Part shown: positions 1-39,062 of the stretch, one piece after another
Position numbering within the stretch: the stretch's first letter is position 1
How the letters are laid out: each line of letters opens with the position of its first letter
Source: a virus
Lineage: Duplodnaviria > Caudoviricetes
Virus record (IMG/VR): IMGVR_UViG_3300036391_000025
Location: 1 to 39,062 of that record
Direction: 5' to 3' (one strand)
Length of the DNA: 39,062 nucleotides
Notes under the pieces: model-generated
Databases searched by the model: none
What the model was told of the DNA's origin: nothing
What the model saw: only the letters and a program-made list of their open reading frames with translations
Translations under genes and position numbers: made by a program

Positions 1-654
1 TTAAGAGGTGCTAGGTTCCGGCATTTGCAGGTACGGTCGGAAAAGTTCGTTGAGTTTGATCGGAGTTAGTTCCTCAATCATCCACCGAGCGATTTTGTAT
101 CGTCCGTCGATCGCCTTGTCCATTCGCGCGTTATCAACTTCATCCAAGCTGTCACCGAAGGGCTGGAGCCTGTCATACTCCATCGCAAAGTATCGCGCTT
201 TGAGCCCATTGTCTCGCAGTTCATGAAGCGTCTTGAGAACTCTAGGCCCGCAGATAAATTCGGCAATGTCGATGGTATCAGCCAAGAGCCGTATGCCCTC
301 GCCATAGCTGTCAGGATCGTCAATCTGAATATGATAGGCTGCCTTCTCGAGGTCCTGCCTTACACGCAGTCGTCGTTCGAATAGTTCAAGCCTAAATGTG
401 TCTGCCCGCTCGGCCTGGGCGCTTGCGGCCGTTTCCGCCAGCCCCTTCCATTGCAAGTAAACTGTGACCAGGAACCAAAGGAGGGCGAGTGGGGAAGTCG
501 CCCCGGCGACTACGTCGGCAATCTCGTTGAGCCCTAGAGGCCGTGCGGGATCGTGCCCCCAATAAATACTAAAAACGACCACGGATAAGGCCCAGATGGC
601 ACTGGCTACCAACGACCAGGTGATGAGGCGATTGTCTTTCGAAAACTTGATCAT
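1..654 (-). CDS. Membrane-anchored hypothetical protein (moron; possibly defence or exclusion)
   Basis: ATG at 654 (MIKFSK); two hydrophobic helices around LGLNEIADVVAGATSPLALLWF; soluble C-terminal region; lies beyond the methylase. Confidence 0.75.
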   Translation of the reverse strand: MIKFSKDNRLITWSLVASAIWALSVVVFSIYWGHDPARPLGLNEIADVVAGATSPLALLWFLVTVYLQWKGLAETAASAQAERADTFRLELFERRLRVRQDLEKAAYHIQIDDPDSYGEGIRLLADTIDIAEFICGPRVLKTLHELRDNGLKARYFAMEYDRLQPFGDSLDEVDNARMDKAIDGRYKIARWMIEELTPIKLNELFRPYLQMPEPSTS

Positions 655-749
655 ACTGTGCCCCTGGCGAATCAATTTCCATTATCCAACCACCGTTCGT
701 TCTATCGGCCTAGCTGCCAATCTGGGTTGATCGAAGCTGACGAGCTCCA

Positions 750-1574
750 TCATGTGGCTGACGTAGTCTGGAGGCCGGTAACAATCAGCTCCAGCGCTGG
801 CGTGCCTTTCCCTCCCGCGATCGAGTACTGCAGCTTCTCTTGCTGCAGCCTAAACCGACTGAAGGCGGCGCGGATCTCGGGAACATCATTGATGGAGAGG
901 ATAAACTGTCCCTTGATCGAAGCTAGGCGATCGGCCATCGCCGCGAACTGATCCCGTGAAAACAACGCCTTCCCATAATCGTCTTCGCCGCCGAAATACG
1001 GTGGGTCGAGATAGAAAAGCGTCTCGGGCCGGTCATAGCGATCTATGAACGCCACCCAATCGAGGTTCTCGATGACAACACCAGCCAGGCGCTCGTGCAC
1101 GTCTTCGAGGAGCGGAGCTAGTCGGGTCAAGTTAAAGCGCGCGCCGCCACTCATATCGACGCCGAAATTCTGCCCCGACACCTTGCCGCCGAAGGCCAGC
1201 TTCTGGAGATAGAGGAAGCGCGCTGCGCGCTCCAAATCGGTCAACGTTTGCGGGTCGCAGGCCTTCAAACGCTCGAATTCGCGCCGCGATGAAATCTGGA
1301 ATTTGAGCGTATCCATGAATTGCGGATAGTGGCGCTGCAGGATGCGAAACAGGTTCACCACTTCCCCATTGCGATCATTGATGACCTCCGTCCTGGGAAC
1401 ACGGCGGCGGCGGAAGAAAACACCGCCCATGCCGACGAACGGTTCCGCGTAAACCTTATGGGGGATCTCGGAAATCATCTGGACCAGGCGCGGTGCCAAG
1501 GTGCGTTTGCCACCGATCCATGCGGCTGGTGGGTGGGTGTTTTGAACGTCTCTCAAACCATCTTCAAAAGTCAT
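750..1574 (-). CDS. D12-class N6-adenine DNA methyltransferase (Dam family), mom position
   Basis: Motif I YAEPFVGMGGVFF, motif IV FYLDPPY, N-terminal WIGGK. Confidence 0.93.
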   Translation of the reverse strand: MTFEDGLRDVQNTHPPAAWIGGKRTLAPRLVQMISEIPHKVYAEPFVGMGGVFFRRRRVPRTEVINDRNGEVVNLFRILQRHYPQFMDTLKFQISSRREFERLKACDPQTLTDLERAARFLYLQKLAFGGKVSGQNFGVDMSGGARFNLTRLAPLLEDVHERLAGVVIENLDWVAFIDRYDRPETLFYLDPPYFGGEDDYGKALFSRDQFAAMADRLASIKGQFILSINDVPEIRAAFSRFRLQQEKLQYSIAGGKGTPALELIVTGLQTTSAT

Positions 1575-1604
1575 TTGAAACCATCTTCGAATCAGTCACA
1601 CAGA

Positions 1605-1710
1605 GCCGCCCTGCAAAGGGTCGGGTGCAACGGGAAATGTTTTGCTGTTGGACGGGACTGGTCGCCAAACTTAGGCCCGTTTCCGGAATGGGAAACCACT
1701 CCGGCACTCG
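1605..1710. promoter_or_regulatory. Structured leader / possible antisense RNA upstream of the methyltransferase
   Basis: Hairpins at 1609-1620, 1652-1680 (loop reads TTTGGCG on - strand) and 1683-1704. Confidence 0.5.
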
Positions 1711-2709
1711 TCAGTCGCTGCCCTTTCGGACAGCCTCGATTTCCGTGGTGTAGATCTCAGTCCCGGAAAACGAATGGGTCACCATGTCGATCGACCACTG
1801 GCCATCGGCATCGCGATCGACGCCCCCGACCACTAGATTTGCCTCCGCCTGGACGGTCTCGCGGCCGACGATCTTCAGCGATAGTTTCTCTTCCTCGCGG
1901 TCGAGATTGTTCCGCTTGCCGTCGACGGCTGCCTTGGCCTCGTCCTCAGACTGGAAGAGTTCGGGAATTTCCAAAACCGCACCGTCACCGGCCTTCTCGA
2001 CCTTCTTGCGCGTAGCCGTCTTGGGATCGTGCCAATGGGCTCGGATGGTGCCGTAGCGAGCGCGGGCACAGCCGCGCAGCCGCATTGCGTCCTCGCCGGT
2101 CAGATCGTCCAGGCCGACCAGGACGAGCGGCATAACGATGCCGGATGCCGTCATGCCCTTGCCCTTGCGGGCAAAGACAAGGTGGCCGTCTTTCATCGTT
2201 GCGATCGCGCCAAGGCGCTGACCGATCGCCGTCAGAAGATGCATGTCGCTTTCGTTCAGCTGGGCGCGGTAGGGGATTTTGATGCTCTCAAGATCGGGAT
2301 CGATCGAGGGCGTCAGACCCGCATCGCCTGCCACCTGCTTGACGATCTCGCCGATGGTTTTGTCTTCAAAGGCGCGGTTCTTCCGTTCCTTGATCTTGTC
2401 GCCAGGCGCGCCTGCACGAGCAACAATGACAAGCCGGCGAGGAAAGGCGGTCTTCTCGACATCCTCGATCGAGTAGGAGCCAAACATCTTCGGCCCACCG
2501 GTCTCGCGGTAGCCACCGCCAAAGATCACCGTGTCCTTTTTGCGCGGCCGGTCGATCAGGTCGTCGGCATTGTCCAGGACAACGGTCAGTCCGTCGCTTT
2601 CGATGCCGGTGCCGTCCGTCACCGTCGCCTCGATCAGACGCGGGAACATCACCGAGGAGACGTTGCGACCGTTGATCGAGCAGAAGATTTGCGGAGTGAT
2701 GCCCCTCAT
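1711..2709 (-). CDS. Phage late control D / baseplate hub protein (P2 gpD-like)
   Basis: RLIEATVTDGTGIESDGLTVVLDN and QLNESDMHLL motifs; follows U and X. Confidence 0.88.
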   Translation of the reverse strand: MRGITPQIFCSINGRNVSSVMFPRLIEATVTDGTGIESDGLTVVLDNADDLIDRPRKKDTVIFGGGYRETGGPKMFGSYSIEDVEKTAFPRRLVIVARAGAPGDKIKERKNRAFEDKTIGEIVKQVAGDAGLTPSIDPDLESIKIPYRAQLNESDMHLLTAIGQRLGAIATMKDGHLVFARKGKGMTASGIVMPLVLVGLDDLTGEDAMRLRGCARARYGTIRAHWHDPKTATRKKVEKAGDGAVLEIPELFQSEDEAKAAVDGKRNNLDREEEKLSLKIVGRETVQAEANLVVGGVDRDADGQWSIDMVTHSFSGTEIYTTEIEAVRKGSD

Positions 2710-2924
2710 TGGAATATCCTGATCGTTGCCGGTGGCGGTGTCGCGTTATCCGGCAGATCCGGAAGAACTAAACGGACATTGGCGGGCAGCATGGGTGGTA
2801 GGGTCGCCAGTTGCGGATTGGCTTCGATCAGGCGCAGAAGCGCGTCGGCACGATCGCCGTAGACCTTCCAGGCGATCTCGTCAGCCATTTCCCCTTCCGC
2901 TGTCGTCCAGATCCGGGTCATCAT
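2706..2924 (-). CDS. Tail protein X (P2 gpX, LysM-like)
   Basis: TAEGEMADEIAWKVYG...LIEANPQLA...LPANVRLVLPD pattern. Confidence 0.88.
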   Translation of the reverse strand: MMTRIWTTAEGEMADEIAWKVYGDRADALLRLIEANPQLATLPPMLPANVRLVLPDLPDNATPPPATIRIFQ

Positions 2925-3349
2925 CAGATCCCGAACAAAGCGCTAAAGCCGGTCAGGCCGTCGAGGCCGTAGCGTCGAAGGGTGATGATCAGCGACAGCA
3001 TCTGCGGACGGCCGTGGCGGTCGATATAGGCGTGGTCCTCTTCGATCATGCCGATGACGTAGAAACCAAGCATCCGGTAATCGCCGCGAATGAATGGCAG
3101 CGGGACGCCCTGGCTGGCAATGATGCGCAAGGCATCGACAGCGACTTCCGAGTGACCGCCGCGATGACGCGGAAACAGCACCGCTTCCAACGTCATCTCG
3201 CCAGGACCACGACCGAGAAACTGCAGGGCATTCGCACCGGACAGGCGCTCGGTCTCCGCCCAGCGCCATTCGTCGGTGCGGGTGATGGCGCGTGGAGCGA
3301 CGCCGGACATTTCGAAGGTGAAGCCTCCGAGCTGAAGGAGAACGCTCAT
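2924..3349 (-). CDS. Tail protein U (P2 gpU-like)
   Basis: LLQLGGFTF, WRWAETERL, LQFLGRG motifs; follows the tape measure gene. Confidence 0.88.
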   Translation of the reverse strand: MSVLLQLGGFTFEMSGVAPRAITRTDEWRWAETERLSGANALQFLGRGPGEMTLEAVLFPRHRGGHSEVAVDALRIIASQGVPLPFIRGDYRMLGFYVIGMIEEDHAYIDRHGRPQMLSLIITLRRYGLDGLTGFSALFGI

Positions 3350-5967
3350 CCTGCCCCCACATCGCCGACCGTGCCGGCCAATTGACGCTCCAACATGACG
3401 CCGATCTTTCCGACACCAGCAGCCGCATCCTTTACGCCGTGAAAGACGATTGAACCGATCGTAACGGACACGGGCTTGCCTTTGGCCGTCGCGCCGGTGG
3501 CTTGCCGTTGCGTCTGAACTTCTTTTGGTCGCTCCGAAATGAGCGAGGCCAGGCGGCGGGCCCCATCCACCGGATTGTCCCGCTTGAGCGTGGCAAAGGA
3601 CGGAACGACATGCTTCACGCCCTTGGCCTTGTCAGCAATACCGCCCACCAAACGCTCGGTCGCATCGGCGGGTGCTGTGGCCCGGTCGATGCCGCCCGCG
3701 AGCTGCTCGGCGATCTTGCTGCCCATGCTCGGCAAATTGCGCAACGGCCCGATCTTGGCGGGAGACTGCGGTACGCGGTTGGCAACGGGTGCGACCAGGG
3801 CGGCGTTGGCGGCGGCGGCAACAGCGCCGGCCGAGGCCGTCAAACCGTCAGCAAACTGCATTCCAGCCTTCAAACCAGCCCCGAACAGCGGGATGGCCGA
3901 CAGTGTGGCTTCGATTGCGGCCGAGGTTGCCTTCGCGGCCATCTCAGCTTTCTGGCCTCCTTCACGCATGCCCTCGGCAAGGGGGTCTCCATCCAACGGC
4001 GGGATAGCGAACGCTTGCCGCTGCTCTGGCCTGAGTGAAACACTGCCGTCGTCGCTATCCTGCAGTTGAGCCCGCTGATGTGGACGTGCCGAAATGCTCC
4101 CGTCTTCATTGGCGGTTGCGCGATTGTTGCCGCTGATGCGGGATGCCCCATAGGCCTGATAGCTATCGACGATAGCCTTGTGATCGGCCAGCGCTTGTGC
4201 TCGCACGGCCGCAAGGGTCGCGGTGGCGTCGGCGACCTTCTCGCGGCCCGTCCCGAATGAATAGGCATTCGCCTGCACCTTGACGGTTGGATCGGGGCGC
4301 TCAGCCGGTGTCGGCATTTTGCCGGTTGATGGTGCCGCCCCTAACCCCTCCGGGCCTTTGCCGGGGACGTAGCCCTGGCGATAGAACCTTTCCAGTTTCG
4401 GGGTCTGCTCTTGCTGGTCGAGGCGGTCGAAGGCGGTTTTAGCCCGGCCTTCGCCAACGGCACGGATCGCTGCGATGTAATCGGCCTCGAAGCCTTCTGG
4501 CCCCTTGTCCGGATTGAGCTTGTCCCAGCGCTTTTTGAACTCGCTGCGCTGGTTTTTCTCCAGCGGCGTACCGTATTCAGCGGTCTTGCTGTAACCGACG
4601 CTCATAGCGTCTTTGCCCTCAAGCGAGGTCGTGACGCCCTCCATCGCCTTGGTGATCGAGGGAAGTATCTTGTCCGCTAGGCTAGTCGCCTTGTCGCCGA
4701 TGCTGCCTGCCATCCGGTCCCAGGCCGTCTGCATGTTCCCCGTCGCGGTGGTGAAGTCCTTCGCGACTGTGCCGGCTGAGTTCCCGTATCGCTCGATCGC
4801 GGTGGCCAGTTCCGGAATTTTGTCGATCAGCGCCGACAGGGCCGCGTTCGCCTGGACGTCCGGCATCAACTCCTTGAGCTTGAAGGCATCGCCGCCAGAT
4901 GCCGACTTGATCTTCTTCAGCAGCTCCAGGACTGGTGAGAGCCCTTGCTTGTTGGCGGTTGCAAACGTCTCCTGGACGTTGACCCCCATCTCGGCCGCGT
5001 TATCGATAAATTCCTTGGATGTGAACTTGTCGAGCATGTTCTCGAAATTGGTGGCGGCTTCGTCAGATGTGCCGGCCGTGGTCCGGATTGCCTGCGCCAT
5101 CGCCGCAAAGCCGCGAACACCCTGCAGCCCTGTTTCACCGAGCTTGCCCATGCGCGCAAAGATCGACGGCGCGCTGCGGGCCATGTCCCGGACCTCGAAC
5201 TGCCCTTCCTTCCCGGCGAGTGCCATGCTGTCAAACGCGGCCATCATTTGGGTGGCGCCGATCTTCATATTGTTCTGAAGGGCGACTGTTGTCTTTGCCG
5301 CGTCGTCGGTGGCCGATTGAGTGGCCTTTGCGAATACCATGACATCGTCGGTCATTTTTGCGGCGTTGCCGGCGTCGAGACCACCAGCCATCAGGTTGCC
5401 GAAGACGCCATAGGCACCGATCGTGCCGACACCGCGATCGATACCGGCAGGCTTCAAAATCTTATCATAGAGCGCGGCCTGTTCGTCGGAATACTCGCCA
5501 AGAACCTGCAACTGATCGCGGGCGAACTCGATTTCACCAGACTTGTCGAGTGTGGCCTTGGCCACGTAGCCCGCGCCTGCCACACCGCCAACACCGAGGC
5601 CCAGACCGCCGAGGAAAGCCATACCGACACCGCTGACGGCACCCATTCCACCCAAGCCAGACGTATTGCCATGAGGCATGCGCGCCCTTTGACGGCCGAG
5701 CCGGTCCATCTGGCGTTCAAACGCTTGCGCTTCGGTTTTCGCCCGGCGCATCTCGTTGCTCGATTTGTGGATTGAGGCCGCGAACCGGTTTTGGCCGGCT
5801 GCGGCGCGGTTACCCGCATCGCCGATCCGGGCTTCGGCGCGGGCAAGGCCGGAAGCTTCACGCTCGGCACCATCGGCCGCGCGGCCAATCTGCTTGATAG
5901 CCTTTTCTGTTGACCGGGCCTTATCGAGCCCCTTGGTCAGCAGCTCGATGACGATTGATGCCTTCAT
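3346..5967 (-). CDS. Tail tape measure protein
   Basis: 873 aa, Ala/Gly-rich; AGKEGQFEVRDMA and AATNFENML core; follows the chaperone. Confidence 0.92.
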   Translation of the reverse strand: MKASIVIELLTKGLDKARSTEKAIKQIGRAADGAEREASGLARAEARIGDAGNRAAAGQNRFAASIHKSSNEMRRAKTEAQAFERQMDRLGRQRARMPHGNTSGLGGMGAVSGVGMAFLGGLGLGVGGVAGAGYVAKATLDKSGEIEFARDQLQVLGEYSDEQAALYDKILKPAGIDRGVGTIGAYGVFGNLMAGGLDAGNAAKMTDDVMVFAKATQSATDDAAKTTVALQNNMKIGATQMMAAFDSMALAGKEGQFEVRDMARSAPSIFARMGKLGETGLQGVRGFAAMAQAIRTTAGTSDEAATNFENMLDKFTSKEFIDNAAEMGVNVQETFATANKQGLSPVLELLKKIKSASGGDAFKLKELMPDVQANAALSALIDKIPELATAIERYGNSAGTVAKDFTTATGNMQTAWDRMAGSIGDKATSLADKILPSITKAMEGVTTSLEGKDAMSVGYSKTAEYGTPLEKNQRSEFKKRWDKLNPDKGPEGFEADYIAAIRAVGEGRAKTAFDRLDQQEQTPKLERFYRQGYVPGKGPEGLGAAPSTGKMPTPAERPDPTVKVQANAYSFGTGREKVADATATLAAVRAQALADHKAIVDSYQAYGASRISGNNRATANEDGSISARPHQRAQLQDSDDGSVSLRPEQRQAFAIPPLDGDPLAEGMREGGQKAEMAAKATSAAIEATLSAIPLFGAGLKAGMQFADGLTASAGAVAAAANAALVAPVANRVPQSPAKIGPLRNLPSMGSKIAEQLAGGIDRATAPADATERLVGGIADKAKGVKHVVPSFATLKRDNPVDGARRLASLISERPKEVQTQRQATGATAKGKPVSVTIGSIVFHGVKDAAAGVGKIGVMLERQLAGTVGDVGAG

Positions 5968-6170
5968 GAGCCTAATCCACCCCTTCCAAGCACCATCAAA
6001 AGCGCCATCTCATGCTGATCGCGGGCCGCTTTTCGCGCCCGCGCCGTGATGCAGAAAAACCGCAGACGCGAGATCGTCATCCGCTTCAGGTCAGCAAAGG
6101 TGAACGAATAGACAGACGCGATCTCTTCGATCACGCCGAGGAGGGCTACTTCGCCGCGTCTGCCTTCAAA
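5964..6170 (-). CDS. Tail assembly chaperone -1 frameshift extension (gpE'/GT-like)
   Basis: Slippery C CCT TTG (- strand, 6173-6167); -1 frame open for 68 codons (FEGRRGEVALLGVIEEIASVYSFTFADLKRMTISRLRFF...), its TGA overlapping the TMP ATG. Confidence 0.8.
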   Translation of the reverse strand, partial: FEGRRGEVALLGVIEEIASVYSFTFADLKRMTISRLRFFCITARARKAARDQHEMALLMVLGRGGLGS

Positions 6171-6460
6171 GGGTCCGCGCCGGGTTCTCCCGTCGCCGTT
6201 GTGCCTTCAGACCACTGTTCGTCGTACCATTTCGAAACCTTGGCGAGATCAGCCGGGCGGCATTTGCGGACAACTGCCATGGGCACACCGGCGCAGATCG
6301 CGGCGACCTGTGCCTCGAGCTCGGCGCGTGATGCGTTCGGCCGCAATTCCGCAGCGGCGTCGAAATAGTCGCCGGCATCCATGTCGCGCAATGTCAGGGT
6401 CGGGATAGCGCCGGTCCCGAGATCGACCGGCCGGGAAAGCGTGATAATTTTCTCGCCCAT
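6146..6460 (-). CDS. Tail assembly chaperone (gpE / Mu gp41-like)
   Basis: ITLSRPV...LTLRD pattern; sits between tube and TMP. Confidence 0.82.
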   Translation of the reverse strand: MGEKIITLSRPVDLGTGAIPTLTLRDMDAGDYFDAAAELRPNASRAELEAQVAAICAGVPMAVVRKCRPADLAKVSKWYDEQWSEGTTATGEPGADPLKADAAK

Positions 6461-6462
6461 GA

Positions 6463-6963
6463 TCAGCGTCCAATCGCACGGTTGGTGGCATCGAGCACGT
6501 TACCCGAACCGAAGTTGATGATCCCGGCTTCCGGGTCGATGTGTGCCTCCAGGATGCCATCGCGGAAGCGGCGGTAGGAGGTGAGGAACATCGGCAGCTT
6601 GACGCCTTCCAGCTTCTTGCGGTCCCAATCGGGAAACTCGATGTCGAGCGTCGCCTGGACGCGGATGGCGATGGTGCTGACAGCCTGCGTCTTGGTGTCG
6701 TGCAGCTCGCGGCGGAACTGGAAGGGCTGCGGCGAACGGACGGCAAGGCCGAAGACCTTCATCGCGTCCGGATCGTAGGTGTAGAGCGTCAGGGATGCCG
6801 TCAGCTCTTCAAGGATCATTTGAACCGAGGCTTCGGCAGCTGCGCCGCCGCCTGCGAACTTTTCGCGGGTCCATTTGAAATCCGGCTCTTCGAACGAGGC
6901 GGCTTCAGCAAACTTGCCCTTGCCGTCCACGAAGGCCGACCAGAAGCGACCGATATCTTTCAT
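6463..6963 (-). CDS. Major tail tube protein (P2 FII-like)
   Basis: 166 aa directly after the sheath; EKFAGGG motif. Confidence 0.85.
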   Translation of the reverse strand: MKDIGRFWSAFVDGKGKFAEAASFEEPDFKWTREKFAGGGAAAEASVQMILEELTASLTLYTYDPDAMKVFGLAVRSPQPFQFRRELHDTKTQAVSTIAIRVQATLDIEFPDWDRKKLEGVKLPMFLTSYRRFRDGILEAHIDPEAGIINFGSGNVLDATNRAIGR

Positions 6964-6990
6964 CGGGAAATCCTTTCGTAAGAGCCGCGA

Positions 6991-8208
6991 TCAGGCGGCA
7001 GCGAGTTCGCGGACGATGTCTTCCACCAGCACGTCGAAATACTTCTTGTTGCGGCGGGAGCCGAACGTCAGGCCATGGATGGGTGGGGTTTCTTCCGCAT
7101 CGAACTCGACGCGGAGCTGCCCCCGCCGAAGTTGGCCAGCGGAATTCTCGGCCGGCAGGAAGAAGGCGGAGCCGCCCAGGATCGCGCCGGTGGTCTTAAG
7201 GTCCAGCAGCTTCTCGTCCAGTGACGAGATCGCCTCGACCACGGCCGGCGCGGTCATTGGCGCGTCGATGATGGTCGCGAAGCTTTGGGCGACCATCTCC
7301 TCGATCGCATAGCGGGTGCGGACGACATTGGAGAACATCCAATCGCCGTCGGACGAGGCCGACAGTCCGCCCCAATAGCGGAAACCCTTGTCACGGATGA
7401 TCGTGTTAATGCCGTTCTCGTTGAGAAGATGGCTTTCCGTGTCCGGGTCCGTGTAGTCGAAGGAAACCATTCGCTCGGTCTGCGTAATCGCTCCGATCTC
7501 GGCATTTGACCAGGACACCCAGAACCCGGCCGGCTTCTTGGTTTCCGGGTCGCCATCGCGGATGATCCGCATGCCGAGACCAGCGACGAACGGTTCGGCC
7601 GGCAAGACCGTGGCACCGATCATCACGCGCGGATCGATGATTTCGAGCGACATCGAACCGAAATCCTCGGCATATTCGATGGCGTCGTCGGTGTCCGTGC
7701 TCGGGCCACCGATCAGCATCATGGCGCGCTGGCGTTCAAGCCAGGGAGCCATTGCCGTCACCAGCGGGTTGGCACCATTGGCGATGCGCTGCGAGGTAAA
7801 ACCCGGAGCCATGTAGATCTTCGGCTTGAAGCCAAGTTCGGAGCGCGCGCCCTTGAACGCATGCCAGCCGGTCATGGAGCCTGCGGAGCCGACCATGTTG
7901 GCGATGGTCGCTGCGGCATCGATGCCGGCCGTGACGCGCACGACTGCGGTGCGCGGAATGTAGGACCCGCCTGCAGCGGCGATCATGTTCTCGATCGACG
8001 ACCGCAGCGTGCCCGTCACGCCTAAAAGCGCCAGCTGGGCCGGATCGCCGGTCAGAAGAACGGGTGTGTCGAGGGGGAAGACTGCGGCATCGGCGGTCGG
8101 AGCCGTGCCGATGATGCCAACCGTCGCCTGATCGAATATCGACAGGCTGACTGTGCCTTCGGGAACGCGCGAAACCCGCGTACCGTGCTGATAGGTAAGT
8201 TCCGCCAT
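6991..8208 (-). CDS. Tail sheath protein (P2 FI-like)
   Basis: YQHGTRV, IGTAP, PKIYMAPGFT, GFWVSWSN, LNENGINTII, GFRYWG; SD GAGGT 8 nt before ATG at 8208. Confidence 0.93.
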   Translation of the reverse strand: MAELTYQHGTRVSRVPEGTVSLSIFDQATVGIIGTAPTADAAVFPLDTPVLLTGDPAQLALLGVTGTLRSSIENMIAAAGGSYIPRTAVVRVTAGIDAAATIANMVGSAGSMTGWHAFKGARSELGFKPKIYMAPGFTSQRIANGANPLVTAMAPWLERQRAMMLIGGPSTDTDDAIEYAEDFGSMSLEIIDPRVMIGATVLPAEPFVAGLGMRIIRDGDPETKKPAGFWVSWSNAEIGAITQTERMVSFDYTDPDTESHLLNENGINTIIRDKGFRYWGGLSASSDGDWMFSNVVRTRYAIEEMVAQSFATIIDAPMTAPAVVEAISSLDEKLLDLKTTGAILGGSAFFLPAENSAGQLRRGQLRVEFDAEETPPIHGLTFGSRRNKKYFDVLVEDIVRELAAA

Positions 8209-8272
8209 CGGCATAAACCTCGCGCTGGATGAATGATCGTGAGATCATTTGCCACGCGCGCGCGGAAGTATC

Positions 8273-8294
8273 AGGGGTCCGAAAACGGACCCCT
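8273..8294. promoter_or_regulatory. Late-promoter palindrome, copy 1 (sheath operon)
   Basis: AGGGGTCCG-AAAA-CGGACCCCT, perfect 9-bp inverted repeat; related copies at 20244 and 27699. Confidence 0.75.
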
Positions 8295-8306
8295 AGAGAA
8301 TGGACA

Positions 8307-8822
8307 TCACCAACCTGCGGTCAGGTCTATCGCTTCGAGCTCGCCGATCGTGGTCGCCGACAGGATGGCGGCGGAAAGCAGGGCCTCCCGATTGAAGCAA
8401 GATTGCACATGGTCACGGACTGCACCCGCCGCCATGATGATCGTCGGCGCATCGAGCGAGACAAACACACCAGGCGCGACCTTCCAGTTTTCGATCAGGT
8501 AAGCAGGGTTTTCGGTCGCCGTGACATGGGCGGCCGTCAATTTTCCGGCGCTTTCCGGGTCCGTCTTGACACGCATGGCGCCAAGCTCAATGCCGCCGAT
8601 CTCCTGATCCCAGCGGATGGTCGCAAGCTCTGCAAGCCGTTGCTCCTTGCGCTCTGATAGGGTTGGAGCAGGGACGTCTGGCCAAGAGTTTCCGGCTGCA
8701 ATCCATTCTTGCAGCATAGCCCAATGGCGGTTGCCGATAGCCTCCGGCACCGTCATCCGCTGGCCTTCTATGGTGACATCTGCGCTGACACCAGACGCAT
8801 AGCTGTGAACTTCGATTTGCAT
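8307..8822 (-). CDS. Tail fibre assembly / DUF4376-like protein
   Basis: VPEAIGNRHW N-terminus; RWDQEIGGI, NWKVAPGVFVSLDA, HVQSCFNRE; downstream of the fibre gene. Confidence 0.8.
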   Translation of the reverse strand: MQIEVHSYASGVSADVTIEGQRMTVPEAIGNRHWAMLQEWIAAGNSWPDVPAPTLSERKEQRLAELATIRWDQEIGGIELGAMRVKTDPESAGKLTAAHVTATENPAYLIENWKVAPGVFVSLDAPTIIMAAGAVRDHVQSCFNREALLSAAILSATTIGELEAIDLTAGW

Positions 8823-8834
8823 CTTCTTTGCCCC

Positions 8835-8882
8835 TTAAAGTTCGGCGTCGGCCACCCAATGAAAGGCGATAATGGCCGTATC
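8835..8882 (-). pseudogene. In-frame relic of an alternative tail-fibre C-terminus (DTAIIAFHWVADAEL*)
   Basis: 15 codons plus TAA directly after the fibre TAG, in the same frame; ends in ADAEL, parallel to the fibre's own ADIEY. Confidence 0.6.
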
Positions 8883-10421
8883 CTAATACTCTATATCTGC
8901 TAGCACGGAGAGCGACATAAAATAAGAACTCCCAGCGGCAACCGAGGTTAGGGATAGATTTGCACTCCGGTCGGTAGGGTCACCCACGGCGGCTGTGGCG
9001 TTTGCATTACTAGAAAAACCGCCCGTGCTCGTAGTTGGGGTACCCCGCATCAGGACAGGCCAGAAAATAGGCACTGACATTATTTGACCCCCGGCAGTGG
9101 CGTTGAACTTGGCGGATACGCGTGTACCGGCATAGTACCTTTGGCATAAGTGTAGCTCTTGTTGGGCATGGCGGGCGGAAAAAGGATCGTCTTCTTTAGT
9201 CGCGTCCCCTTCCACCAGCGACACTCTGGCGACATCGTATACGCCGCTTCGCTGACCAAGGTTGTTAGTACGTGCGTCGAAGTTGGACCCCGCTTCGAAG
9301 AAGATGGACAGCTGAAGGGAAGAGTTATTATCGGTGCCGATGGTCTTGCCTACAACCGTAGGAAAATCGATCACCGTGGCGAACTTCTGCCACTGGGTAG
9401 TCAGGTTGACTTTGGTGGCGCCGATACCTGCCACGATTGCGGACACGGAACCGCCGCTGCCGAACACTTGGCTAAACTCAAAGGCTAGAGGTACAGCGGC
9501 GGCCGCTTTTGCCCAGAACGTGAGTGTGGCTTTTTTGCCAGCAAGGGTACGAACGTCTTCTATGACCTGACGAAGAAGCGAAGCATTGGCGGCCCCAGCA
9601 ACCGAGACAACACCCGTCCTGTGCCAGCAGTCAGGGTCTCCGGGTAGCTGCCCGTTCGGAGTGGGGTTGGCTATGCGCGCGGGCTCGACCGTCGAGTTGA
9701 CCCCGATGTTGTTCCATCGGTCGGCTAGGTACCGATTGCCGAAGGCTGGTGCTAGGTAGGTACCGCGTTGCCAGATACCGAAATCGCCGTTGATGATCTT
9801 GTTGCGGAAGCCGGAGAGGACGCCAGCATCGATATTGGCGCGGGCACGCCCCTTCTCCGCGTCGCTAAAGGTTTGTGCCTGATCGACACGCACTCGCTTC
9901 ATCAAGGCGGTCGCGAGCTTGGCGAGAGTATCCAAGCCGGGTTCGACGCCGCCCTTCAAGGCGGCTTCCAGGATTTCGAGATCTTCGTCGATCTGCTCTG
10001 TCGTCAATGTCCCAACTTGCGCAGCCGTCACACCGTGAGGGTTGTTTGTATTGTCCCGGTGCACGCTGAAGGTCGCACTGTTGAGCTTCGATGTTCCGAG
10101 ATTAGAGATTGCCGTGAGCAGCGCCTCGATCTCTGCGTCTGAGACGAAACGTTTTTCCACGGTTTCGGTGATGCGGTCAGGCGTGAAGCCGTGATCGAAC
10201 TCTTCGACGATCTGCTCGATTTCGGCTGACTTTTCCGAAATCTCTTCATTGTATCGGGCAATGAGCGCATCGACGTCGGCCCGATTGCCTTCCTTCAGGT
10301 CATCGGCGACCACCTCGATCGCATCCAGGCGCAGGTCGATGTCCTGGTGGATTTGGTTTTCCCGCTCCAGAACATCGTCCCGCTCGCTGATGCGATATTT
10401 GCTTTCAAACCGTCGCGCCAT
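8883..10421 (-). CDS. Tail fibre / receptor-binding protein
   Basis: N-terminal coiled region with LDTLAKLATAL; FRNKIINGDFGIWQRG carbohydrate-binding-like domain; ELHLCQRYY followed by a variable tip. Confidence 0.85.
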   Translation of the reverse strand: MARRFESKYRISERDDVLERENQIHQDIDLRLDAIEVVADDLKEGNRADVDALIARYNEEISEKSAEIEQIVEEFDHGFTPDRITETVEKRFVSDAEIEALLTAISNLGTSKLNSATFSVHRDNTNNPHGVTAAQVGTLTTEQIDEDLEILEAALKGGVEPGLDTLAKLATALMKRVRVDQAQTFSDAEKGRARANIDAGVLSGFRNKIINGDFGIWQRGTYLAPAFGNRYLADRWNNIGVNSTVEPARIANPTPNGQLPGDPDCWHRTGVVSVAGAANASLLRQVIEDVRTLAGKKATLTFWAKAAAAVPLAFEFSQVFGSGGSVSAIVAGIGATKVNLTTQWQKFATVIDFPTVVGKTIGTDNNSSLQLSIFFEAGSNFDARTNNLGQRSGVYDVARVSLVEGDATKEDDPFSARHAQQELHLCQRYYAGTRVSAKFNATAGGQIMSVPIFWPVLMRGTPTTSTGGFSSNANATAAVGDPTDRSANLSLTSVAAGSSYFMSLSVLADIEY

Positions 10422-10431
10422 GCTGTTCTCC

Positions 10432-12798
10432 TCACGCCGAAACTCGCGCGGCCGCCCATTCGAAGTTGAACGGGATGCGGTGATTGTTGGTGGTGGCGTC
10501 GAACCTCAGCTTGACTGAGGTCGGGTGCGTCGGAAGCGTGATGGTCCACTCCATCTCGACCGCCGCCTCCTGATCCGGACGCGCAACCTCACGGCCGGGA
10601 ACGACCCGGATCGTCGGAGCTGCGGCAGTGACGATCGTCGCATAACCTGCGCCATGCATGCACTTGGCCGTGATCGTGTGACGGGCCGCATCGAATGAAG
10701 CGATCACGGCCCGAACCTTAAGCTCCGCCGCCGGCTCTCCAATCGCCCAAGCCGCCGATATCCATTTCAGCGCCGCTTTGTTACGGGTGAGGCGGACACG
10801 GCTGTTCTCTGTCTCGATGATTGGCATGCCCCACTGGGTCCCGGTAAGCACGACCCGGAACTCATAGAGCGCCGTGACGCCGTTGATCATCGCGGCTTTG
10901 GAGTTTTCTGCCGACAGCGCTTTCCACGTCCCGCCGATGTTGACTTCGTAGACAAGGTTGGCGGCGGACGGCACGATCGAGGGGGCAAGGATGTCGATGC
11001 TCTCGATACCGCCGGTCAGTTGCAGGGCGCCAAGCCGGATCGGGATCTGGGTGACATCGAAGCTGCAGTAGTCGACACCGAAGCAGATATCCTTGGTGAG
11101 GTCCCCATCGAAATAGATGCCGTCCGTTGTCTGGAAGAGGTTGCCGCCGAGGAATGCCTCGCCGTCGGAGGTCGCCACATCGACATCACCTGTCACGAAC
11201 CACGCCACGGCATAGGCTCTCGCTCTGCCCTGACTGCCGGCCAAAGGTGCCAACAGGCGGGGCTTGTCGAACGTGAAATACGTTCGTTGTGGCCAAACCT
11301 TGAAATCCGCTGCGGTTTTGGTGACCGAGGTCAGCGCGCGGCTGGTGTCAGGCGTCCCATCATTCTTGCATTCGCACAAGACCATGGTGATGGCAGCACC
11401 CGCTCCAAATCTCTTGATGGCAAGCCATGTCCGGGGGCTCCAGCGCTCCTGATGAACAAGGAAGCTCTGCGCCTTGAGGACGCCGGAGATCGTCTGTTCT
11501 TTGACCAGGTATTTGTCATAGGGAACTTGGATCGTGTCCGTCCAGAATTGCTGGAGCCGAACGAACTGATGATCCACCAGTCCCATCCATGCGTTTTTGA
11601 GCTCTGCGCCGGCCTTGAAGGTGTCACCATTCGCTGCCGTGAAAATCCCGGCGATGGGATCATATCGTCCAGATCTCCAGAACTCGGCATTGTTGCAGAT
11701 CGTGAAGGCCGAGCCATACCGGACGCGCTCACGAGACTCTGTCAGATGCTCGACCGTGATCGTCTGAGACGAGATGCCGCCAAGCGGCATTTCGCCCGTA
11801 GCCTGGGTGACAGCTATGCCTTCGGCGATGGAATATTTTGGGCAAATCAGGCCGATCGATGCGTGGGCAAGGTTCGGATCGTTCGGATTGTAGAGCGAAA
11901 GCGGGTACTGGTTGACGCCTTCATAGTTGAACCGGATACCCTCCTCGACAAGGGCGTCAAAGTCGGCATGGCCGGTGGCAGTCACGGGGTTATAGTCAGT
12001 TTCACCGTAGTCGAGGAAACGATCTGACCAGTAGGGTGACCCGTCATCACTGATATCAAGGCGGTCCTTCAGGAGCGCCATATCGACCTGCAGGGACGAG
12101 ACCGCATTGCGCCCGGCCGACGACAAGAGGCCCGCTCTGATGCCGGCGATATCCGCCTTTTGACCTTCGATGTTCTGGTTGATGATAAGGAGGGCCTGGG
12201 CGATCGACTTCACGTTCGAATTCACGGTTTCGAGCCTGGCACCAAGCGTGTCCTCGCGCATCGTCACAGTCTGGATACCGGATGTGGTGATGAGGATTTC
12301 CGCGATAGCCACCGAGCCGAGTGGCGCGATCGGCGCGATCGGGCGTGCACCCTCGATGCCGGGTGCGATCGACAGCGTCACCTTGCGATTGCGGGTGCGA
12401 TAGGCATCATCGACGGTCTGCTGTGTGCCGGCGTCAGGGTTCTGCGTATCGATCGGCCGCTCGTAATAGCGGTTTTCCAGATCGTCGGAGACCTCCTGTC
12501 CCTGGCCGACGACAAGGCAGATCACCGACTGCCCGGCCGTAACCGGCACATAGGCTGCGACTGATCGCTCCTGGACCGTTTCGGAGGCATACATTTTGCC
12601 GCTGTCGTAGACGCGGCCAGCGGCCAGTTGCACCGCCACACTGCTGGACGCCGTTGCGGTGAAGCCGGAATAGTAGAGACCAGCCGCCAGAAGGTCCTTT
12701 ACAAGGTGCTCAAAGCCGATTTGAGGAAAACTTCCGAGCCTGCCGAAATCGACTTCGGAAACGCCCTGACCCTCTTCGACGACGACGCGCTTAAACAT
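10432..12798 (-). CDS. Large baseplate/tail-associated structural protein (788 aa)
   Basis: SD AAAGGA before ATG at 12798; lies between gpI-like gene and fibre; appears beta-rich. Confidence 0.75.
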   Translation of the reverse strand: MFKRVVVEEGQGVSEVDFGRLGSFPQIGFEHLVKDLLAAGLYYSGFTATASSSVAVQLAAGRVYDSGKMYASETVQERSVAAYVPVTAGQSVICLVVGQGQEVSDDLENRYYERPIDTQNPDAGTQQTVDDAYRTRNRKVTLSIAPGIEGARPIAPIAPLGSVAIAEILITTSGIQTVTMREDTLGARLETVNSNVKSIAQALLIINQNIEGQKADIAGIRAGLLSSAGRNAVSSLQVDMALLKDRLDISDDGSPYWSDRFLDYGETDYNPVTATGHADFDALVEEGIRFNYEGVNQYPLSLYNPNDPNLAHASIGLICPKYSIAEGIAVTQATGEMPLGGISSQTITVEHLTESRERVRYGSAFTICNNAEFWRSGRYDPIAGIFTAANGDTFKAGAELKNAWMGLVDHQFVRLQQFWTDTIQVPYDKYLVKEQTISGVLKAQSFLVHQERWSPRTWLAIKRFGAGAAITMVLCECKNDGTPDTSRALTSVTKTAADFKVWPQRTYFTFDKPRLLAPLAGSQGRARAYAVAWFVTGDVDVATSDGEAFLGGNLFQTTDGIYFDGDLTKDICFGVDYCSFDVTQIPIRLGALQLTGGIESIDILAPSIVPSAANLVYEVNIGGTWKALSAENSKAAMINGVTALYEFRVVLTGTQWGMPIIETENSRVRLTRNKAALKWISAAWAIGEPAAELKVRAVIASFDAARHTITAKCMHGAGYATIVTAAAPTIRVVPGREVARPDQEAAVEMEWTITLPTHPTSVKLRFDATTNNHRIPFNFEWAAARVSA

Positions 12799-13966
12799 GC
12801 GATGAAATCCTTTTGCGTTGGCCGTAGCGCACACCCGTCTTGGCGGCGCGCAAATCGGCATAGGTGAGACGTTGGGTTGCTGTGAGCGTGATCGAGTTTT
12901 CGTCACGCAGTGCGGAGGCTGAAAGGATCGCGTCCATCAGGCTTGCCACTTGCGGCTCGCTTCTGGCCGCGCAGATCCGGCCGGCCGGGAAGCGCGACCG
13001 TGGCACCGGCCGCGACCAGTCAACCGTCCAGGCGGCGGAGTAAGCCTTGCGGGTTACACGGCTGCGGCCGACGACGTTGGCCGCCCGGCGCGACGTGATC
13101 TGGCCAGGCGTTCCGGAGAACTTCAAAGACAGATAGCCATGGGCGATCGCCACGGGCGCTGCGATCCGCAGTCCGCCGCGACCGGCCGGTGTGAAGATCG
13201 TTGACTTGCCCTCGATCAGCTTTCGCGACGAGGATACGAACGTGCCCTGGTCGCCGCGCGTTGCCGCTGGCCGGACAAACGCCGTCCCGGCCGATACGGG
13301 CCGGATGGCGAACACGGTCTCGTTGAGATCGGAGGACGCAACGATCCGCGATCCTGCCCGGCCGGCAAGCAGGACGTGCTTGCGACCGATCGGAGCCGTG
13401 ATCTTTTCAAGGTCGCCCGAGGGCACGATCGACAGCGGCGTCTGTACGCCGGCACGGATCAGGACGGCACGTCGGGCGAGCCGCGCATCGCCCCGTGCGA
13501 TCATGTTGACACCCGCGAAACGATGAACTGGGCCGGGCAGGGTGAAGCTCTGCGGATCGAAGATGCGGATCTCCGGAAGCCCTGCCAGCCAGCGTTCCTC
13601 TTCCTCAACCGAGACGACACCGCCGCAGAAGAAACCGTGACGCGGTAGATTGAAGCCGACCAGTGTTGCATCACGGTAGCCCAGCGCCATCCGGATACCG
13701 GCTACCGTCGTCTTGCGCTCGTGGTAGAGCACCCATTCACCAACGACGGCGCGCTTGCGTGTTTCCCGCCATTCGGCGTCGTACGCATCGACGGAATAGC
13801 CCCAGGCTAGATGCGGCAGGGCGGCGATCGGCACTGTCACCGGGTCTGCCATCCTGCCGATCGGATCGTCCAGGCGGGCCGTCAGAATGCCGAGGCTGGC
13901 TGCGGCGCGCTCTGGAATGGACGCGCCTGCAGGCAATAGATGTTCGGATACGACCAGCGCGCTCAT
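12791..13966 (-). CDS. Phage tail protein I (P2 gpI-like) with extended C-terminus
   Basis: LLPAGAS, LPHLAWGYSVDAYDAEW, HERKTTVAGIRMAL. Confidence 0.85.
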   Translation of the reverse strand: MSALVVSEHLLPAGASIPERAAASLGILTARLDDPIGRMADPVTVPIAALPHLAWGYSVDAYDAEWRETRKRAVVGEWVLYHERKTTVAGIRMALGYRDATLVGFNLPRHGFFCGGVVSVEEEERWLAGLPEIRIFDPQSFTLPGPVHRFAGVNMIARGDARLARRAVLIRAGVQTPLSIVPSGDLEKITAPIGRKHVLLAGRAGSRIVASSDLNETVFAIRPVSAGTAFVRPAATRGDQGTFVSSSRKLIEGKSTIFTPAGRGGLRIAAPVAIAHGYLSLKFSGTPGQITSRRAANVVGRSRVTRKAYSAAWTVDWSRPVPRSRFPAGRICAARSEPQVASLMDAILSASALRDENSITLTATQRLTYADLRAAKTGVRYGQRKRISSHV

Positions 13967-14814
13967 TGACCGACCTCTGGCGTCACAGAGCCGACGATCA
14001 GGCGATAGGCCACCTCCGGACGGGCGGGCAGGTCAGCATCGAGCCCCTCAAGCCGCACTGTCAGCGCTGGGCCGACATGACCGGCCGTCTTAACAGCCTG
14101 GGCATAGACGCTGGTGTTGAGCCGGAAGATGCGCGCCGAAAAGGCCTGCAACGCCAGCTTGGACAGGGCGGCGACGGCGTTGCGATCGGGGCCGGGCGGC
14201 ACGACCAGGACGGCATTGACGGTGACCGTCTCGACCTGCGCCGGCAGCACGGTCACCACGTCAGTGGAGGCGGAGGCGTCTTCCGGCTGAAACGCTTTGG
14301 CAACAGCGACCAGAAGCTCCGAGGTTACCGCGCCGGTTTCGCCCGTGCCAAGCAGCCGGATCTCGACGCGGCCTTCTCCGCGGTGGATAGCGCGCACGTC
14401 GCGCAGTTGCTTCCCAAACTCTGTGCGGATCTTGAAGATGTAGCCACCGGGCGTCAGGCCGAAATCGGCGCGGGCTTCCGGTGCCAGCTGTCCACGCGAC
14501 CGAAAGCTCTCATCACCTTCACCGGGCAGGCGTTGGGTGCGGTGATAGGTGGCAAGGAGATGATCGAGATCCGCGCCGGTCGCATAGGCGATCAGCAAGG
14601 AGCGGGCGTCGCGATTGTGCTCCTCGTCCTTCAGCACCAGGCGGTACGCCCAGCTCTGGCAAATCTTGCGGAAGGCATCGCCTTCGAAGACGCCGACCCA
14701 TTCGGGCAGGCGGGTCGAAAGGTCTGCAACGAACTGAGCGATTTCGGCTTCCCAATCGAGCGTCTTGATGACGCTGGGTGCCTGAAGCTGGGAGAGATCG
14801 AGCGCACTGGTCAT
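13963..14814 (-). CDS. Baseplate assembly protein J
   Basis: LDLSQLQAPSVI, LIAYATGADLDHL, GEGDESFRSR. Confidence 0.9.
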   Translation of the reverse strand: MTSALDLSQLQAPSVIKTLDWEAEIAQFVADLSTRLPEWVGVFEGDAFRKICQSWAYRLVLKDEEHNRDARSLLIAYATGADLDHLLATYHRTQRLPGEGDESFRSRGQLAPEARADFGLTPGGYIFKIRTEFGKQLRDVRAIHRGEGRVEIRLLGTGETGAVTSELLVAVAKAFQPEDASASTDVVTVLPAQVETVTVNAVLVVPPGPDRNAVAALSKLALQAFSARIFRLNTSVYAQAVKTAGHVGPALTVRLEGLDADLPARPEVAYRLIVGSVTPEVGQ

Positions 14815-15188
14815 GCGGCCTCCGACAGGCGGTCAAAACGGATTTCCCGGCGGGTCTGCTCGACCAGGTCTTCGAAAGCGCAGACCAGTCCATACTGGCC
14901 GTTGCGATCGGCGGTCAGTTCTTGAGCGGAATGAAACCGCACGACAGCCTCGCCAGTGGTCAGGTCGCGGATCTGGTCGCAGGCGATGGCGACGTCCGCG
15001 AGCATCTGCAGAATGGTGACACGGTTTCCCGGCCCGTCGATAAAGGCCGGAAGGTCCGAGCCGTATGGCCGTCGCAACACGCGGGTGCCGCGACGCGTCA
15101 TCAGAATGTCGAGCAGCAGGCCTTCGACGTAAGGCCAGCCCTCAACAACCTTAAACGTGTGGCGGTCTAACCCGCGTGGCCGGCGCAT
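14811..15188 (-). CDS. Baseplate wedge protein W (gpW/gp25 family)
   Basis: DILMTRRGTRVLRRPYGSDLPAFID. Confidence 0.88.
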   Translation of the reverse strand: MRRPRGLDRHTFKVVEGWPYVEGLLLDILMTRRGTRVLRRPYGSDLPAFIDGPGNRVTILQMLADVAIACDQIRDLTTGEAVVRFHSAQELTADRNGQYGLVCAFEDLVEQTRREIRFDRLSEAA

Positions 15189-15189
15189 C

Positions 15190-15381
15190 CTACTTGTCTT
15201 CGCCAGCTGGCGGCACGATGGGAGCCGTGACGGATTTCTTCGGCTTGTCCTTCACCAGGGCAACATCGCCCGACAGGATCGAGAATTCCGCTTCCTGTTC
15301 GGTGAGCGACACGGTCGCGCCTTTGCCGAGTGGCCGCTTGCGCGGATAGTTGTCCGTCAAAACTTCGTAGTCCTGTTTCAT
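15190..15381 (-). CDS. Small hypothetical protein
   Basis: SD GAAGGA before ATG at 15381; fills the V-W gap. Confidence 0.7.
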   Translation of the reverse strand: MKQDYEVLTDNYPRKRPLGKGATVSLTEQEAEFSILSGDVALVKDKPKKSVTAPIVPPAGEDK

Positions 15382-15409
15382 GTTCGTTCCTTCGCTTGAG
15401 GTTGTTAGG

Positions 15410-15964
15410 TCAGACCGGAGGACCGGTGATGCCGTCGAGGTCGTCGCCGGAATGGAGATGCTTATCGCCGACGTTCGTTCCGTTGTGAGTGAAGTCGCCG
15501 CCCTCGGCTGCGAGGCTGCCCTCGACATGGAAGTCGCCCTCCATGTCCAAATTCCCTTTCATCTGGATGCCTCCAGCATGAAACCGGAACCAGGAGGAGC
15601 CGATGGTCATCACCAGTTCGCCGTCTGCGGCCTTCTCGGGGTGCTCGTTGCTGTCGGAAAACCCGCCGATGACGGCGCGCGAGGCAAGGCCCATCTCGCC
15701 GTCGGGAGATATGACCATCATCCGTTCGCCGATCGCCGGCCGGGAGATCGTTTTGACTGAACCGGCGCGCTCGCCGTATTCGATCCAGGGCGTCTTTACT
15801 TCCTGCCCCTCGGGACCGACATCGATCTTGATCAGGCGCGGATTGTCGGGGTGGTGTTCGACCACCTTGCCCTCGCGCATCGTGTTCAACTGGCGGCGCT
15901 TCAGCTCGCGGATCTCCAGCGATTGGCTGATCAGGTGGCGCTGCAGGAAAGCATCCCGGCTCAT
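15410..15964 (-). CDS. Baseplate spike protein V
   Basis: TPWIEY.ERAG, PAIGERMMVISPDGE, C-terminal HLH metal-binding tip. Confidence 0.88.
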   Translation of the reverse strand: MSRDAFLQRHLISQSLEIRELKRRQLNTMREGKVVEHHPDNPRLIKIDVGPEGQEVKTPWIEYGERAGSVKTISRPAIGERMMVISPDGEMGLASRAVIGGFSDSNEHPEKAADGELVMTIGSSWFRFHAGGIQMKGNLDMEGDFHVEGSLAAEGGDFTHNGTNVGDKHLHSGDDLDGITGPPV

Positions 15965-16503
15965 GGCAGCACCTCGCCAGGCTCGAAGCCGTCTCGGAAG
16001 CTGATCTCGGCCAGCTCGGCGGCCTCGATCGCGGCGAAGCTGTCTCCCAGCTCGATCGACACAGTGAAGAGCACGGCCCACAGCGCGATGCCTTCATCGT
16101 CGAGCCAGTCGGCATCGGAAATATCGAGCTCGATGTCTTCCGGCAGACCAACGCCCTGCAGGGCGGGCCAGTTACGTTCCTCGTCTGCCGCGCCTGGAAT
16201 GAAACCGGCGACTGAGTTCTGCACCGCAATGGCCAGCGCGATCGCGCGATCCTGGCTGTCGATCAACTCGCTTTCATTGGCGATGATGGCGATGGCGAAC
16301 GGCACTCGGACGCAGACCTGGCCGGATGGCTCGCGCCTGGAACGCAGCCGGCCGAACAGGCCGACGCGGGCGGCGGGCGTGAATGCTCCCGCCTTCTTGA
16401 CGTCCTCGGGCGTCATCCGGCCACGATGGCGGCCGACATCGCGAAACTCCGGATGCCGCGCCTCGATCATTGTGACGATACGGTTGTTGATCTCGGCCAG
16501 CAT
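15961..16503 (-). CDS. Mu gp37-like tail terminator / head-tail protein
   Basis: Synteny after gpG; GIALWAVLF C-terminal motif. Confidence 0.7.
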   Translation of the reverse strand: MLAEINNRIVTMIEARHPEFRDVGRHRGRMTPEDVKKAGAFTPAARVGLFGRLRSRREPSGQVCVRVPFAIAIIANESELIDSQDRAIALAIAVQNSVAGFIPGAADEERNWPALQGVGLPEDIELDISDADWLDDEGIALWAVLFTVSIELGDSFAAIEAAELAEISFRDGFEPGEVLP

Positions 16504-16973
16504 CAGCGCGCACCTTGGACGAGGAAGTCTTCGGCAAACCGGACGATCTCGTTTTCGTTGTCGCCGGACAGGCCGATGTACTGGCGCTGAGGCATCGTCA
16601 CCTGCTTGACCGTGAAGAACTCGCCGCCGCTGGTGAAGCTGAGTGCGTTCTTGTCTTTCGGCTTGATGACACCGCCGTCCTGGTGAATGCCGGCATAGAC
16701 GAGATTAGAGCCGACCTCGACATCCGAGCCGCCGACTTCATGGTGCAGGCTGTCATCGAGACCGCCATCCTTGAACAGGATCGAGGTGCCCTCGCGGTTC
16801 GGCTTCCAGGCATCGCCGCCCGGTGACGTCTTTTCCGATCGGATGCGGCGCTGTGTCTGCGACGTGACGAGAACGCCCAGCGCATCGAGAAAGGCGGGCT
16901 TGTCCGGTTCGGCAATCTTGGCGACCAGTCTTGCGGCTGCTTCAAAGCCACTGGCAACGATCCTCACAGCCAT
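16503..16973 (-). CDS. Virion morphogenesis protein (Mu gpG / tail completion S family)
   Basis: SPGGDAW, VGSNLVYAGIHQDGG, MPQRQYIGLS. Confidence 0.88.
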   Translation of the reverse strand: MAVRIVASGFEAAARLVAKIAEPDKPAFLDALGVLVTSQTQRRIRSEKTSPGGDAWKPNREGTSILFKDGGLDDSLHHEVGGSDVEVGSNLVYAGIHQDGGVIKPKDKNALSFTSGGEFFTVKQVTMPQRQYIGLSGDNENEIVRFAEDFLVQGAR

Positions 16974-16974
16974 C

Positions 16975-17421
16975 TCAAAGGATCTCCGAACCGCGCGTGA
17001 AGAGCCGTTCCTTACTGATGACAAAAACGTTCTTCGAACCTTCGGTTCCCGCAACGCCGGTCGATCCGGAGCTTGCCGGTTCGTTGCCGGCCAGGGTCAC
17101 ATCGCCCTTGGCGATCTTTTCGAGGAGCTTGATGCCGTCCTCGTAACGCTTGCGCATTTCATCGGTACCAGTCGCCCGGTCGCGCGACTGCATGTAGACA
17201 GCAATATCGACCACGGCCGAGACCAGAAAGTCCGGAGGCGTAATCAGCGGGATCGAGTACTTCTTGTCGATGTAGCTGTTGGCGAGGCTGCTCGCCTTTG
17301 TCAGCACGCTGTTGAGCGCCGCATCGTTGCGGGCCTTCAGGTTATCCCGATCGGACAGCTTCAGGACGAACTGGACGCCAAAGGCCAGTTCCATATCTGC
17401 GATCGTTGCGTATTGCGTCAC
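16975..17421 (-). CDS. Mu gp36 (DUF1320) head-tail connector
   Basis: GTG start with SD AAAGGA; YATIADM, ANSYIDKKYSIPL, RYEDGIKLLEKIAKG. Confidence 0.88.
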   Translation of the reverse strand: MTQYATIADMELAFGVQFVLKLSDRDNLKARNDAALNSVLTKASSLANSYIDKKYSIPLITPPDFLVSAVVDIAVYMQSRDRATGTDEMRKRYEDGIKLLEKIAKGDVTLAGNEPASSGSTGVAGTEGSKNVFVISKERLFTRGSEIL

Positions 17422-17443
17422 GTCAGATGTCCTTTGATGGCTT

Positions 17444-17471
17444 GCGGGAGCGGACTGATTTCCGCTCCCGC
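17444..17471. repeat. Perfect 11-bp inverted repeat (intergenic hairpin)
   Basis: GCGGGAGCGGA-CTGATT-TCCGCTCCCGC. Confidence 0.7.
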
Positions 17472-17500
17472 CGTTCGCCGCACTGCTCGGGAGGTATGGG

Positions 17501-17713
17501 TTAGTCGCGAACCGGCTTGATGTCGGGGTCGTTGGCGATCGCTTCGAGCTGGTCTTTCGAAAAATCGTCGGGGTAAATCTTGACCTCTTCGTCCTTCGGA
17601 AACCGGACACCGGAACGGCGCTTGGTGGCGCGGGATTTGAGCGTCACGAAATGACGATCGTCGGCTTCGCGTTCGTTCTGCTGGTCTTCGGTGGTTGCGG
17701 ATTTCGGTGCCAT
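17501..17713 (-). CDS. HI1506-related / Mu gp35-like small protein
   Basis: RRSGVRF...QLEAIANDP motif; SD AAGGAG; follows the capsid gene. Confidence 0.75.
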   Translation of the reverse strand: MAPKSATTEDQQNEREADDRHFVTLKSRATKRRSGVRFPKDEEVKIYPDDFSKDQLEAIANDPDIKPVRD

Positions 17714-17724
17714 CGGCTTCTCCT

Positions 17725-17822
17725 TCGGGTCTCGGGAAAGCGGCTCGTTGCCGTTTTCCGGAAACCCGACGCCGATCGGGAGGAGAGATCGGCGTCGGTC
17801 GTCACGGCCGTGCGCACGGCCG
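17725..17822. other. Tandem hairpin cluster downstream of gpT
   Basis: Stems 17725-17769, 17766-17798 (12 bp) and 18-bp palindrome 17805-17822. Confidence 0.6.
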
Positions 17823-17830
17823 AGCTGAAA

Positions 17831-18730
17831 TCAGGCCAGCCAGGGCGAGACGAGGATCTCGACCTTTTTGTAGTTCGGGTTGTCGGCACCATTCGCCAGG
17901 CGCTGGACGTTGAGGATCTCGTCTGCCTTGGCTTCATTGCCGGGACCGACGACGAGAAGATCAGGAACAACGCCGCACGGTTTGCCGCCATCGTGCTTGA
18001 ACTTCATCATGGCCGTGCGAGCAGCTTCGAAGTTGGCTTTGCTCAGATCGGCCTTGGAACCGAAGCCCGTCTGCCAGAAGCCGAAACCAGCAGCACCACG
18101 GGCGCGGGTGCCATAACGGAATTCGTCGCGGTTGAAGACATCGTCGGACGTTTCCGGGTTGTCCTTGATGATCAGTTCCGCCTTGGCGCGGTCCTGGTAG
18201 ATGAACGGCTTCAAGGTCCGCTTCGTGCAAAGCAGATACCAGGCCTCGGATGCGCCTGCCTGCATGTTCGAAACCGAAACTTCGCTCCCGTCCTTCAGCA
18301 GAACCGGATGATCGGCGTCGAAGAAATATTGGCCGTCGTAGCACTTGGACGTAAAGCCGCCCGGCAGTGCTTCCAGATAGATCAGTTCTTCCGGCAGGCG
18401 GGCAGCGTTCTCGCCCAACATACCGATCGCCGGCGTATAGGTGCCATACTGATCGTCCTCGATCACGTCGCGGCCGACTGTGACAGTCTCTTCGAACTTG
18501 CGGTTCTTCAGCTGGTAGATTTCGCTGTCGAGGTTCTTGACGAACCGCTCGCCGATCCATTCGCGCATGCCCGACGTCTGGCCCATCCAGCCGTAGGTTT
18601 CGATGAGCGTGGTCGAGGGAACGACGGTGGCAATGCGCTGGTAGGTCAGAGGCACTGCGGCAAAGCCGGCGCGGAAGGCCGTCTTGTACCCCGTATTGAG
18701 CAGGCTGAGGTTTGCACCATTGATGATCAT
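17831..18730 (-). CDS. Major capsid protein (Mu gpT)
   Basis: TYGWMGQ..GMREWIGER, CYDGQYFFDADHPV, LKPFIYQDR, GFGFWQ, ILVSPWL. Confidence 0.96.
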   Translation of the reverse strand: MIINGANLSLLNTGYKTAFRAGFAAVPLTYQRIATVVPSTTLIETYGWMGQTSGMREWIGERFVKNLDSEIYQLKNRKFEETVTVGRDVIEDDQYGTYTPAIGMLGENAARLPEELIYLEALPGGFTSKCYDGQYFFDADHPVLLKDGSEVSVSNMQAGASEAWYLLCTKRTLKPFIYQDRAKAELIIKDNPETSDDVFNRDEFRYGTRARGAAGFGFWQTGFGSKADLSKANFEAARTAMMKFKHDGGKPCGVVPDLLVVGPGNEAKADEILNVQRLANGADNPNYKKVEILVSPWLA

Positions 18731-18773
18731 GTTTCAGGTTCCTGAAGATTGAGGTTGAAGCTGCGGGAACCCG

Positions 18774-19178
18774 TCAGCCGATGGTGACCCAGACGCCGGC
18801 ACTGTCGAGATCGAAGCAGACGCCGGCCACCGACTGAGTGTTGCCGCCAGCGTTCGTTCCCGAGACCGTTTCGTCATCGACGATGTAGACGGTCTTGCCG
18901 ATCGACGCGGCGGTGACGGCATCGGATGCCGAGTTCTTGAAGCAGAACGTGCCGCGCCGCACACTGGCCTTGATGTCACCGGCAGCGCCGCCCGTGTTAT
19001 CGGCGGTCTCCAGTGCCATACCGAGGGCAACGAGCGTTGCGGCCGTGCGACCCGGTGCAGCCACGCCCGCGTCATTGACGACGATGGAGCCCTGCCAGAT
19101 TTTGGTGTTGGCTTTGACGCCCAAGGCGCGGTCGTCGGCTTTGCGGGTGATGGTGGAACGGGGAGCAGACAGTGGCAT
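18774..19178 (-). CDS. Putative head decoration / cement protein
   Basis: 134 aa, Ala/Gly/Val-rich, IGKTVYIVDDETV; lies between protease and capsid. Confidence 0.75.
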   Translation of the reverse strand: MPLSAPRSTITRKADDRALGVKANTKIWQGSIVVNDAGVAAPGRTAATLVALGMALETADNTGGAAGDIKASVRRGTFCFKNSASDAVTAASIGKTVYIVDDETVSGTNAGGNTQSVAGVCFDLDSAGVWVTIG

Positions 19179-19237
19179 GGGAACTTTCCTTTTGCGTTCG
19201 GCGGCAACCGCCTGTTTTTCAGGAGTGAGGTTGGCGC

Positions 19238-19750
19238 TTAGGCGGCTTTTTCACCGTCGCGGGTCTTCTTGAACTCCGCCTGGTCAAGGCCGAGGCGGCT
19301 GCACATCTGGATTTCTTCTGCCGTCAGAGCGCCGCCCTTGGCTTCGCCAGCGGCCTTGCGGGTCTGATCGTTCTCACCAGGCGTGATGATCGCGCCCATC
19401 TTCGACAGGCGCTCCTTGTACTTCTCGACGCCGACAGCGCGGCAAAGCTCGATCTCGCTGTCTTTGATCGCCGGGATGACCTTGCCGCCAGCAATCGCTT
19501 CCTCGACGGCCGCCGTCACCAGCTTGTCGGTATCGGCCTTCTTCAAGCTTTCGATTTCAACCTTCTGCTGCGAGCACGCCAACACGACAGCATCGTGGTC
19601 GGCGCGGGCAACGAACTTCGTCACATCCGGCTTTTCGGCTTGGCGAGTGAGCAGCTCGACCTGCGTGGTGTTTTCGCTGATCTTGGCGAGCACTTCGGTT
19701 TCGCTGGCTTCTTCCTTCAGGCCGAGGGCCTTGGCGATTGCTTTCAACAT
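19238..19750 (-). CDS. Nested scaffolding protein (Mu gpZ-like), in-frame internal start
   Basis: AAGGA SD upstream of ATG at 19750 (MLKAIAKALGL), just after the protease domain. Confidence 0.6.
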   Translation of the reverse strand: MLKAIAKALGLKEEASETEVLAKISENTTQVELLTRQAEKPDVTKFVARADHDAVVLACSQQKVEIESLKKADTDKLVTAAVEEAIAGGKVIPAIKDSEIELCRAVGVEKYKERLSKMGAIITPGENDQTRKAAGEAKGGALTAEEIQMCSRLGLDQAEFKKTRDGEKAA

Positions 19751-20209
19751 GGAGGCTTCCTTCTGGTCACGGCGCGACAGCGCCTCAAGATAAAGGGCGG
19801 GGTCGTTGGTCAGCGCGACGGAGGAAACCCGGACAACGTCGCGGGTGTCGCCGAGGTGGACCACCGGGGAAATGTAGCGATAGGCCTTGCTCTCGACGTG
19901 GCCGCGACCTTCCTCGGTCCAGGCGACCTTGCCCCACAGAGCACCGTCGCGAACGTCCATCTCGTTGATCCACCCGACAGCTGGTGCTGCCTTGCCCTGC
20001 GGAGCGAGGATCTGGGTCGCATGCTCGTAGTCGATCGGCACATCCTTGCGCTCCGCCTTGAAAGCGGAGACCACTTCGGCCGGTGTCGCGTTGCCAAAAG
20101 CGCGACCGTCACGGGTGCGGATATCGCCGGCCGGGACGAGCATGATCCACTCTGGCGCTTTCGGGCCATCGGGCAGGGAGCAAAGGAGGGTTTCGAGAAC
20201 GGTCTTCAT
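19238..20209 (-). CDS. Prohead protease I / scaffold (Mu gpI)
   Basis: PIDYEH, APAVGWI, YRYISPV, ALTNDPAL; likely start ATG at 20209. Confidence 0.92.
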   Translation of the reverse strand: MKTVLETLLCSLPDGPKAPEWIMLVPAGDIRTRDGRAFGNATPAEVVSAFKAERKDVPIDYEHATQILAPQGKAAPAVGWINEMDVRDGALWGKVAWTEEGRGHVESKAYRYISPVVHLGDTRDVVRVSSVALTNDPALYLEALSRRDQKEASMLKAIAKALGLKEEASETEVLAKISENTTQVELLTRQAEKPDVTKFVARADHDAVVLACSQQKVEIESLKKADTDKLVTAAVEEAIAGGKVIPAIKDSEIELCRAVGVEKYKERLSKMGAIITPGENDQTRKAAGEAKGGALTAEEIQMCSRLGLDQAEFKKTRDGEKAA

Positions 20210-20243
20210 GGCGCTGACCAAACAGCAAGCGCAGACCATAATC

Positions 20244-20265
20244 AGGGGTCCGAAATCGGACCTCT
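20244..20265. promoter_or_regulatory. Late-promoter palindrome, copy 2 (protease/capsid operon)
   Basis: AGGGGTCCG-AAAT-CGGACCTCT. Confidence 0.75.
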
Positions 20266-20493
20266 AGTTTCAGCTTGATGGGGAAGACCGGGAGCAACGG
20301 ATGCGATCGACCGGATGACCAAACCTAACGTCGAACCACAACGGCGGCAAGAGGCATCCTTCAATCAACCTCACAATCGTTTTTGAAGCTGATTTGAAGC
20401 CCCTGGGCGCGCTACAGGGGTGTTGGTAGCGTATCCATGCCTTGAGGCGGGTTATCGCAACCAGCGCCGCGTATTTTTGAAGGCGACTTCAGA

Positions 20494-20522
20494 TTGCTTT
20501 GAGAGGTGTTTCGGGATAAAAG
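20494..20522 (+). promoter_or_regulatory. Putative sigma70 promoter for a small RNA
   Basis: TTGCTT-N17-TAAAAG. Confidence 0.5.
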
Positions 20523-20526
20523 ATGA

Positions 20527-20589
20527 GGGCGCTTCCATCAGTGGGCTGTCACATCTTGGCTGGGAGAGATCACGTCTCCAGGCGCTTCA
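20527..20589 (+). ncRNA. Candidate tRNA-like small RNA convergent on the MuF toxin domain
   Basis: 8-bp closing stem (20527-34/20580-87, with G-U pairs valid only on +) stacked on a 5-bp/7-nt-loop arm (20563-20579); two small arms; upstream promoter. Confidence 0.45.
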
Positions 20590-21762
20590 TTTCCCCAAGT
20601 CTTTCTCAACACGTTTGACGCTTTCGCGGCGACTGTCGCTAGAGGTGAACAGCGTCACCAGTCGGGCAAAGCCAGCACCGGTTTTTCTCATAGCCGCCAC
20701 CCACCACTTGCCGTCGATCTGCTTCCACATCTGGACGCCTTCTGGGCGCTGGATCATTTCGCCCTGGTCGATGATGTCCTGAACCTGGGCAAAGCTCTCG
20801 ATGTCCACGCTGGCGTGCTTGGCCGACTTAGCCGAGATGGCGTAGTTACTGACGGACACGAGACTTCCAGCCGAGCCGAGCCGTTCGGTCACAGCAGGCG
20901 CGATTGCGACCGGGATATCGACGCGCTCGACCATCTTGGAATAGGCCTCGGGCAGACGGCTCGCCCACAAATCGGCGATGGCTTGCTTGACGATCGGCTC
21001 GGGCGCAACGGCAAGGCGATCGGTGAAGCTGCGCATGAGAGTTTTCGCGCGGGCCTTTCCGGGGTTCGTGTGCCAGCCGGGATCGACGCCTTGGGGGACG
21101 CGGGTGATCTCGCCGCTGCGCTTGTTGGTGAAATCCTTCCAGACGATCTCCGGGGCTGATGTCGCGCCGCCAAGGCCTTCCGCCTCGAAGCGGGAGATCT
21201 GGCGCAGCCGGCATTTGCATCCCCAGCCGTTCGGGCAGAAATGCGTATCCCAGAATTCATGATCCACCGGCAGGATGGTCGGCCGGTTCGCCCAGGCCTG
21301 ATGATCCGGCCGATGGTTTTCGGATGGCCCCAGTTCATAGACGAAGTATGGAAGTGCTGCCTTGGTGCGCTGTGCCCGCTCCCACTGGCCGGCTGCGTAG
21401 GCCGAGCGGGTGTTAGCCCAGTAGATCGTCTTCAGCCGGCGCGGGCTGCCGAGCTGCACAATCCTTTCCTCACCGGTGGCTGGATCGACCTGGCGCTTCT
21501 TGCCCCACCAACCGAGTTCCTGAAGTCGAGGCTCAAGCGTCGCGGCAAACTCCTTGAAGGGTACGCCCTCGCGCACGGCCCGTTCAACCTCACTTCGAAG
21601 GGCGCTCAAAACGTCCATGTCGACAGCCTTAGCGACGGTGAAGGCATGCGCGTGTTCTTCGGCCCATACGTCCTGCCAGTGAAACGCCGGCTTAAAGCCC
21701 TTGCCTTCGAGATAGGCCATGGCTTCAGGCGGTGGGCTCTTCTTGCGACTGCTGTCAGCCAT
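20587..21762 (-). CDS. MuF (Mu gp30) minor head protein with C-terminal nuclease-like (PBECR2-type) extension
   Basis: AFTVAK, LGSPRRLKTIY, HRPDH, FCPNGWGCKCR, GVDPGW; extra ~115-aa C-terminal domain. Confidence 0.88.
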   Translation of the reverse strand: MADSSRKKSPPPEAMAYLEGKGFKPAFHWQDVWAEEHAHAFTVAKAVDMDVLSALRSEVERAVREGVPFKEFAATLEPRLQELGWWGKKRQVDPATGEERIVQLGSPRRLKTIYWANTRSAYAAGQWERAQRTKAALPYFVYELGPSENHRPDHQAWANRPTILPVDHEFWDTHFCPNGWGCKCRLRQISRFEAEGLGGATSAPEIVWKDFTNKRSGEITRVPQGVDPGWHTNPGKARAKTLMRSFTDRLAVAPEPIVKQAIADLWASRLPEAYSKMVERVDIPVAIAPAVTERLGSAGSLVSVSNYAISAKSAKHASVDIESFAQVQDIIDQGEMIQRPEGVQMWKQIDGKWWVAAMRKTGAGFARLVTLFTSSDSRRESVKRVEKDLGK

Positions 21763-23320
21763 TGGCGGCGGAGCCCATGATGCGGGCAACGAAGGTCGCG
21801 GCGGCAAGGCGGTCATTGAGCGGCGCGGTTTCCGACGACACGCTTTCCAGCGCCTTCATGAAACTCGGAAAATCACCGGCCTCGGCCGCAGCCTTGCGGA
21901 TTGCCTCCATCAGCGGCGAGAGCTGCTCTTCCCATTCGCCGGAGATTTCGTCGGCAAAGCCCTCGGTGATGTCGTCGGCCGCGATCATCAACGGCACTGC
22001 CGCCTTGTCGAACAGACGGCGAAGCGCCTCTGTCGTCTTCTCTTTCCGGGGATCGACCGGAACCGGCTTTGCGCCGAGGATCTCCTCGCCGGCATTCGCC
22101 GCGCGCCATCCCAGCTTTTCGCGGACAGGGCCAGCCGGAACAGTGCCGCCCATATCGACAAAGGTCTTTGTCGCCTCAAGCAGCAGCTTGAGATCCTCGG
22201 GATCTGGCACCGGAAACGTGACCTGGGGGAACCCGTTCTTCGGCTGGCCAAAATTAAAGGCCACGTAGTGATTGACCAGGTCACGCTGGATGGTGGCTGC
22301 GAGATCGTCGCCGTCGGCGCGCAGGATCAACAGCCGGATGTCATTGTGGATGTTTGCCTGGGCTTCAGACGAACCGTCATCACCGGTCATGGTCTGACCG
22401 AGGACGAGCTTGGAGAATTGCTCATCCAGATACTCGGCCATGCCACGAAATGCATTGTCGCCGGCATTGCCCGCTTTCGTCTCGATGAATTCGAGCTTCA
22501 TGCTTTCGGGAATGATTGCCCCGCCATCGGCCGCTACGTTAGCAACGGCGCGCAACAGCGCTCGCTTGTCATCCTGAGTGGCACCAGGTCCATACTTCCC
22601 CACCCGGAAGGGCATGCCATAAACTTCTAGGAAAGCCATCCAGTCCTTCAGGCTGAAACTCTTCAACATGAAGATCCACATGGCGGTGCGCGCCACGCCC
22701 TGGCGGATCGGCAGGCCGGACTTCAATGATGGCACATGTCCGATGTATTTGGCGGGCGGCAGTATGCTGCCCTCGATGTCGCCGTCCTCGCGTAGCCGCA
22801 GCTCGCGGCCGGAGATGCGATCGAACTGGAAGTGGCGCGGATCGCGCGCAAGGATCTTCTCGGGAAACCAGCGCGCACCATCCATCTTCCAGATGATCTC
22901 GGCAGCGGCGAACCCCTTGGCGATCGCGTCGGCCAGATGCATCAGCACATTGCGAAAGCCAGTCGTGTCGAGCAGCTTGCGCACATGGTCGGCAATGATC
23001 TTGTCGTCTTCTTCCTCGCTTGCCGGTTCAATCACCGGCTCGATGTTGCGGATCGCGAGCTTGCGCTGTGTCAGCGCCATCCGGTACTGCGGATCCCGCT
23101 CCTCCATCTCCTCGGCAAGTGTCAGGTAATCGACGATCTGGCCGCCGACCTCGCCGCTCTCACGCAGGACGCGGGCAAGCCGAGCTGGTGTCAGTCCCGA
23201 TGCGACCTGCTCATTCCAGATCGAGCGGACGCCGGTGAGCGTCGGCGCGCTCTGCTCGGTCGTCAGGTCTTTCTTTGGCGCTGCCTTCAGCGGATTTCCA
23301 TTTACGTCGATCAGCGCCAT
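21755..23320 (-). CDS. Portal protein (Mu gp29, DUF935)
   Basis: LAEEMEERD, FLEVYGMPFRVGKY, SKLVLGQTMT. Confidence 0.93.
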   Translation of the reverse strand: MALIDVNGNPLKAAPKKDLTTEQSAPTLTGVRSIWNEQVASGLTPARLARVLRESGEVGGQIVDYLTLAEEMEERDPQYRMALTQRKLAIRNIEPVIEPASEEEDDKIIADHVRKLLDTTGFRNVLMHLADAIAKGFAAAEIIWKMDGARWFPEKILARDPRHFQFDRISGRELRLREDGDIEGSILPPAKYIGHVPSLKSGLPIRQGVARTAMWIFMLKSFSLKDWMAFLEVYGMPFRVGKYGPGATQDDKRALLRAVANVAADGGAIIPESMKLEFIETKAGNAGDNAFRGMAEYLDEQFSKLVLGQTMTGDDGSSEAQANIHNDIRLLILRADGDDLAATIQRDLVNHYVAFNFGQPKNGFPQVTFPVPDPEDLKLLLEATKTFVDMGGTVPAGPVREKLGWRAANAGEEILGAKPVPVDPRKEKTTEALRRLFDKAAVPLMIAADDITEGFADEISGEWEEQLSPLMEAIRKAAAEAGDFPSFMKALESVSSETAPLNDRLAAATFVARIMGSAANG

Positions 23321-24948
23321 TACCATAACCCTTCGCGTCCGAACGAAGACTGGTCGTCGCGCCGGTCCCGATCGGAGAAATCATCGTCATCCAGATCGCC
23401 GATCGGGATGTATGCGTATTCGTACCACTGCTGTCGGCTGGCGTAGTGAGCTAGCGCCAGGGCGACCGCATAGTCGCCGTGGCGCTTCTTGGAACCTTCA
23501 CCGGTGCGGGCGTCAGGCACCATCGGAATGCCTCGGATGACCTTCACCAGGCGCAGATCCGACAGGTGCGCATCGTCCTTGGAAATGGCGATCGCATCGT
23601 CCTCAAACGCCGCTTTAAGGGGCGGCATGTTGATGCGGTACCATTCCTGGGAAAACTTGATCGCTTGGACGAGGCCGCCTGGATGATCCTTGTCGCTGAT
23701 GCCGAAGATCCGCCCCATGTCCTCCGCCACGATCCAGCCCATGCCAGTCGCGTCAAAGGCGGCACCAACCAAGTTTGGCGCGCCCTGCAGGATCATGCGG
23801 ACGATCAGCTTCTGCTCATCACCCGGAACGTTTCGCATCTCGACCGTGAGCGCGCTTTCTCGTTTCAGCACCGAGTTGATAGAAAGCAGCTTTGCAACGG
23901 ACAGGTCGGCAACGCGGGCAAAGTCGAAGCCGAAGGCGTGCCGTCGATTTGGATCAAGGTTCTTTACGGCGGTTGCCACCTCCGCAAGCTTTCCGACCAA
24001 CAGGAGAGCACGCTCAATCCGGTTGCGATGTAAGAAGTCAGCTGGAAGCTCGATGCGGATGATAGGCGCGTCCGACGTCATGCGGGCTTCGATCAGCGGG
24101 CCTGACAGCCACGTGCCAGAACCCATGGTCGGAATGCAGAACAATTCTTCATCTGCGCCATCGCCGTAGGATTTGATGATACTTTCGCGCCAGTCCGCTT
24201 CCAGTTCCGGCGTCCATTCCTTGCCGGTCACAAGGCAGATACGCTGGTAAAGCCCATCTTGCAGGGCTTGATCGATGTCGATGCGAATGTGGTCGTATCC
24301 GGTGCGACCGGCAAGCGTGTCCTGAATTTGGCTGTTGAAGTAGTTATCGACGCCGTTGTGCGTCGAGCAGACTACGACCTGGCCGCCCCACATCAGGAAC
24401 GCCAAAGCCGCCTTCAGCAGTTCTTTGAGGCTGTCCACGAACGCCGCCTCGTCAATCATGACCACGCCCTGCTTGCCGCGAAGCGAGCGAGGAGCTGACG
24501 AGAGGCCGACGATTTCGAAGCCGGAAGCGAACTTGATACGGAACGCCTGGATGGAGCGCTCGCCATCTTTATCGCTGTCGTCGAACAGAAACTCGTCAAG
24601 CTCGATCGCGGCCATCGAAAAGGCGCGGGCCCACATAGCGCATGCGTCAATGAACTCCCGTGTCATCTCCTGCGAGTAAGAGATATACATCACGTCCATG
24701 CCGCCAGCCGACTTGGCTCGCGCAGCCCGAAGCACTGCATAGGAGGCAAAGCCCCATGTCAGTCCGATGCGACGGCTCTTTTCAATAAAGAGGACTTGGC
24801 AGGCGGAACTTTCCAATAGTGAAATTGCCCGCGCCTGATAGGGAAGCAATGCCTTCGGCAATCCCACTTTGGCGATGACGGACGGCAAAGCTTCCGTGCT
24901 CTGGGCCCGAAGCTCCGCCCATTGGGCCTTGGAGAAATGTGCGGTCAT
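23320..24948 (-). CDS. Terminase large subunit (Mu gp28)
   Basis: LLPYQ, EKSRRIGLTW, IDEAAF, GFDFAR, RHGDYAVALALA. Confidence 0.93.
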   Translation of the reverse strand: MTAHFSKAQWAELRAQSTEALPSVIAKVGLPKALLPYQARAISLLESSACQVLFIEKSRRIGLTWGFASYAVLRAARAKSAGGMDVMYISYSQEMTREFIDACAMWARAFSMAAIELDEFLFDDSDKDGERSIQAFRIKFASGFEIVGLSSAPRSLRGKQGVVMIDEAAFVDSLKELLKAALAFLMWGGQVVVCSTHNGVDNYFNSQIQDTLAGRTGYDHIRIDIDQALQDGLYQRICLVTGKEWTPELEADWRESIIKSYGDGADEELFCIPTMGSGTWLSGPLIEARMTSDAPIIRIELPADFLHRNRIERALLLVGKLAEVATAVKNLDPNRRHAFGFDFARVADLSVAKLLSINSVLKRESALTVEMRNVPGDEQKLIVRMILQGAPNLVGAAFDATGMGWIVAEDMGRIFGISDKDHPGGLVQAIKFSQEWYRINMPPLKAAFEDDAIAISKDDAHLSDLRLVKVIRGIPMVPDARTGEGSKKRHGDYAVALALAHYASRQQWYEYAYIPIGDLDDDDFSDRDRRDDQSSFGREGLW

Positions 24949-24950
24949 GA

Positions 24951-25526
24951 TCAGGACCCCATCAGGATGCGGGACAGGATTTCTTCAGCGCCTTCTTCGG
25001 AGATGCCCTTCGCCTTGACGACGGCGGCAACGGCCTGTTTGGCTTTCTCGTCAAAGTCGCTCTGCACTTTAAGACGGCGCGCCGTGGATACGCCCTGGGC
25101 CTGCGTTGCGGCGCGCAGCGCATTCGCAAGGGCCATCGCGCCTTTCGGATCGATGCCGGCCTCACCGGCCGACGTGAGGACTTCAAACACCAGCGTCTTG
25201 ATCGCCTCGGCGGCAATCAAGGTGAGATCATCGGAGGCCTGCGCATCGAACTTGGCGGCGATCGTCGATGCGATTTCGCGCGTCTGGTTCATGCGGTGAG
25301 ACATGGTGGCCAACCGGATCGAATAGCGATTGAAGGCAGAGAATGACGGTATCGTAAACTCAAGCTCGCCACGGTGCTCCTTCTTGAGCGCCTCAAGCGA
25401 TGCGTAGAATTCCTGATAGATTTCGGTCTGGGTCCGGTCACGATCCTGCAGGGCAAGTGCGGCCACAGCGATAGCAGGGCCGCACTCTTCAGGTAGCTTT
25501 TCAATTCCGGAGAGGCGGCCGCGCAT
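24951..25526 (-). CDS. Terminase small subunit (Mu gp27, DUF3486)
   Basis: RLSGIEKLP, SFSAFNRY; precedes the large terminase. Confidence 0.85.
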   Translation of the reverse strand: MRGRLSGIEKLPEECGPAIAVAALALQDRDRTQTEIYQEFYASLEALKKEHRGELEFTIPSFSAFNRYSIRLATMSHRMNQTREIASTIAAKFDAQASDDLTLIAAEAIKTLVFEVLTSAGEAGIDPKGAMALANALRAATQAQGVSTARRLKVQSDFDEKAKQAVAAVVKAKGISEEGAEEILSRILMGS

Positions 25527-25527
25527 C

Positions 25528-25827
25528 TTATTCGACCAACGATGGGCGGGCGATGCCTTCGAGGATCACGCGGCGATCGACGTGGTCCTGGCCCGATCGT
25601 TTCAATTCGGCGATCATCACGCTGCCGGCCTCGACAATCGAGATCGCGCCGATCTCCGCCAGGAGGCGGAGCTGTGTGCGCACCCATTCCCGCGAACGAC
25701 GATGGCCGAAGTGATCGAGGACAGCCGTGAGCAGTGTTTCGTTGAGACGATTGTCGGTCTGCTTCGAAAGCTCTTTGAGGATAACAAGACGGGCGTCCGC
25801 CGTCATATGCGCGTCGAAGCTGCTCAT
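25528..25827 (-). CDS. Mu gp26-like winged-HTH protein
   Basis: DARLVILKEL, GQDHV...GIARP. Confidence 0.8.
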   Translation of the reverse strand: MSSFDAHMTADARLVILKELSKQTDNRLNETLLTAVLDHFGHRRSREWVRTQLRLLAEIGAISIVEAGSVMIAELKRSGQDHVDRRVILEGIARPSLVE

Positions 25828-26189
25828 GCCGCATTACTCTTCATAAGAAAGTCCTGCACCTGAAGGACCGTGCGGGAGGTGCTGATCTGGCTTTCTTCCA
25901 TCCGTCCGAGCTTGCCTGATAGCTCGGAAATGGCGAGGCGCATCTCCATGAAGGCCTTCGCGTCAGGAAGATGTTTCAGTTCGCTTTCGAGCGTCTGGGT
26001 CCGAGATGCGATCGCGGCAACGGCTTCCAGGAGCGTCTTCATCTCGCCGGTGACCCGCGCATCGAGAACCTGCAGATCCGTTGCCGTCTTTTTGGAAGGC
26101 GCCTGGAAGAACAGCCATATCGACGTGGCAACTGAGATGATGACTGCTATCAGCGAGAACCAAGATTTCAGGGGTTCCAGTTCGTTCAT
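25824..26189 (-). CDS. DUF2730 / Mu gp25-like membrane-anchored coiled-coil protein
   Basis: N-terminal TM helix, LESELKHLP motif; synteny. Confidence 0.8.
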   Translation of the reverse strand: MNELEPLKSWFSLIAVIISVATSIWLFFQAPSKKTATDLQVLDARVTGEMKTLLEAVAAIASRTQTLESELKHLPDAKAFMEMRLAISELSGKLGRMEESQISTSRTVLQVQDFLMKSNAA

Positions 26190-26407
26190 CGGGAATGCTT
26201 CTCGATTTCAAAGGTCGTCTGGCATTCGATGCAGCGACGGGCAAACGGAGCGGCCAAGCGGCGCTCCCTTGAGATCGGTTCTCCGCAGGCTATGCAGATG
26301 TCCGATCCGGTTTGGGCAAGCGCGATGCCGGCATCAGCAACACCGGCATCGCGCTCTTGTTCTGCTCTCGCGGCGGCGAGATCAAAGGCTGCGTTAGAGA
26401 GGTTCAT
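26186..26407 (-). CDS. TraR/DksA C4-type zinc-finger protein
   Basis: CIACGEPISRERRLAAPFARRCIECQ. Confidence 0.88.
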   Translation of the reverse strand: MNLSNAAFDLAAARAEQERDAGVADAGIALAQTGSDICIACGEPISRERRLAAPFARRCIECQTTFEIEKHSR

Positions 26408-26772
26408 TTCGGCTCATCTCGGGCGAGGTAGGTATGAGCGGCGGGCGAAGCACTCGCGGCAGCCTGCGCGAAAATGTGCGGTTGAAGCAGCTCTTCAATC
26501 CGCGCTCGGCTCTCAACCTTCAGACCCTTCAAGGCATCCGGAACCGAGGCGACCACATAGTCGATCGCGTGCTCTTTGCTGAGTGCGCCGGCGAGCATCA
26601 GGCGTACGCCGTTGCCAAGCGCCGACTGGAGCGCCTCACGCTGGCGCGCTTCGATCTCAATGCCGGTCCATTCCTTGAACCGGTTGAGAGCCAACGTCAT
26701 CAACGCTGGGATGAACACCGCCAGAAAAGTTGCAAGCAGAGGCATCAAAGCCTCGATCAGAAGGGCTTTCAT
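26404..26772 (-). CDS. Putative holin
   Basis: N-terminal TM helix; directly follows the endolysin (ATGA overlap). Confidence 0.6.
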   Translation of the reverse strand: MKALLIEALMPLLATFLAVFIPALMTLALNRFKEWTGIEIEARQREALQSALGNGVRLMLAGALSKEHAIDYVVASVPDALKGLKVESRARIEELLQPHIFAQAAASASPAAHTYLARDEPK

Positions 26773-27617
26773 GCGTGTTCCTTTGCGATGAAGGGTTCGA
26801 GGCATTCCCAAGTCTTTGCGCCGACGATGCCGTCCACAGTCAATCCGCGTGCGCGCTGGAAGGTTTTGACCGCGCCTTCGGTGCCAGGGCCAAAGTCGGC
26901 GTCGATTGTCAGGGCGTAGTGACCAGAAGCGGCAAGCGCGCGCTGCAGCTGCTCGACCCGCGCAAAGTCATTGGAACCGCGACGGAGGGAGACGAAGCCT
27001 TGCTCCTTATCCATCAGGCCCGCCTGCAGCCGGGCGATAGTGGCTTTCGCCTTGGCAAGGCGGGCCGCGCGATCTGCCAGGCCGTTGGTGCCGCCATTCA
27101 CGCGCTTGGTGACGGCGATCAGGTCGTCGCGATCGGCGAGCGCGTTGAGGGATTTGGTGATCCAGAAGAAAAACACCGCCCATGCAGCCCACGGAAACAG
27201 CGCGACCAGCTCCGGCTGGGCTTCAAAGTCCGGGCAGTCCGGAATGATCTTGCGCAGCCACGCCGTGAAGAGCCGATAGTTCTCGCGGCCGGTTAGCTGG
27301 ATCGGGCCACGGCCCTTGAAACGCTTGCCGTCGCCCCGCCTGACATTCCCGAGATCCTCGCGGCCCTCATAGGCTGCGCCGGAAGCGTATTCCTCGGTGG
27401 TGCAGAACCCGTCGCTTTCATGAGCGACCTGCGCCAGCAGATGGTCGATGCGCAAAGCGGTGGTGCAGCCGAACTGCACCAGCATGCCCGGCAGAAGTGC
27501 GCCGAATTTCGAGATGATCTCGGTTTGCTTCTGTAGCCGCTTGCCGGAAACCTTCGGCGCGATCGCGCCAAGAACCTTGGCATCGATCAGCGACGCGAGG
27601 CTGACGTTGATGGTCAT
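26769..27617 (-). CDS. Endolysin: GH19 catalytic domain plus C-terminal peptidoglycan-binding domain
   Basis: LAQVAHES, GDGKRFKGRGPIQLTGRENY, VNGGTNGL; DADFGPGTEGAVKTFQ...VDGIVG; SD GGGGA before ATG at 27617. Confidence 0.92.
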   Translation of the reverse strand: MTINVSLASLIDAKVLGAIAPKVSGKRLQKQTEIISKFGALLPGMLVQFGCTTALRIDHLLAQVAHESDGFCTTEEYASGAAYEGREDLGNVRRGDGKRFKGRGPIQLTGRENYRLFTAWLRKIIPDCPDFEAQPELVALFPWAAWAVFFFWITKSLNALADRDDLIAVTKRVNGGTNGLADRAARLAKAKATIARLQAGLMDKEQGFVSLRRGSNDFARVEQLQRALAASGHYALTIDADFGPGTEGAVKTFQRARGLTVDGIVGAKTWECLEPFIAKEHA

Positions 27618-27698
27618 AGAGATGTCCCCAATTCGCGGCACATGGACATGCCGTGCCGGTGTCTGAAGGGGACAGTGGCGGATCGCCGCCGCGCAGTA

Positions 27699-27720
27699 AG
27701 GGGTCCGAAATCGGACCACC
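27699..27720. promoter_or_regulatory. Late-promoter palindrome, copy 3 (lysis operon)
   Basis: AGGGGTCCG-AAAT-CGGACCACC, abutting the stop codon of the activator gene. Confidence 0.75.
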
Positions 27721-28127
27721 TATTCCTTGTCGAAGAGGTCGCGCTGCTTGGGGGATTTGGCCGGCTTGGCGATCTTGCGCCGCGTGTCGGTGACTGTCGA
27801 TCGGGAAATACCGATGGACTTGGAGATCTTGCGGATGGACCAGCCGTTCTCGGTCATCTCCGCGATCGCCATGCGCCGCCGCCGCTTTTGTCCGCCAAGT
27901 GCTGGCGCAATGTCAAGATGCCCGGCAAAGCGTTTGGCGATCTTATAGGCGGCTTCGTCGCCGACCAGCTTGATCAGCCAGTGATCGCCCGGCAATGTCT
28001 TTGGAATGTAGATGCGCTGGCAGGCTTTTTCGCGAGCGAGAATGATGGCGGCGCGTTCGCCAGCAACCTCGGCAATTTCGTTGAGCAGTGGTGACAGCCA
28101 CGAACGGTCTGGGAGATGATCGCTCAT
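27720..28127 (-). CDS. Mor/C-family late transcription activator
   Basis: IAEVAGERAA...IYIPK dimerisation region plus C-terminal HTH (WSIRKISKSIGISRSTV); precedes the lysis genes. Confidence 0.8.
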   Translation of the reverse strand: MSDHLPDRSWLSPLLNEIAEVAGERAAIILAREKACQRIYIPKTLPGDHWLIKLVGDEAAYKIAKRFAGHLDIAPALGGQKRRRRMAIAEMTENGWSIRKISKSIGISRSTVTDTRRKIAKPAKSPKQRDLFDKE

Positions 28128-28321
28128 GGGCGCGTCCTTCCGAAGATTGCCAGCTCTAGCCGCATCTGTTCAGCGGTCAGCAGCGCCACCTTCTGCTGTG
28201 TGCGGATGCGCGAATGTGCATCCATACGGACGGTTTGAAGCCGTCTCAAAAGGGCCTCCCGCTTCGCTTTGACGGCGGCAAGCTCAGTGCTGTCGAACAG
28301 AGGAAGGGAGGCCGGTGTCAT
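28124..28321 (-). CDS. Small hypothetical protein
   Basis: 65 aa; ATGA overlap with the activator gene. Confidence 0.65.
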   Translation of the reverse strand: MTPASLPLFDSTELAAVKAKREALLRRLQTVRMDAHSRIRTQQKVALLTAEQMRLELAIFGRTRP

Positions 28322-28395
28322 GTTCGTGCATCCCGAGAGTTGCATTCCGCAGAGCGCCGACTATCAATGCAACTCATATTGAAGGGGAGAATTAA

Positions 28396-28773
28396 ATGGC
28401 ATTGATGACGTGTGTTGACTGCAAGGGCGTAGTGTCGGGCGAGGCGCTTTCGTGCATTCACTGTGGGAAGCCCTACACGCAAAGGGGGCCGGGATTTTTC
28501 GGTGCTATTTGCGGTCTGCTTTTCCTTGCTTATCTGGTCATCACAGGACTGATTATCGGTTCTCTGGCGCTGCGGGCGCTCATCACATGGCAGGGAATAA
28601 GGGAGCTTCCCACCAGTACGGAACTGCTCGTGTTCTTGTCGTGGATACTCACAGTGTTCACCGGTGGTCTGTTGATTTCCTTCTTCGGTCTGAAACCGCA
28701 AAAAGACCGACGGGCTAGAACGGCACTGTCCGAAGATGGCCTCAAGCAATTCATGGCCGGACTGAAGAACTGA
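28396..28773 (+). CDS. Zinc-ribbon membrane protein (moron, opposite strand)
   Basis: CxxC...CxxC N-terminus, two TM helices, strong SD GAAGGGGAG. Confidence 0.8.
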   Translation: MALMTCVDCKGVVSGEALSCIHCGKPYTQRGPGFFGAICGLLFLAYLVITGLIIGSLALRALITWQGIRELPTSTELLVFLSWILTVFTGGLLISFFGLKPQKDRRARTALSEDGLKQFMAGLKN

Positions 28774-28829
28774 GATTGGTCTCGCTGCCGATGCAGTGGA
28801 TTGCTCAATGCAAGTGCGGTTGGGGCTTT

Positions 28830-29264
28830 TCAAAGTGATATCCCCCAGCCGATCAGAACGCCGTCGAATGATCCGGCACCATGATTGTCGAGCCAGAAGC
28901 GGCCCATGTTTTCGCGGGCAGTCTTGCCGGTCATGCCACAAGCGAGCGAGTTGATGTGCTCCGGCGCAAAGCCGTCTGCTCGGGCGAAGGCTTCGATCTC
29001 GTCACGATGAAGGACGCTGCCATCGATCTCGATCGAGGCGATGCCGCCGACCAACGTGTTCGTTTGTATGTTGATTGAGGAAACAAACAAACACGTCGGA
29101 TCGATGCCGAGCAGCTTGCGGCAATGACGTGTCCGCATGCCGACAAACAGCTGCAATGCTTCGCCTGGGCGAGCATGCCGTCGCCGATCGGCGCGGACTG
29201 TCTGGGTTATGACACGGGTTTCGATCTGCGGAGCGAAGACCGGTTTGAAGGAATAGGCGACCAT
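28830..29264 (-). CDS. ASCH/PUA-like domain protein
   Basis: MVAYSF, TQTVR, ARPGEALQLFVGMRT, FARADGF. Confidence 0.75.
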   Translation of the reverse strand: MVAYSFKPVFAPQIETRVITQTVRADRRRHARPGEALQLFVGMRTRHCRKLLGIDPTCLFVSSINIQTNTLVGGIASIEIDGSVLHRDEIEAFARADGFAPEHINSLACGMTGKTARENMGRFWLDNHGAGSFDGVLIGWGISL

Positions 29265-29917
29265 TATTTGCCCGCCTTCTTCAAAGCACGAACCTGCTCG
29301 CCGAGCGAATTCATGACTTTCTGCCAAGCGGCGGGTGAGACGTTGACCAGCATGCCGACCGCGTCTGGCCCGGCGATCGTCAGCGCCGCATCGTCGAAAC
29401 CCTTGCGCATCATTATAGATGCGGCCGGATTGAGCAGCTTCCATTGCGCCCACGCGATCTTCGCGCCGTCAGGAGCCATCCAGTCATAACCGTTCGTATT
29501 GCCGAATCCCACGCCGGCCTCCCGGCGTAACCATGCCTTCAGACCCTCGATCGCCGCCCTTGCGTCGTCGGCGTAATGTAGAAACCGGGTGTGATCGATA
29601 CCCGTCTGTCCCTTGACGAAAACGAGCATGGCGCTGTCATCGCGGTTCTTGATGACACCGAGATTGTATCCGGCGATCCAGAGTGCCTGCAGCTTCTTGG
29701 CAAATTTGCCGGTGAGTTTCTGACGGCCGTCCTGGCGACGTTCAACCGGCTTGAAGCCGTTCTGACGGAATGCGGCAATAACCGTTTGGCGCTCCTCCTC
29801 GGTCATATCCTTGACCGAGGATTTGCCGGTGATGATCTGCAGCTTGGCGCGATAGGTGTCTTCGTCCAGGCCGAGCTGCTTCTTCGCGACGTGTATGGCG
29901 GCGATCGAGGAGGTCAT
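29264..29917 (-). CDS. gemA: GemA (Mu gp16, DUF1018)
   Basis: IHVAKKQLGLDEDTYRAKL..ITGKSS, KLQALW, IEGLKAW. Confidence 0.9.
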   Translation of the reverse strand: MTSSIAAIHVAKKQLGLDEDTYRAKLQIITGKSSVKDMTEEERQTVIAAFRQNGFKPVERRQDGRQKLTGKFAKKLQALWIAGYNLGVIKNRDDSAMLVFVKGQTGIDHTRFLHYADDARAAIEGLKAWLRREAGVGFGNTNGYDWMAPDGAKIAWAQWKLLNPAASIMMRKGFDDAALTIAGPDAVGMLVNVSPAAWQKVMNSLGEQVRALKKAGK

Positions 29918-30318
29918 GGTGTGCCCCCGTTCGTGAGAGCAAATGTGCGTACGGTGACGACCTTCTCTTCCTCTTTACAGGTGAGGTCGTAGGCGTGGCA
30001 GACCCAGTCAATTTCCTCTGGGTTGGCGTGCTTGCCGCCACCGTACCAGTATGTCCATCCCACCCATGATCCGTCAGCGAACTGTGCCGCTACGCCTTTT
30101 GCTTCTAAATGACGGCTGAATGGGCAGGGAAGGTTGGTTTCGACTTGGCCACCGCGCACTTCACCCATTGCATCCCAGTGGTCGCCATTTTCTGCAAGCT
30201 GCTCGTAGGCTTGATCGATTTCGGCCCCGCTCACGGCCCGGTGATCGTAGACTTCGCCGTCGCTCAGGTTCGCATGAGCCGCGAGGATCATGTATTTCAA
30301 TTTCTGTTCTGGGCTCAT
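29914..30318 (-). CDS. Hypothetical phage protein
   Basis: Overlapping start/stop with both neighbours; DGSWVGWTYWYGGGKH. Confidence 0.75.
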   Translation of the reverse strand: MSPEQKLKYMILAAHANLSDGEVYDHRAVSGAEIDQAYEQLAENGDHWDAMGEVRGGQVETNLPCPFSRHLEAKGVAAQFADGSWVGWTYWYGGGKHANPEEIDWVCHAYDLTCKEEEKVVTVRTFALTNGGTP

Positions 30319-30509
30319 GACAGCTCCTCCCAAAGCAGTTTGGCCGCAACGGTGACGTTGAACTCTGTGATTTCGTCAGCGCCGTTCTCCAAACCCCGCG
30401 TGATTGGAACCGACGATGTTCCGCCACCGCAGACGACGGGAATGCCCTGACGCAGATATTCGTCGATCATGAAGGCTTCGATTTCCTTGGCGTCGCGGAA
30501 GTGCCTCAT
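30315..30509 (-). CDS. Small hypothetical protein
   Basis: SD GGAGG; ATGA overlaps on both sides. Confidence 0.65.
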   Translation of the reverse strand: MRHFRDAKEIEAFMIDEYLRQGIPVVCGGGTSSVPITRGLENGADEITEFNVTVAAKLLWEELS

Positions 30510-30784
30510 GATGCACCTCCGAGGGCATTGGCCAGCGCCAGGGCGCGATGGTCGGCTTCGATGATTTCGCGATCGAGGTAATCCGCGGCTAAATTCGAAG
30601 GGCCGGGGCACGGCAGTAGGCAGCCGATCGGCCGGCCGGGATCGACGAAGAAGATGGCGCCGCATGAAAACGGCACCTTCCGGTTCTTGCGGCCGCCGAG
30701 CGGCGTATCGCGTGTCGCGCCGCATGACGGGCAGTTGGTGACGCTGTCGAGCTTGGCAATGCGCTTGGATGTCATGATATCCAT
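30506..30784 (-). CDS. Small Cys-containing (putative Zn-binding) protein
   Basis: CPSCG and further Cys residues; coupled to neighbours. Confidence 0.6.
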   Translation of the reverse strand: MDIMTSKRIAKLDSVTNCPSCGATRDTPLGGRKNRKVPFSCGAIFFVDPGRPIGCLLPCPGPSNLAADYLDREIIEADHRALALANALGGAS

Positions 30785-31227
30785 CACGCACCTGCCTTCT
30801 TCTCGGCACGAAGCCGCGCTTCGTCGTGAAGGCGTTCGGCGAGTGCCAGTGTTTTCGGGAGCACTTCGTCGATGGTCTCGCAGTAGAGCCATGCAAGCTG
30901 GACGTAGCCCCACCCCGAATAATAGGCTGTGCTGCCGTCTTTGTAGCGACGGATGCAAATCTCAGCGAAGACGATGAAGCCCGTCCGGCCGGCAAGCTGC
31001 CACTGTTCGGCGAACGCCCCGGCCTGGAGCTTGTCGTCGTCGAAGTCTTCGGCCTCTGCGACTGGAACAAGTTCCGAATGTGACGCGATGATTTCGCTCA
31101 CATAGATGTTGTCGTAGTTTCCGGCAAACTCGATAAGCCATTTGGGCGGATACTCGGGATCGCCAATCATTCCGATTGGATAGATTGCGGCGACCCGTGC
31201 CTCAGCATCATGCAGGTTTGTGTACAT
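30784..31227 (-). CDS. Hypothetical phage protein
   Basis: ATG at 31227 after GAGGG; operon context. Confidence 0.7.
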   Translation of the reverse strand: MYTNLHDAEARVAAIYPIGMIGDPEYPPKWLIEFAGNYDNIYVSEIIASHSELVPVAEAEDFDDDKLQAGAFAEQWQLAGRTGFIVFAEICIRRYKDGSTAYYSGWGYVQLAWLYCETIDEVLPKTLALAERLHDEARLRAEKKAGA

Positions 31228-31237
31228 CGTCCCGCCC

Positions 31238-31891
31238 TCACGCTTTCGCAATGTTGACGGTGACAGCGGTCCAATCGTCCTGCAGAGACCTGCGGAAATG
31301 GAAGCTGACATACTGCTTAGAATAGAGGACCTCGACAGCATCGCTAATCGCCCGCATCGCTTCCAGCCAACGTGGGTCGGTGATGTCCAGCGAAGCCAGC
31401 TTACGGATTTCCTTGATGTTGACCTTGCCCTCCTTGTCGGTGTCAAAGGCCTTGGTGATGATCGCGCGGATCTCCGGGCGTCCTTCCGATGACCACTCCA
31501 TCATGCATTCGTCGATCAGCCGCTTGCCGACCTGCAGTTCCGGGCCAAGACGCTCGAAATCGCCGATGCTGACCTTGATCCGCATCAGGCCGTCGATGGT
31601 GTAATAGGTCCGGTTGCCTTTCGGCCCACCGGGCTTCGCGCCGTATTCCTGTTCAAGCAGCGCGTCGAGGCCGTCCAGGTCGTTCATGGATTTCGCCCGG
31701 AACCGGCCGATCTGCGCCGAGATGTCCATGGCGTAAGCCATGACCTTTCGCACTGTCTCGTCCTGCAGCTTGTCGGATGCCTTCACCAGTTCAAGCGGCA
31801 CGAACGCGCCCTTGGCGTTCGACATGTATTCCTTGCCGTTGATGACGGTGATGCCGAGTGCGGCTCTCTCTTCGAGAATGACTGCTTCCAT
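31238..31891 (-). CDS. DUF3164 family protein
   Basis: YMSNAKGAFVP, GGPKGNRT, GPELQVGKRLIDEC, AFDTDKEG. Confidence 0.88.
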   Translation of the reverse strand: MEAVILEERAALGITVINGKEYMSNAKGAFVPLELVKASDKLQDETVRKVMAYAMDISAQIGRFRAKSMNDLDGLDALLEQEYGAKPGGPKGNRTYYTIDGLMRIKVSIGDFERLGPELQVGKRLIDECMMEWSSEGRPEIRAIITKAFDTDKEGKVNIKEIRKLASLDITDPRWLEAMRAISDAVEVLYSKQYVSFHFRRSLQDDWTAVTVNIAKA

Positions 31892-31893
31892 TT

Positions 31894-32196
31894 TTATAGT
31901 CCCTTTTTGAAGGCGAGATATGCCTTGTTGAAGCCCTTCGCGGCGGCGATCAGATTGCCGATCGCCGCCCCTTCAGCTTTGCTGTGCTGTGAATTTTCAA
32001 ACCGAATGACGGCCGTAGACATGTTCGCCATCGCCTGTGCCACGCCCGGTGGAAGAGTGTTGAAACGACCAAGTTCACGTGCGCGGAGATCCGCAACGCG
32101 GCTACTCACGATGTCTTCGATTTCCGGCTGCAGAGTGTTCAATGCGTCGGCAACCGGCATCTGGACCGTCAGGGTGATAGTGTCGGAGCGCTTCAT
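31894..32196 (-). CDS. Hypothetical protein
   Basis: Operon coupling. Confidence 0.7.
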   Translation of the reverse strand: MKRSDTITLTVQMPVADALNTLQPEIEDIVSSRVADLRARELGRFNTLPPGVAQAMANMSTAVIRFENSQHSKAEGAAIGNLIAAAKGFNKAYLAFKKGL

Positions 32197-32486
32197 GCCG
32201 CGTCACCGCCGTCTGGTGTTGAAGACACCAGCCGAAGTTTGGGCCGTAGCGGCGTGACGTTGCTTGGCTTCGGAGCGGTGGGCGGAAAAGGATGAGCGCG
32301 CAGCTGTGTTTCGAGGATTTCGCTCTCTTCCTCCAATTCGCGCGTCAACTCGGCACAAGTGCGGAGTTGAGCGATGAAGTGGCTGTAGGCCGTGTCGGTA
32401 ACGCGGCGACCGGGCTTCATCAGCGCGGCAAACGTGCTGCGTACATCGTCGATGTGAGCGGAAGGCTTCCAGCATTCGCGGCTCAT
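32193..32486 (-). CDS. Hypothetical protein
   Basis: SD GGGAGG; ATGA overlaps. Confidence 0.7.
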   Translation of the reverse strand: MSRECWKPSAHIDDVRSTFAALMKPGRRVTDTAYSHFIAQLRTCAELTRELEEESEILETQLRAHPFPPTAPKPSNVTPLRPKLRLVSSTPDGGDAA

Positions 32487-32776
32487 GACTTCCTCCCGAA
32501 ATCAGGCGTCACGACATTGCCATCGACGGCCGGCAGCATGTCGGTCAGGAGTTCCGTTGCTTCATCCTCGACAAAGCTGCCGGCCTGGCGGCCAGCTTCC
32601 ATGTCGCGAAGGCAACGCACCTCGATTTCAAGGTTCGTTGCCAGCGAGTGAAGCGTGCGCATGATTTCGAGCAGCTTGAGCAGCTCGGCCTGCTCGATCG
32701 TGACGCCCTCGGAGCTATCCTCGACACCGGTGAAATTGCTGATGACTGCCTGCAGGCCGCTGCTGAGTTCCGTCAT
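32483..32776 (-). CDS. Hypothetical protein
   Basis: ATG at 32776 overlaps the MuB stop; SD GGAG. Confidence 0.7.
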   Translation of the reverse strand: MTELSSGLQAVISNFTGVEDSSEGVTIEQAELLKLLEIMRTLHSLATNLEIEVRCLRDMEAGRQAGSFVEDEATELLTDMLPAVDGNVVTPDFGRKS

Positions 32777-33792
32777 GAGATGTCTCCCATGTCGCGGTTG
32801 CGCCAAGCGGCCACCAAATAGTTGAGCGAGAGATCTTCGCCGGAACCGAGCGAGGCCATCATTGCCGCCTTGATGGTGCGATCGATATTGCGCAACGCGC
32901 CGGGTTTCGTGGCGATGTTGTGCAGGAAGTTCACGCAGTCCTGTTCAGCAATGTTCCATGCCTCGATCAGGACAGTCGCATCATGAACCGGGTCGCGCTC
33001 GCGCTTCAGCCGTCGATCGAAGCGGGTGGCGACCTGCGCCCGGCTGGCAACCGATCCCTTGTCCTTGACGAAGGAAACGGCTGTATCTTCGTTGCCGATC
33101 AGGGTCACACCGCATTTGTTGATATCGACGAAGTGCCGGATCTGGTTGATGGCCTCGGGAACGAGGTTCTGGGCTTCGTCGATGACGAGGAGTGTGCCGT
33201 CACCAATCCGCTGCAGCTTGCGGCCGATCGCGCGGGCAAGCCGTGCAGGGTTGTGCTCCTGGACGTCCAGTTCGGCAGCGATCTCGACCAGCATGCCATG
33301 AACAGTCTTGGTGTTCGGGCTGATCGTCGCGAGCCAAGCGTGCGGGCGGGTAGCGCAGAAGTGCCGCGCTGTGGTCGTTTTGCCGGTACCCGATGGCAGC
33401 GTGATCGCGGTGAAGCCAGCTGTCATCTGGGTGAACAGCAGCACGTTATAAACATCGGCCCCAACATAGGTTTTCACGAAGTTGGGCGAAACCGGGATGC
33501 TGGCTGCGATGCTGGCGCTCTCTTCCAACGCTTCCAGCCAGTTGCTGACCTGGTCGTTGATGTTGGCCAGGACACCCGGATAATTGCCGTTCGAGAACTG
33601 CGAGAACGTGCCGTCCTTGATCCCGGCGCGGCGGGCGACTTCGGCCTTGTTCCAGCCATTGGCGGATGCTGCATCTATGACGCGGGACAAGAGCTTGCGC
33701 CACGTATCGACATCTTCCTGAGAATGGCGCTTGAGAAACTCTGGGGTTGGTGTCGGGAAGACCCAGCTTATTGCGCTAGTCGGTTTATTCAT
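32773..33792 (-). CDS. MuB-like transposition AAA+ ATPase
   Basis: N-terminal HTH, Walker A PSGTGKT, Walker B LLVIDEAQ. Confidence 0.93.
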   Translation of the reverse strand: MNKPTSAISWVFPTPTPEFLKRHSQEDVDTWRKLLSRVIDAASANGWNKAEVARRAGIKDGTFSQFSNGNYPGVLANINDQVSNWLEALEESASIAASIPVSPNFVKTYVGADVYNVLLFTQMTAGFTAITLPSGTGKTTTARHFCATRPHAWLATISPNTKTVHGMLVEIAAELDVQEHNPARLARAIGRKLQRIGDGTLLVIDEAQNLVPEAINQIRHFVDINKCGVTLIGNEDTAVSFVKDKGSVASRAQVATRFDRRLKRERDPVHDATVLIEAWNIAEQDCVNFLHNIATKPGALRNIDRTIKAAMMASLGSGEDLSLNYLVAAWRNRDMGDIS

Positions 33793-33819
33793 TTACATGG
33801 TTCCTTGCTTTTGATTGAC

Positions 33820-33851
33820 GGGCGGGCCTTTTTGACCCGCCCTATTTTTTT
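33820..33851 (+). terminator. Terminator-like hairpin with T-tract on the + strand, between A and B
   Basis: GGGCGGG-N9-CCCGCCC-TATTTTTTT. Confidence 0.5.
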
Positions 33852-33867
33852 GGTGGAACCGTACGCA

Positions 33868-35898
33868 TTACTTTTCGGCTCTGCTTTTACGCCCGGACGC
33901 AGTACCTGCCGGGCGATCCCCTTTCGGGAATTGGAGAATGGCGGCGTCGCCACCACCAGCCAGGCGCGCGAGGCCCCGGCTGAAATTGTCTTCAAACTGC
34001 TGCTCATCGATCTCGCCGTCCGCCAGATAGGCAACGTTGGTTGCAACCGGCGTCTTGGTGATGAGGCGGGTAACAGTCGGACGAGATGGTTTGTCAGCCT
34101 GCGCCTTCGCGGCCTTCGCGCCGCGACCCATCAACTCGGTAAGCTGAAGGTCGGAGAGGCGCTTGGCGCTCTTGAGCGCGGCGGTATCGTCCTTCTTCTT
34201 GGTGGAGCGTGCGCGGGCGATCTCGCGGGCGGCTGCAGCGCAATCGAAACCGGTCCTGTCGATGCAGTCGGCGTCACAAAGGAAGCGTCCCTGCGGATCG
34301 TAGATTTTGATTGAACCGTGCAAGTCTGCAGGATCGAAACGGACGGTCAGTTTCTTGCCGATCCATTGATTGAGGGTGCTATTCCAGTAGCGATTGTCGA
34401 ACAGGTGGATTGCGCCATCGGGCTTGCGCGCCGTCACGGTCTCGGCCGTCAGCATCCACAGTGAACGCTGCGACGGGCTGGCAAAGCGCACGAGGTTCGC
34501 CGGGTCGGCCATGCTGGCGGCAAACACCTGCTCGAAACTCTGACCCTTGGCGGTCTCTGTCTTGCGATCGACGCGGGCGTTGTGTTCTTCGATGCACATG
34601 CCGACATGGGCTTCCAGTTCGGCGACCGGAACTGCCCGCTTGCCGTAGTTCTCTGGCTTGTGCTGTGTGCTGCGGCCGGTGTAGCAGCCCGACATCGCCG
34701 GATGCTTCGAGATGTTTTCGGCAAGATCGGACCATCCGCGTTCGATCGGCTTTGACTGACCGGAATACGGGTTGACGAAGCGGGCTTCGATTCCGAGCGT
34801 CTTCAGGAGACCCGCGACCTCGTCTTCCGTGATCTTGAAACGGTTACGCTTCTTCGCTCCACCGGAAATCTTCTTCGACGCAAAGGCCCGGCCGTTGTCC
34901 ATGTAGAGGCGTTCGGGAATGCCGTGCACCTCGACCATGTTGCCGACGATGGTGCGCACCGCCTCCCATGTTTCCGCCTCGCAAAGCACCCATGACAGGA
35001 TTTTGCGCGAATACAGGTCCTGCGTTGCCATCAGGAAGACGCGGCCCCACTTCTCGCGGCCGGGGAACGATACATGCAGGTCGAGCTTGTGACCGTCGGT
35101 GTTGACCATCTGCATGGCGAAGAGATGCGCAACGGAGCGTTGCTGCGATGGAAACAGCTTCTTCGCCTCTTCCTTGCCTTTGCGGGCAAGGATCTGGACC
35201 GCCTTCGGGACGAGGATATCCATGCGACGGCGAAGTGTGCGTTCGCAGGGTACCGGTGCCCACCCCTTCTTCTTGGCGACATCAACGGCGCGCCGGTAGC
35301 AAGCGGAGAACGCGGCCCCTTCGGGACGTAGGAAGTCGGATACGAGCACGTCCCAGGCATCGGGATGGCATTCGGTCAATTCTGAGACAACTCCCGCTGC
35401 GATGGACGAGGTGGACGGCGCAAGTGCTGCAAGCCAGTCCTGCCGTGCATGTCCTTCGAGCAGCTCGCGCCACTCGTAGTATGTCGCGACGCCGATATCG
35501 GCCTTGCGTGTGCAGTGCTTCACGGCCTGGAGCGCCTTGATGCCGGAAACCTTCATCTCCTCGACTTCAACGATGAGGTCGAGGCGCTTGCGGCAGATGT
35601 CTTTCTGGGTGTCCGTCAAAGCCTCGAATTTGCGCCACAGCAGCTTCGAAGTGTCAGTGCGCTCCGGTGGCATTTCCGTGTTGAGGAATGCCAGCTTCTG
35701 ACGCGCTGTGCCCGGCAGGAGGCTGTAGTGATACTCGTAGCCGCCGCCGCCTTCGCGTCCTGCCTGCTTGCGCACCTTGTCGGTGTGTGCGCGCCAATTG
35801 TGGCGGGCGATGTGGCGCGTATAGCCGGAGGCATCCTGCGGCATTTCCGGCAGTTTCGCCGCAACCAATGCAGCAACTGTGAACCACTCCGCCTTCAT
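33868..35898 (-). CDS. MuA-like DDE transposase
   Basis: Mu-type HTH (GGGYEYHYSLLP); catalytic NTDGH, YMDNGRAF, SKPIERGW; C-terminal VRFDPADL. Confidence 0.95.
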   Translation of the reverse strand: MKAEWFTVAALVAAKLPEMPQDASGYTRHIARHNWRAHTDKVRKQAGREGGGGYEYHYSLLPGTARQKLAFLNTEMPPERTDTSKLLWRKFEALTDTQKDICRKRLDLIVEVEEMKVSGIKALQAVKHCTRKADIGVATYYEWRELLEGHARQDWLAALAPSTSSIAAGVVSELTECHPDAWDVLVSDFLRPEGAAFSACYRRAVDVAKKKGWAPVPCERTLRRRMDILVPKAVQILARKGKEEAKKLFPSQQRSVAHLFAMQMVNTDGHKLDLHVSFPGREKWGRVFLMATQDLYSRKILSWVLCEAETWEAVRTIVGNMVEVHGIPERLYMDNGRAFASKKISGGAKKRNRFKITEDEVAGLLKTLGIEARFVNPYSGQSKPIERGWSDLAENISKHPAMSGCYTGRSTQHKPENYGKRAVPVAELEAHVGMCIEEHNARVDRKTETAKGQSFEQVFAASMADPANLVRFASPSQRSLWMLTAETVTARKPDGAIHLFDNRYWNSTLNQWIGKKLTVRFDPADLHGSIKIYDPQGRFLCDADCIDRTGFDCAAAAREIARARSTKKKDDTAALKSAKRLSDLQLTELMGRGAKAAKAQADKPSRPTVTRLITKTPVATNVAYLADGEIDEQQFEDNFSRGLARLAGGGDAAILQFPKGDRPAGTASGRKSRAEK

Positions 35899-36122
35899 GC
35901 TGCACCTGCCTTGCGGGCAGCGACGAATGCCCTGATATCGGCCTCGTTTTCCTTGCAGAAAACCAGTGTCGCGCGAATGGCATGAATGCGGTCCATCAAC
36001 ATGGCCGCCGCCTCTGGCTTCATCTTCCCGGCGCGGATCTGCTCGGGATAAACCCGCTCTCGCATCTGGATTTCGCGGTCGATCTCGGCGAGCTGGCCGA
36101 TGATGGAGATTTTACCGGCCAT
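35895..36122 (-). CDS. Small conserved phage protein
   Basis: QLAEIDREIQMRERVYP; coupled to A. Confidence 0.75.
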   Translation of the reverse strand: MAGKISIIGQLAEIDREIQMRERVYPEQIRAGKMKPEAAAMLMDRIHAIRATLVFCKENEADIRAFVAARKAGAA

Positions 36123-36580
36123 TACAGCCCCCGCCGCTTGATGGTGACGGGCGTTGCCGTCAGCGTCTTGAGTTCGGCGGCCAGAGCACGTTGCTGTTGC
36201 TGCACTCTGGCGATTTCAGCCAGGCGCGCTTCATCGCCTTCCAGAAGCAGCAAGCCATCGTCGGAAACGATCACGTCCCAGAGCCAGTTCGCGCCGGTGG
36301 CGCGGACGAAGGCCTTGAACCGGACGAGGCTGATATCGTGGCTGGTCTTGCTCTCGGCCGTATAGGCGTCCAGCGCTCCTTTGGAGATCGAAGCGAGCCG
36401 CAGGTACTGCGCCATGCGGGCCGCGATGGTTGGGCGGTCGTAGGTGCATTCGCGGATGGCGCGCGCCATTGCTCGCTTCAGGTTCCCCCGGAACCGGTCA
36501 AGGTCCAACCGTTCGGAAGCCGAGCGGGAAGGGAAAACAGCCTTGGCGAAAAAGTCGAATTGGGCAGGGTCGCGTTTCAT
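36122..36580 (-). CDS. Putative phage regulatory (HTH-like) protein
   Basis: IAARMAQYL...ISKGALDAYTAES pattern; coupled to neighbours. Confidence 0.7.
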   Translation of the reverse strand: MKRDPAQFDFFAKAVFPSRSASERLDLDRFRGNLKRAMARAIRECTYDRPTIAARMAQYLRLASISKGALDAYTAESKTSHDISLVRFKAFVRATGANWLWDVIVSDDGLLLLEGDEARLAEIARVQQQQRALAAELKTLTATPVTIKRRGL

Positions 36581-37404
36581 TCTGCAGCCTCAAGGTAGGA
36601 GAAGTCACCCATGCTGCCGATATGGTCGAGGACGCGGCGCAGCGTGTCGTTGTCCGCCTTGGCGAGCAGGGCGCTCACCTTGCGGAAAATGTCCTCTTGG
36701 GGGTCGGTCGCGGTCACCGGGCCTTTGAGCCACTTTAAAACCGGCTTCAAATCGGGGTTTTCGCGCAGGGCTGCGGCGACCTTCAGCTGATCATCTGCAG
36801 GCAGCTTTGCCAGCTTCAGGAGCGTCGATTGATCGTTTTCCGCTTCGGTACCGCGCACCGCCTGGCGAAGGGTCGGGTGCAGGTTCTTGCCGATGCGGGT
36901 CACCTTTTTATAGGTGGTTTCGCCAAAGCCCAGGCGCTCTTGAACCTGCTTTGAAAGTTCGCGACCCGATGCAAAAACAACAGGGCACTCGGTGTCCTGT
37001 TTTGTCGGGCGTCCACCGTTTGAGTTGATTTTGCCGTGTTTCTCTTCCCAGAGTTCACGGTGCTTCATCACAAAGATGGCGCGATCGAGCGGGTTGAGCT
37101 CGTTACGGTAGAGGTTCTCGGAGATCTCCAGCAACTGGGCTTCGAGAGCGTCAGCCACCACGATGATTGCGTCGAGTTCGCTCCAGCCGAGCAGCTTCGC
37201 CGCTGTGGTGCGGTATCCGCCAGCTACCAGCGTAAAGGGCGTGGCACCCTTATTCTTCGCGGGCGTCCGGCGGATCATAATCGGGCTGATTTGCCCGCGT
37301 TCGGACATTGAGGCGGCGAGCGCCTCGACATAGGCCGGGTCGATGGGGCGAAGACGCTCGCCAAAATGGATGTCCGAAATGGTGGCGCGAATGAACTCAG
37401 CCAT
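36577..37404 (-). CDS. ParB N-terminal domain protein
   Basis: LAASMSERGQISPI, LVAGGYRTTA, EISENLYRNELNPLDRA. Confidence 0.88.
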   Translation of the reverse strand: MAEFIRATISDIHFGERLRPIDPAYVEALAASMSERGQISPIMIRRTPAKNKGATPFTLVAGGYRTTAAKLLGWSELDAIIVVADALEAQLLEISENLYRNELNPLDRAIFVMKHRELWEEKHGKINSNGGRPTKQDTECPVVFASGRELSKQVQERLGFGETTYKKVTRIGKNLHPTLRQAVRGTEAENDQSTLLKLAKLPADDQLKVAAALRENPDLKPVLKWLKGPVTATDPQEDIFRKVSALLAKADNDTLRRVLDHIGSMGDFSYLEAAE

Positions 37405-37772
37405 TATGCGGCCTCCTCACGGCTTGCCGCGTCGCGCAGCGCCTCCATGAAGAGATCCTTCGCACGGGCCGAAATCCGCTCGTAGGTGCGCTCGAAAACC
37501 GGCTCTTGGCGGCGCTCATAAATGACATCAACCGCGTGAGCGACTGTTGCTCGGCCGAGGCCCAGCAACGCCACGATGCGGCGACGCGGAATGTCCCATT
37601 CGACGTTGAGCAAATGGATGGCTACGTGCCGCGCCAGCGCTGCGTCGAGCAGGTGCGGCGGCGGGGTAATGATGTGGCGGATCGGCAGATGGCTGAAATG
37701 CGAACGGCTGGCCCGGTAGCAGGCCGAAATCATTGCCTGCAGGCGCTCTTCCTCGGAGTAGGGGTTCAGCAT
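37404..37772 (-). CDS. DnaA domain IV / TrpR-like HTH protein
   Basis: LARHVAIHLL...IVALLGLGRATVAHAVDVI. Confidence 0.7.
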   Translation of the reverse strand: MLNPYSEEERLQAMISACYRASRSHFSHLPIRHIITPPPHLLDAALARHVAIHLLNVEWDIPRRRIVALLGLGRATVAHAVDVIYERRQEPVFERTYERISARAKDLFMEALRDAASREEAA

Positions 37773-37906
37773 CAATTCACCTGCACAATCTGGCGGATGA
37801 CCGCAGCGGCGGCAGCTGCCACACCGGCGACTGAGACCGCAAAGATGAGGGCGATATCCGCGATGCGGCAGATCGGCTCGCGCGATGGAATGAACGGGTT
37901 TTGCAT
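37772..37906 (-). CDS. Small hydrophobic peptide (44 aa)
   Basis: ATG at 37906; single TM-like stretch; TGATG overlap with the next gene. Confidence 0.5.
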   Translation of the reverse strand: MQNPFIPSREPICRIADIALIFAVSVAGVAAAAAAVIRQIVQVN

Positions 37907-37962
37907 GTCTATTTTAACCTGCTGTTTCGTCATTGTGGGGCTCGACCATTTGGGGGATTGTC

Positions 37963-38089
37963 GGGGTGTGGCGCAGACGACTGGACTGGACAGCCGGGGC
38001 AGGCCCCGCGAAAGCGGACAACGACTTGCTCTGCCGGTGAAGACCCGGATGCCAAAGGCTAGAACAGTGAGCTGTCTGCGCCACACCTT
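37963..38089. ncRNA. Candidate structured RNA immediately after ner
   Basis: Perfect 14-bp inverted repeat (37965-78/38074-87) enclosing CCGC-GAAA-GCGG and other short stems. Confidence 0.45.
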
Positions 38090-38412
38090 CAGGCGGCCTC
38101 TTGGGAGGCGAGACGCCTGGCATAGCGATAGTTCTCGACGGGCTGCGGCAGCAGCCGATCGCCGTCAGCGTGGTAGCGCGAACGCCACAGCAAATGCGGT
38201 CGCGTCTTCAGGGCGGCGGCAATGGCCCGCTCGCCGGCAAGATGCGGCTCATGCACGGCGTTTCCAGCCGTGCCACGGGGCAGCTTGTAGTCTTCGTCGA
38301 TCTGGGCGAGCGTCAGTTTTTCGAGGATCAACCGGCCCTTGATGCGGGCGACCTCCTCAAGGCGGCGGCGCTCTGCGCGGTTGTTCTTGTCGGCGGGTAG
38401 ATCGCGATGCAT
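38089..38412 (-). CDS. ner: Ner-like transcriptional regulator
   Basis: LTLAQID...GERAIAAALKTRPHLLWRSRY; divergent from the repressor; SD AAGGA. Confidence 0.88.
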   Translation of the reverse strand: MHRDLPADKNNRAERRRLEEVARIKGRLILEKLTLAQIDEDYKLPRGTAGNAVHEPHLAGERAIAAALKTRPHLLWRSRYHADGDRLLPQPVENYRYARRLASQEAA

Positions 38413-38433
38413 AAAGGATTCCTTGATCCAGAT

Positions 38434-38461
38434 GGGGAGGCCCTGGCCGGCCTCCTTTTTT
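38434..38461 (+). terminator. Terminator-like hairpin on the + strand in the ner leader
   Basis: GGAGGCC-N6-GGCCTCC-TTTTTT. Confidence 0.5.
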
Positions 38462-38489
38462 GGGGTGATGTAGTCTGCGAACACAGAGA

Positions 38490-38540
38490 GGATTAAACCA
38501 ATATTTGGGTAAAGTAAACCGAGTTATTGGTTTAAATAAT
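38490..38540. promoter_or_regulatory. Lysis/lysogeny switch: early promoter and two operators
   Basis: - strand TTTACT-N17-TAATCC (38518-38490); tandem TAAACC-N8-GGTWWA at 38494-38513 and 38515-38534. Confidence 0.65.
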
Positions 38541-38543
38541 TGA

Positions 38544-39062
38544 TTGGCTAGACCGGAAAGCGAACCGAAGACCCCGCTTGGGGCACGTCTGCGCGAGCTA
38601 AGGCGGCAACTGGGTGATCCTGATCGAGATCTGGTGGCTCAGCGCCTGGGCGTCAGTAAAAACACCATCGCCTCGTATGAACGCGGTGAAACGGAACCGG
38701 CTGCGTCGGCATTAGCCGCTTACAGGGCAGTTTATGGAGCTAGCCCGATTTGGATTATCTCTGGCGAAGGGCCGATGTTCGACGACATGTCGAAAGCGCC
38801 AGCGCCGAGCATTGGGGTCGATATCGTCCTGCTGCAAAAGCTACACGACACGGTCCAGGCCGTATTCGTCGAGTGCAAGCAGACGCCCCCACCTCGGGCC
38901 GTTACTGCAGAGGCGGGTGAACTCTATAATCAGTTGTTGGGAATGGTGTCGGATATCAGGGATAAGGCCGTGGTGACGGCGCTGATCCCTGTGCTGCGTG
39001 AGCGCTTCAAGGAGCGGATTGCCAACGCCGAGCCTGGGTCTGGCAAACTCTCGGCCTCATGA
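38544..39062 (+). CDS. Prophage repressor (XRE/Cro-CI HTH)
   Basis: LGARLRELR...VAQRLGVSKNTIASYERGETEP, WIISGEG; divergent from ner; TTG start. Confidence 0.88.
   Translation: MARPESEPKTPLGARLRELRRQLGDPDRDLVAQRLGVSKNTIASYERGETEPAASALAAYRAVYGASPIWIISGEGPMFDDMSKAPAPSIGVDIVLLQKLHDTVQAVFVECKQTPPPRAVTAEAGELYNQLLGMVSDIRDKAVVTALIPVLRERFKERIANAEPGSGKLSAS

Follow-up and report, generated by a model that had tools for sequence, protein, structure and literature searches.

How might a phage keep a predicted toxin carried on its own head protein in check when no immunity gene follows the toxin? This question is raised by a 39,062-nucleotide viral record (IMG/VR IMGVR_UViG_3300036391_000025), the whole of which is referred to here as the window. 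A sequence-only reading of this DNA proposed that its MuF protein ends in a nuclease-like toxin domain and that a promoter-driven, tRNA-like small RNA, transcribed against the end of the gene, serves as an antitoxin, a substrate mimic or an antisense regulator.

The MuF gene and its surroundings

The 39-kb record carries genes for a Mu-like transposase, MuB, GemA, terminase, portal, MuF, protease and gpT. MuF (Phage_Mu_F) is a minor head protein of 390 aa encoded on the minus strand at 20587-21759, with its ATG at 21759 (Pfam PF04233, E 1.3e-13), and Pfam matches and neighbor genes place it in the terminase-portal-MuF-protease-capsid module of a Mu-like phage. The protein was assigned to PHROG 220 in a PHROG search, its structure model had a pLDDT of 93.1, and its closest named relatives were from Ochrobactrum, Aquamicrobium, Mesorhizobium and Shinella. 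A MuF protein with a variable C-terminal extension, encoded within the packaging module, is the arrangement of the MuF polymorphic toxins.

A gap of ~350 nt separates the 3' end of MuF from the protease gene. Within this gap in the window, no ORF of more than 62 codons begins on the sense strand, and no such downstream frame is common to the five nearest relatives checked. The small downstream ORF for an immunity protein that is expected of a MuF polymorphic toxin was absent from the window and from those five relatives, which bears out the claim that no credible immunity ORF follows the gene. MuF genes with other tails, for example those at loci L056 and L154, do have small ORFs downstream. 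Two MuF proteins (L141 and L154) have ADP-ribosyltransferase tails, and the small ORF after L154 makes a conventional toxin-immunity layout. The gpG-like neck gene, which in Mu is directly behind MuF, is located after the capsid genes in the window (16506-17054, minus strand), so that a gap remains that houses the RNA element described below. Across related loci the MuF-protease gap is a hotspot of cargo ORFs (L112, L252, L126, L402, L013, L129 and L341), and the cargo in L126 is bracketed by a duplicated MuF end and RNA. Just ahead of the protease gene in the window is a 23-nt stretch (20240-20262) that recurs elsewhere in related contigs and is possibly a late-promoter or activator site.

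The C-terminal domain

The extension after the GVDPGW motif had been put at ~115 residues. Its actual length is 161 residues, of which ~40 are the usual MuF tail and ~120 form a domain (20590-20949, minus strand). The AlphaFold check suggested for the MuF C-terminus gave a nuclease-type BECR fold; this AF2 model, built from 70 homologues, had a pLDDT of 94.5. Both the model and its structural matches agree with the helix followed by a four-to-five-strand sheet by which the BECR fold is recognized. The best match in VIA-align was BrnT (Z 7.2, rmsd 3.1, 75 aligned), and further matches included a Salmonella TA toxin (Z 6.8), CdiA-CT NC101 (Z 6.5) and colicin D (Z 5.6). The top eight rows were all RNase toxins or toxin complexes; every Z was below 8, so the support for the fold is the consistency of the match list and not one strong match. 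Foldseek returned nothing at E <= 0.001 with the domain model. In the ESM Atlas the domain was found among PBECR2, PBECR3 and MuF_C clusters, with feature scores of 0.80-0.82, which are leads only, and structural TM scores of 0.69-0.83.

The predicted active site consists of Lys314-His315, where the first helix of the domain ends (20815-20820, minus strand), and Thr369 in the last strand (20653-20655, minus strand). These residues are invariant in 22 close relatives and are placed as PMC5512222, in its accessible text, locates the PBECR active site. Among 159 domains, the His was at most one column off in 117 and missing in 42, and the Ser/Thr was at most one column off in 154. Pfam names no domain here: the domain in the window did not match PBECR2 (PF18810), PBECR3 or MuF_C, and among 70 family members none matched PBECR2 and 2 matched PBECR3, weakly. 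The description of the extension as PBECR2-like therefore held in that the model and the ESM Atlas point to a BECR-fold, PBECR-like domain, and failed in that the Pfam PBECR2 profile was not matched. The BECR/PBECR label is an assignment of predicted fold and site, not proof of activity. When the domain was searched by itself, viral contigs and cultured phages gave no relatives and a word-indexed search gave one, and comparison with Pfam, PHROG and PDB sequences gave no usable match.

Ten loci (L209, L211, L216, L224, L279, L287, L292, L318, L328 and L360, the last being phage B23) have MuF extensions without the Lys-His helix segment and without the RNA cassette. These extensions may be inactive RNA-binding remnants like Mu gp30.

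The RNA element in the window

On the plus strand, convergent to MuF, is a predicted sigma70-type promoter (20494-20522) whose boxes are as first described, TTGCTT at 20494-20499 and TAAAAG at 20517-20522 with a spacer of 17 nt. It faces a predicted small structured RNA at 20526-20588 (core 20528-20586, 59 nt) that overlaps the MuF stop codon (20587-20589), as had also been noted. The outer stem, 20527-20534 with 20580-20587 including three G-U pairs, is present in the sequence, and its 7-bp family counterpart, the acceptor-like stem P1, comprises 20528-20534 with 20580-20586. Stacked on P1 is P3 (20563-20579), the T-arm-like hairpin of 5 bp with a 7-nt loop. The two small arms that had been drawn between them fared differently. 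The middle hairpin P2 (20548-20560, 4 bp in the window) is common to loci L040 and L169, but the D-like CCA/UGG arm is not conserved, and the GUG of that discarded arm (20541-20543) instead complements CAC in the P3 loop (20571-20573), a predicted pseudoknot resembling an elbow contact. The 3' UUCA, once taken for a feature of the RNA, is the complement of the stop codon and is not conserved; CCA was found there in 0 of 81 family members.

Examined on its own, the element was inconspicuous. In the window, the outer stem has pair probabilities of 0.52-0.97 and the 5-bp arm of 0.86-0.92, with P2 weak at ~0.3. The element alone folded no better than shuffled sequences (z 0.29; 111 of 200 shuffles as good), a consensus promoter scan did not report the promoter, and Rfam, run on 601 bases of the window, matched only a snoRNA at chance level. 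The evidence for the element is for this reason comparative. The -10 box (TAAAAG) is without its last T, and the same TAAAAG is found in L222. Alphaproteobacterial promoters often do not have the final -10 T. Relatives from three other runs, X2 and X5 among them, aligned to the window without gaps from 20489-20491 onward. From there X2 differed from the window by 151 in 1312 letters, and the 79 letters preceding the -35 box were diverged beyond alignment in X2 and X5.

A conserved RNA family downstream of MuF

At least 330 MuF loci were collected from five scans and 15 from two genome searches; the scans kept the best matches, and full-length relatives are thus favored. Enough downstream DNA was available for 258 non-redundant loci, the window included. 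Behind most domains the opposite strand carries a 7-bp stem stacked on a 5-bp hairpin, plus a middle hairpin. Two models were made, R1 from 30 loci and R2 from 38 matches in 100 other loci, and R1 found copies at the MuF stop in many loci outside its training set. In alignment A6, which was fitted to the model and so leans toward the modelled pairing, 14 of 17 pairs changed on both sides (reached by 0 of 500 shuffles), including all 7 pairs of P1 and 5/5 family pairs of P2 (83% paired), and the covariation score was 0.60 compared to 0.05-0.13 for slid partners. The pairing of alignment A4 was rejected as evidence for P1 and P3 because it is circular; its 30 sequences had been chosen by a 7+5-bp scan.

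The pseudoknot entered no model or selection step, yet it covaries. Pairing between the P3 loop and the linker that follows P1 is variant-specific (3.69 bp for cognate combinations vs 3.23 bp, 0 of 5000 permutations), with at least four pairs in 46 of 81 copies. By analogy, we infer that this contact resembles the tRNA elbow. Conservation of structure and covariation downstream of homologous MuF genes, which the sequence-only reading had named as a check, were thus found by model R2, by A6 and by the pseudoknot test.

The promoter is conserved as well. Its family consensus is TTGA(A/C)A-N17-TATATT, and the spacer is 17 nt in 73 of 81 copies, which were chosen partly on promoter score. Among 53 held-out R1 matches, TTG-17-xA was found just upstream in 40. 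The same pattern was present in 2 of 208 windows taken farther upstream and, on the opposite strand, in 0 of 53. The strand and promoter assigned to the element are accordingly those of a convergent sigma70-like pattern conserved among the family loci. Family lengths range from 59 to 103 nt, and there is no conserved terminator or CCA to account for the 3' end. Other subfamilies have expanded loops or canonical T-loops; a canonical T-loop is found in L007-L009, in L043 and, behind a PBECR2/3 gene, in L393. A coding role was rejected, since the family lengths spread over three frames (27, 22 and 32 of 81) and a plus-strand frame of 120 aa is not shared. Judged by sequence comparison, the element appears to be a real and conserved RNA class, apparently undescribed, that is tied to phage PBECR-like nucleases.

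Model R2, built without the window, ranked 20526-20588 (plus strand) first in the window with 24.2 bits (E 0.0058; runner-up E 0.39). Model R1 missed this copy, its descriptor score was 39.9 compared to a threshold of 40, and MAFFT misaligned it against the main family. It groups with L040 and L169 as a subfamily, to which L334 also belongs by eye, and the closing P1 pair is U-A in the window and C-G in L040 and L169. The copy in the window is a weak, divergent member of the family with an imperfect -10 box.

Co-occurrence of the RNA and the domain

A descriptor combining structure and promoter was positive at 102 of 140 loci with a strong domain, 8 of 20 with a weak domain and 15 of 50 with other extensions. 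For MuFs with no extension the count was 1 of 45, and of 510 background windows 2% were positive. R2 matched just one of 46 short-tail loci, L151, a split gene that keeps a remnant of the domain. When the active sites were called blind to the RNA and unclear loci were counted as absent, the element was present behind 135 of 142 intact-site domains and 5 of 17 degenerate-site domains; 11 RNA calls in this table were made by eye and R2 missed ten of them, so the absence calls are soft. Five degenerate-site loci therefore keep the RNA and seven intact-site loci are without a clear copy, and many domains lacking the His still keep the RNA. In phylogenetically independent pairs based on these RNA-blind site calls, 4.5 of 7 went the same way and 0 the opposite way (p ~0.06, not significant), and a set of 3 pairs gave p 0.25. 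A test on hand-grouped pairs (10/10 and 7/7) was set aside because its groups were drawn after the RNA had been seen and 9 unclear loci were dropped. RNA similarity followed that of the domain (partial r 0.195, 0 of 999 permutations) vs 0.079 for the MuF core (57 of 999); adjacency alone could explain this tracking.

The same pattern can be followed in cultured phages. In POA1180 the domain looks intact and is accompanied by the element (48.5 bits). There was no model match at the MuF stop of B23, whose domain has a deleted helix and looks degenerate, or at that of Mu, whose domain looks degenerate and whose next gene overlaps the stop. The Mu domain is called inactive in the accessible part of PMC5512222.

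Moved, duplicated and orphan copies

Not every copy is antisense to MuF and next to its stop. In L139 promoter and RNA are on the sense strand (52 bits), as they are by eye in L019 and L174, and in L112 and L252 an inserted ORF shifts the cassette by ~450 nt. Three Bartonella loci have two or three tandem promoter-RNA units of ~200 nt (L127:3761-4033, L128:1546-1831 and L158:3765-4316). The duplicated units, both in L126 and in Bartonella, include the last MuF codons.

Searches with R2 across 151, 41 and 151 genomes gave 16 distinct matches in 12 genomes. Eleven of them adjoin a MuF-BECR gene or a remnant of one, and the other five are chromosomal orphans in three genomes (G431, G480 and G834). 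Two of the three orphan sites are at the end of a contig in an assembly that may be incomplete. In G431 the orphans form an array (L356:12639-13208, G431:C8) with three significant units and one or two weak ones; it is located at a contig end, and a short repeated sequence comes after it. The neighbors of this array are genes that we take, from their translations, to be ValRS-like and TolC-like. Identity among its units is 52-73%; to phage-linked RNAs it is 92% for unit 3 (RNA of L093) and 85% for unit 4 (RNA of L172). In G480 a single copy is located beside a DEAD-box helicase gene. No MuF or domain was seen in the G431 or G480 assemblies, which are possibly incomplete. In G834 a prophage pair is joined by a chromosomal copy, which follows a dnaE-like gene and has identical pseudoknot letters.

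Proposed function of the RNA

Taken together, these patterns fit an RNA that acts by its shape, in trans, and that is needed when the nuclease is intact. With a probability of roughly 0.6, and on the strength of sequence comparison, we propose that the element is a structure-based RNA antitoxin that provides immunity to a virion-delivered predicted RNase. Among the roles first suggested, that of antitoxin or substrate mimic gains support because the element accompanies intact domains, is retained when inverted and has orphan copies, whereas that of antisense regulator is weakened because sense-strand and toxin-less copies exist.

If the element is such an antitoxin, MuF would be packaged and then injected along with the phage DNA, as has been proposed for MuF toxins in the accessible portions of PMC5576092 and PMC5512222. 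The domain would cut a structured host RNA, most plausibly tRNA, as do the nearest solved folds. The 59-nt element would be transcribed from its own convergent promoter into a tRNA-shaped RNA, and a housekeeping promoter would keep this RNA available in the lysogen and during late expression. The RNA may then bind the nuclease and block it, in place of the usual protein immunity gene. Its 12-bp stacked helix and loop/linker pseudoknot would mimic the acceptor arm and elbow of tRNA, and it would tie up the enzyme in the manner of a non-productive substrate. By taking a copy of the RNA into the chromosome, bacteria would gain protection from phages with a matching domain.

The same co-occurrence, joint loss and freedom of orientation would also be predicted if the RNA were a required partner of the domain, that is, a cofactor, a guide, packaged cargo, or a tRNA-like decoy that would titrate host anticodon nucleases and be processed or chaperoned by the domain. 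The many His-less domains that keep the RNA are in line with such a partnership, and PMC5512222, as far as its accessible text goes, suggests that PBECRs may target RNA-based defenses rather than tRNA. However, toxin-less chromosomal copies and an array of variants would serve a host more plausibly as immunity, and a housekeeping-type promoter opposing the late operon fits protection of the lysogen better than it fits a late virion component. We consider a partner role unlikely, though not negligible. Almost every model match is antisense and either finishes at the MuF stop codon or extends over it, and with no conserved terminator read-through into MuF is possible. The convergent promoter could instead damp leaky expression of the late operon or of MuF in the lysogen by antisense or transcription interference (type I-like), with the structure only stabilizing the transcript. 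Such interference is improbable to us, since the sense-strand (L139, L019 and L174), displaced (L112 and L252) and orphan copies cannot act as cis-antisense RNAs, the RNA scarcely overlaps coding sequence, and selection acts on a tertiary-like pairing.

We give very little weight to a role at the level of DNA or in cis, whether as a recombination site that swaps toxin tips or as a terminator or processing signal of the sense-strand mRNA. Most stem pairs are Watson-Crick and therefore foldable on both strands, and the duplications include the final MuF codons (L126 and Bartonella), both of which such a role would accommodate. It does not sit well with a strand-specific promoter at a fixed distance, with G-U pairs that are functional only on the promoter strand, with the pseudoknot, or with the absence of the element behind extension-less MuF.

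The antitoxin reading can be extended to a broader and more tentative picture, to which we assign somewhat less than even odds. PBECR-type phage-head nucleases would form a widespread conflict system with tRNA-shaped, variant-specific RNA immunity, the first for a delivered polymorphic toxin, and bacteria would accumulate captured variants in chromosomal arrays and so acquire protection from RNases injected by phages. To our knowledge, the immunity factors of delivered polymorphic toxins are generally regarded as proteins, and the few modules known to use an RNA antitoxin all reside in the cell. A virion-borne RNase with a tRNA-shaped RNA as its guard would, if true, join these two fields. Such a pairing would also explain many proteobacterial MuF extensions that have no immunity ORF, and chromosomal copies and arrays without a toxin would amount to a new way in which bacteria acquire protection from phages. 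Since the shape of the RNA points to the substrate, the activity and target of PBECRs would become directly testable. The family adds a structurally diverse RNA class that is absent from Rfam, and matched domain-RNA pairs are possible compact switches.

Comparison with known systems

The MuF polymorphic toxins of PMC5576092 share with this locus a MuF head protein whose variable C-terminus is a predicted nuclease, and a protective element expected downstream. In the accessible text of that paper a small downstream ORF is typical, in contrast to the promoter-RNA cassette found here; many proteobacterial MuF extensions are described as being of unknown type, and no RNA partner is described for MuF toxins. 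The PBECR domains, as presented in the available sections of PMC5512222 and bioRxiv 10.64898/2026.08.28.747851, likewise have the BECR fold, a Lys-preceded His in the first helix, a Thr/Ser in the last strand and fusion to MuF, but the domain in the window, unlike them, falls below the Pfam PBECR2, PBECR3 and MuF_C profiles. Those sections of the two papers describe no RNA partner of PBECR, and those of the preprint make no mention of non-coding or tRNA-like RNA. The open literature searched describes no RNA as a partner of PBECR or MuF domains; the element may be listed, uncharacterized, among the 10,006 candidate RNAs of PMC10690425.

In type III systems (ToxIN, CptIN and TenpIN; PMC12283969, accessible part), an RNase toxin is likewise proposed to be held by a pseudoknotted RNA. 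The antitoxin of those systems is encoded upstream of the toxin as tandem repeats, flanked by the operon promoter and a terminator. The RNA described here is usually single, downstream and convergent, a layout seen in most loci, with its own promoter and a tRNA-like shape, and its toxin is fused to a virion protein. Its loop/linker complementarity indicates a pseudoknotted RNA, with a topology that differs from the H-type pseudoknot. By analogy, the RNA may work like a type III antitoxin while standing outside ToxIN, CptIN and TenpIN by repeats and operon layout. The obligate complementarity to toxin mRNA that marks type I antisense systems is not found in the sense-strand and orphan copies.

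Other likenesses are analogies only. In AbiF/RCd22 of a C. difficile prophage (bioRxiv 10.1101/2025.04.15.648962, accessible text), a prophage RNase is neutralized in trans by an ncRNA that binds it directly; that toxin belongs to the Cas13-linked Abi_2 family in an abortive-infection module with an abiF motif, whereas the domain here is a virion-fused BECR domain. The DUF3800, drum and skipping-rope motifs (PMC5737381, accessible text) provide several unlike RNA structures per protein domain in either orientation, with a different protein family; the 20 loci from this study that were run against Rfam 15 at the gathering threshold gave 0 matches. Orphan T6SS/Rhs immunity genes (PMC10539506, available portion) are kept without the cognate toxin as are the orphan copies here, but are protein genes and not RNA cassettes. 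The element shares with tRNA the 7-bp stem stacked on a 5-bp hairpin, i.e., the acceptor-on-T-stem arrangement, and the contact of loop and linker. It differs in having no D-stem, fixed anticodon loop or CCA, and no cloverleaf was recognized by Rfam or by ARAGORN, which made no tRNA call in the window or in 60 loci.

Other RNAs behind related genes

Genes matching Pfam PBECR2 or PBECR3 were sampled from 301 Pseudomonadota genomes per family, and 5 of the 38 loci were excluded because their flanks were short. A convergent promoter was found in 30 of the remaining 33 loci vs 3 of 33 on the sense strand, and the same test did not tell the strands apart for short MuFs (17 vs 15 of 42) or for degenerate domains (2 vs 1 of 16). 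The sequence downstream of the PBECR2/3 genes is often predicted to form multi-stem RNAs ending at the stop (loci L362-L396, by MFE only), which probably represent several further RNA families.

Elements of other kinds were also observed after the MuF stop. L185 and L319 have longer or sense-oriented hairpin elements with promoter-like boxes, and L079 has a hairpin element with such boxes on the sense strand; all three are unmatched by the models and were counted as absent. A further subfamily of ~100 nt (L032, L035, L038, L047, L055, L071, L075, L106, L147, L190, L193, L202, L272, L290 and L326) has a clear covarying pseudoknot of 5 bp and a strongly conserved 5' segment.
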